From assembly GCA_964016885.1 (NCBI GenBank), contig OZ024742.1, positions 217,372,001-217,436,000 on the forward strand: 64,000 bases of DNA. Direction: 5' to 3'. The translations under genes and the position numbers were made by a program. Below the pieces are notes generated by a model that was not told where the DNA came from, searched no databases, and saw only the letters and a program-made list of their open reading frames with translations. Within the stretch, counting starts at the first letter, position 1. The number at the start of each line of letters is the position of its first letter. Below, in pieces: positions 1 through 64,000 of the stretch. The stretch is from Eledone cirrhosa (lineage: Eukaryota).

Positions 1-545
1 CTGATTTTGTCACCTATGTAACGGAAAGTGTCTACTATTTCTATAGAACCATCTGGGCAATAGTAGGAGCTAGTATCCTGTGGACACTTGCTACCTATTG
101 CACCTGAGCATCGGCCACATATAAAGTCTACGTTCTTAGATAGTTTACCTATGGTCCCACTACATCTTTTATGTACTCATACTTTGCATTTGGGACATAA
201 AATTGAATTTCTGCCTACTCCTTTCCTACACACTGAGCATGGCCATTTCCCTGATGGTACCTGTGCCTTATTTTCCTTTCTACAAACTAGGACTTTAATC
301 TTAAACAAGTTAACTTTAAGGCTTCTTTTTGATTCTAGGCCATGCTTCCATGTTTGAAATTTCTTCTCTAGTTCAGCTATGAGCGTTAGATCATCTGCGT
401 ATAGGAGTTCCCATGGGCAGCCGGTCTTGAACTCCTGTTATAGCCTGAAGGGCAATAATAAATAGGAGGGGGATAAGGACAGAGCCTTGGTGAACACCAA
501 CTTTTACACTAAATTCTTCACAATATTCATTGTTAATTCTAACCA
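1..545 (-). mobile_element. Degenerate RTE-clade LINE, RT fragment with a Cys-rich PHD-like insert
   Basis: Minus-strand translation gives VGVHQGSVLIPLLF, GCPWELLYADDL, WPCSVCRKGVGRNSILCPKC..VHKRC..FICGRC and FRYLGD, with frameshift and stop. Confidence 0.9.
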
Positions 546-1892
546 AATTTTCTTTGAGTGTGTTTCTAGAATACTTAGATGGTCTAGCCCTCTACCAATG
601 CCACAATTCATCACTGTCTATTTCATTGTCTATGGAAACGAGTCCATAATTTGTGGGAAATGAAATCTGTATTATTTCATCATGTTGAATCAGTCTGCAT
701 GCTGAATGAAGGTTTGGATAAGTAATGTTTGATTATTACAGAAACTTCAATTATGTTAACACAACAAAAATAAGTCAGTATGATCTCTTTATTCTCTCCA
801 TTGATCATCTATTTTTGTTCCATTAATCATATTATCCAATTCAAAAAGCAAAGTTAATTTAATGTGGCATCCACTGCTATATATTTTTTCATAAGATTTA
901 TTATGATAGTGTGTCATTGTTATACAAGTAACAGAAACAACAGAAAAAGTCTGGATGGTTTTTACATTCACAAGGCTAATTAAATAACATTGGTTTGAAT
1001 AATTATTCTAAAAAATACAAATATTTCAAATAAAATACTTTCTCAAAATCATATTCAATGGAAATTGGTTTATATTTTTTAATTTTAATTTTTCTTATTT
1101 TCTTAACCCTTTTGGTACCAACCTGCCCAAAACTTCTATATGGTGGTTTAACTGCTAGAAATAGCAGCCAACTTACCCTCAAATTGCACCCTGTTGTCTC
1201 TGATATACAAAAAGTTATAATAGTCATAACTGAAACATCTTTAATCTTAAGTTTACTTTATCAAAGCTTATCTGTAGCTAAACAACAACAATATCATGTA
1301 TTGAATATTAGAATATTTGATATTTATAATATTGATAATCACTTTTGAGTTCCAACCCATGCCAGTATGGAAAGGGAATGTAAAATGATTATGATGAATA
1401 TTGAATGTCTATAGTGAAGTTTCATATGACAATTAAACAACATAATCAGCATATGGTTAATCATTTGAACATCTCATTAGCAATTAGTGGTTTTTGTTGG
1501 GGGGTTTTTAATTGGTTTATTTCTTTTCAATTTGTGATTTGCTTATTAGGTTTTTGCCATTAATGTCTGTGATAGTAAATTTTTGTATTTTGGCATTATT
1601 ACCCTGATTGGTAATTTATTGTTTAACCCCAGGTCAGTTCTGATCCAAGTAGACATAAAGAGAACATTGTCTTTACAACCATGGCTCTTTTTGGGGGGTG
1701 GGGTGTAAACAGGGTATCTAAGACTACAGAGATGGATTTGATTGCTATTTCTTTCTTGTAAGTCATGAAGAAGCGTTCTTATTTTGTTGTTTTATTTTAT
1801 TTTTTCAGTGTTAGCAAGGGTTTAACTGGTCTGGATAAATCTCTTTGTATTTTGTGTGTTATTTTTATCTATAAGACCTACTTAAGCCTTAA

Positions 1893-2028
1893 CTCTTTAG
1901 CATTTACATTACTCTAAATATACTATTGTATTTTCACGGTGTAGGCTTTATCTCACATAATATCAAATCTTTGAGACTTTACCATGAAAATACAATAGTA
2001 AATATAGAGTAATGTAAATGCTAAAGGG
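1893..2028. mobile_element. Foldback derivative of the TTAA (piggyBac-like) MITE family A
   Basis: TTAA on both sides and about 48-bp inverted arms, both matching the right end of family A. Confidence 0.8.
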
Positions 2029-2140
2029 TTAATCTACCTCAGTCTGTTTTTGTGTCAACATCCAGTTTGCAATATTCTGTATCCAGTTTAGAATGGATGT
2101 CATAAGAGATGACTAAAGGGGTTAGCACCAGGAAGGCCAT

Positions 2141-2288
2141 CAGGACATAACTGCAGCCCAAAAGCTGCATGCGATTTGTTTGGCTTTCTGAATGGCACAC
2201 CTAATTTCAAAATTGCCTTGAATTTTTTAGTAGTGCAAGCTGCTTAAGATGAGCCACATACTATGTGGGAAAAGGTTTCCTATACTTA
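2141..2288 (+). mobile_element. Degenerate hAT-type MITE, same family as 46286-46449
   Basis: Shares tttggctttctgaatgg..cctaatttcaaaattgcc with the 46286 copy. Confidence 0.65.
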
Positions 2289-2913
2289 CCTTAAAATATA
2301 ACCTCAAATGGGTTCCCATAGTGAGAATGACAACTATCATAAGGCCCACAAGGCTATGACTTGCTTTAGCAGTGTAAATGGCCTTAAAACACTTATTGTT
2401 GTATGTAGAGTGACAGACAAAAGTTCTTGTAATATTTAGTTAAATACCTTTACATTCCAATTTCAAGTACTGGGGACATTATAATTGACTGTATTCTTGT
2501 GACTATATTTGTGTGTTTGTTAGACATCAATATTCAGTATGCTAACAATTATGACACTAACATCATCAACATATTTGAAATCAATAAAACAGTTTCATAA
2601 GAGGGACTATGTAACTACTTCTCGATGTGTTATCTTTTGACCCATCATGATGTCTTCGTATTTAACTATTCATAAGATTACTATTAACCTTATCTTTAGA
2701 AATGAAAAATATGTTAATATTTACATCTTCAACACTACATTCTTGATTTGTTTGATTACTAATCATCATTGAGTGTCGTATTCTTGAGTATTTACATAGC
2801 ACCAGGCTGGATTTGACTTTGGAACCTTAATTTTTAAACTATAGTATAAATGTAAATATGTTCATTTTAATTTCATCTCAAAAGAGTCAAAGAATTACCC
2901 CCTTACTAATAAT

Positions 2914-3116
2914 TGTTTCTAAATTCGGTACAAGGCCAGCAATTTGAAGGGAAGGGAAAAGTCAATTTAATTGACCCAGCTTTATTTCATCAACCCCATA
3001 AGGATGAAAGGCAAAGCTAATCTCAGCAGGATTTGAAATCAGAATGTAAAGGGCTATAACTATATGCTGCAAATCATGTTATCCGATGTTCTTCTGATAC
3101 TGCCAATCCACTGCCC
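2914..3116 (-). mobile_element. tRNA-derived SINE family 1 with 18-bp TSD
   Basis: A/B-box-like head and gcctttcatcc core. TSD tacc(c/t)cttactaataat-type repeat at 2896-2913 and 3117-3134 (one mismatch). Confidence 0.85.
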
Positions 3117-4179
3117 TACCCTCTTACTAATAATACTCATCTATTCATATTGGAGTAATATTTATGTATTAAATATATATATATATATATATTATGAGTC
3201 CCACCCTTGCAAGCAGGCAAAAGCAGACGTAAAATGATAATGATGATTATCATTTTTGCATTCACCTTTCGATGCTAGCATGGGTTGGATGGTATCTTTT
3301 AAGGTAGTGTTTTACAGCCTGATGGATGTCCTTCCAAAGATCAACCCTTTTAGTTGCCTATTATGACACACTGGGCTATGCTGTATCAAATCTAGAAATT
3401 AAGATGCATTAGAAGATAGTTTCCCCCTCAAATTCATCACCATCAGTCTTAATTTTGTCATTGTCAACTTACACTTTGTCATTACTGTAGGATGGAGTAA
3501 GGCATTTACATCAGTGATTAATTGTTGGACAATTGTAAATAATGTAAACATTTTAAAGTTTTGCAAATATTACAAGTTTTGTATTAAGAAATTGCCAATC
3601 CTTACAATACTGTAAATATACATACATTAAAAACTACATAATCTACTATATACAACACAAAGACAAAAACAAATAACATCAGTTGAAACTTTTATTCATT
3701 ATTATATTCCTTTAAAAAAATCTGATGCAATCATTGTTTGGTAAACAACCAGCCTGGTGTTGAACTATTTATTTACATATACTGGAATTTGAAATGTGAA
3801 CTGTACTGTGATGGGGTTTGTAGGGGGTTAACAATTGATAGTTTTAGTAATATCTGTGTTGTCACCATGAAAGATCAGTGAATGAGGATTAGCTTCTGTA
3901 GTGACTTTCAGGCTTTTAATAGTAATGAAATATTCTTTCAATATGTATACTGATTGCGTCTGGGTGATATCATATGAGTTACAGCAAGGTTATTAATATA
4001 CAGAAGAACAAACCCAGGAGTACTGCAGAGCTGAAAGAAAGGGGGACAGACAGAACTTTACTAACACATTGAGTTGTTTGGTATGAAACTTCTAAATCAA
4101 AGAGATGAAACAAAGATGGGTAATTTATCTAGTAAGCTTTCATGTCCTTTCAGTTTTGTTAGACTGCCTTAGTGAAGCA

Positions 4180-4373
4180 GAGACCTGCCAACCTCTAAAA
4201 ACTCAAAAGGGAGTACCATGAAAAAAAATGCCCCAAAACAGGGAGAAATGAGGCAAAATGGGGAAATTTTATATAATGAAAGCTATACCCATTTTCACAA
4301 GAAAAGACATCTCTCACCCACCCCAAAGTGGGTGGGAGATCTCCCCATCAGACAGGGAGAGTTAACAGGTCTG
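4180..4373. mobile_element. Probable hAT-like MITE
   Basis: Imperfect TIRs agacctgccaac / gttaacaggtctg, flanked by direct repeat gaagca. Confidence 0.55.
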
Positions 4374-6018
4374 GAAGCATACTCTTTAGCACACTTACCA
4401 AAGTAATGATGAAAGAATCACTAAGTAGATGCATACAATAATTAACATATCTATAAAATTTCTGATAAAATTACTCAGCGATGCCATCTGTATATATTGT
4501 CACAAATCTACAATAAAGCAGCCTTCCATGTGACTTAATCCTAGTCTGTATTTCTTGTAGAAATTTTCCAACATTAATTCATGGCATTGTATGACTCACT
4601 ATGTATTAACCTTTTACATTTCCATACCAGTGTGGTTATCTTCTCTGCAGGCTTACACTAAATACCAATACTAACCCTAGTTGTAAAACAAAGCTCAACT
4701 TTTACACTTAGTTCTAACATTGCCCACAAAACTATAAAGCTTTGAAATCACTCAAATACCATATATCAGTACTTAGATGCATAGTAGAGTTGTTTATTCT
4801 TAGCTAAATACCTGTCTTAAAGTTGTCATATTCCTATATTCTGGCACATACCCAAACTTGTTGATAGGTAACCTAAAAAATTGTTGGTATTTTGAGAATT
4901 GTGTTGCAGATGGCTGTTGTTTACTTCCAGACCCATGGCACTTAATTAGTTGACCAAACAACTAATTAAGACCCCCGGATCAATTGTTTCAGATATATTA
5001 CATTGCTACCTAGCAGGAGGCCAAGCTGTTAACATCAGCATGCAGTGGTTAATCATTTATGATACAATGTTGCAGTCATTAACATGTTTGGAAGAATTCT
5101 TGCTTGTGGTAAATTCATTTTCACCATAGAACTCTTCATTTCCTGTACTTTTAATTCCTTAACCTCTACAGAAGCACCAATACTTACATAGCCTACATAA
5201 ATATAAATATTTCTCAACTTGTTTAAAACCCTCTGCTAAACTGATATCTCTTGTTATATAGCAAATCTTCCTTGTGCTCAGTTTGCCTGCTTCATTCTCT
5301 GCATTTCACCTGTTGCTAATATGTCAAGTTATCTACATTCTAATATTTCTTTCTTTTTACTTTAACACTTATGATACCAAACCACTTGAAACTGCTGTGT
5401 ATTTAAATTCAGCATATTTGATTTAGAGAAGGTAATTTTAGTGGACGACAAAGAATTGTTTCTCAGGTATCAAGATGCATGGAAAGGTCATTATTAAATT
5501 ATAAGATATAGTATGTGCTCAAGTGGAGACCACCATTTATACATACTGACATAGAATGACGATGATGTATTATTTACTCAAAAAGCTGAAGCGTCACTAC
5601 TATGCTACTTTGTTTCCTATTTCTATTTTTCACTTTGTCAAGAAGAGGAAGCTTGGTATGGCAAAAGAATAGAGCTTCAATTATAAATAAACTCTGCAAT
5701 AACTTAGTGTATTTTTCTCTCATTTGTACTCCCACACACATACATACATATATGGCACTAACATAGCGTGGTTCACCATAGCGGTTTATATGAAAACATA
5801 TGTTTATGTATAATAAAAAATATGAAAGTCTCTGTGTATATACACATACATACATGTATATTTATTAGACTCACTAATTGTCAGTAAATTTCATATTAGA
5901 GGAAAATCTTAATTATGGTGCAGAGTTGAAGATGTTGTTTTTAGCAAAATTGCATTATAGTCGGTCACAACTTGAAGTAATATTGTTGCATTAATCATTG
6001 TTAATGTGTTATCAAATG

Positions 6019-6047
<29 letters not shown>

Positions 6048-6049
<2 letters not shown>

Positions 6050-6438
6050 CATCATTGTTTAACATCTATTTTCCATGCTAGCATGGCTTAGACGGATTGT
6101 CCCATTTAAGTGAAGTTGGGTCAGTTGACCATGTCTTGCTCATAAAGAACTGTTTCTGGCTAGATTTCTACAGCTGGATGCCCTTCCCAATGCCAACCAC
6201 ATTTACTGTGTGCTGGCTGCCTTTTTGTCATGACACCTACACGACCACCTTACAGTGTGGGTTGGGTGCTTTTTGTTGTGACACCTATGCGACCACTTTA
6301 CTGTGTGGGCTGGGTGCTTTTTGTCATGACACCTACACAACCACTTTACAGTGTAGGCTGGATGCTTTTTGTCTTGACTCCTACACGTCCACTTTACAGT
6401 GCAGGCTGGGTGCTTTTTGACGTGACACCTACACAACC

Positions 6439-6440
<2 letters not shown>
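6048..6440 (-). mobile_element. SINE family 2 (RTE-type 3' tail) with an internal 48-bp tandem array
   Basis: Tail ccatgctagcatggaaaa..gttaaac(atg)n on the minus strand. Five copies of a 48-bp unit at 6202-6438. Flanked by (TA)n. Confidence 0.8.
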
Positions 6441-6494
<54 letters not shown>

Positions 6495-6908
6495 CCATGT
6501 ATATCCAGTTTAAACAAGGTACACAATTCTCTTCTATGCCAGCATGGATTATTTATATATATACACACTGCCCTCTTTTCTATAAATGAAACCAGCTGGT
6601 TGGAAACAATTTATTACCATCTGTCTGAAACTTCTTTTCTTCTTTACAAAAGACTTTTTGTTGGTGAAAGAGGAATTGTTCGACTTGATTTTGAATTACA
6701 ATTACTCAAACTCCCATATTATATGATCCCTTATTTTATTATGTACAGTTAGAAATGAACAATAGCAAATCCCACCTTTCACTTAGACAAAGTCTATTAT
6801 TCTTTAAATATTTTTTATAGTTTATATTTGAATTTTACTTTCTCATGGTATTTTGTTGGGAAAGGAACTTTTTTGTTGGTTTTTGTTTTGTTTTTCACGA
6901 AGCAATTA

Positions 6909-7123
6909 ATTTAAACCGGCCATATCCGGCCAGAATTCTCTCACCACTTTCTGTTCAAACAGGTTGTGACTGGCTGCTCATACTGATGTTAAGGTATTGT
7001 CTTCAAAATAAATAATATCAAAATCTCATAGATTCGATATTATGTGAGATATTATATGAGATAAACTGTTTACCATGCAAATAAAATAGTAAATATTGAA
7101 TAATGTAAATGCTAAAGGGTTAA
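6909..7123 (+). mobile_element. TTAA MITE family A (left TIR truncated)
   Basis: Body matches the other copies and ends aatgctaaagggTTAA. Confidence 0.85.
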
Positions 7124-7360
7124 TAACTGTTAACTGTTTAACAGTGAAGTAGCAGTAGAATAATTGATTGTAAATGAAGCAAACAGTTGTGTTGTAGTTT
7201 CACCTGAGGAGAAGCATTCCAGCTATAACAATTTTCTTTTCTGGTATATCTAGGACCCTATTCAATGTCTTTAATTTTTTTAGCAAGTTAAACAACTGTG
7301 TAAATGCAGTCTTGTTGACTCAGACAGTTGTGTGTTTTATTACATTTAGAGATACAATAA

Positions 7361-7642
7361 AAGTTAAAGTGTGTCTCAAGCCTAGAAGCTCATCAGGTCA
7401 GTGTTAATCCCAGTTTCGTTGCCATTAAGCAACAAATAGTAGAAGACTTACTGCTAGACAGGATGCCAGTCCATCGCTGGGTTAACTCCCACCTACTGCT
7501 TGGTACGCATTTCAACTGAGTGTACTGGACCAACATTAAATTGTTTTGCTCAGGAACACAACTCACCACCTGTTCTAGGAATCAAGCGCACAACTTAATG
7601 ATCTTTTGTCCAAGGCCCTAACCACTAGGCCATGCACCTTCA
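7361..7642 (-). mobile_element. tRNA-derived SINE family 3
   Basis: Reverse complement aligns by eye with 44887-45164. Confidence 0.75.
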
Positions 7643-8139
7643 CTATAGGGGTACAATACAATTGTGATAATCATGCTTTTAACCCCTGACCTTCTGTTCA
7701 GTAATTGAAAGTCACAGTTATTGCGCTCCATTAGATGAATATTTCCTAATTTCTATGGATATAATTTTTTTGGTTAAAATCTATTTTGTTAGGTCATTTT
7801 TCTCTTTCACATCGCTTGTCACAAACTGGATATGCCTGCCTTCTGCCCAACATCTCATCTAAAGTCTTCCTGGTCTCCACTTTGTCTTCGTTACTACTTG
7901 CTACCAATTCAGCAGTTTTTGTTCTAGTTGACATGTCATCTATATGTATTTCATGTTAATTATATAATATTAGCAATTTAGATTATGTTATAGTGTGGGT
8001 TTTCTTATTGTCAGAGAAAAAAAATTTCTATTGTTTAAATTAGACTTTTGTTATAATTAATTCAAAGCCAAATATAGTTGGAAAGGTAATAGCTATTACT
8101 AATACAATGTAGACTACTTATAAATTAACTAATATTTTA

Positions 8140-9010
8140 ATGAGCAGTTGTGGCAGACATGAGCAACAGTCACACTTGTTTTCCTCCTATCTTAGCCAAC
8201 ATGGCTTCTCTCAGGATAGGCAGCATAAATGCACGCCTGGGGTCGTCTTGGAAGCAGGGTCACTTGCTCAACGATCTCAGGTCGTTAAACATAAATGTGG
8301 TGGCCATCAGCAAGACCAGAATTTCCGAAGCACGAGACTTTGCACCGATCTTCGGCAGTTACAATGTATATACATCTCCCAGCCGGCAGGGGACAGAGTT
8401 GTTGTGCTCTGTCAGCCAGGCCTGTCCAAGATGCACTCACTCGTCCAGTTTCCGAACATTACTGACTTGTGGGTTTATGTCAAACACCTGCTGTCGCGTG
8501 TAGGACAGATTCGGCTATCAGCTGAGTCCATCGCGAGGATTGCCCCACGCCTTCCTTTAGCCGGGATGGGCAGGCAGTTTTTACCTGCCTGGTGGCCATG
8601 GTAAAAGAGATCGTATGGTGGAAAACGGGTACTTTCCTCTTTGGTGACACCCTGATTAACCTTTTCAGAGTTCACTTGAAAAGGAAAATCAGGGTGGAGA
8701 GGGAAGTGCTGCCTTCCAGCCAGTTTGTTGAAAGTTGGGTGAGAGCAGCAAGAATAGCCCGTGTGAATGGGCCTACCCTGAGCGTGTGCCTGTAACATCG
8801 TAGGAGGAAAACTGGAAGACCTAGCAGTCAAGGTAACCGTGGCTTTTTTGTGGGCTTTCTCCATTATTGGGGAATTTTTCATTGTTTCTGTTTTTGTTTT
8901 TTTACATGCAGAAATGCCCATTTGTACCGTCCTGTATTGTCCTTAATGTTATACTTTATGTCAACCCTCGTGGTTAATAAAGAAAACATTATTATTATTA
9001 TTATTATTAT
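8140..9010 (+). mobile_element. Internally deleted L1/Tx1-like non-LTR retrotransposon
   Basis: APE endonuclease N-terminus (LRIGSINARL..NVVAISKTR) joined to a CPRC..H zinc-knuckle region and ORF2 C-terminus. 3' UTR with AATAAA and (ATT)n tail. No RT between them. Confidence 0.8.
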
Positions 9011-10160
9011 AGGTGAAGCCATGCTTCTTATCGGCTCCAGCTTTTTTCAACAGTATACATCGATTTCAACCGTTCCTAACCTTTTATTCAAGTTTTAAAC
9101 TTGATAAGAGTTTAGAGTAAGTGACCCACCTAATACAGGGGATTCACTGGTAAATAATACGGCACCCCTGTGCACTTGGTAGAACATAACTTTTCAACCA
9201 CTGTCATCTGTCTTGACCCACAATCTAAACAACAACACAACTATCTCTCTACTCCTCATGTCCTCATGCACAAACAGAGGTCTACCCAGAAATATTGACT
9301 TCTTCACTCCTGATAATAGTTGAATCTATCAAACTCTTTCATGAACTCATCTATACTTGTGGATAATTGAAACTTGATTCAAAGCATTGAATTACTAAAA
9401 TGCACTTGCTACTGGCTTTTTTTTCAATCCAAAGTGATTATCTCTTTGTTAACAACAGCATCAGATGTTCTACCACTGTGAACTTCAATTATTATAACGG
9501 CTCTTTAGCCCCTTCCCACTCCTTGCCACCACCATCATCAATGATTTCATTATTTAACTAACAGAACTTTGCAGCTGCTTCTAGTAATCACCTGCTTAAT
9601 TGAAACCATGTTTTTACTTAATGTTTACAGATTTGCCTTTAAGCTACAATTTCACATTGATGCATTTGGATATAGCTGGCAGTGGGAAGAGGCTTCTATA
9701 TTTAGCTATTCCTTCACTATCTTTACCTTTTTAAACTTAGTGAAGGCATTTAGTTTAGTGGTTAAGGTGTTGGATTCATAAGGTTGTGGAGTTGATTCCT
9801 AGACTGGGCATTCAGTAAGATGTTTCATTTCATGTTGCTTTCCATGGTGGGACTGATATCCCTGTCATTAAAATACACAAGAAACCTCCTAAGGAGACCA
9901 GCTAAACCTACATAGCTTTGAGCTGTAAATTTCATCCTTCATTTTCATATTTGACAGTGTTGAGGTGAATCAGTAGGGTTGTTAGTGTGGGTGTCCTATC
10001 CCTTTTCGATAAGTAAAATTACACTCTAATATGTCTTGTAGTTCCAAATAAGAGGGGAGGGTCTGATTTAAAGATTTGGTTTCTACTATTTCTAGCAGGT
10101 TGAGTGATCATGGAGAAGCTCTCTCATTTGCTCAGTAGATAAAGTGTAGTATCTAATAAT

Positions 10161-10420
10161 TGTTTCTACTTTTGGCACAAGGCCAGCAATTATCAGTGCA
10201 TTACTGGTACTTTATTGTAGTATCTAATAATTGTTTCTACGTTAGGCACAAGGCCAGCAATAACCCAGTGTATTACTGGTATTTTATTTTATCGACCCCG
10301 TAAGGATGAAAGGCAAAGTTAACCTCGACGGGATTTGAACTCAGAACGGCAAGGGCCGTAACTCTATGCGTCAAAGCATGGCGTCCGACCCTCTACTGAC
10401 ACTGCCAATCCACCGCCATT
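10161..10420 (-). mobile_element. Two tandem SINE family 1 insertions (one truncated, one full length)
   Basis: tgtagtatctaataat occurs at 10145, 10216 and 10421. Confidence 0.85.
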
Positions 10421-10750
10421 TGTAGTATCTAATAATGTTATCTAGAAATTCTGGTACATTAAAAGCAGGCTGTACTTTTTTGTGTGAGGGTGTCTATTAC
10501 ATAAAACATAACTTATATATGTTTTTATAGCTGCGGCCATGTATTCTAATGCTTAGGACAAGGATCTTCTTTCATAGAAAGAAAACAATATTCAGTCCCC
10601 TACTGTTGCTAAAATAAATACTGAGTATTATCTAATGGAATTTTTATTATTTGTTAAGTGATTCCATTGATATTTCAGTTTTCGCAATTTAATGTGAATG
10701 GAATTTTGTAATGGTGGGAAGATTCTTCATCAAATCTTTGTTGCCATTCA

Positions 10751-10887
<137 letters not shown>

Positions 10888-11277
10888 TGTCAAATGGCTT
10901 TTTTTACATAAATCCCAATGTTCTTTGACACATCTGAAGTATCCTGTTCTATTCTTTCTTTAATCTAACTCTACTTTCACTATCGTATAACACTAAACTG
11001 TTTACTATTTATTACATGGTCATGCCACTAGAGTGTCCTCTCCACTAAACACTGGGGGGGGGGGGGCCTATATAAGATCTCTTAACCTGCTAGAAATAGC
11101 AACCAAGTCTTTAAAAGAAAAAGTAAAGTTCATATTGGTAGTTCAGTTTTAAATACACTATGTCTGAAGAAAAAGACCATGTTTGTGGCTAGGATACATA
11201 AATCTGGTCTTCAGCAGTTTTGATGTAATAAGTCACTACAATCAAAACTACCTTTCTTTTCTATCATTTTTATTATC

Positions 11278-11645
11278 AGTGGATTGGCAGAGCTGTTAGA
11301 GCATTGGACAATATACTTTGTTGCATTTGTTCCTTCTCTTTACATTCTAAGGTCAATAAAATAAAGTACCAGTCATACACTGGGGTAGATTTCGACTTAG
11401 CCCTTTCCCCAAATGACTGGCCTTGTGCCTAAATTAGAAATCATTAAACAATTATTATTATGAATTGGCAGTATCGGTAGAGGGTCGGACATGCTTTCCA
11501 GCATAGTTATGTTCCTTTATGATCTGAGTTCAAATCCCTCTAAGGTTAACTTTACCTTTCATCCTTATGGGGTCGATAAAATAAAGTACCAGTAATGTAC
11601 TGGGTAATTGCTGGCCTTGTGCCAAAAGTAGAAACAATTATTATT
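11278..11645 (+). mobile_element. Two head-to-tail SINE family 1 copies
   Basis: Two tggcag heads and two ggccttgtgcc..agaaa tails, each followed by (ATT)n. Confidence 0.8.
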
Positions 11646-11742
11646 ATGCCATTATATGAATACCTTTTCAGAACTTGCTAGTTTCATTTTATGACAGTCT
11701 TTCAAAACTACTCTTGCTGTGGTAAAGATGGACCTTCTGTGT

Positions 11743-12063
11743 CAGTGATTCTCAGCCCTTCTCTTATTTAGCCTCTCAGCTTCGTGTATTTCTACTACCT
11801 CCACCCCTTCCATGTCCTTAATACTATGCACAAAAATGAACTAAATAATCATATCTATAACAAACATCATAATTTGTCACACTTTCATTATATCTTTTCT
11901 GCCATTACATAATGCATGTATGACCTTTCTCAGCAAAAAGATGTGTAATTTTTAAAAGATAGCATTTGTTAATAAACTCTGTAGATTATGTAATAATATA
12001 TTATCATATATGATTTATTTACCTCCTGTAATATAAATGTTTACCCATTGTTAAGAATCACTA
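11743..12063. mobile_element. Possible old hAT-type MITE
   Basis: Ends cagtgattctca / ttaagaatcacta form imperfect TIRs. TSD is not convincing. Confidence 0.4.
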
Positions 12064-12110
12064 CCCTACATGGTCACTCATTTCAAAATATCAGTAAATT
12101 CTCTGTTTAA

Positions 12111-12307
12111 CCCTTTAGTGTTCAAACCGGCCAAAACTCTCTACTTTTTTCTGTTGGAACTGGCTGTAACTGGTCGCTCAAACTGATGTTAAGGTATTGT
12201 TCTCAAAATAAATACTTTCAAAATCTCATAGATTCGATATTATATGAGGTAAAGCCTTTACCATGAAAATATAATAGTATATATAAAATAATGTGAATGC
12301 TAAAGGG
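12111..12307 (+). mobile_element. TTAA MITE family A, complete
   Basis: TTAA-ccctttag...ctaaaggg-TTAA. Confidence 0.9.
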
Positions 12308-14349
12308 TTAACCACACCCTACCTTCTTAAAAAAAAAGACACATTGGATAATGCAGTCTAGGATACACTTTTTCTGAAAATATGATTGCATAGTAATGGT
12401 TTGAATGCCTTAAATCCTAGGTCTGTTTAGAGTTGTCGTGACTAAACCAGCTATATTTGGGCTATTTCTGTTATTGGCCATGTTGTTGTATACATTCTAA
12501 AGTTCATAGTACAGTTTCTCTTTTCCAATCTATGTCACTCTTGTGTTCATCATATTTCACAGTATTTCTTATGGATCATTCAGTTTTTGAAAATAGCATT
12601 TCAGCTTTTAATATTATTAACTAAAACTATCAGATCACCCAAAAACTTTTGCCTCCTTCTCTAACTTGGTGACTAGTGAATGCATTACTAAGGTTTTAAC
12701 CCTAATGTAAAACGCAAGGGGCTTGTATATCCTATCACTTATAGAAGTATCCTGAAATTGCCATACTAATTTGCATATACTTACAAAAATATGAGAAAGA
12801 ATACTCAATCTTTGCTACCCCAATGATATGGACCCAGACAGTGTGGGAGAATGCATTCTGGCATGCAGAACCCTAAGTAAAAGCTGCCTTTTTTATTAAG
12901 TTGGTGTTTGGAATATAACTTTACAAAGGGTCTTACATAAAATTATGATGGAAGGTTTTTAGATAAATCTAAACACTTTAAAACAAGCAGTTTTGTATCA
13001 TGGAACCAAGAGCTGTTTCAAGTGGGTTGGTACCAAGAAGGTTAAGCAATTTTTTTTTTTTTTGTTCATTATATCAAGGTTCCTCCATTTGTCTTATTGC
13101 AACGTATATAAAAAAAAGTCATCCTTTTGATTGTTTTTCATTAATTCACTATTTCAAGCATTCAGCTTAATTCCTTGGTACAATCAGGAATTTCAGTTCA
13201 ATATTTTACATATCCCCCCCCCCTCTCTCTCTGTTCATCTACCTCAGCATTCTATTATTAATCTTTGCTGACTAAAGAAACTTTTCTTTCTCTAATCTCT
13301 TACTTGGTGTGCAGTTCTATAAACTATCTTTGTTAAATGTCACTCGCTGTCTGCCACTATACATATCCTCTATTACATGACATTACAAAAGCTATCCCTT
13401 ATGTAAAACCCACTTCACTAATTACCAGCTTCCTGTCTACTCTTACTGCTGTCAAGGTTAAGCTATAGACTACTTATCAACATTGCTAGACTATTTTTTT
13501 TACTATACTTACTAGTCAGAATGAAGTAATTCAGGCTCTATTGCATTTCAATTTGATCTAACCAATTAGCTGATTGTTTGTATTTTAGTATTGCATTTAA
13601 GTAAATCATTCACATCATTGAACTCTGATCACGTAACCTTATCTCATAATTCCATCTCCATCAGTAAAATATTTTTCCAAATAACCACTTGTATCTATAT
13701 ATACTAATACAGTTAGGAAAATCTCCTTCAGTTGTACCACATCATATTTGCCATTGATCTGCAAAGGAAACTATGTTCATATATGTAGAAGTCTTTACTG
13801 TTATATAAAACAAATTATTCTTTTTATGAATCACTAGCATCAGCAATACAAGTCCCCAGCCCTGGTCTCTCATCATCATCATTGTTTAACGTCCATCTTC
13901 CACACTCTCTATAGGGTTAAAAATCTATCCTTCAATAAGAAACTGATTTTTTGCTGCTACTTTAGAAGACAAGTTGATTCTCTAGTCACAGTGAGGGTTA
14001 CACATCTTAGAGCTTTATTACTTCGAAATCTAAATGACCAGCACAAGACAGAAAGTACTGTTCTATAAAACAGCCTCTCTTCTGTTAGAGTTACAATAAA
14101 ACATTGCATCCATATTTGTTAGTGTTGGGTGGCCCTAATATGTCACCTAATTTAACACGTTGCATCTCACATGAACCACCAAAAGATCGGGGTTATATTC
14201 CTGCGAGACACCCACATGACCATCATGTGGATTGTTTTGTTTTGTTTTTTTGTTATGACCCTTTTAGGAGCTGGGACGCCACGTATTTTTAAGTTTGTCA
14301 TTATGGTGCATAGAACAACACTTTTTTCTGTGTATGATTTACCATGGAA

Positions 14350-14392
<43 letters not shown>

Positions 14393-17300
14393 GATGGAAA
14401 ATTAGATATGCCTATACCACTAGAAAATACCAAAGAAAATGAATTTACCTGTATTCTTAATATCTGTCATTGAAGCACTCAAGACAAAGGGAAGGATTAC
14501 CTTCATTCAGCACACTATGTATTCACTTTGGGGTGTGTTTACTTTTTTATTTGCTTTCTTTGCACTCAATATTTTTCTCATTTTACTGTAACAACCTACA
14601 TATCTTTTGCAAATTATTCTTTTCAGTGTTTCCCTTTCGCTACAACTTTTTCAAGCTATGACAAATACTAGTGCTTCATCCTCTTGCAGCCTTTGGTTTT
14701 GTTGGTTTAGATTGCCTGATTCCAAAGCATTTTCTATGGCTGTGTTGACCAGGTATTCAAAAGCAATATTTTGATACCATCTGATGCTTTTTCTAAGAGG
14801 TGTAAAGTAACTTTATGCCACTCATATTTAAATAAATTATAACATCATATTGGGACCCTAGGTCAAAACCGGAAATGTGGCTTGGAAGCCAAAGTGTTAA
14901 CATAATTTAGTCAATTATGCATTGTGTATTGCACCTACATCCATCTTATACACAAGAAAATACTAATTATTTTTTTAGATTACCTGATAGGTTCTTGGAC
15001 TAAATTCTGTCAGATTCAATATTTGGTAGAACTCTCCTATTGGAGTACATTTCTCAAAGGGTTCTCATATTTTCCCCTCAGCTCAGTGTACTGAAAAAAT
15101 TATTACACAGTCATAATGGACTGCCTACCATAGGATACGAGACCTAGTGTCTTATCTACTAAACCATTTCACTGTTTTGTGAATCTATTGATTCATATTT
15201 TAAATGTTTTCTAAAAGGACTATTTGTCTTAATTTGATATTACTTTTCTGACTTCACTGTATGTATCAGTAAAAAAAAAGGATTATCTCTACTACACAGC
15301 CAAGTGATTTGCATTGAGAAAAATATCGAACTACAAAATACAAACTTGAAAATTCTATCCTGAATGGTTGTACAATTTTAACATAAAGCTTGAGAAGTGT
15401 ACTGTTTGAAGTTACAGGCCACACATGGTCATAATTTAAAATCATGTTGCAGCCATTGTGCTGCACCTCACAACAAGATGCTTTACTATTTTTGCTTCAG
15501 TCTATCGGGCGAACATCAGGTAATACCACCCAATTCAGTGAAATAGTTTGTAGTATCCAGCTATAAAAATTCATGCTCCAGCAATTTACTTTGGAAACAT
15601 CAAAATTCTTTTGTCTAAAACTGCATCTACTTGTACTTACCTGGGACAAACACATGTATGAAATATTAGAATGGAAAAAATCAATTCAAGCCAGTGTAGA
15701 AAATTAGATGTAGTTGTTATTAATGATGATGATGATAATAATAGTAATAATGTGGTTTCTGCCTGAAGATATTTAAGAGAAGTCTATTACAATATGTCTG
15801 GGAACGTTTTGTTCTCATGAAAACTTGTAATTGCATGGCCTATAAAAACACTCTAAACAAAAGTAAAGTGAAACTGGTGGGGTTTATCCTGACCTTTTTC
15901 TGTTTGCTATTCAATTATCTTTTTATCTACCTAATCAATAGAAATTGTTCTTCAAAACCTAATCTATTATTACATTCTGAAAAGCACTTTCCTAGCAGTA
16001 AAAAATAAAAATTGTTCAAAAACTAAAACACTTTTTTAAATATGTCTTGTAAGATTTTCTATCTATTTTACTCTTCTTCGTTGTATGCTAATGTTGAACC
16101 AGGTGGTGGATTTGCAGAGTCGTTAGTACATCAGATAGAATGCTTAACAGTATTTGTACTGGCTCTCTGCACTCTGCATTCAAATCCAGCCAAGGTCAAC
16201 TTGCTTTTCATCCTTTCAAAGTTGATTTTAAAAAAAAGGTACCAGTCCAGTACTGGGGTTGATTCTTCCTCTATATCTCTTCCTCATACCCTCTCTATCA
16301 TTCTCTCTCACGCTCTGCAAGAAATTGGCTGTGTTCAAACCTGGAGAGGAGACGGGCTCAACCAGGTTTTAAAAAAGGGCCAGGTGATGCTGTATGTCAC
16401 TAAGGTTCCCCTACTACTGCACCAAGTGTTACTGGTACATACATACAGTCTTGAACTAGGAAAAAAATTAAATCTTTCAGTAACTTGTCAAAACTATTAA
16501 TGTGAGTGTCCTACTTAAGTGATGATAATGCAATAAAAATGAAGTTAATTATAGACATATAAATAACTGTCTTACAGTCTACTGACTATTTTAGGTGTGT
16601 TAACATTGCTTGGATTTGAAAGGAGGTTATTGAAACTCTGCTTTAAAAAAACATTTGGCACACATAAATGTAGTTTACTAGTTAATGTGCTCAATTAGAA
16701 TTATATGTTTCTTATTTCATATTGTAACTTGTGTGAGCTGTTGGTAATGTTGCTTAGAGGTTGTGATTTTGATTCCTAGACTGGGCAATGTGCTGTGTCC
16801 TTCAGCAAGACACTTTATTTCTCATTGTTCCAGTTCACTCAGCTGGAAAAAAGGAGTTGCAATGTTGCTAGTACCAAGCTGTATAGTGGTATAGGGACTG
16901 GTATACATTGGCGACTGCTGGTCTTTTACAAAAACACTTCGGAAATATATATTATGAGTGATTTAAGTTGGCATTGACACACTATTAATTGTTGTTGAAA
17001 ATTAATATTTCAATTCAAGGAAATTTGACTTAACTTCAAATATCTTAAGTTTATTTATTCTAAATTTATTTTTTAAATTTTCTAACATTCCATCCTTTTT
17101 CTTTTCATTTGCTACTTAATTCTCTCCCCCCCCCCCCTCTCATTTGCTGTCTGATTGGAATGGAATCCAAAATATTTATTCAAATATTTTGAGAATCAAA
17201 ATATGCAGTTTCAGTTTCACTATTAAGAAATTCTGCTCATTAAAAAAATCAATTATTTTGATGATTAATTTAGGCTATTTTATGCAATAAAATCTATGAA

Positions 17301-17671
17301 AGGGTTTACCTGTGAAAATTCTTCTCTAAAAGAAATATGGACAGCTAGCTCTGCTGAGACCAAACTGCCTGAAACCATCTTCAGACTATGATATTAAGTT
17401 GTCTTATATTTAAATTTAAGCATTCTATCATTATTTTATGTATGAAAATTTTAAGTTATGTTCTAAAAACCAACTTTTAAAATGACTTATTTTACTAAAT
17501 CCTTCCAAATTCTTGATAATTTTCAAAATGTATTAAAAATCATAGGCAATGTGAAATATGGGTGTGAAAGCATTAAGAGAAAATTGATAGTACTTTTTTT
17601 TTTTTATATATTAATTTGGGGGTTGATATTAGAGGAGACTGTTGCATTACAAGTGTAGATTTCAAATTTAA

Positions 17672-18244
17672 CCCTTTAGCATTTAAACAGGCCATATTTG
17701 GTCAGAATTTTCCCACCTCTTTCTGTTCAAACTAGCTGTAACCGGCCACTCATACTGATGTTAAGGTATTGTTCTCAAAATAAATAATATCAAAATCTCA
17801 TGGCTTCGATATTATGTGAGGTAAAACTTTTACCATGAACATAGAATAGTGAATATAAAGTAATCATCATCATCATCACCGTTTTACGTCCGTTTTTCTA
17901 CGCTAGCATGGGTTAGACGGGTTGTCCTGTTGTGGGCAGTGTCCGGTCGGTTGACCTTGTCTTGCTCATGCGGGAACTGGTTCTGGCTTGATTTCTACAG
18001 CTGGATTCCCTTCCTAACACCAACCTCATTTACAGTGAGTGCTGGGTGCTTTTTTTCCGTGGCACCTACACATCCACTTTACAGTGTTCGCTAGGTGCTT
18101 TTTTGCCGTGGCACCTCCACGACCACTTTGCAGTGGAATGATAGGGACCCCAGTCCTATCATCTCATTTCTACAGCTGAGTAAACTGGAGCAATGTGAAA
18201 TAAAGTGTCTTGCTCAAAGTCCGAGTATTGTAAATGCTAAAGGG
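17672..18244 (+). mobile_element. TTAA MITE family A interrupted by a SINE family 2 copy (about 17865-18220, minus strand)
   Basis: MITE stops at aagtaat (17864) and resumes at gagtattgtaaatgctaaagggTTAA (18223). Confidence 0.85.
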
Positions 18245-18483
18245 TTAAAGTGTTTAGGTATGCTGTTTGGTACAGTCAGGCTTGCCATATTTACCAATGC
18301 TTGTGTAGTGACTGTTCTGTACAGTTTTAGCATTTGACCATCATTCCAGTCGATTCTATCTACTTCTCACCATGTCTTCTATTCTGGCATATTGTTTTCA
18401 AAACTAAATCCAATATTCAATATTCAATTCCATGTTTACCCTTTTGCACTATATTTCTAAAGATATGCACTATCTATGTTTAA

Positions 18484-18887
18484 CCCTTTAGCATTTACAA
18501 TACTCTATATTTGCTATTATATTTTCATGGTAAAGGCTTTAACTCACATAATATAGAATCTATGAGATTTTTATATTATTTATGATGAAAATGATACCCT
18601 AATACCAGTATGAGTGGCCGGTTTGAACAGAAAGAGATGAAAGAATTCTGGCCAGATACGGCCAATTTGAATGCTAAAAGTTTAAACCGGCCATATCCAG
18701 CAAGAATTCTCTCACTTCTTTCCATTCAAACTGACTGTAACTGGCCGCTCATACTAATGTTAAGGTATTGTTCTCAAAATAGCATCAAAATCTTGTAGAT
18801 TCAATAGTATGTGAGATAATTATATAAGATAAAGCCTTTACCATAAAAATACATTAGTATATATAGATTAATGTAAATGCTCAAAGG
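18484..18887. mobile_element. Head-to-head dimer of TTAA MITE family A (about 400-bp palindrome)
   Basis: Minus copy 18484-18680 abuts plus copy 18681-18887. Outer ends are flanked by TTAA. Confidence 0.85.
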
Positions 18888-19308
18888 TTAAATTAATTTT
18901 GAAAATAATTGAAAATTTGGTGGGATTGAATAAAATATATGTTAACTTTTCATAGTACAGATGCCCCACATTTTACGTGATTAATTAGTTCCCGAACTTA
19001 CTGCATTGTTCAGAAACTATGTATGTTTCAGACTCTTATATAAAAATGCATATGTACGTTTTTGAAGAAAATGTAAAGTCAGAATTTCTGGAAGTTGGTA
19101 AAGCTGAAGAAAAGAATAACAGTGGTAGGAGGTAGTTTTCTCCCTTAAATTAGGTGATGCAACTACATGTTTTACAGTTTTAAACTAATTTATGTAGCAT
19201 TTTCTAATTACATTTGTAGGCTTATGGTATATTGAGCTGGTGTTTAAAGCATAACTTAGGAAAAATGTCCTTAGAAATATCTGCACTGGAGGTTTTTTTT
19301 AAATTTAA

Positions 19309-19531
19309 CCCTTTAACATTTAAACTGGCCATATCCGTCCAGAATTCTCTCACTTCTTTTTGTTCAAACCAACTATAGCCGACTGCTTATACTTTTGTTA
19401 TGTTATTGTTCTCAAAATAAATAATATCAAAATCTCATAGATTCGATATTATGTGATATAGTTATGTAAAATAAAGCCTTTATCATAAAAATACAATAGT
19501 ATATATATAGAGTAATGTAAATGCTAAATGG
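19309..19531 (+). mobile_element. TTAA MITE family A
   Basis: TTAA flanks, TIRs and family body. Confidence 0.88.
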
Positions 19532-20844
19532 TTAAATATGAATATTATAAAATGCCCTTTGAATGTGAAAAAAAGAGTGTGTATGGTGTTGTTGCTTTGG
19601 CTATAGACAAATATATGAAGAAGAGTGAAACAGAGAGGGCTAATCTGATAGAAAGCACATTCAAAGCATCTGGAATTTATTGAAGATGATATTTTATTAT
19701 AGACCTGTATACAGAGTGTGGTGGGGGGTGGCGAGAATGAGGTAAAGGAAACAGGAGGGAGCTCATAATTGAAGAGAGAAGGTAGAAAGAAGCTTCAAAC
19801 AAGGCAAAAAATGCATCTAGAGCTGGACAGTTTGAAATATAACCAATATAGAGATACAACTACATAGCCTGGTATTGGTTTCACTATACGTCTACTTGAT
19901 CCCATTTATCACAATCATTGGCAGTAAGAAGTGTAGTAGTTATTGAATATGCTGTCAAGAAAAATGTCAAATACTGTTAATTTGGTGAGCATCTATCCTG
20001 TTAGTACTGCACTCTAAGGTGAGAGAGGTGAGACCAGTGGTGGAATATGAGCCGTCTCTGTCATCAACCATTTTTACTCTGTCTTTTCAGGTTACGTAGT
20101 TTACATGTAGGTACTATCAAAGAAGTGGTAAAAATTGGAATGTGCATGGGAAGGGGTAGGAGGGGAGATGTTTGAAATAGATTTATGACAAGGAGACTAA
20201 CTATTTATAACTTGGTAAATTAGTGTTAACATATTTAACATGGTGAGCATCAAAAACCCAATTAAAAGTACATATGCAATGAGAAAAAGTAAACTGTCCA
20301 GACAAAAGTCTTATTGGGCCTCATCAGAAAAACATAGATTTCATGAACCTTAATGGCCTATTTTATGAATAATGTTTTTAGTAGGTTATAATCTCTGTTG
20401 CTGAGGTGTATATATGGACCTTTAGAGATGTAACTAGATAATGTGATTGATATAGTAAGGTGTGAAATAGAACTATATAATTTGTCACCTGATTTAATAC
20501 CACCATCTGGTACTATTCTCTTAGAGTAGAGTCCACCCTACTGCAATCATTTAAGCCTGGTCTAGAATAAAACCTTCCCTTTGCCCTAGTAGTCACACAT
20601 ACCTTGCAAAAAGGTCATAACTACTGCCCATAAAAATGACATATTGCCATTGAGATGAATAGGTTCTAGTTATAAGCAGTGAAGAATACAAAGGAGAACC
20701 ACATATAGAAAAAATTTGTGGAAGCAAGCTCTTACTAATAGGACAAAAAAAAAAAGCATTAAAATGTATCAAACCTTGCTACTGTTGACAAATATTATTG
20801 TTAAAACACAAGGTGGTGATTATGATGTTGATTATGATATTCAA

Positions 20845-21255
20845 CATCATCACTGTTTTACATTATTTTCCATGCTTACATGGTTTAAATGGGTTGTCAT
20901 GCTCTGAGGCTGAACAGGCAGATCAGACAACAGTCCTACTCATACAGTCCATTTTAGCATGGTTTCTACAGCTGGAGGCCTTTTCTAATGCCAACCACTT
21001 CACAGCTTGTACTGGGTTTGTTTTCTCATGGTACTACTACTACCACTTGACAGAGTGGGCTTGATACATTTTTTTATCATGGCACTAGCACTTCCATTAT
21101 GCAGTGTGGGCTGGGTGCATATTATTGTGGCACCAACATTTCCACTTTAGTGTGAGCTGGGTGCATTTTATCATGGCACCAGCACTTTCACTGTCTGATG
21201 TGGACTGAGCTCTGAACACATTTTAGTGTGGTACCAGTACTACCACATTTCAACA
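20845..21255 (-). mobile_element. Old SINE family 2 copy with a diverged ~45-bp tandem array
   Basis: RTE-type tail plus repeated tgtgggctgggtgcatttt..tggcaccagcact units. Confidence 0.7.
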
Positions 21256-22105
21256 ATAGCATTGTTTTATATGATCTGTAAAATGGGAGAGAAATTTAGT
21301 AAATGTTGTTTGGCTCCGACTCTGTCATAGTTACACAGAACTAAGTGAAGATGACTTATGACCAACATGTTTTTCTTTTTCAAATATCAACTTGTTTATC
21401 CATCCATATGATGAAGAGCATGACGTCATGAATTGCATGTTAGTTGGATATGTTAAGGAGAGTAGCATAACATTAGCCTCACTGTTTTGTCCAGACCTGG
21501 CTTGCTCGGAAGGTTAAATGATTAGAGGTAGGGATGGATGCAGTGAATGGCCAGAACTTTCTATTGTTTTTGTTTTTAGCATTCCACAACACTTGCTGAA
21601 ACTGCCTTTTTGACCATTGAACTTGTGATTCACATTCATTCAATCTATCAGGGTCAGTTTTCATCTGCTAGGATAGACGCATCATAACTTGAGGTTTGAG
21701 GCTGATGGTTACCTTTCCAGTTTGTTAGGGTGAAGCCATAGCAGATATTACAGGTTTGTGGAGCCACAGTTAAGAACTAGGTGCCAGATAGAGATAAAAG
21801 GTGGGTAATATATTCCCAAGGGAAAACAAGTGCTCACACCAGAGGTGCTGTCTCTCCCTGAACACTTCACACATATCATGAATATAAAACTGCATTATTC
21901 AACATGTGATCTTTTTAAAATGGTAAAATATCACTGCTGTTTCTAACAAGTCAAGAATCCATGAAAGTTTTGAACTTGTGAAGTTTAACTTCATGAAGTA
22001 GATGTTCATTTTCAACATCAAGAAAAAATATTAGATGAGCAAGCAAGAGAGTCAACTTTAAATGTGTCTTCCTTCTTAAGTCATAGTGGCATTACATTTG
22101 ATCAA

Positions 22106-22532
22106 GGGATTAGCTAACATTATTCTCTATCCAAAGGGCGGTGGATTGGCAGTATTGGTAGAGAGTCGGACGCCATGCTTTCCAGCATAGTTACGTCCCT
22201 TTACGGTCTGAGTTCAAATCCCGCCGAGGTTAACTTTGCCTTTCATCCTTACGGGGTCGATAAAATAAAATACCAGTAATGTACTGGATAATTGATGGCC
22301 TTGTGCCAAAAGTAGAAACAATTATTCTCTATCCAAGCAAGGGCGACAATTTTTAATGTTTCTTCCTTCTTAGCCGTTATTAGTGGTATTATAGTCTGTC
22401 TTTTATTAACATAATTAGTTAATGCAGGACAGGCAAGGGTGAAGACTATATTGACACTGACATGGCCAACTAATCTAGAAATGGTCAGAGTTGTTTCTCT
22501 TGCTTGGCCAAAGAATAATGTTAGCTAACCCC
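22106..22532. mobile_element. PIF/Harbinger-like MITE with a SINE family 1 copy (22135-22320, +) inserted in its left TIR
   Basis: Removing the SINE and one 16-bp TSD (attattctctatccaa, at 22119 and 22321) reveals about 43-bp TIRs starting GGG, flanked by caa and taa. Superfamily is inferred from the termini. Confidence 0.7.
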
Positions 22533-23579
22533 TAATATTTTTGTCCTAATCACAGAATTTATTCCTACTGGTTATTTCTGATGTTAACAAATGTAGAAAA
22601 TAATCTAATCCATATTTTTATTACATAAATATCCAGTCAGCACCTATTTATGATTGATGAAATTATGAAATTAACTTTTTTTATATTCTTTAACTGTGAT
22701 CAGTTGCAACAAAGGTTATTAATGTATATATACTTCTCCCAATTTACATGTATTAATCAATTCACACACGATTTTTAGTTTTATCAGTTCATTGAAGGGT
22801 TTCTTTCATTTTATAGTAAAATAATTCTTTACATTGTTACTTTTAGTGTTATCTGACAATAGATATGGGGTCATTTTCAACTTTTGGTTTTCCATTAATA
22901 ACAGAAATGAAAAAGAAAGCAATAAAATGGAATTTACAGCTCATACCCAGGCAAGTTTAGCTAGCCTTCAATAAGGTTGCATCTCATAGAAGGTTTCTTG
23001 GGTGTTTTAATGGCAAGGGCCCCAATCCTATCATCATAAAAAATCATAAATAAGAGATACAATTATATATTTTAAACTATTAGATAAGGATACTGTTCAT
23101 TCTACATAATCTCCAAGTCAAATCCTGAAACCATGTCTCTTCTCACTCTTTTACTAATACTTTGTAATCAACTGCACCTGCTAATACTATCAAAACATAT
23201 TCAATTCTTTCTTTCCTCTTATACCCATTGTCTCACTCTGGGTCCCTATCCTCACCTCTTAAACAATCTCCTAATCCTTTTATCCAAGAAATGCATCTCT
23301 TTCTCTCTCTATATATATATATATGTGTGTGTGTGTATTTATCTCTCTCTCTCTCAATATTTCCTTTTTAACTTTTAGCCTGCAACAATTCAAAATATAT
23401 ATGTTAACTGCATTAAATCTTGCTCATCTCTATTTCTGATTTAGGAGGGCCTTTTCGAAAATAGTAATGTGAAATGCACAATCTTACTCCTAAAGTTCAA
23501 TATATTAACAAGGTATTTTTTGTTTTTACATCTAAAGTTGTTTTTTTTCTTCTCTCGTTTTCCATTTATGTGTGTGTGA

Positions 23580-23797
23580 AATGTAAAGTGGTTGTGTAGG
23601 TGTCATGACAAAAAGCACCCAGCCCACACAGTAAATGTGGTTGGCATTAGAAAGGGCATCCAGCCATAGAAACCAAACCAGAAACGGTTCTGTATGTATG
23701 AGCAAGACACACAGCTGACCCGACTTGCCTCAAACAGGACAGCCTGTCGAACCCATGCTAGCATGGAAAATAGATGTTAAATGATTATGATGATGAT
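23580..23797 (+). mobile_element. SINE family 2, 3' part
   Basis: One 48-bp unit, gaagggcatccagc core and RTE-type tail. Confidence 0.8.
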
Positions 23798-24013
23798 ATA
23801 TATAAATACACACACACTTTTTATGGTTGTCCATCAGATCTTATGATGACTACACATCGCAATCCTTGATAAATAGCTTCAGTTGTAGATGGGATATGTA
23901 ATTGCTTTGTTGGAGGGTCAAGTGTAACTCTGCATGCATGCTTCTTTTCTTACTTTTCCTGGTAGTGTTGAGTGTACTTCTCTATTATTTATTTATTTAT
24001 ATATATATGTATA

Positions 24014-24046
<33 letters not shown>

Positions 24047-24579
24047 GTATACAGTATTGAAATGTTATTGATTTTTAAGCAAAACTAAGGTCAGAAATCC
24101 ACTGAAAAGTTTCAAATTATGCATTTATCATTTACATCAGTAGAGACTTGTGGTTTTCCTCCCAAATAGCCACCTTCAAACACTGAACATGTTTACCTTA
24201 ACATGGGACTTTGTATATCTCTTCTGAAATTTGCCATTTGTGTGTGGTACAAGGGGGGGAAAGTGCAGTTCACCTACCTCGCAGAACATTGGCTGATCTT
24301 CTCCAGAATATGGTATATTTGTGGTCATTAAGCACCTGGCCCAACTCTGCTCTATAACCAGAAAATGTTCCCCATGTGGCCCCTGCATGCAGAGCAGAAA
24401 AACACACAACCTTCTTCCCCAGTGTTTGTTGACCAAGAGAACGGGAAAGGCTGCAATGCTGCTTTTGCCTCTTGCCTTCCTTCCCATGATGTCACTGGTC
24501 TTTATACATCTGGCAAGGCTCCAGACCCATAATTTGCTAACAACTTCTAAAAACTGTTATTTATATTAAAATCTTGATA

Positions 24580-24765
24580 GGTAAAATTCCATTATAACAA
24601 ATACCATTATAATGAAATTTTCAGTATAACGGAATTTTTTTTAATCCCCAAAGTAATAACAAACAAACGCTCAATTTGTTTCGGTCGATCTTGTTATAAA
24701 GAATTTTTCGTTATGATTTTTTTTTTTTTATACCTTGTGAATTTCGTCATAACAGAATTTCACTA
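24580..24765. mobile_element. pogo/Tigger-like MITE
   Basis: Imperfect TIRs gtaaaattccattataac / gtcataacagaatttcacta with internal gttataacg-like subrepeats. Confidence 0.6.
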
Positions 24766-25288
24766 TATATAATAGTCTATTTTTAGTAACATTGAGCATA
24801 TATGTATTTATTGTAAATTTGGAAGCTTTGTCATATTATTTTTACTATGAAAAATAGTCCAACAAATTGGACATAAAAGTATCTGGACAGAAAAAAGTTG
24901 ACAGTTTTACAAGAGGCTTTTACACCCAATTTGTTAGACTATTTCTTGTAGTCAAAAAAATACATTGAATCTTCTAAATGTTCAATATATATACTTAACC
25001 TGATGTTGTCTGTTGCATCTGTACCAGTAATTGATGCATGCTAGGAGTGGTTGGTTTTTATTTTGCTTTATGCAGTATGTATCTGGTGAGTGTGGTTGTG
25101 TATGGATTGCATTTGCTTCATTGATAGCATTGCTTTGCTGAGGATTTGTTTGTATTCAAGTTAAAGGGAATGAGAGTCATAGTTATTTATGTGTGTCTAT
25201 GTTGGTGTATGAGTATCTATGTATGTCAATCTTTTCTGTCTTTCCATGAATATTAATGTTTTGATTTTTATCATTCCTCAAACTTGTA

Positions 25289-25320
<32 letters not shown>

Positions 25321-25335
25321 GGATTTCAGATTTGG

Positions 25336-25397
25336 ATGCTGCTGCGAACTGGAGAGTCCGTAAGTTCTATGTAATGCCCACTTTTATGAGAAAGTGA
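25336..25397 (+). promoter_or_regulatory. Two chained uORFs (25336-25374 MLLRTGESVSSM*; 25374-25397 MPTFMRK*)
   Basis: TAATG overlap at 25372-25376 and TGATG overlap at 25395-25399, read directly. Function is inferred. Confidence 0.5.
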
Positions 25398-28300
25398 TGG
25401 AGAACACTCTTCCCTGTGCACATATCCCACCATTGATTACTGCTGACTCCACAGCATCACCTGCTATCATTGAAAGATGTAGTTTGTACCAAAGGATGGG
25501 CAACTCTACAAAGGAAGCAGTGGGGAATAGTGATTTTGATAACAGCACAGAAGAAGAGGTGATTGCTACAAGTGAGAATGGCTTGGATAATTCAAATTTT
25601 GACTTTTATTCCTTGCCTCAACATCCTCAGAGCCAAACCGAAGGTGTCAGTCCAGCAAGCATTTTAGATAGCCACAGTCGATCCCAGAACAACAATAACA
25701 ACAATCGAATTAGTTATTACAATAACAATAGCTCATTTGATGAGGAATGTAGCAGTGCTGGTAGAGAAACAAAAAGTGATTCCCAAAACTTCCATGCCAT
25801 AGGTGATTTCCACTCTAAAAACCCTGTTACAGAACCACCATGTAACGGAGCTTCTGGTAACTGTGAAATCTCTTTGCATGAGTCCTTACCTTCTCTGGTA
25901 AGTACGGAGTCACAACTAGGAACTGTGCCAAAATGGCAAAGCTGTTCTCCTCTGCAATCTGTCAGTGCCTCAAACAATGAAAACTGCGAGACAGTTGTTA
26001 ACAATTTGCAGGCAGCAAGGCCAAAAGAAACCAGTAGTGATCCAAACCCTTCTTACCACTACCATCTTCCCCAGTATCACAGCCAGAACCATCATAGTCA
26101 TCATCATCATCATCATCACCATAGCCAGCAGCAGATAAATATCCCTGTCCATAGTAATTACAGTACTTCTGATAACAGGCGAAACACTTTCTCATCAGTG
26201 ATCCAGAAAGATAGCTCCACTTCTGTGAAACTGCATCAGCCAAAGCTATCTAAATCATTATTGAGTAAAAGTGATACAATTTCTTCCACACAGATGGCTG
26301 ATACTGCTGCTGTTGCCGCCGCTATTTCTACAAACACTACAACAATTACTACGTCTACTACAACAACAATGATGCCTTATAGCAATTGCACTCTTTTCAA
26401 ACAAAGCCCTCTGGTTCAAGTAAATGGGCCTGTTAATGGTAATATGCCTTGTTCCTCTAAATGTTACACTCTTCAACAAACCAATGGCCTTGTAATGACT
26501 CCAGATTTCAAGACCATCTCTAAGATATCACAGCTGCAGCATGTTGAGAATCAAAACCCCAAAAAGCATTCGGCTGTTAGTGACTTGGTAAATTATGAAG
26601 GTAGCCTTGATGTAGCTACTGCATCAAAATCGGACTTAATTCAGTCAAAGTTGAAAAATGCCAAGCAACAACAGCACACATGTAAATCCTTAAAATATGA
26701 AAACAATAGCAACATGATGAATTCCACTTCTGTGGCAGCTGGGACATCTGTATCTTGTATTAACTGCAACAACTGCACAAACACCAATACTACCACTAGC
26801 AGTAAGTTAGTGGGCAAAAAATGCAAAGCACTTTACAACTTGCAATGTAAGTTTCAAAAAAACCGGTTCATTTCTTCATTGCAAGACTGCTGTCGAGCTT
26901 GCAACAGCTTTGAAGGATGTTGTGGATCAAGTGAGTCTTTTGAATTGGAAACCGAACTTTTGTGCCCCAGTTACTCTTACTGTGATCCAGACAATATTGT
27001 GCATTATAATAAAGATAATAATTACAAGAGTCAGATTGGGACTTGTGTTGAGGAGAGCTCTGTTTCTGTTGGTGATAGCAATGCTACTTTAAACTCAAAT
27101 AACTTTCGCTCAAATGATTTAGGTTCTTCGGGAACAGGGGCTATAGACAATCGGGAAGAAGACTTTGGAGATTTTATTGAAGCAGATTTCCCCCCTGTGC
27201 AGGCAAGCCGTCTTATGTCAAGTTCTACCGATTCCACAGATTCATCTTCATCTCTGACCAGTAGTGACATCAATGAAACCAATAACCAACATATTGTTGC
27301 TAGTATAAATGATATTGCAATGTCAAGCCATGAACCCAGTTACAGCCACTTTCCAAATAGTAATTGTTTTAAGAATTGTGATCATAAAAAACACAACCAA
27401 CTTTCTTTTCCTAATCCCTCAACTAGTGCTTGCAATAACTCTAAATGTAGTGAAAATAGCTATGTTGGTTTGTCTGGGTTTGGTGATAGTAATAGTGTCA
27501 AGCATGAACATGGTAGTTCTGTGATAAAATGTGCTGATGTCTTGAAAGTTTCTTCTTCGTTACTGTCAAAATCTCCTTCTACTCAATCATCCCCATCAAC
27601 CTCACCCTCTTCTGAAACCTCACCTCCTACATTGTTATGTACCAGTGATAACCAGCTGCAAAGCAACTGTGTAAATAAACCTGAAAAAGAAGTTGGGTGC
27701 TCTGAAAACATCAGTGGTGTCAAAGTTCCACAGTGCCATAACTCTTTCACTGCAATGCAATTACCTTTGTGTGGAGCAATAAACAGCTGTCAACCTTCTG
27801 ATGATACTGTGATGTCTCCGGAAGTAGATTTTCTTGATTTTGATATTGTCTCCACAACCACACCAAACTTAGACTCGGAACAAAACTTGAACAGTGCTGG
27901 CAGCTCAACTAGTGCAATGGACATGGAGTTTCTCGAATTTGATTTGGCATCCACTTCCACCCCAAACTTAGAGCAAAACCTGAATAGTGCTGGTAGTTCC
28001 ACCGGTGCAATGGGCTTTGAGATTTCACTGAGTGAAATCCCTTATGCCGATGATGTTGACTCTGCTTGCCCTAGTCCAACTGGAGATATGCTCCAAATGA
28101 ACTCTAATGAATCAGCCCCTTCCAAAACACAATTAACAAATTGTGCTACAAATGATTTGAGTGCATCTAGCAGTAACTCTAATCTGTCTGCTCTTGAAGA
28201 TCCTACACTGCCTCACAGTCATTCTAATTTCCAAAACCATCACATGACACAGAAATGTTTCTCCAATCTAAATCTCGATGATCAAGATGATGTGTCAGTT

Positions 28301-28452
28301 GATTCAGAAGAAAGTGGTTCTCATGACAGCAATGAAATAGGAGAGGCAGATGATCACTGCCACTTAGTTTCTCTTTGTCTTTCACACAATGGACTTCAAA
28401 ACAATTTTCTGTCATCTCCAAGTTCACCAACTAGTGAGGACAGTGATTTCCG
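25397..28452 (+). CDS. Coding exon 1 (giant exon; exon starts at 25330) of an uncharacterised 1481-aa protein; low-complexity Ser/Asn/Cys/His-rich N-terminal region
   Basis: About 1020 open codons in AT-rich DNA. Poly-T tract then CAG acceptor ending 25329, in-frame upstream TAA at 25361, ATG at 25397 in gtgATGG context, donor CG|GTGAGT at 28453 (phase 2). Confidence 0.9.
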
Positions 28453-28569
28453 GTGAGTCAATAAAAGCTTCATATTTCAATTGATTTTGTTACAACCCAA
28501 ATAAAAGGTTTTCATTTGTATATACATATTTTTTCTAATATTCAAATGGTAGGGTGTATTTAGATACTA

Positions 28570-28990
28570 TATCATTACCATCAGCATCACAGCTAACATC
28601 ACCATCACAGCCAACATCATCATAGCCACCATCATCATCACAACCACCATCATCATCACAGCCATCATCACCAGTGCATTTCTTTTTCACATGTACATAT
28701 CTGTGTTGACAAGATGTTCAGTAGTCAATCAACTGCTAAGTATAGCTTCCTATGTATCTATTTCCTAACAATAAATACATCTATATTTCTTTTTCTCTGT
28801 CTAATGTGTCTAGCTATCTCTCTAACCACCTACCTACCTATCTATTTATATCTATCTACCTAACTGTCCATCTATTTACATACATATATGTATATCTACT
28901 TCCTACCTACCTATCTACCTCTATATCCATGTCAGTGTAGCTATCAATCTATAGTTATCTATATATGTATATTTACCAATTTATCTATCT
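28570..28990. repeat. Degenerate (CAT/CAC)n followed by (TCTA/CCTA)n simple repeats
   Basis: Seen directly in the intron after the giant exon. Confidence 0.8.
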
Positions 28991-29611
28991 TCAGACAAGA
29001 AAGACCAAAACAACAAATCCTAATAGCAGTCTGGAAATAGACAGACATATTAGTAGAACAAATTCATCATAATTTAGTGGGTGTATGTTTGATAATGATT
29101 AAAGAAAATGATTGTAATTGATTTAAATGAATGCAAAGTGAAATACAATGATGGCTAGAGTGACAAGGAGAAAGTCAAGGAAAATCGAGGATTCAGATTA
29201 TCTTTACACAGAATGTTTTAATCAAGGAATTATTGAATTAAATATTTTTTACTATAAACCCTGTCACTTTTGATGGGTATATATAACAGCATCTATATAG
29301 CAAGTTGTTACTTTTATTTATGATTTGATCAACCCTGATCAAATGGCTGGAAAGCACAGTTGACCTCAATGGTTGGAATTTGAACACTGAGTGTAATTGG
29401 CTGTAATTGAATATTGTCATTTTACATTCACTATCCTTGCTGGCAAAGGTTGGACTTGTCACGGTCCATGACTAAACTGGCTGGAGAACCACAACTTGCC
29501 ATACATTCCATATTTAGCAAGGGGAAAGAGCATGATGCCATTATCATTAGAGTAAGATATTTAGACTAGATTTGATGCTATGCAGTATTTGGAATTAATA
29601 GATCAGTTTTA

Positions 29612-29905
29612 CATTTCATCATTCTGGGATGAATGAAATATTTACCACCATCATACTGAGGTTTAGTCATTCTGAGATCAGTAAAATAACTACCACCAAC
29701 ATACTGGAGTTTAGTGATTCTGGGATTAGTAAAATAACTACCACCAACATACTGGAGTTTAGTGATTCTGGGATTAGTAAAATAACTATCACCAACATAC
29801 TGGGGTTTAGTGATTCTGGGATTAGTAAAATAACTACCACCAACATACTGGGGTTTAATCATTCTGGTATCTGTAAAATATTTACCACCAGCATACTAGG
29901 GTTTA
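29612..29905 (+). repeat. 48-bp minisatellite, about 6 copies
   Basis: Unit gtaaaataactaccaccaacatactggagtttagtgattctgggatta. The ORF track shows 16-aa periodicity. Confidence 0.9.
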
Positions 29906-30215
29906 ATTAATCCACTCTGATACTTCTTAAATAATCTATCAGCTAATTACAAAAAACAACAAATATTATTATCTTAACCATATTAGTATGATAAAAGCAA
30001 TATTAGAATCACATGATGTACATCACTCACACCCTCAAATAGTGTCTGAACATCCCTGCACCCTATTTATGCATCCCTTAAGATTCTGCGGTTATACTTT
30101 TATGTCTGAAATATTTATATTTGCAAATCTATTATTATTTGCTGTTGATAACCACTTGTTTCCTTTATTTGTTTCTTTCTTTTTTTTGTGTGTGTTCATT
30201 GTTTCGATGTGCCAG

Positions 30216-30378
30216 TGATATTCCCGGTACACAAGAACCAATCTATGAAGATATTGATAGGGTCCGGTTAGATAAATGCACTGCTGACAGTCCTGGTGAC
30301 AAATGCTGCTGCACCTCTCTTTCTGACACTGATCACATGACAGACTCACATGTTTTAAATATGCAGCATTCTAGTAAG
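30216..30378 (+). CDS. Coding exon 2 (R-DIPGTQEPIYEDIDR...MQHSSK)
   Basis: Pyrimidine tract and CCAG acceptor, donor AAG|GTAAGT. Phase 2 in and phase 0 out, matching both neighbours. Confidence 0.85.
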
Positions 30379-30771
30379 GTAAGTTATTTGATGATAACTA
30401 TGTATGTCTATGAAATATTTCCAAATGTCTACTATTACAGATGCCATATAATTATAAACAGTGGGATTTCTACACATAACAATTATCTACTAAATGTAGA
30501 TATTTGCAGCTGTTTGAAACTAAGTAGTTGTTCTTAACCTCTTTTTAACATTACTTATGATTAAAATGTATTCTGTCTTTTCCTCAAGACCCCATTATCT
30601 ATAATGGCATTCTTTTCTAAGACAGTAATGTGATTTCAGAGAGATTAGGATGCTATTTCTAGCAGGAAAGACAGAGTTCCTGACTCTTTTCAGAACCTCC
30701 AAGACTGATAAGAGGGAAGAAGAAAGTTATTCTCAAACTGGAAACTTGGTACAAATGCTTGTTACAGAATA

Positions 30772-31165
30772 TCATCATCATTATCACTGTTTATCATCTA
30801 TTTTCCATGTTTGCATGGGTTAAACAGATTGCCACGTACTGAGGTTAGACTGGTCAAGTAATTATGTCCTACTCAAATGTTCCATTTTTGGCTTGGTTTC
30901 TATGGTTAGATGCCCTTCATAATGCCAAACACTTTACAACATGTAGTGTGAGCATGGTGTCTATGGCTGGATGGCCTTCCAAAAGCCAACCACTTTACAG
31001 TGTGTACTGTGAACATGGTTTCTATGGCTGGATACCCTTCCTAACACCACTTTACAGCATATACTGGGAATATTTTATAGAGTAGACCGGATGTTTTTGA
31101 TATGGTACCAGCACTAACACCTTACAGTGCAGTCAGGTGTATTTTTATGATGGTACCATCACTGG
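30772..31165 (-). mobile_element. Old SINE family 2-related copy with internal repeats
   Basis: RTE-type tail and three repeats of tggtttctatggctggatgcccttc..ccactttaca. Confidence 0.65.
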
Positions 31166-31509
31166 GGAAGCTATGATATGAGGGGTCAAACCACTGTGTA
31201 AGAGGAAGCATTGGTTTTAAAGAGAGAGAGTTACATTTAGCAGTACATTGAGGCATGCCTAGCTTTCCATGCTGGCTTGGATTAGACAAAAGTGAATCGG
31301 GTATGTGAGTGGGAGTAGATTTTTCTTCCATACTGACATGGGTTGTGCAAGGAACTTGAATTAGGGAAGTGGAAGGACAATATGGGGGTGACTTATTTCT
31401 TCTTTCTGTACTAGCTTAGGTTGGACAAAGGAGGTTGGGGTAAAAATGTGGATGGAGGAGTACATGGGGTGTGGGGAGGTTAAGGGGAGCAGAGGAGTTG
31501 GTCTGTCTA

Positions 31510-32440
31510 CCTCTGCATTTCACCCTGCTTTCTCTTTTAGGCACACTAACATTACACATCCATCAGAGCATGCTTGTCTCATTTCTTTCCAAGCTTTGCA
31601 GATCCTCTGCACTCAAGATTTCATGCAGTATTGCCGTTCTCACACAGGCATCATACAACCTGCTTTTTGACCTAAGAACAAAGCACTTCATAGCCAACAA
31701 AGGTAGTAGGTCCCTTAACTATTTCCATCCACACTGCTTATTATGTGAGCTAGGTAATTTATAGCATGTCTCTTGTAGGCACTTACTACTTATTGTTCTT
31801 GTGCATATATCACATGCATAACCTACATTCTTTGTTAGCTTGCCCAAGATTTCACTACATCACTTGTTTATCCATAGTGTACATTTTTACAGTGTATAGA
31901 ATTTCTATCAGCTTATTTTTGCATATTGAGCATGGCCATTTCTTTGGTATCAGGGTCCTGTCAGCTTTCCTGTGTACTAGGACTTTAATCTTGGTTAAGT
32001 TGACTTTGAGGATGTTTGAGTCCAGGTTTTGCTTCTAAGTAGTTCATATGGGCAGCTATGGCTTAGAGGATTATAATAAACAGAAGGCGGCTAAGGATAG
32101 AGCCCTGGCAAACATCCACCTACATGCTGAATTCCTCACTATACGCATTTTTAATTTTCACTTTGCTGACTGCCCCTCTGTACATGGCTTGTACAGCCCT
32201 CACAAGCCATTTCTCTACCCTTAGTTTTCTAAGAGCCCACCAGATTATGAAGCAAAGCATTTTGTCAAAAGCTTTCACCATATCAATGTATGCTAGGTAG
32301 AGGCGCTTACTCTTACTTAAGTACTTCTCCTCCAGTTCTTTTTCAAGAAAGATGACATCAGTTTTACCTCAATCTGGCTCGAAACCAAACTGCATCTTGT
32401 CTAGGTTAACATGATCCCTGATCAATTGTGCTCTAACTCT
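31510..32440 (-). mobile_element. Degenerate RTE LINE RT fragment, same family as 1-545
   Basis: Shares gagcatggccatt..actaggactttaatctt..actttgagg with 235-320, and has a DKMQFGF-like motif on the minus strand. Confidence 0.8.
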
Positions 32441-33004
32441 AAAGCTGCTAATTATTTTATGTTAGGAGGTGCACTCCTCACCAGGGAGAAACTTTAGACC
32501 ATCAGTCTATCTCAACTTGGTGAAGATAAAATTTATTTGGCAAGTATGTAAATAGTTGCATCACAAAACTCCATACATCCTGATTCCTCCTCATTTATTG
32601 TACCATGCCCAAAGCCCATTAAAATCGCAAATTGTCATTAGGAAGTTACTGCCATTCGTTAGGGCAGTAGTCAGCACTAAGAAAATGTAAAAGTCAACTT
32701 TCAGTTTATCTGCTAGCTTGAAATATATGATTGGTAAATTGGCAGAACCCATAGACAAAACCTACAGACAAAATGATTTGTGTTATTTAGATGTGCACCT
32801 TTATATTCTGAGCTCATATCCCATAAAGTTAGGCTTTACTTTTCATCAGTCTGTTGTTGATAAAATAAGTATCAGCCTAGTATTAAGGATGATGTAATTG
32901 AATATAGCCTCCCCTGAAAATATGTAGCCTTGTCTAATGTTCTTATTGTAGTGGTATTTCTTAGGGATATATATGCATAAGAAATCATATATATATATAT
33001 ATAT

Positions 33005-33630
33005 ATCATCATATGTCTGCTTTTCCCTGCTTGCAAGGGTGGGACAGGTCCTATTGAGCACAACATCTCTCCATTCGTCACGGTCTTTTGTCATCTCCTC
33101 CATGAGCTTCAGCAATCTGAGGTCAGCTCTCGCCACCTCCACTCATGATTTTCATGGTCTTCCTCTACTGAGTCTTCCTTCTACTGGGATTTCTTGGCAC
33201 TTTACCCAGCGGTCATCCTCCATGTGCATCACATGTCCATACCAACACAACCTTCTTTCCCGCACACTACAGCCTATACACAGTTTCTTTCTCAACTCAT
33301 CTATGCTTGGTCGTTCACACACATTGACATTGCACATCCAACGGAGCATGTTTGCTTCATTTCTCTCCAGCCGTCACATAACCTCCGCAGTTGCTGCCCA
33401 TGTCTCACTACCAAGCAGCATCGCATCTCACACAGGCATCATATAACCGTCCTATCGTTCATAGGGAGAAACCCTTCTTTGACAACAGAGGAAGGAGCTC
33501 CCTAAACTTCTTCCAACCCGTCCTTATTCTAGATACCATGGCCTTGGAGCATCCTCCTCCCTTGCTAATCAGATCACCTAGGTATAGGAAGCTGTCAACC
33601 ACCTCTATAGATCCTACCTGCATTCGAAAA
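33005..33630 (-). mobile_element. RTE LINE 3' end
   Basis: SFLYLGD, MLRWMCNV..RLCWYGHV..GRLSRGRP, then tail cccttgcaagcagggaaaagcagac..atgatg. Confidence 0.9.
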
Positions 33631-34374
33631 ATGTTTCTATCACTGCGACTTCTACTATCAAATTTCCCTGTACATCTACTGCGTATGTATGTATATCTAT
33701 ATATATATGAGAAACTTTAAGATAAATTTAATGATTTTAATGTACGTAAGGCTACATATTATAAACTTCGCTGGAAATTTAAACGAATGTAAAAACCATT
33801 ATTATTCTCTTTGTATACTGAACAATTTAAAAGATTGCCTTTAGATGTTTCACAGTTAAATGACCATTCATCAGAAAAGCACCTTTTGTCCATGAAGAGA
33901 GCTATAGTCAAATGCTATTTATATCCACGATTCGGAGTGTTTCTCACATTTGTTTAAATTTTCACATTGAAGCTTATAAACTCCAATATTACAGGCATGG
34001 GGGTTAGAATTTCTCAGGAAAGAATCACTGGACAGATTTTATGAACCAAAAAATCAGCAGGAGACCCAGGAGTAGACCCAGAGCAAGATGGTTGATTAGG
34101 GATCTAGCCAGATCAATTGGAGATGGTCGTTTCTGAAGAGACCCATCGCAAGGCGTGTTTGTGAACTGTGTCCATGACCCTCCCAGGGATAATGCAACAA
34201 AACAGCAGTAGCAACTTATAACCTGCTGTTATACCTATTTCATATTTATTTGATATATTTCACATAACATTTATTTCTTTGCATCCATTTGTAGTTTTCT
34301 CTTCTATTACCTCACCCCACGCCTGTATTTACTTCTTGCTTCTGCATCATTGTTATTGTTATCTTTTGTGACAG

Positions 34375-34515
34375 AGGAAACACTCAATGAAGTCAAGACG
34401 ATCTAGTGTGGAGCGTGTAATGATCTGGGAAGAAGACCAAGCTTACCATAGACAAGTAAAACGGTCAGAGACTGAAGTCTCAGTATGTGGCCCTCTTGCT
34501 GTCCTTAACATGTTG
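34375..34515 (+). CDS. Coding exon 3 (RKHS...MIWEEDQAYHRQ...SVCGPLAVLNML); carries the putative catalytic Cys
   Basis: ACAG acceptor, TTG|GTAAGT donor, 141 nt, phase 0/0. CG followed by a hydrophobic helix is typical of papain-fold enzymes. Confidence 0.9.
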
Positions 34516-34572
34516 GTAAGTTACACAATTCTGTTAGTTTCCCTGAAATGTTTTATATATATATATCTATAC

Positions 34573-34798
34573 ACAGTGTCCCCCAAAAATGTATACATAC
34601 TTTGATTACCTGTACAGGCAATATTTATTAGAATGCACAGCTTTTCCAAAACATAAAATGATCTATAGACATAATTCAATTGTATGTAAACACCCAAAAA
34701 TGTTTACATAATTTAAATAATGCATATAAAACAATTTATTTGAAATGCATTTTTTAAAGATTTTTTTGTGTACATTTTTGGGGGACGCATACACACTG
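34573..34798. mobile_element. Tc1/mariner-like MITE just downstream of exon 3
   Basis: TIRs gtcccccaaaaatgtataca / tgtgtacatttttgggggac. Confidence 0.65.
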
Positions 34799-35574
34799 GT
34801 AACAGTTCAACACATGAGCCTCATTCTAAAATGCTCATTTTTCAAGATGTTTGGCTAACTACATGTATGCTATCTCTCCTTTCTAACTTTTTCCTATTTT
34901 CTTTGTTTTTTTACTTTCTTTCATCAGCTTCCTATTTCTTCTTCTCCCTCTCAAACAACCTCTCTTCTCTTTCATTCTATCTTCCAATGAAGGATTAACA
35001 TTTGAAACATTAAGACTCTTTTCCTACTATATCAATCATCAAATTAATATATCATCAGTGTTTGTATTGTTCTCGTGTTAATTTTCCTTGTTCACTATAT
35101 ACACAAAGTAATTTTAAAAATCGACTTCAAATTTTATCTTTCCACGAATTTTAAAAAAATTAAATACCGGTAATATTCTGGTAGATAGATTGATTCAATT
35201 AAATATATTACTTAATTCTTAAAAGCCCAGGGTAAGAAATCATAAGTCAACCGATTGACAGAATAGGTAGAATTTTAGTAATTGTTCCAGTTCATTGCTT
35301 TGCAAGTTCAATACCCACTGAGGACAAGTTTACTATTTTTTTCTTTCTGGGTCAATAAAGTAAGTTAGTACTGAAGAATGATTCTTTTCTCTCTCTATCT
35401 CTCCTTCTCACAGTCACTTTTGGGATCAGTTATACCAGAACACTGTGGAAAGTTGCTAGGAGTCTATTACTAGGATTATCTTGTTTCCAAGCAATGGAGG
35501 TGGGTTGAAAGTGGAGCCATCCCTTCTAGTATTTAATAGTTAATACACACCAACATTGTGTATTGTGTGCAAAA

Positions 35575-35970
35575 TATTTCCTGAGAAAACCCTTCAGAGA
35601 AACACCATTTCGGCTGCTTGTATTCGCAATCATATTCTTTTGGCCTTTACCCAAGATTCATGACCATAGGTGTGGGTTGGCATGAACACCGAATTGAAAA
35701 TAGAAAGTTTGGCTTTTACACCTACCTCTCTTCTCCGAATTAAGAGATCCCAGCTCCTTACAGATTTTGCTGAACAGATTTTTCAGGCAAAACCAACTGG
35801 CAGGAGACCTCGAGCTAGATGGTTAGATAACATCCATGAGCTCAGCTGGTCTCGCTTGGAGATCCAGCCAGATCAATTGGAGATGGATGATTCTGACAGG
35901 ACCTGCTGGAAAGAGTACTTGAGGACTCTGCCCACCATAACTCTCCCCACCATAACTCTCCCCTAGCAGA
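35575..35970 (+). mobile_element. 5'-inverted RTE (Rex3/Expander-like) LINE fragment
   Basis: 35575-35735 is antisense (KAKLSIFNSVF, YGHESW, IQAAEM). From about 35735 it is sense (RIKRSQL..KPTGRRPRARWLD). Confidence 0.75.
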
Positions 35971-37029
35971 GAAGACTATATATACAGTTACTGACTAATG
36001 ATTTATCCATGAATGTATAAATAAACTAAGAGGTGATGTACAGAATGACATACATAAACATTCTCAGTTATTGTATTCTGAAGCTTGATTTGATCAATTG
36101 ACAATGCTTTTTTGGAAAATGGGTCATGATACTTTAGACAGTATAATTTACCTAACTAGTTTCAATTAGAATGTATGTATGGCTAGTTCACCCTGCTCTC
36201 CCACCACCATCAACCAACTTTACAGCATAGACCCACTACTATCACAATACCTTCACTTACTAACTAAACTATTTACAATTTAGCTTACCAATGTACGCCC
36301 CACACTCTCTCTCTCTCTCTCCAGTAACTGATCCAGCAGTAATGCCTATTTGCATTAGATAACCAAGAACCCCATTTTCCAACGAATTGGTGAAGGTGAC
36401 CTGTCTAGGAAGCTACACAATCTCAAGATCCTCTGTTGAATCTTTTCGTAGTCACCATGTACTGAAAGATCTTAATTAATAGACCTTTGAGAATCTTGTT
36501 AGATTTTTTTAAAGACTGGCCTCAAGATGTCCTCTTTCTTAGACTGGTAGTTTTTACATTTGTAATGTACTAAAACAAGATTGCAAGCTAGATTATTCTA
36601 AAGTATTTAAGCAAGGTACATAACTCTTTGTGCTTCAACCAGAAGGCATCAAAACATTTATCTTGTAAACAGCTTTAGGAACAAAATTGTAAGAAGCTCT
36701 TTAGTTCTTTAGGCTTTTGGTTTTCAAACTTTTCCATTATACCCCTCCAAAGAAAAGTAACCTGTCATTTCCACTGTAATCCAATATTTAGTTTTATGGT
36801 GACTTCACAATAAAAAAGGAAATAGCAATATAACTTGCTACTATAGGAACAAACTTACCATTTCTTTTTTTATTGTTCTCACTCACAGACAATTTATTTT
36901 ACCCAGCAACTTTAGCTCTTCCTATTTTTTTATTTTCTCATTTAATCAACTGTTCACACTGTAGGTAAAATGGAGTACCTTTCTTGCTCTGAAATGGCTT
37001 ACTAACTCTATTGATTTTTCTGTCTTCTT

Positions 37030-38200
37030 CTTCGCCTACTTATTCCTGAGAGGGTTGAGAGCAGGTCCTATCAGAAGCAATCGTTTCCAAATGATTCAGT
37101 TGGATCCCCAAGCGAGACCAGCCAAACTCATGGATGTTATCCAACCATCTTGCTCGAGGTCTATCCCTGGGTCTCCTGCTGGTTGGTTTTGCCCATAAAA
37201 TCTGTCTAGCAGTTCTTTTTTGAGACATTCTAACCACATGCCCGTAGTAGTGACTTATTGATCTCTGATCTATGCACTCTATCAAGTAATGTTATTCCAA
37301 AGACCCTTCAGAGGAACCCCATTTCAGCTGCTTGTATTCGTGATTGTATTCTTTCAGTCATTACACTTACCCATACATAAGAGTTGGCACAAATAACAAA
37401 TTGAAGATAGCAGGTTTGGCTTTGATGCCTGCCTCTTATCTTCTGATTACTGGATGCTGAAGCTGGTGTATTACTGCATCAGCTCCTGTAATTCTTGCAC
37501 TTAATTCAGTCTCCTGCCTTCCATCACTCATGAAAATGGCCCTGAGATACTTGAACTTCTCTACTTGCTTCAATGGAACTCTATTTACATGTAGAGAGCA
37601 CTTCACAGGCTTCCTTCAGTGTCTCAGTTTTCACAGCACTGATTTTCATTCCAGCCATGCAGCACTTGGCATCAAACCTTTTAAGTCTAAGTCGAAGATC
37701 ACCTTCTGTCTAGTTAAGTAACACCATGTTGTCTACCGATTCCAGCCAACTGATTTTTCACTCGCCAGTCATGATGCCACTTCCAACCCAGCTATGCATG
37801 TCAATCCTGTTCATGTAACTAATGAACAAGAAAGGTGACAGTACGCACCCTTGGTGGAGTCCATCTCCCACATTGAATGGTTTTGATTTAGCACCATTTA
37901 ACCAAACACAAATACTCAGGCATCTGTATAGACATCAGGGCAGCAACAAGCTGACCATTGATCCCATACTCCTTCACAACTTTCCACAGTAGGTCCCAAG
38001 GAACATGGTCATATGCCTTTTCAAAGTTGACAAAATAAGAATGTAGCTCTAGGCAATACTCCCACGATTTCTTGAAGACGTACAGCAGTATGAATATTTG
38101 GTCAGTTGTGCTGTGTCCAGGGCGAAAACCGCACTGTTCATTAGCTAGCTTGGACTCAACAATCTCCTTGCATCTCTTTGCCTGACACTTAGCATAGACC
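37030..38200 (-). mobile_element. Degenerate RTE (Rex3/Expander-like) LINE, RT to 3' end
   Basis: EQCGFRPGHSTTDQIF, FVNFEKAYDHVP, GLHQGCVLSPFLF, FKYLR, YYGHVVRM..RPRARWLD. The YADD motif has decayed. Confidence 0.9.
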
Positions 38201-38365
38201 TTTTAACACCTTGGGCTTGATTTAATTGCTTTTGTGACCTCAGCCTCTGAGAGATTAGTCACTGCTTTTGATTAAATAAATAATGTTAATTTTATTTTAT
38301 TTTATACCTCTATACAGAATTAATGATATTTTTGTGTCTTTTTTTTTTCGTATCTGTGGTGCTAG

Positions 38366-38477
38366 AATGCATTTAATATCTTACTAGACAAGTCTAAAGT
38401 ATTAGAAAAGGCTCCAGTCAATTTGAGAGACTCTTCAGCTCCAGTTCCACAATACTTATTTTCTAGGGCAAAAGCAG
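38366..38477 (+). CDS. Coding exon 4 (NAFNILL...APVPQYLFSRAKA-G)
   Basis: T-rich tract, CTAG acceptor, CAG|GTAAGT donor, 112 nt open, phase 0/1. Not in the ORF track; translated by hand. Confidence 0.85.
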
Positions 38478-39276
38478 GTAAGTAAATTTTATAAGATCAG
38501 CTAAAAAAAATGTCAAAGTTATTTGAAATGTGTTTTTTTTTTGGGGGGGGGGGGGGTGATCCCATGAAGTTTTAACAGTTTTTAACATAAATGTAAATAT
38601 TTTTTTCCTACTCCTAACTAATGTTACTTATTGTTCTATTAATTTTAATATTGAAGTAAGTTGTTTGTGATTTCACTACTAGCTAGCTTTTCTAATGGTT
38701 ACTATCCAGGTGTGAAGTAAGCCTGGTACATCACAAGGGAAACAATGTGAGAAATCTGGCAGCATCTCAACCATATAACCACTGTATTTTTATATCAAAT
38801 GTAAATTATATTTTACTCTCTAAGTCTATATTCAAATAGATTCTGAAACCAATTTCTTCTCTATAATAGAGTACACTGTGTAATGTGATTGGGCATCCAG
38901 CTGTAGAAAATTTGCCAAACAAAGGGCCACAAGAACTCTTCAGCTATGTCAAAGACATACCAACCTCCCTAGTGTTGGTGTCGTGATAAAATGTACTTGG
39001 TAGAATGCACAACAGTATGTAAGCAAGATCCAACCCTTCAATCCCCAGCTCCTCCAGTTCGTCTGGGAGGTCAATATCTCTGTTTGAGTATTGACTCGTT
39101 CTGCAAAATTCTCTCCAACCCTTGCTAGCAGGGAAAGTGAACATTATATGATGATGATGATGATGATGATGATGATATGATGAACTCTTCAAATGTTCTA
39201 GTCAAAAATATTTTATTTTTGATATATTTCTCTCTCCAATGTTCACATTCAATGTTTTTTCCATATATTCATATAG

Positions 39277-39408
39277 GTACTACTGCTGAGGATTTAATCA
39301 AGTTTGTTGAATCTTTAACAAATGGGGCCATTAAAGGGAGATTTTTTGATTTCTATCCACCCCGTGATGTTCAAGTTTTGAAATGGCTTGGAGAATGGAT
39401 AAAAAAAG
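39277..39408 (+). CDS. Coding exon 5 (G-TTAEDLIKFVESLTNGAIKGRFFDFYPP...WLGEWIKK)
   Basis: ATAG acceptor, AAG|GTTGGA donor (weak), 132 nt, phase 1/1. Confidence 0.85.
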
Positions 39409-40254
39409 GTTGGAAGAAAATTTCTTTTCCAATAGTTTTTTTTTTTTTTTTTGCTTTAATTGAACTCTTTCCTTGTCAGAATAATTAACTTATATAATAT
39501 CATACAATATAAACATTACATTTTTTATTTTTCATCCATCACTAAGAACTGAAAAAGTATATTACTTAAACTTTGTAAAATATAACTGACATTAGATAGA
39601 CATTAAATAGTGATGCTAGCATAGAGAATGGATGTTAAACGGTGATGATGATGTGTGTGTTTGTAAAAAAGTTCACTTCAGGTGCCACCCCACTATACAG
39701 CATTTTGGTTAATTCTTCAACTATAGTCTCAAGTCAACCAATGCCTTGTGAGTAAATTTGGTAAATAGAAGCTGTAAAAGAAGCCAGTCATGTGAGTGTG
39801 CATAAGTGAGTGCATTTACACATGTTTAGTTTACTGAGAATGCTTAAAAAAACCAGTAATATTTGTTTGTCATCTGTAAATTATACAGTGCAATGTTTTC
39901 ACTAAGATGAGCAGTATATATAATACTTATAAATAAAAGTATGGTTTAACATCAGGAAAGGCATCCAGCCATAGAAAAAACTGCCTCAAAAAACTCTCAT
40001 CCAACACATGCCAACATGGAAAAAAAACATATAAATTATGATGATTGCACCCATTACACCCTATAAAGTAGTTGTGCTGGTGCCACAATAAAATGTACCT
40101 AATAAACTCTGTAACAGGGTTGACATTAGTAAAAACATCCAACCATAGAAAACATACCAAAATATGGAATGTATAAGCATGGCAAGGTTATTTTATCTCA
40201 GATCATGACAACCTGTCTAACCCATGTTAGCATGAGAAGTGGATAGAAAATAAT

Positions 40255-40439
40255 TGTTTCTACGTTAGGCACAAGGCCAGCAAATACCCAGTGCATTACT
40301 GGTACTTTATTTTATCGACCCCGTAAGGATGAAAGGCAAAGTAAACCTCGGCAGGTTTTGAACTCAGACCGTAAAGGGACGTAACCATGCTGGAAAGCAT
40401 GGCGTCCGACTCTCCACCGATACTGCCAATCCACCGCCA
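40255..40439 (-). mobile_element. SINE family 1 with 18-bp TSD, nested in the tail of an older RTE-tailed SINE
   Basis: aagtggatagaaaataat at 40237-40254 and 40440-40457. Confidence 0.88.
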
Positions 40440-40779
40440 AAGTGGATAGAAAATAATGATGATATATGAGGAATTGGATTATTATCAGTATTTGGCTTTA
40501 GATATTTTTCTTTGTCTTCACGTGTTACTCCTATGTTCTGGCATGGATTTGACAAATCTGTAATGCTACATTATCTTCCCACTATCTAATCTGGGAGGTA
40601 ACTGTTCTCCACACCACTTCTATTGTTGATTTATTAGTAGGAAATTACTGTGTCTGTTGTGTGGCCATATTTAGTCCTGCTTTTACATGTATATGGAATA
40701 TAGATAGCCTGTTGTGTATTTGCACCACTAATCCACGGCCTTGGATATTTCATGGGCCTGGCTGATTCAGAAACTCTTT

Positions 40780-40975
40780 GCACTCTCCAATATGTGGTGA
40801 CAAAGTTGATTAAATCAACCCCAGTACTTTATTGGTACTTTATCTTATCAACCATAGAAAGATGAAAGGCAAAGTTGACCTTGGCAAGATTTGAACTCAG
40901 AATGTAAAGAGTCTGAACAAATACCATGATGGCATTTTATCCAACACTTTACCAATTCTGCCAGTCCACCACCCT
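40780..40975 (-). mobile_element. SINE family 1-related copy ending about 55 nt before exon 6
   Basis: gatgaaaggcaaagttgacc..atttgaactcagaa core. Confidence 0.75.
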
Positions 40976-41030
40976 TTCTCAGTTGCATAAATATTAATAA
41001 TACTATTCATTTACATATATCTTATTTCAG

Positions 41031-41135
41031 ATGCTGTACCTATTGCTACTTTAAATATTCAAAAGGCTGTTCAACCTGGTTGGGCAATCCCAGATTCCTG
41101 GCATCATCAAATGATCTATGGTGTTAGCTCAAAGG
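41031..41135 (+). CDS. Coding exon 6 (D-AVPIATLNIQK...PDSWHHQMIYGVSSK); carries the putative catalytic His
   Basis: TTTCAG acceptor, AGG|GTGAGA donor, 105 nt, phase 1/1. Translated by hand. Confidence 0.88.
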
Positions 41136-41259
41136 GTGAGAATATCTGTTAGCCAGTTGCTTATTTGAACTTGTTTATAGACTTTATATTCTGTAGCTTT
41201 AACTTTTACTATTCTATTTGTTTTTGTTTTTTAATAAAATGCCAACACTGTCATTTCAG

Positions 41260-41442
41260 GTGCTTATATGACAAACCCTTTGAAATTAGTGGGTGAAAAA
41301 CCTTTAATGCAACAACTGACAAGTGATAGGGTCCTGTTAATTAAGCGACAGGATATCATCAGCCGTTTTCATGAAGACACTAACCTATCTAGCTTAATGT
41401 GTCATGAAGAACCTCATCGGTGGAGAACCATGAATGTATTAG
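41260..41442 (+). CDS. Coding exon 7 (G-AYMTNPL...RWRTMNVL); carries the putative catalytic Asn
   Basis: TTTCAG acceptor after a 124-nt intron, TAG|GTACTG donor, 183 nt, phase 1/1. Confidence 0.88.
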
Positions 41443-42749
41443 GTACTGTACTATTTCTTCCCTCTTAATATTTATAATAGTTGGTCCATTAGATGTATGA
41501 AATTGTTTTGTTTAAAAAATGGCATTATTCAAGTAATTTAAAAAAGCAGCTAGACCTTTTGGAAACATGAACCAATACACACACACACAAGAGAGAGAAA
41601 TGACTGCACCTCACCTCTAAGGATGTAAGGATGAAATGTGATGAGTGAGGGCAAGTCTCATCCAGCTGACCTGTGATCAGTCACTCCAGCCATAAACCTT
41701 CGAATGTAATTGTAATTTAAAGGATATTGGACTGTTGTTTCTAGCAGATTGAATCCTTTATAAAGACACTTAGTTATATAGGTTTACAATAATAGAAGCA
41801 GAACAAGGATGATGAGAGGAAGTGATACAGTGAAAAATCCCAGATGTGATGAACCTAGATTGAAATGAAGAATGGAGAATGTCACACTCATCTTAGCATG
41901 GAGATGATGGCTGCTTAATCTGAACGTGCCAAAAGTCATTCTCTTCATATTACGGCTAGCTTATACATTACTATAAAACCTGAGTAATGAATAGTCAAGA
42001 GGTTAAGAAGTTCATATAGAAGCCTACTGGATAAGTGTACATGTCTTTATGGTATATTTACACCATTGCCCAGTTTAATACTGTCACCAAGGTTTGGATG
42101 CCTTCAGTGTATGGACAGTATGTAATCACCTAACCAATTTGGCCTCAATACATGACAGCCCATCTAATATACACAAGCATGGAAAATAGACATTAAATAG
42201 TGATGATGTTGATTCTATTATCCAGTAGATTCTAGTATCCAGTAATAAGCAAATAAATAGTGATGATGTTGATTCTAGTATCCAGTAATAAGCAATAAAT
42301 CACTACTTTGATGTACTGCTTCTTACTGCAATAACTTGTGAGTCATGGGGTTTTCCTTTCCTTTCCTTTCCTTTCCTTTCCTTTCAACAATCAGAAAGGC
42401 TTTTTGAACTGCTGCCCTTGCTACTCTGGTTGAATTGTTTTAAAAAATAGCATTATAGCCCTGTAAAAACTGAAGAAGTTGTGTATGAGTGTAGGCATTG
42501 GTGTATGGTTAACAAGTTATATTTGCAACCAAGTAACGCAAGAATTTATCCGATTGCATAGTACCTCGAGCAAGTGTCTTTTACCTTAATCTTGGGTTGA
42601 CCATAATCTTATGAATGGAAACCTGTTATATATGATGCAAACTCCTCAGCCTGTCTGGGAGGTCAGTAGCACAGCTTCAATACTGATTTGGTCTATGTAG
42701 ACCTGTCCAACCCTTACTAGCAGAGAAAACAAACATTAAACAATGATCT

Positions 42750-43145
42750 CCAAGTGAGACCAACTGAGCTCATGGATGTTATCCAACCATCTTGCTTGTT
42801 ATCTGCTTCTAGGTCTTCTGTCAGTATGCTTTTCCTGTAAAATCTGTCTAGTGAATCTTCCCTTAGATATTTTAACTACATATCCATAGTGTCAGAGCTG
42901 TGATCTCTCAATTCAGAAAAGTAGTGCCTCTGCCTGAAGCAACTCACTGATCTTTGAGCTACATACCCTATTGAGTAACATTACTCCAAAGCTCTTCAGA
43001 AGAAGGCTATTTTGGATCACATTCTTTTGGTCATTACCCAAGATTTGTGACCATAAGTAAGGGTAGGCATGAACACTGAATTTAAGATAGAAAGTTTAGC
43101 TTTTACACCTTCTTCCCTTTTTCTGATGACAGTGCAGAATTGTTT
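42750..43145 (-). mobile_element. Degenerate RTE (Rex3-like) fragment abutting the last acceptor
   Basis: Collinear with about 37110-37460. Related pieces lie at about 34020-34190 (+) and 49985-50190 (-). Confidence 0.75.
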
Positions 43146-43174
43146 TATTTTTTTATTTATACTTTCTCTTTCAG

Positions 43175-43728
43175 GTCAAGTAGTCAATATACTTCGTGAA
43201 GCTAGCATGCCTCGTGTCCCTGGCTATCGACCACAACTTACTCAACACATCCATATTCCAGCCGCATATCGTGCCGGTATCACTTTATTTGTGCGTGCAG
43301 ATATGGAAGTATATCAACATTTAAAGCGTGTCCCAAACCTGCCTCTTCAGATTAACCTGTCACGAGAATTGATGCCACTTAGCATTGAAGACAGTAATGG
43401 CATGGATGACTCAAACAGCTGTAATAGCAGCAGTGGCAGCTGCAGTAGCAACAGTAGCTGCAACCAAAGAACAAGTAAAATTGATGGTTTTGATGGTAAT
43501 GATAATTGTGCAGACTACAACAAAGAAAGTTTTGATTCTGCCACCACTTCAACACTAGCTCTTCCTTCCTCTCCTACTATTAGCAATGCTGCTACAGCTG
43601 CTGCTGCTGCTTCTTTTGTGTCCCCACCAATTGCACACCTTCATGACTACACAACAAGTAGACAAAGATATCTTGTACCTGGTTTCTCGCATAGAAATAA
43701 TGTTTATGTCCATTATTTCAAAAGTTAA
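43175..43728 (+). CDS. Terminal coding exon 8 (G-QVVNILRE...HIHIPAAYRAGITLFVR...YFKS*)
   Basis: Strong pyrimidine tract and TCAG acceptor, phase 1, open to TAA at 43726-43728. Conserved-looking start, then a Ser/Ala-rich tail. Confidence 0.88.
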
Positions 43729-44460
43729 GGTCTGCATTACTTCTTGATGGACATCTTGTTTGCATGCATCTTTACATATACTGTATGTATGTTGCTCTGG
43801 TTATGATTGGATGTCTGATGATTGCAGCAATAAATATATTAAATATATTATCTACCTGGCTTTTGAGGTTTGAATAGATTGACTTCACTGTATTCAAACT
43901 AGATAAAAGAAGAAACAAAATGTTCACAGTGGCAATTCATTTTTTTTTTTATATTAATATATATATATGTGTGTTCTAAACTAATTTCTGTATCCTAATT
44001 AGTGTTCCTTTTAACACTGGCTTGTTGAAAGTGGAAAGCAAAGATGAATGGTACGAAATAACTACTAAAATCTATTACAACCCAAGAAGCAACAGCTACA
44101 ACCAATAATGCAAACTAAATTCCTGATGTTTCCTTTGTTTGTTTGTTTGTTTTTAATTTGTAATGAACAAACATTTTAATTAGCCTTTACTCATTACCTT
44201 GTTATTATATTTTTAAAACATTCTTTGGTTGACTGCATCTTTTGATTTTCCCCATTGTATACAGTTTCAACTATGCAATTGTTATCGGTTGTTGTTAACA
44301 ATAGTTATCAATAACTGAAATAATCTATTGTAAATGTGCAATTTTCCGCTGTTCTATAAGAAAATTTCTTATCCTTATTTCAAATTTTTTTTCCAACTCT
44401 TGGTCCTTTTCCATGGCTAATTCCATAATAAATAAATCTTGACTGTGATAGAAAATCTTT
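43729..44460 (+). promoter_or_regulatory. Probable 3' UTR with polyadenylation signals
   Basis: AU-rich segment after the stop with no recognised interspersed repeat. AATAAA at 43829 and overlapping AATAAA pair at 44427 and 44431. True end is unknown. Confidence 0.55.
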
Positions 44461-44886
44461 GCTAATTAGTGCTTATCTCTGTTGGAAATGTGTAAATTAG
44501 AGAAGCGCCATATGATGATATATACACACACACAAAGACACATATATATATACACACACACAATGCTGTATTTGTCCTACAAGTACTACAGTCAGATAAG
44601 AGAAGCAAGATCTCATAATATAGTAACTATGAATAGTAATAATGAGTCAAAATTAAGATATTTACATAGAACAACAGGGAGGATGCATAATTAATAATAT
44701 AACTCGGTTTCTAATCTTTCGAAAATCTGCATTGCAAGTACAGTTTACTTGTATGTTGATGTTATCATGGTCTGAGATTTACAGTTTCTTGGAGTCAGCC
44801 CTTCTTTACTGCAACTACATATAATTAATATTATACATGTGTCTATCAATAGGTATAATATTATACATGTGTGTCTATCAATAGGT

Positions 44887-45164
44887 GTGGAGGCACATGG
44901 CATAGTGGTAAGGTTGTTGGACTTATGATCATAATGTTGTGGGTTCAATTTCTGGGCTGCATTGTGTCCTTGAGCAAAACACTTCATTTCACGTTGCTCC
45001 AGTATACTCAGCTGAAAATGAATAGCAGCAATAGCTGGGGGTTTAACCCTGTGGTGGACTGGCGTCCTGTCCAGAGGGGAGTCTTGTACTCTGAGTCGCT
45101 TCACACAATGAAACCAGGATAAGCACCAGCATAATTAGCCTTCTGGCTTAAGACAAACTTTAGA
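44887..45164 (+). mobile_element. Full-length tRNA-derived SINE family 3 with 12-bp TSD
   Basis: A box tggcatagtgg, B box gggttcaatt, gtgtccttgagcaa core. TSD ctatcaataggt at 44875 and 45165. Confidence 0.88.
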
Positions 45165-45276
45165 CTATCAATAGGTACATAAAACTGATGGTTTACTTGA
45201 TTAGGTGGATTAACTTTCAGTCAATTTTGGTCCTTGAACATTTGATGTTGATATTCAAACAAAACTTAAACATACT

Positions 45277-45525
45277 TAACCCTTTTGGCACAACTAACCT
45301 GAGACTATACCTGGTTCTATGATATAAAACCTCACATTTTAAACTGTCTGTATTTAAATTAAAACTTTCCATAAGAATTTCATGTAATAACCTTTCCACC
45401 ATTTATGTTATAAACATCAGTTTAATAATGAAAATGTTGCTTATTTCATTAAACTCTTCTAAATTCTTGATTATTTTCAAAATTAATTGAAACATATAGA
45501 CTGCATTTCATTAGAAACAGTTAAT
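45277..45525 (+). mobile_element. Second TTAA-flanked MITE family (B)
   Basis: Starts ttaaccctttt. Related copies at about 54470-54712 (-), 12890-13045 (-) and 17350-17575 (+). Confidence 0.65.
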
Positions 45526-46285
45526 AAATATGATTTCATCCAATGCTTACTGGCAGAGAAAGCGGACGTTAAACGATGATGATGAATTCTGTGACTGTTA
45601 ACATATTTTGTCTACTTTCCATCATTGGAACCTGTAATTCTGGCAAGGTGATATGAATTGTGTCTCAATAGATATTTCTTTTTATGAAAAAATCCCATTC
45701 ATTAACATTCATTGATTTACTCTTTAATATTTGATTGATTATAGTTTTGCCAGTCAGTTTACTAGTTTCTGTAGCATGCCTCCGTGGTTAAACCAGTAGC
45801 AACAAAGGGAGTTAATACTGCTGTCTGTTAGTAGAACATTAAGAGCCATGATGAGATCGAGGAATAATGCATTTATTTAAAATTTAATTACAGCCACTAA
45901 CTTTTATTACATAAATGGAATTATTTGTGGGATGGGGTACGGGCAGTAGTAAATATCAAAGCATTTCAAGTGGGCATTCACTGAAAAAGGTTGAGAAATA
46001 GTGGTTTAAACACTGTCTATTGTATCTTAGGAGGTTTTCATCATTGTAGAAAGTTGTTGCAATACCTCACACCTTTGTAAGTTTAACTGGCTGCCTATGA
46101 GGCTACATCTCATTAGAGGAAATTGTCCTATTTCAAATAATTTATCAGTACAGGTTGTTAGCAAAATGTAATTTTCTTTGGATTTTTAACATGTTGGAAT
46201 ATTTTTTTTTAATTTACCATCAGTATTTTCTGTTATTTATTACACTAACCCCACTTAACTATTGACATTGTTTTATGTCTTAGAG

Positions 46286-46449
46286 CAGCCATGGGCAAAC
46301 TGCAGTCCACAAGTCACATGTGGCCCATTTGGCTTTCTGAATGGTATGCCTAATTTCAAAATTGCCATGAATTTATTTGTAGTGCAACCCACCTTATGAT
46401 GAACCATATTTTATGTAGACCACTGCTCAAAAAAGGTTGCCCATGCCTG
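46286..46449. mobile_element. hAT (Charlie-like) MITE, 164 bp
   Basis: TIRs cagccatgggcaaac / ggttgcccatgcctg and a perfect 8-bp TSD tcttagag. Confidence 0.92.
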
Positions 46450-47544
46450 TCTTAGAGTACATAAGTCTGGTTATCCCAGTTTGCTTGACTGACTACAAAC
46501 TAGGCTCTACTCCTCTTGTTTCACAGGTGAGTGGTTAAGAAGTTCAAAATAAGAACATCCGGTGTAAAAACAATTGCTCTGATCATCCCACTCATACTAG
46601 TATTAAGAAATAGATGAAAAAAAATGACTTTTTTTCTTATCATTTCAACTTCTATAAAATCTATATATAATGGCTATAAAGAAATAGAGGTTGAAACCAC
46701 TAAGTGGTGAACTGATGAATTAGAAACATTTATACATACTCCCCACAAACTCTCTCTCTCTGTCTCTCAAATGTAAGATATTTTTTTAGTATTTTCACAA
46801 GTCAGATGACTTATTCAGGAAATCTCAATGAATGCATTTCTCTCTAATTTCAAGGTTTACTTTCAAGATATCCAAAACTCCTTTTAAAAAAAACATTTTA
46901 ATGATCAGTTTTTAGTAAAATTTCTTTCCAATTAGTTTAGTATTAATTTACATACTCTTATTATAAGTGATGTGTATCTTTTGTTTGTTTGTTTGTTTTT
47001 TTTTGTTGTTTGTATTTTATTGAAATTATTCAAAATCTTTTTTCTTAAACTCCAATAATTAACTAATTAACCCTCAGCTCCATTCTCAAAGTATCTTCAT
47101 TTTTTTTTAATACTCAGTCAAAAAACTACTTTAATGAATTTCATTCCCTCAACACTTTGCATCAATGTGTTTGTGAATGATGTTGGTGTGCAGTGATATT
47201 GCCTGCCAAGAAATGATTAAAGATTTTCAGTTCTGTTATCTCTACTCTAACTAGGCAAGTAACTTGACTACCTAAGATGCATTAAACACTGAATGGAAAC
47301 CGAATAGTAATTATTAATCAGATGACCTTTCCTCTCTGTGTCTTATACACACATATACTACATATATATTCATACACACCCACTCTATATACACCTGTAT
47401 ATTGCATTTTTTGTTTTTTTTTAAATACGTGAAAACCCACAATGCAACTTATCTACTGAACCTACAAAACCTCAATCCAAAATATATGGTATATTGTAAA
47501 TGTTATATGTAAAATGTAGAACTGATTTATACACAAGTATACAC

Positions 47545-47575
<31 letters not shown>

Positions 47576-47995
47576 CCTCTCCCTTTCTCCCTCTCACTTT
47601 CACCCCCTCGCCTGACCATTTAGCAGTTCTCTTCTCACAACTGCGGCGATCGGACGTGTGTCTTTTTCCTCTCGACCACTCAGTCTTGAACTTAAGTTCT
47701 CTTATCAAGTGGTCTTGGATTTCCTACCTATAGTTGCTCGCACTTTGCTCGGTTTGTTGTTTTTTTTCGATGCTTTGTTACTGTTTTCTCTTTTCTTCCC
47801 TTTTGCTTTCCTTCTCTCCTTCCTCCGTTTTCCCAATAACTTATCCAGTTATTGGCGCCCTGGGACGAGATATATTGTCTTTAAAGCGTAGAAATATCCA
47901 AGACCCCCACTAGACAACTGATGAGCAAAACTTCCCCCGTTCTTGCTTTCTTCGTATTCCCACTGCATTTTAAGTTAACTTAAATATCAACTACA
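47576..47995 (+). other. CpG-retaining structured segment, possibly an LTR remnant
   Basis: Several CpGs, several inverted repeats, ends in CTACA, lies between (TA)n tracts. No TSD found. Confidence 0.35.
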
Positions 47996-48011
47996 CAGCC
48001 ATTTCTATTCT

Positions 48012-48052
<41 letters not shown>

Positions 48053-49089
48053 CAAATAGAGACAATATAGAGTCTGAGAGGACTCTTCAGTCTAGCCTAG
48101 CCTGTAACCTCTCTAGGGCTGGTGCCATGATAAGATGCATCTAGTCCACTCTTTAAAGTGCTTGTGCTAGTGTCATGAGAAGCATACACTCTGTAAGGTG
48201 ATGTTAGGAAGGGCATCCAGCCATAGAAACCATGCCAAATGTGGAATATAATGAAAAGCATGGGTTCTTCCTCAGACTGTGACAGCCCATACAACCCATG
48301 CCAGTGTGGAAAGCAAACGTAAAATGTTGAATTTTAGTGTCTACATCTTTTCAGTCATTGACTCATTATTTCTGTAATTATCTTCATCTATTTATTTTTA
48401 TATATCATCATCCTTAATACTGAACAAATTAGTTATTATTTATTCATTTTATTTCTTTTGTAAATAGTTATAATTTCATTGTAAAAATTTAAAGCAAATG
48501 TCAAACAAAATCACTCAGCTATGAATCAGCTGTTGACACTAAACTGAATGGTTTCTAGTAATCTTAACACTATGAAGGTTGTTTTCTTCAACTGTATTAA
48601 TCAAATTCACTCGGTGGGCGAAATTGTTAAATGTGTTTGCGTGTGTATATGTTGGGTCATTCATTGACTTATAGGATTATATATAAGAAATAACATCAAA
48701 CATTTACTAATGGGGGGAGTAAAAGAGTCAAATTTATTAAACATCTTGAATTGGCTGGGACTCTGAGTTCCACTTTCCATGGTTATTTCATCAATAAATT
48801 AACCAAAGAAGGCTCAAGACCCAATCTATCCAAGAGGTATATAAGTCACTAAAACAAATATCCCAGTCAATCAAAGATTTGTGTGTGTGTGCTTGGAGTT
48901 GGTGTTTTATGAGAAGAATAAGGAACTTTAAAAAGCAACAGGTAGCAAAAACTGACTGACTTGATTCAGGAATAAGGTTTACATACTTTATTCAAGTGTA
49001 AGGTAGAGTGAATGTCATTTGGGAATTTCACCTGCATTGCCTAATCCATGCTACGTGGAAAAATGGACGTTAAACAGTGATGATGATGG

Positions 49090-49433
49090 ATCTCCATGTG
49101 TCTAACACACGTGGACATGCCAACAAAGTCAGAAAACAGCACAGCTTCCATGACGTTCGGAAAAATTTGTTCACACTTAGAGTTGCTGAAGCATGGAACA
49201 AACTGCCTGCGTCAGTTGTTAGCTGCCAAGATACTGCATCCTTTAAAACCCTCATGCTTCCCGAAATTCGCCAAAACTACACCCAATGTCCCCCTTCCAT
49301 ACACATGCACACCATGACTCATGCACTGTTCATTTTCCTGACGTCTGTACATTACCCTATGTACTATACATACACTTTTGATGAGTTGTAGTGCACCTGA
49401 GCACTGTACACAATATTTTCATTATTATTATTA
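49090..49433 (+). mobile_element. CR1-clade LINE 3' end
   Basis: NTRGHANKV..RKNLFTLRVAEAWNKLPASVV..SFK matches the CR1 ORF2 C-terminal pattern. (ATT)n tail. Confidence 0.85.
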
Positions 49434-51511
49434 TATTCATAACACATCAGTGTCTGACATGCTATTGCCAGAAAAAAGCTTCCTAGTCAGTCACACTACA
49501 TTTCACTTCAATGTGTGGCGAGAGGGGAGTACATGTAAGTGTGTATTGACGTTTGTGTATGTTTAATATATATATCCTGTACTACTAGCAATTCTACATT
49601 TTACCTTTTTTTTTTCACATTTAAAACATACAATTATTTTTGTGGGTAATTTTTTTTTATTAGAATTTGCTATTATTTATCAACAGAAACTTGACATTTA
49701 TTAGGAATGTGGTATATGACAAGATAGTTTAACTCTTCTTACATTTAATAGCAATAATTAAATATAAAAAGCTAACTGGAAATATGGATTCATTGCCATA
49801 GTGAAAATCTCTGCAAGTATATCATAGGATTGTCAGGCTAACAACAATAGAGTTAGTAGAATTGGTTGAGTAAGGTACCCTCTTCAGGAAGTTTCATGTT
49901 AAGTCATGTTCCATAATCATTTTAGCTATAAAAGTATTTATAGTTTATAAATATTTAACTTCTTCTTTGCCCAATTATTGCTCGGAGAGTCATGGGGACA
50001 GATTCATTAGACACACCTTTCAGAGGATCGTATCAGAAGCAGCCATCCCCAAATGTTATGGCTGGATCCCTAAGTAAGACCAATTAAACTCGTGGATCTT
50101 GCTCGTGGTCTACTTATGGATCTTCTGGCAGTTGGCATAAAATCTGTCCACTGATTTTTTCCTCCTCGACATTCTAACCACATTTCCGTAGTACTAATTT
50201 ACTAATTATTTGAAACTTTTACTGAACTTATATATTATATATTTTCATATTAGTCCATAGCATGAAGAAAGGGGCTGTGTCCATTGTTGGGTAAAGTTAA
50301 TTTTTTAATTGCTTGTTGGTTGTTTTGTTTATATTTGTTAGAGACTATGTAAGTCAGAATAAAGTCCCATAAAAATATATAAACATTGTTTTAATGCATG
50401 ATTTTCAAAATAAGCAAAGGAAAAGAACCAGTTGTCAGATCAGACCAAATTAACTATGTTGCCATTAGTCTTTTCATTGCTGATACTATCTGCCAGTTGC
50501 AACTCCTGACAAAAGTGACAACAATTTTCCTGTGACAGGAGGCAGGATTTGGAACAGATACTTCAAAGCATCCTGTCCAACTTTAACTATTTTGCCAATC
50601 TTCAGTCGGGGTTTGGTCCTATATTTATCAATCCTGAAAAAATGTAGGGCAAAGTAGACTTCAGCAGGATTTGCACTCAGAACACAGAGAGCCAGCACAA
50701 TTACTAAAGCATTTTATTCCACCAATTCACTGCTTCAAAATAAAAAATCAGAAATGAATACACTGAAGCTTTTTAAATGCATTTCTGCTTTCAATTTAAA
50801 TCCTACATGCATGTACGAGCAAGTCAAGGAGCACCTGGAGCGAGACATGTTCACCTAACCTGTCTAACCTCACAACGTAACAAACCGTCTAACCCATGCA
50901 AGCATGCAATATACTCTCAGGTCTTGAATAATCATTTTTCTCCACCACCCACTTGCTTATTAAATGTTGCTAATCTATCTTCAGCAAAATTTTAGTGTAA
51001 GTAATTCATAGGGATACAGCACCTGGAGAATCTAATAATTTTATTTTGCATTAAAAAAAATACATTATATATCACAAAAAAAGAACATTACAAGAGAACC
51101 CATATTTACGAACATACACCGATTTCATACCCACCACTTATAAGAATTTAAGCAAATGTACGCATGCACACCCTCTTATTCCAACCCCCCAACCCCCTAT
51201 TATTTGGGACCCAAGAGTAGGTGTTAAATGGTGATGAAGATGTACTGACTAAATCATCCTTTGAAAAGTTCAGTGGCTGTGATTTTTCTCCTAACAGTTA
51301 TTTACTACTACATACGAGTATTTGGTTTGATTTAAAGAGATTTGGGCATATCTCATAAAATTGTCTTTGTCTTGGCTTGTCCCATAGAAAGTAAGTTTTC
51401 TTTGTGTTGTCCCATTATATTGTTGGCTGTTTTGAAAGGAGTGACAAAAATTAATTTACTTAATATATTTCCTGCATATATTCTTAGTTATAGGAATATA
51501 TGCAGGAAATC

Positions 51512-52730
51512 ATATAGTTATGACCCTTTACATTCTGATTTCAAATCCTGCTGAGGTTAGCCTTTCATCCTTATGGTATCAATAGAATAAAATACCAGTA
51601 ACAAATTGGGTTGATTTAATCAATTTTTCCCTTCCCCAAAACATTGTTGGCCTTGTGGCTAAATCAGAAACCACTATTATTATTAGTAGTAGTAGTAATG
51701 TGGTGATTTGGCAATATCATTAGTGCATCAGACAAAATGCTTTGCAGCATTTGTTCTGGCTCTACATTCTGATTGAATCAAGTTATCTTTTTCACCAAAA
51801 TTGCTGGCCTTGGGCCTAAATTAGAAACCATTATTATTAATAGTAGTATTTGTAGTACTATTACTAACAGTGGTGCATTAGCAGAATTGTTAGCATGGGA
51901 CAAAATGTTTTGCAATATTTTTGTCTTTTTATGTTCTGAGTTCGAATTGTGGATAAGTTAGTTTTGCCTTTCATACTTACGGGGTCGTTAAAATAAAGTA
52001 CCATAACACAATGGGGTTGAGTTAAACGACTTTCTCCTCCTTCTAAATTTTTGATCTTGAGCCTAAACCAGAAATGATTATTATTAAGGGCAGTGGATTG
52101 GCAGTTTCGGTAGAGCATCGGACAACATGCTTTGGAAGTGAAGTAGAAAAATCTAGTGTATTTGCAGTAATTAGTTATGTCCCTTTATATTGAGTTCAGA
52201 TTATGCTAACATTGATTTAAGTTTTCATTCTTCAGGGTGTGGGGAGATCAAATATGTACCAGTTTAGTTCTGGCATCGCTATAATTGACTATTCCTTCTC
52301 TACATATTTCAGTTACAATGGTGGATTGGCATAATCATTTGTGTTGGACAAGGTGCCTTGTGGTATTTGTTCTGGTTCTCTGTTCTCAGTTCAAATCCTG
52401 CTGAAGTCAACTTCACTTTTTATCCTTCTGGCTGGGATCAATAAAGTGCTAACCAAATACTGAGGTCAATTTAATTGATTAACATTTTTGCAAATTTGTG
52501 ATCTTGTGCCTATCTTTGAAACAATAATTATTATTGTTGTTTGACAAAAGAAAATCATAGCAAATTAAACATCTAGTAGTATTTAGTCACATCTCTTTAC
52601 CTCCTGAGTTCACATCCTGCCATGGTCATCTTTGCTTTTTACATCTCTGAGGTTGATAGGATTTTTACCTGAAATTGGGCTGATTTATACTCCTCTTTTT
52701 CCCTTAATAATTCATAATCTTGTGCTACAG
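51512..52730 (+). mobile_element. Head-to-tail cluster of about 6-7 degenerate SINE family 1-related copies
   Basis: Repeated tggattggcag heads, gagttcaaat B boxes and tails ending in (ATT)n. Confidence 0.75.
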
Positions 52731-52749
52731 GTAACATATCATTAATATA

Positions 52750-54345
52750 TTAGGTAATAAATCTGGCTTTGGTGGGGCAATGATCCATTTGAATCAATCC
52801 AAAGCCTTTCATAGGGTCAGCCATCTGTATTTAGTTGTAGTTCACAATGCAGCCAGTTTCGGTCAAATTTTCAGGGGTTGGATTAATTCAGTGTGCTGCA
52901 ACATGGAACTATTTCAAATCACATGGTCAGTCTATCAATGGTGTCCTCTCTCGTTGCTCCTGAATGTTTTGAGACTTGAGCCATTACTGTGGAAGGTAGG
53001 TGTTAAGGAACATCTATGTTGACGCATGTATACAATGGCACTGCTATGATGTCAGACATTACAGAAACCAAAGTGATCAGCACTGTACTAACAATACTAA
53101 GTCATAATAGGGGGGTACGTTTATCAAGACAAGTTGGTTGGCTTGTAGTTTTGTGGCAGGATAGGTAATCCAGTGTCATGGGTTGCTAGATCAAAGGTTC
53201 TGTTATGATTTTTGAAGTCTGAGTTGACCCAGTCTTCCAGGTGGATAGATATTCTTTTGAAATTACAAGTAGAGTGCCCAATCTCACTCAGAAATGAGCT
53301 AAAGGGTCAGGAAGAGGTGATGAAAGCATACTTCTCTCCTGTAATATTACCATTCGACTGTCATGCCTTGTCCTAGTTTTCTTCTGACCAGACTAAAGTA
53401 TCCTTTCATTTCTTGTAGAAATTACCCATTCCAGTTTCAAACATCCTCTATAGAGAGGGCTCTGTATACTATGGCTGATGATACACAGACATGTGCTGTG
53501 ACTGTGCCATCTGCAGAGATTACTGAATGCTGATGTGTCACTGTTTGTGAGACATCTTTTCCTGTAGTTATCTCTTTGTCAGACATACAAGTAAAGACCA
53601 AGAATGGTCATCCAGTATCTTGAAAGATATTAAAACCCTTGTATTATATAGTGGGGGGGGGAAGGGGCACAAGAGTGAGAAGGTTCTCAGGGAGATACCG
53701 AGTGTCAATGCAAATTAACTGAACAAGGAGTATTGATAACTGGCCTGGCAGTGTGACAAGGTATATGTATTATTGCAGATTCAGGATAAAATCTAGAGAT
53801 ATTGTAGTGCCATAAGCTAGTCATGCCTGTGATGTGCTCAGAACAATGCAACTGTTCTGTATGCACTCTTTCAATGTTCAAGCATTTTGAATAGCTGTTA
53901 TCAAATGCTGGATGGATTCAAATATCAACTGAGTCCATAAGAATTGCTTCACCACCTTCCTTAAGCCAGGAAGCACAAGCAGTCTTCCTCTCTGGTTGAC
54001 GAGACTGAAAGAACATGAAAACATCAACTTCAATTTCTGTTTGGGAGAGAGGAAATTTGCTGCCCTCCAATGCACTTACTGAGAGGTGAGTCAGAGTCGC
54101 AGAAATAGCTGATGTGAAAGGGCTACTCTCATCTAGTGCCTGTAAAAAGACTATAACTGAGAGATATCATTTGGCTTTGATAGAGTAATCCTAATTTTGT
54201 GATTGACTACATAGCAGACCTTCCCTCTCAGGACTCTATCACATCTGTATACTGTGTATACCACCACTTTTCATTCATCAAATTTGTGGAAATTTCCACA
54301 TTTTCTGTAACCTGTCCTGTATATTCCTCCAATAAATAATTATTA
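52750..54345 (+). mobile_element. Heavily decayed L1/Tx1-like LINE (RT to 3' end)
   Basis: LNQSKAFHRVSH..YL and SVYQWCPLSLLL..LEPLL are decayed RT motifs. 3' end cctgtcctgtat..aataaa resembles 8925-8980. Confidence 0.7.
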
Positions 54346-55299
54346 ATATTGATTTTTAACATAGTTACAATACCTCAAAATTAGAGGATTGTTATAATCA
54401 GTTAGATCAACTCCAGTAGTTAACTGCTATCTTATTTTATTGACCTACCCAGAAGGACGAAAGGCAAAGTTAACTTTTCCGTTACCATATTTCTAATAAA
54501 TTACACTGCCTATTATTTTCAAATAATTTTGAAAATAATCAAGAATTTGAAGGTATTTAGTAAGGTAATTAACTTTTTCATAATTAAGAGGGTGTTTGGA
54601 ACATAACTTAACAATATGGAATTATGATGGAAGGTTTTTTTAAATAAAAATGAGCTACTTTGTATCACAAAACCAGGAACAATCCAGGCGACTTGGTATC
54701 CTAAGGGTTAACTTTGATGGGATTAACTCTTAATATCCTGTACCACATGAAACCACAAGACATTCTTTAAATGTGCAAAACTGTATCATATTAAAATTTA
54801 AAATCGTTATCTAATGCAAATTTTTTACAAAATGTCAACTAGTAAAGATGCTACAAACATTTGAATTTACAAACCCATTTAAAAATATTTTCTGCTAAAT
54901 TATTTGAGGATGTTAAAAGCTAATGACAAATAGTAGGAGTAATTGTATACATAACCAACAGAAGCAAAACAGAGTAGAGGATAAGATATTGAACTACTTG
55001 GTTTAGTTATTGCAAGTTCGTATATCCGCCTAACATTTCTGTACCTCATGCTATATCTCAGTTCATTTTGCTGCAAGAAATCGACATCAGATTGTTTGTA
55101 ATTGTTATCTGCAGTAGTCTGTTACCCTATTCTGCCTCATGCTGTGCATAAGCAACTTTTTCTGTTGCATTGCATGGAATTGTCATTTGTAAGACATGTC
55201 TTCATAAAACCTGAAATTTGCCATTCTCTCTGTATCTATTTCTGTCTCACCCACTTCCTCTCTTTTCATTCTTCCACCCTTTCTTTCTTTCTCTCTCTC

Positions 55300-57035
55300 A
55301 GGGTCGGACGCCATGCTTTGACGCATAGAGTTACGGCCCTTGCCATTCTGAGTTCAAATCCCGCTGAGGTTAACTTTGCCTTTCAACCTTACGGGGTCGA
55401 TAAAATAAAGTACCAGTAATACACTGGGTAATTGCTGGCCTTGTGCCTAACGTAGAAACAATTATTTAACTGCTACTCTTAGTATGTTTCTACAATATAC
55501 TCAACTGTTCTCTCTTTTCCAGAAAACACTTTGTCATCTAGTACCAAAGTTTGAAGTAGCCTTATTTAACGTTTGTTATAAAATACTTAAGAAGTAGAGA
55601 TCAAGTTTTATCAATGACAACAAATTAGTAGAGTTGTTAGAACATCAGACAAAATACTTTGCCACATTTATTCCTGCTCTTTACACTCTGTGTTCAAATC
55701 CTGCCAACAAACTGCTGGCCTTGTGCCAATATTAGAAAGAAAGAATTTTTATGTCTCTTTACTTTTTGAGCTTTAATCCCACCAAGTTCAATTTTACTTT
55801 TCATCCTTCTAGTATCAGTCAAGTACTGTGGTCAATATAATCAATTTTCTCCTCCCACTAAAATTGCTGACCTTGTGCTTAAATTAGAAACCATTATATA
55901 TTATTAAAAGGGTGGTGGATTGGCAGTATCGGTAGAGCATTGGATAACATGGTTTGCGACATAGAGTTACAGCCCTCACCAAAGTTAGCTCTGCCTTTCA
56001 TCTTTATGGGATCGATAAAATAAAGTACCAGTAACTCACTGCAGCCAATTTAATCGACTTACCCTTCCCCTAAAATTGTTGGCCTTGTGCCTAAATCAGA
56101 AACTATTATTATTACTATTTTTATTCAGGATGATGAGTGATAGAAATAGTAGCTCAATGGACAGACAGTGGAATGGCATAATCAGTAGAAAACATGCCTG
56201 GCAGTATTTGTTCTTGCTCTAGCAAATCCTGCTGAGATCAATTTTACTTTTCATCCTTCCAGGGTTGTTAAAATAAAATACCAATTCAAAGCTGGTATTA
56301 ATATAATCAACTGTCTCCTCACAAATTGCAGGCCTTATGCCTAGATTAGAAATCATTATTATCATCATTATCAAGGGTGGTGGATTGGTAATATTGGTAG
56401 TGTTGGACACCCTTTTTCATGGCATAGAGTTACAGCCTTTTACATTCTGAGTTCAAATCCTGCTATGGTTAGCTTTGCCTTTCATCCTTACAGGGTTGAT
56501 AAAATAAAATACCAGTTATGCACTGGGATCGATTTAATCAACTTTCCCCTCCCCAAAATTGCTGGCCTTGTGCCTAAATCAGAAACCATTATCATCATCA
56601 TTATCGCTCTGGATTGGCAAAATATCAGATAAGATGCTTTGCAATTTTTTCTGGCTCTTCACGTTTTGGGTTCAAATCAGGGCATGATCAATTTTGCCTT
56701 TCATTCTTCCAGAGCCCACAAAATATATTACCAATAAAAACAATTCTGTTGTTAGCACAAGGTCAACAATTTGGGGGAAGGAGGAAAGTTGATTAAATCG
56801 ACCCTAGTGCATTACTGGTACTTTATTTTATCGACCCTGTAAGGATGAAAGGCAAAGCTAACCTCAGCAGGATTTGAACTCAGAATGTAAAGGGCCGTAA
56901 CTATATGCTGCAAAGCATAATGTCCAACTCTAATGATACTGTCAATCCAATAATAATTTCTAACATAGGTACAAGGCCAAATATTATTCACTCCTAAACT
57001 TCTGGCTTTGTGTCTATGGTAGAAACAGCAATATA
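55300..57035 (+). mobile_element. Dense cluster of about 8-9 SINE family 1 copies (mostly +, one - at about 56745-56950)
   Basis: Repeated cores and (ATT)n/(ATC)n tails. Confidence 0.8.
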
Positions 57036-57618
57036 TTTATTATTGCATGATAATCTAATATCAGCATTACTTTCATTTAATTTTCTTGCTTTGATTTGTG
57101 TTGCTTTTTGTTGTTTGTTTGTTGTTATTTTTGCTTTAAAATTTTTCCATGTGTGTTGATGGATTAAAATTCCATATTACATATAAAGAGCTGATCAGAA
57201 AATATAAAATAAAATAAGGAAGCAAATAGCAATAATGATGATGATGATGATAAGTAAATGTGAATGTTGTTGGCACAGACATGACTATGTGGTTCAAAAG
57301 TTTCTTTGCAACTTCATGGTTCTAGGTTCACTTCTCATCTTGGGCAATTGTCATCTGCCATAGCCTCAGAACAACTAAAGACCTGTAAGAAAAATTTGGT
57401 TTATCTCAACTGTAGAAGCCTGTAAATGTGTGTGTGTATATGTATACATTGGTGTCAAATGGATGACTAAATCTGTGTCAAATGAAAATACATCTCAGTT
57501 AGGTCTGTTTATACATGGTCATTTTCACCTTTCATTCTCCTGGAGTTCATCAGATCAACTAAAGCCCTGTAAGTAAAATTTGGTTTACATGAACTGTGGA
57601 AGCCTGTAAAATGTGTGT

Positions 57619-57882
57619 CATCATCATCATCATCATTTCATTTTACGTCCGCTTTTTTCCTGCTTGCAAGGGTGGGGCGGAAACTGATTCTGGCTTGATT
57701 TCTACAGCTGGATGCCCTTCCTAACACCAACCACAATGAGTGCTGGGTGATTTTCTTTTCGTGGCACCTCCACGACCACTTTGCAGTGGAATGATAGGGA
57801 CTCTAGTCCCTATCATCTCATTTCTACAGCTGAGTAAACTAGAGCAATGTGAAATAAAGTGTCTTGCTCAAGGAAACAACAC
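57619..57882 (-). mobile_element. 5'-truncated SINE family 2 inside a local tandem duplication
   Basis: Near-identical to the reverse complement of 61350-61607. Confidence 0.85.
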
Positions 57883-58914
57883 ATGGATGACTAAATCAGT
57901 GTGTCAAATGAAAATACATCTCAGTTAGGTCTGTTTATACATGGTCATCTTCACCTTTCATTCTCCTGGAGTTCATAAAATAAGTACTGTGATACCTTGC
58001 AGTATAAGTTTAATTCGTTCCATGACAGGTCATTTTACAAATCAATTTTCATTATCATCATCATCCCCCCTATTAAAATATAAATAATCTGTTCCAGCCC
58101 CCCAAAACCACCCCAACATTTTTTATGGGTTTTAAAACAGAAAAGAGCAGTTACATGAAAAATGGCACAATTATAAAAACATAATATAAGAGAATGTTTT
58201 ATTAATTGTATGAAACTCACTTTTACAGTGGATTCCACTTGTACCTACAAGAGAAAAATTTGCATCAGCCTTGGCTCGTACAGCAAATTACTCGTACAAT
58301 GGAGCATTCGTACTGAGAGGTTCTACTGTACCAGGTAAAGTACTAGGGTCAATATAACCTTTTAAAGGTTGTTCCCCCTGTATGGCAGCAATCTAATAAG
58401 TGAAAGCAGTAATAATGTGTGGGTATACATATAAACTAAATAAGCTTGTTTTATGGGGGGGGGGGGTTATTAATAAATGCATTAACTATTCAAAATTATA
58501 TTTGTTATTGATAGTGACTTTGAAGTTTCACCAAAATTACTGATCGCTCACAACTTTATTGAGAAGTCAATTGTCTCAGTGAAACTTAGAAATAAACAGT
58601 TACTATTGTTATATATATACAATTAGAGCACAGGAAATAGGAAATCCATCTCGGATTTGTAAGAACTAAACTCATAGTGTGAACTTTGAGAAGTAAAAAC
58701 AACTGTCTGAACCCCAATAGTCCTGAACATGGTGAGCAGGATGAAATAAACAAAGGAGCACTCAAATATAGGGACAAATGATCACACCCTAAATACCTTA
58801 TCCTGAAGGATGACACCACACCAATGAGTATCAGCATACGCTACAAAAATGGCAATTCTAGAAGTGAAGCAAACCCCATGAATACAGTGACGTCTGATAA
58901 CATCACATAAACCT

Positions 58915-59680
58915 GCCAACAATAGGACTAGACACAAAAAAATAATGTGGTATAATTCACCATATTCAGCAGAAATTCAGTCCAGCCTAGCTAAGCTTTT
59001 CTTTAAAGTGTTAGACAGATGTTTCTCTAAGACACATATATATTACAGTATATTTATTAGACATGCAATTAAGCTCTCATATTCCCCTACCTGCAACTTA
59101 GACCAACACATAGCTAGCATTAATCACGATAGATTGAGGAACTATGGACACAAACAAAACGATGTTAACATGGATGAGACTATACCCAATAGAGATGGAC
59201 ACAGAGACAATGCTTTGACAAGAAAACTGAAGCACTGGGTGGAACATGAACATGAGTCAAGGGCCTAGTAATACAGCCCCAATAGAGGCCAACCCCCCAC
59301 AGTTGCTAAAGTATGGAGTAGGAACTCTAATGAATGCCTGCATAAAAATATGGTATACTTATGTAAAGTTACTACCCAGAGCTCAACATTTACTTATGTC
59401 AGAGCAACAGCAACCACATTTAAGTACTGTTAGTATAACCACTACCACACCTTCAACAGAGAAGGGAAACAAAAGCATGGCCCTTTCTGAGCTGATCTGG
59501 GAGTTCAAATTAGATAAAACAATATTCACTGGAATCATCCAAGGTCCATGAGGTGCTTTCCAACCATAGCGGGTCTAGTGAAACCCTCGAAATTCTTAAA
59601 CATGGACCACAGCTGATTAACTGAAGGGAGGACTCCTTCAGTGTTTGTCTACATCTAACATCAGGAACCTTCCTCAAGCG
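58915..59680 (+). mobile_element. Degenerate Penelope-like element (post-RT region plus GIY-YIG endonuclease)
   Basis: IMWYNSPYS..LFFKVLDRCF..IFIRHAIKLSYS, then ECLHKNMVYLCKV..TYVRAT..TFK..YNH..F and ALSELIWE. These match the WFNPPYS and VY..YIG..HxxxF patterns of PLEs. Stops and frameshifts present. Confidence 0.82.
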
Positions 59681-61277
59681 ATATGGAAGGTAAATTTATA
59701 TAGCAGCAGTAACAGATAACCCTCCCCCTTCCCTGAATGTTATAGACAAGAAATATCCATATATATCTTACAACCTCACAGAAGCCATAGTACACAATAA
59801 ACAAAACCATGCTGAGTTATCCTACACACATTAACCACACAGACAGAAAGGAAAGTATACCATATCATGATAGACTTAAATATACACATCCTAAGCTACA
59901 CTAGGAATTTGATAACTATCATATATATATTGCTAATAATAACACCCAGTTAACAAACGTTACTATATTCACTCTACTAACAATAGGGCAACAACTGGCA
60001 ATGTTCATAAAATTATGTTAATCAGACCTACTCATACATAATACTTTCTCAATGCTCATTCATACTTTTAATCGTAGAGTATCAGTATATCCACACTGTG
60101 TAGATTGAGAATCCTAATGTATACATATTTTTATTTGATGACCCTCTCACCTCTATAAGTTCAAAGCAAACATAGAACCTAAAAATACTATGTATCTACT
60201 TCCTTTATTCTTTGTTATTTACGTCTATGTCCACACATGCATATATTATCTACATTTTCATCTTTAGTTATATTCTTACTTATTTTTACTTTTGTTTTTA
60301 ATTGTTATGAGTGGATTTAAAATAGAGTACATGAACAACTACTAATTAAAATATAACATTGGCAAAAACATGATTTTGTGCTAAGAGGAAGTTTGATAAC
60401 AATGCTACATCACACAGCTGTGATTGCATGGTAAAGAAATTACATTATCACTTATTCTTGCCAAACACACAGTGTGAACCAATCTATTTAATAGAAATCA
60501 TGTTCTCTGATATGTTGTCCGCCTCTTGGTCCTGGCTGAGAGGAAGAAGACAAAAAATTAGTAAGAACTACTTGGTGTAAATCCTGACCAGGATCTCCAC
60601 CGTCCATCTCTAATACCTATTGCTAGGCCACTACAACAATCACTACTACAACTGCTGCTACTACCACTACTACGTAACCCTTCCAATAGGACATTTTCTA
60701 ACATATGAAACAAAAATGTTAACATTTTGTACTAGCAGACAGGTAATTCTGTTGTTGTTGTTCCTGGTTTTCTGGTCAGACCATCCTACACAAATAGCAG
60801 GAGTTTTGACATGCACTTTGGTGTTGTCAAATCAACCAAACATGAACAAAAACAACCCCCCTACTCTGAAAGTATATCTTTACAACTACAGATACCTAAA
60901 ATTCTGACTGTTCAACATCATACTCCTATATGTGCCATCTCTAAAACATCTACTTTATAGGGTCAAATTAACTTTTAACCAAAAATGGAATGATCAAGAA
61001 GATGAGAAAAAATAAACAAATAGGATTGAATGAATACACTCCACCAAATGATGCTAGCTTGAGAGTCTTATACTAAATCCTTATGTCAGCTGGTAATTGG
61101 AGGAGCAACATATCACACATTGAACAAAAGATTACACAATAGCTGTCTTAGGAGGTATCTATTACATAATAGATACCACTGAAATATATATAACAGTAAC
61201 AAAATAATCAATAAAATGATATAAGATTTGAGCACACTGACTTCTTCATTATTATAATTATTATATATATATATATA

Positions 61278-61610
61278 TGGAGGCACATGGCTTAGAGCAT
61301 TGGCCTTGCAATCGAAAGGTTGTGAGTTCAATTCTCAGACCGGGTGATGTGTTGTTTCCTTGAGCAAGACACTTTATTTCACATTGTTCCAGTTTACTCA
61401 GCTGTAGAAATGATATGATAGGGACTGGGGTCCCTATCATTTCACTGTAAAGTGGTCGTGTAGGTGCCATGGAAAAAAAGCACCCAGCACTCACTGTAAA
61501 TGAGGTTGGTGTTAGGAAGGGCATCCAGCTGTAGAAATCAAGCCAGAATCAGTTCCCATTCCACCCTTGCAAGCAGAGAAAAAGCGGACGTAAAATGAAA
61601 TGATGATAAT
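61278..61610 (+). mobile_element. Full-length SINE family 2 (tRNA head, core, hairpin, RTE tail)
   Basis: ggaggcacatggc head, gagttcaatt B box, ccttgagcaagacac core and cccttgcaagcag..gcggacgtaaaatga tail. Confidence 0.88.
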
Positions 61611-61611
61611 A

Positions 61612-62822
61612 TCTATTAGGGAGTTCCATTTTGAAAACCAGTTCCAGAATGTGATGGCAGCAAGCCAACCACCAGATGAATTTTTTCAGAGCTGCTTCAA
61701 TGTTTGTATTGGCTCCTTGGTGCCTGCTGGTGTTACTGCCAGTGAAGGACATACTAATGACTCTATCCTCAATTTCGAGTAGTTGAATTTCATTTCTTTC
61801 AAAACAACTTCAGTGACTTGTCACCCGATTGCATCTCTTGTAAAAGGAATACATATGAGCTGCTCCTGTCCTTTTCCTGTAACTAAAACTGGAATCTGAT
61901 CTTCAGGTGTGCTAGATTGGAAAGCCAATAGTAATGATTCTTCATCCCAGTGGAGGACTAGCCAGGATTTGCTTTCAGATGGAAAAGGGGATAACTCAAT
62001 TTCTTGAGCCATCATCTCACAGTGACTGGTTCTTGCTCGATAAACAGTTGAGTGAGAAATCAAAAGTTTAGTCACATCATGACCAAGACCCTCCACAATT
62101 GTAATGTAAGAAGTACTTGCTTGTTATACCAATAGTTTCTCCTGTTCCCACGTGGCAACATGAGTGGTGTCATGAGTCAGCTTATTTCCAGTGATTTTCG
62201 GAGCAGTGCTGACTTGAAGATTTCGTCATCATCATCACTAGTAGCTGAGCTGGATGACGAACTTTCAAGAGCTACTTTCTAGGAAATCTTGACTTTTTCA
62301 TCCTGCTTTCTCTTTCTTAATTTTCTTATTTTTATATTGGGAATCTTCTTTTCCTTCTTCTGAATGGCTTTCACATGTTCAGCATCAACACCAGCCATGA
62401 ATGAAGACATCCGATCTTCCCACTGTGTCTCAAGGAAAGCTTTGTCTTCAGATGGGACATCCTTTCATTGGAGAATGTCCTGGCTAGCAATGTGAAAATT
62501 TCCTTGAGATCACCTTTCCAAATCTCATGTTTTGTAATTACTTTGACAGTCATCCTTGAGTTTTCTTTTTTCAGTCCTTGATACTCCATGTACAATTTCT
62601 CGATTGAAGCATGGATGTTTTTTTTCCCATTTTGGTAGGAATATTTGCTTTTCTCCACACTTTCTGGATCTTCTGGCTTGTGTTTTTTACAATAGCTGAA
62701 ATTATCTCCCCGAGTTCGACGTGATGGTAGAGAAAACACAGGAGCACTTGTTGTTTCATTTGATGTTTGGAGGGGTGTCGAGTCTGAAGTAACTTCTCTT
62801 CAGCCATTCTCTCAAGCTGCCA
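61612..62822 (-). pseudogene. Fossil DDE transposase, hAT-superfamily-like (subgroup tentative)
   Basis: QVLLCFLYHH..VWRKANIPT, IEKLYMEYQGLKK, LVLHWD..DQIPVLVTG..EQLI, SMSFTGSNT..GA..LACCHHILEL (CxxH motif) across frameshifts and stops. Confidence 0.75.
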
Positions 62823-63109
62823 AATGTATATATATATATATGCACACATATATATGTATGTATACATACATATGTACATAAATCAATAACCCTGCTTTAA
62901 TACTGACTTTGTCTATATAGACCTGTCCAACCCTTGCTAGCAGGGAAAGCAGACGTTAAAGGAACTACCTAATCCCTCAATCATGTCCCATTATAGTATA
63001 ATTGAAACGAAAATCAAGTTTCTTGTTCTTTTATTCTCCGTATTTCTCCAGTGTTTTACTGTTATGTTATCTATCATTTTCCCAGTTTCCCATGAGCACT
63101 TTTCATTAA

Positions 63110-63317
63110 CTCTTTAGCATTTAAACCGGCTGTATCCGGCCAGAATTCTCTCACCTCTTTCTGTTAAAACCAGCCATAAATGGCTGCTCATACTGATTTT
63201 AATGTATAGTTCTCAAAATAAATAATATCAAAATCTCATAGATTCGATATTATGTGAGGTAAAGTGTTTACCGTGAAAATGTAATAGTAAATATATAGTA
63301 ATGGAAATGCTGATAGG
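63110..63317 (+). mobile_element. TTAA MITE family A
   Basis: TTAA flanks, TIRs and family body. Confidence 0.88.
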
Positions 63318-64000
63318 TTAAACGAGAATATTTTTGGTTTTGTTTTGTTTTTTATACATAATCAAAATGAAAAAAAAAATTACTATTTTCATCGGTATCA
63401 ATTAGAATCTCAAAACTAAATTTATGAGTGGATATAACCAAAAGTGAAAAGAGGAATTTATTTAATTAATGACACAAATATATATCCAGTTTTAAAAACA
63501 GAATATTCTCAAGAAGTTTGTTTGAACTACTACTTTCTCAAATTTCCTGCAATCTTTGCAAAAAACATTTTCCCTTATGGTTCAACTATTATATTCTTCA
63601 CTACACTTCTTTCTTTCCGTTTCATTATTTTTTTTTAATGTATCTTTCCACCTTTTTATGAAAAGAAGTTGGTAATACTTGTTCTAAAAAATACTTCAAA
63701 AATAAGCAAAGCAGACATTTGGGAAAGTTATTTCTACAAGACATTGTTTATGTTATTTTTTTTGTTTTATTTTGTTTTCTGTTTGTTTTTTGTGGATGAG
63801 GGTTTTTATTGCATTGCTACAGTCAACATCTGCAAGCTATGCCTACCTATTGTTGTTTTTGTTGTTGTTGCTGTGGTTGGGGTTGTTGTGGTTATGGTTG
63901 TTGTTAGCAGCTGCTGTGGCGACAAAAACAATCTTCTAATTGGGTCTCTCTCTTTCTTACTCTCACTCTCACCCTCTCCTAGAATTTTTCAACTAAAATT

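Follow-up and report, generated by a model that had tools for sequence, protein, structure and literature searches.

A predicted C-terminal papain-fold domain, probably a cysteine peptidase, in a 1,481-residue protein of the octopod Eledone cirrhosa

Gene structure and the N-terminal arm

Through in silico analysis of a 64,000-nucleotide window from Eledone cirrhosa (the whole stretch analysed; contig OZ024742.1, positions 217,372,001 to 217,436,000), a gene of eight exons has been identified on the plus strand. The exons join into a single open frame of 1,481 residues and each intron is of the GT..AG type; two alternative joins, shifted by 1-2 nucleotides, give 44 and 31 stops. The features, in window positions, are as follows:

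25397..28452, plus strand: coding exon 1, Met1 onward; Ser/Asn/Thr-rich, likely disordered arm, its N-terminus agreeing with annotated octopus proteins
26012..26026, plus strand: AARPK, a variant of the GA[IRV]PK / ARPK short motif
27170..27190, plus strand: DFIEADF, the conserved acidic-hydrophobic motif D[FY][ILV][ED]xD[FM]
30216..30378, plus strand: coding exon 2, placed by the exon join
30241-30255, plus strand: IYEDI motif in exon 2
34375..34515, plus strand: coding exon 3, in which the papain-fold domain begins, with Arg1103 and Cys1111
34462, plus strand: Arg1103, standing in the family oxyanion Gln column
34486-34488, plus strand: Cys1111
38366..38477, plus strand: coding exon 4, conserved R..YL.SR.xA helix
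39277..39408, plus strand: coding exon 5, G-T-T motif, RFF strand and WL..W helix
41031..41135, plus strand: coding exon 6, TLNxQ strand and D-x-W-H-H-Q-M-x-x-G, including the predicted catalytic His1226
41102-41104, plus strand: His1226
41260..41442, plus strand: coding exon 7, Asn1242-Pro and the octopod-specific Ser-to-Arg change (domain position 178)
41274-41276, plus strand: Asn1242
43175..43728, plus strand: coding exon 8, domain end (IPA.Y..G.TLF, to about 43347), low-complexity tail and stop codon

The papain-fold domain comprises residues 1083-1355 (bases 34402-43347), and its division over six exons, proposed by an earlier sequence-only reading, is borne out by the exon join. The exon chain and the positions of Cys1111, His1226 and Asn1242 in that reading also proved right, given the open frame, the GT..AG introns and the identity to Octopus proteins. 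The domain is 93-94% identical, with no gaps, to the annotated proteins of Octopus vulgaris, O. sinensis and O. bimaculoides, and at four of the five junctions within it the spanning 11-residue peptides are the same in all three. In RefSeq the octopus proteins are labelled ‘serine-rich adhesin for platelets’. A crude hydropathy scan of the octopus protein found no hydrophobic leader. Three runs over the locus covered the introns like DNA and showed no exon joints, and are uninformative on splicing. The 1,626-residue protein of a relative sits on unbroken Logan contigs of 5.3-9.6 kb, which would be consistent with a spliced transcript.

The N-terminal arm of 1,080 residues is likely disordered and carries short motifs conserved across protostomes. 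Among 85 long N-termini, D[FY][ILV][ED]xD[FM] is present in 69 (0 in 50 shuffles), GA[IRV]PK in 38 (shuffle mean 0.0), ARPK in 23 (shuffle mean 0.12) and IYEDI in 6 (shuffle mean 0.18).

Fold of the domain and conserved residues

The model of the O. vulgaris domain (pLDDT 97, pTM 0.92) has a papain fold, a core helix followed by an antiparallel sheet. For the two domain models (pLDDT 97 and 92), 54 chains were matched at a Z of at least 8, and the best 50 rows were papain-like. The best match of the O. vulgaris domain was PeiR (Z 16.0, rmsd 2.1, 143 residues aligned), followed by 22oc (Z 15.8), the phytochelatin synthase (PCS) Alr0975 (Z 15.1, 163 aligned) and the C39 domains of PCAT1, LahT and ComA (Z 14.2-14.6); a modelled canonical family member gave the same ranking. 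The papain fold near C39 and PCS, originally proposed from motifs, is thus upheld by a high-confidence model and by the fold searches. Sequence searches against solved structures, run with the single domain and with two profiles, gave no match at E<=10, and the viral fold search returned just phage endolysin and peptidase domains (TM about 0.4). Within the model, Cys29 opens helix 29-40, His144 lies on strand 143-151 and Asn160 follows strand 156-158. Judged from this placement and the fold match, the three residues are probably adjacent in space, and the modelling supports the initial interpretation of fold, triad and C39/PCS neighbourhood.

No Pfam model exists for the family that this domain defines, which comprises 532 clusters at E<=0.001 from sponge, coral, molluscs, arthropods, urchin, amphioxus, lamprey and protists; coral, amphioxus and lamprey have small single-domain members of 250-350 residues. 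Conservation of Cys, His and Asn was checked across homologues, and of 152 non-redundant members 138 retain the whole triad, while 14 do not. In the 138 triad-intact members Asp at His-3 is universal (138/138), Gly occupies His+6 in 137, and the oxyanion Gln, six residues ahead of Cys, is kept in 133. The third residue is Asn in 184/193 and Asp in 4. The His-to-Asn spacing of 16 and the NP motif first noted in E. cirrhosa recur in the family (spacing 16 in 125/138, Pro next in 111/138). A catalytic role for the second His of WHH was also considered. The first His agrees with the C39 register and does not vary in alignment A3, which left out about 20 deviant rows, but column conservation over all rows (95% versus 97%) does not separate the two.

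Since lamprey and many protists are included, the family is not confined to invertebrates, contrary to the earlier reading. No mammalian member was seen in a non-exhaustive look among named records, so medical interest is limited. Scanning prokaryotic genomes and viral contigs for one short motif, which is weak evidence, revealed no family member; gene-dense intronless metagenome loci were rejected as prokaryotic or viral, their neighbours being eukaryotic (kinesin, Ras, 14-3-3, ALG3). The family is absent from the lists of Pfam, NCBIfam and the 2023 papain-superfamily classification, and the literature search found no description of the peptidase family or of the GARPK motif. It is a new family within the known papain-like superfamily, BIVM having been compared by language-model features only.

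The residue register is that of the C39 enzyme CvaB, given in the available text of its source as Gln26, Cys32, Asp102, His105, Asp121 and Pro122 (PMC3335142). Shared with C39 and PeiR are the papain core (Z 14-17), Gln six residues before Cys-Gly, the G-T/S motif, Asp at His-3, His-x5-Gly, and a third residue 16 past His and followed by Pro. In contrast to C39, the third residue is Asn instead of Asp, the domain has about 270 residues with helical insertions (140 in C39) and about 115 from Cys to His, and the proteins are eukaryotic, without an ABC transporter. The best match to Pfam C39 (PF03412 / PF13529) was C39_2, at E 0.061 and 14.3 bits against a cut-off of 24.

Substrate class and the octopod oxyanion site

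With PCS (C83, PF05023; Nostoc Alr0975, AtPCS1) the family shares the fold (Z 15-16, 163 residues) and the Q-x5-C-G register; in hhalign its Gln aligns on the PCS Gln, weakly (E 0.027), and no meaningful alignment was obtained against the second PCS exon. The enzyme might then act on a small molecule instead of a protein, either glutathione and its conjugates, in the manner of PCS, or an N-acyl amide from a fused GNAT. Alr0975 is indeed tied for the best fold with the longest alignment (Z 15.1-15.8, 163 residues), weak sub-threshold Pfam Phytochelatin matches occur (E 0.0066; 0.025), one UniRef record is auto-named glutathione gamma-glutamylcysteinyltransferase, and the GNAT, HDAC-type and M28/M42 fusions of the family equally fit amide metabolism. 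However, the family has no equivalent of Arg152/Arg173: Arg at His-10, the position of the essential R152 of AtPCS1, is found in 11 of 138 triad-intact members, and none is among the listed residues in the strand register. The third residue is Asn and not Asp, and lies 16 residues past His instead of 18. The E. cirrhosa genome carries a separate true PCS gene, and the long arm with docking-like motifs would suit a protein substrate. A small-molecule substrate is therefore regarded as unlikely, and identity with PCS itself was rejected on the missing substrate Arg and the genome's own PCS.

C39 enzymes cleave after Gly-Gly, like deubiquitinases, and a deconjugase for ubiquitin or a ubiquitin-like modifier, similar to UfSP, ATG4 or ZUP1, was also considered. 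The fold search did match UfSP2 (Z 11.5), UfSP1 (10.7), Mug105 (10.4), ATG4A (10.1) and ZUP1 (9.7), and one UniRef record is auto-named ubiquitinyl hydrolase; these folds nevertheless fall 4-6 Z units under the C39/PCS group. UfSP1 and ATG4 are defined, in the available text of PMC10318531, by an Asp-Pro-His box. This box is absent from the family, where the residue order is Cys-His-Asn and not Cys-Asp-His, and His sits in the canonical strand, with Asn-Pro following. The members scanned carry no ubiquitin-binding Pfam domain, and deconjugation appears very improbable. The first proposal of a thiol hydrolase, transpeptidase or deconjugase can accordingly be narrowed: the hydrolase class is kept, as protein processing, while the absence of the PCS substrate Arg and of the Asp-Pro-His box makes glutathione transpeptidation and ubiquitin-like deconjugation the less likely options.

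The oxyanion Gln had been reported missing, and in E. cirrhosa this is true (Arg1103); its loss is an octopod trait and not a family trait. Among the cephalopods examined, octopods alone carry the Gln-to-Arg replacement, accompanied by a two-residue insertion, and have also exchanged Ser for Arg at a column that is 92% conserved; the copy is therefore likely slower or altered. According to the available text on CvaB, almost no secretion was left in Q26K/E/H and D121N had no activity, whereas Q26A and Q26N had little effect (PMC3335142); AtPCS1 Q50N is inactive. On the CvaB Q26K/E/H and AtPCS1 Q50N results the octopod Arg could inactivate the copy. The family would then be catalytic and the octopod protein an attenuated enzyme or a pseudo-enzyme that is retained as a scaffold for binding, a reading that overlaps the others, is in keeping with the existence of relatives without the triad, and is taken seriously though not preferred. 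Against it, the triad and 47 of the 52 conserved columns are retained, the insertion may loop the Arg away, and two louse-clade sequences have likewise lost Gln and still keep the triad. The octopod branch shows no acceleration, its value being 0.18 against 0.17 for the Gln-keeping relative. On balance, continued activity of the octopod copy is slightly favoured.

Domain fusions and proposed function

By language-model features the nearest named cluster is ACTMAP / C19orf54 (PF21646), at 0.94, likewise a papain-like, presumably intracellular domain with possible partnering with an N-terminal acetyltransferase (NAA80 for ACTMAP). The PF21646 profile gave no match in 3, 25, 47 and 52 proteins scanned; against the E. 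cirrhosa genome it also gave none, as did the controls, which makes that search uninformative. BIVM (PF28452), also an orphan papain-like domain, DUF6885 and DUF3335 (PF11814) also lie in this neighbourhood of papain cluster I, with feature scores of 0.93 and 0.92. No Pfam match to DUF6885 or DUF3335 was found in the members scanned, and the Atlas clusters nearest the query have no common Pfam 38.1 family.

DUF3335 often occurs fused to GNAT domains. In five non-animal records of the present family (P0101, P0108, P0234, P0249 and L031) the peptidase is fused to the same RimI/NAT-like GNAT; these fusions fall in two strongly supported clades and occur in both orientations. None was seen among the animal records examined, and a query of the E. 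cirrhosa genome with a fused protein recovered peptidase exons only, at reduced sensitivity. When prokaryotic relatives of the fused GNAT were sought, a single partial, generic match came up. In further protist members the fusion partners are unrelated domains (LRR, M28/M42 peptidase, phosphatase, HDAC), and family fusions may therefore be promiscuous. ACTMAP cuts actin and NAA80 acetylates it afterwards, a maturation described as animal-specific in the available text of PMC11735805, whereas the present family occurs in protists. By analogy, the GNAT fusions tentatively point to cut-and-acetylate processing of protein N-termini.

The C-terminal domain is probably (roughly 60%) a specific intracellular cysteine peptidase clipping a short piece off a substrate protein or peptide. 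In the proposed mechanism Cys1111, which opens the core helix, would attack the scissile amide, with His1226 as general acid/base oriented by Asn1242; an acyl-enzyme would form and then be hydrolysed. The oxyanion hole would be formed, in most family members, by the Gln six residues before Cys. The long arm likely docks partners through its conserved short motifs, and the peptidase step might possibly be coupled to N-terminal acetylation. A broader and more doubtful idea is an ancient second eukaryotic system of N-terminal maturation, in which the papain-fold peptidase exposes or removes a residue and a RimI/NAT-like acetyltransferase caps the product. The two would be fused in algae and other protists, animals would recruit the peptidase through the motif-bearing arm, and octopods would have re-tuned or silenced the oxyanion site.

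The protein family marked by this domain is conserved and probably catalytic. ACTMAP, the named neighbour closest to it, turned out to be the actin maturation protease, and the present family is a comparable target, for which the acetyltransferase fusions offer a lead to function and small single-domain members exist.

Gene model and family distribution

Joining eight plus-strand exons, with every intron bounded by GT..AG, gives a single frame of 1,481 amino acids; two slightly shifted exon chains contain 44 and 31 stops. The motifs named in the sequence-only reading are present in the window, and its three putative catalytic residues lie where it had placed them:

25397..43728, + strand, eight exons of the gene (C-terminal domain: residues 1083-1355)
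34486, Cys1111
41102, His1226
41274, Asn1242
37891..38202, - strand, retroelement reverse-transcriptase fragment in intron 3 (PF00078, E 4.8e-8)

Very high-copy repeats occupy several introns. The exon 6 query retrieved an Octopus vulgaris protein, an Argonauta protein and a 1,626-aa transcript-like record; the O. vulgaris cluster contains O. sinensis and O. bimaculoides RefSeq proteins named 'serine-rich adhesin for platelets', a name that likely reflects low complexity. The 273-aa domain is 93-94% identical, gap-free, to three Octopus proteins, in which four of its five internal junction peptides are identical. Used as queries against the E. cirrhosa genome, exon 7 and a hemichordate member each matched the window locus alone, consistent with a single copy.

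The O. vulgaris domain retrieved 532 clusters at E<=0.001, including 116 at E<=1e-30, with the best 150 of the 532 listed. Named animal members of the family come from sponge (Ephydatia), coral (Acropora), molluscs, Capitella, centipede, many insects, Diadema, Saccoglossus, Branchiostoma and lampreys, and no mammal is among the named records; named non-animal members are Polarella, Cymbomonas and Gefionella. The lampreys and these three genera contradict the earlier restriction of the family to invertebrates. Metagenome loci add members in gene-dense eukaryotes, as assigned from neighbour genes; L044, L046, L055, L056, L062 and L063 are intronless loci on gene-dense, very AT-rich eukaryotic contigs (15-24% GC). 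Pfam scans of the domain in 3, 25, 47 and 52 proteins gave nothing above cut-off, the weak matches being to Phytochelatin and C39_2 alone. In the ESM Atlas the nearest three clusters share no Pfam family, and the next-nearest are ACTMAP-like, BIVM, DUF6885 and phytochelatin synthase (PCS).

Predicted fold and catalytic residues

The AlphaFold2 model of the O. vulgaris domain (148-sequence alignment; pLDDT 97, pTM 0.92) has the Cys opening helix 29-40 and the His within strand 143-151, with the Asn following strand 156-158. Compared with 48,161 solved chains, it is closest to PeiR (Z 16.0, rmsd 2.1, 143 aligned), followed by PDB entry 22oc (Z 15.8), Nostoc PCS (Z 15.1, 163 aligned) and C39 domains (Z 14.2-14.6). 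A Gln-keeping member gives the identical ranking and Foldseek agrees, with weak E-values near 0.001; the model and the fold searches concur with the papain fold near C39 and PCS proposed from sequence. Entry 22oc ('P210 CD lyase', 2026) ties for the best fold (Z 15.8-16.2), and a literature search found no paper on it.

From 271 proteins, 269 match the family profile, 193 span the whole domain and 152 remain below 85% identity; 138 of these 152 keep Cys, His and Asn, so that the proposed triad is conserved. The 138 share (i) a His-to-Asn spacing of 16 (125 members); (ii) Asp three residues before the His (all); (iii) Gly six residues after it (137); (iv) Gln 6-8 residues upstream of the Cys (133). 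This register is the same as that of the C39 enzyme CvaB (Gln26, Cys32, Asp102, His105, Asp121, Pro122; available text of PMC3335142), and the Gln aligns, weakly, with that of PCS.

Divergent members P0231 (Chrysoperla carnea), P0233, P0230 and P0221 carry W-Q-H, and Asp occupies the third position; the first His is gone and the second retained. By sequence they are possibly inactive or rewired paralogues. The louse-clade pair P0104 (Polyplax) and P0206 shows an independent Gln loss and a one-residue insertion, the triad being retained. In the cephalopod protein P0135 the residues leading directly up to the catalytic Cys are missing, as are six residues preceding the His; alternative splicing, degradation of the copy or faulty assembly would account for this.

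The oxyanion Gln had been reported absent, which holds for this octopod copy (Arg1103) but not for the family. Cephalopods have a two-residue insertion near the site; a decapodiform-like record retains Gln, and octopods have Arg there and a second change, Ser-to-Arg. An attenuated or inactive octopod copy is a serious, though minority, possibility: in the accessible text, CvaB lost nearly all function with basic residues at its Gln and was inactive with Asp-to-Asn (PMC3335142), and AtPCS1 Q50N was likewise inactive (PMC3855540). However, CvaB Q26A/N had a mild effect (PMC3335142), of the 52 conserved columns the octopus retains 47 (the median is 50), in a quick tree its branch is no longer than that of the Gln-keeping relative, and the domain is more conserved to that relative than the arm (75% vs 48%).

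The probably disordered N-terminal arm

In 85 members the N-terminal region is at least 200 aa long, and five patterns recur in these: D[FY][ILV][ED]xD[FM] (69 arms), [AV]DL[PH]xxF[FY] (41), GA[IRV]PK (38), C[IV]Y[TS]YxG (27) and [IVL]YE[DE][IV] (6). The corresponding means in shuffled sequences are 0 to 0.18; the patterns were picked after the sequences had been read, and the counts include non-independent related species. Such motifs, represented in the window's protein by AARPK, DFIEADF and IYEDI, likely serve to recruit partners, and YEDI resembles an SH2 ligand. Further acidic-hydrophobic repeats, SPEVDFLDFD and MEFLEFD (window 27827-27950), resemble the arthropod motif SPEMDFLEMDF. The long arm is absent from sponge, coral, amphioxus, lamprey and most protist members. 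The short N-terminus of the Branchiostoma proteins P0029 and P0043 has an acidic run followed by DFEDCLE, which resembles an FFAT motif.

Candidate function and novelty

The domain is read, with a probability of roughly 60%, as a putative cytosolic or nuclear Cys-His-Asn peptidase that would attack a specific protein or peptide via an acyl-enzyme. A ubiquitin-like deconjugase is improbable; UfSP, ATG4 and ZUP1 rank lower among the folds (Z 9.7-11.5). A small-molecule amidase or transpeptidase is unlikely, if less so. Family members do not conserve the substrate Arg of PCS, and the E. cirrhosa genome holds a true PCS gene (G000:C18:36488826-36490196, loci L006 and L007; PF05023, E 3.8e-46; motifs TQDEPAYCG and GHFSP); the window gene is therefore not a PCS.

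For the putative peptidase, the leading specific idea, a tentative one drawn by analogy, is N-terminal trimming coupled to acetylation. Five non-animal records fuse the domain to a GNAT unit (proteins P0101, P0108 from Cymbomonas, P0234 and P0249, and locus L031); this unit is most similar to RimI and N-terminal acetyltransferases. Four of the five share DWHGG, P0234 ending before the motif; the GNAT lies upstream of the peptidase in three and downstream in two. P0108 and P0234 both match a helical segment of P0101, and the fused rows split over two well-supported clades (quick tree); the fusion may have one origin. According to the available texts, actin is matured by the peptidase ACTMAP and then the acetyltransferase NAA80 (PMC11735805), the ACTMAP nucleophile is C132 (PMC13367750), and the C39-like DUF3335 is also frequently GNAT-fused. 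The clue has limits: fusions of this kind are absent from the animal members, environmental assemblies supply four of the five records, and the protist members also include fusions to LRR, M28/M42, phosphatase or HDAC domains.

The 2023 papain-like classification is based on Pfam, COG/KOG, PDB and human proteins, and its available portion, including Table S1, has no entry recognisable as this family (PMC10318531). Full-text literature searches, with subscription journals mostly outside their coverage, returned no description of it; two of its members already have automatic UniRef names that hint at an enzyme of papain-like type. Overall, the finding amounts to a new family inside a well-known superfamily, and not a new kind of system.
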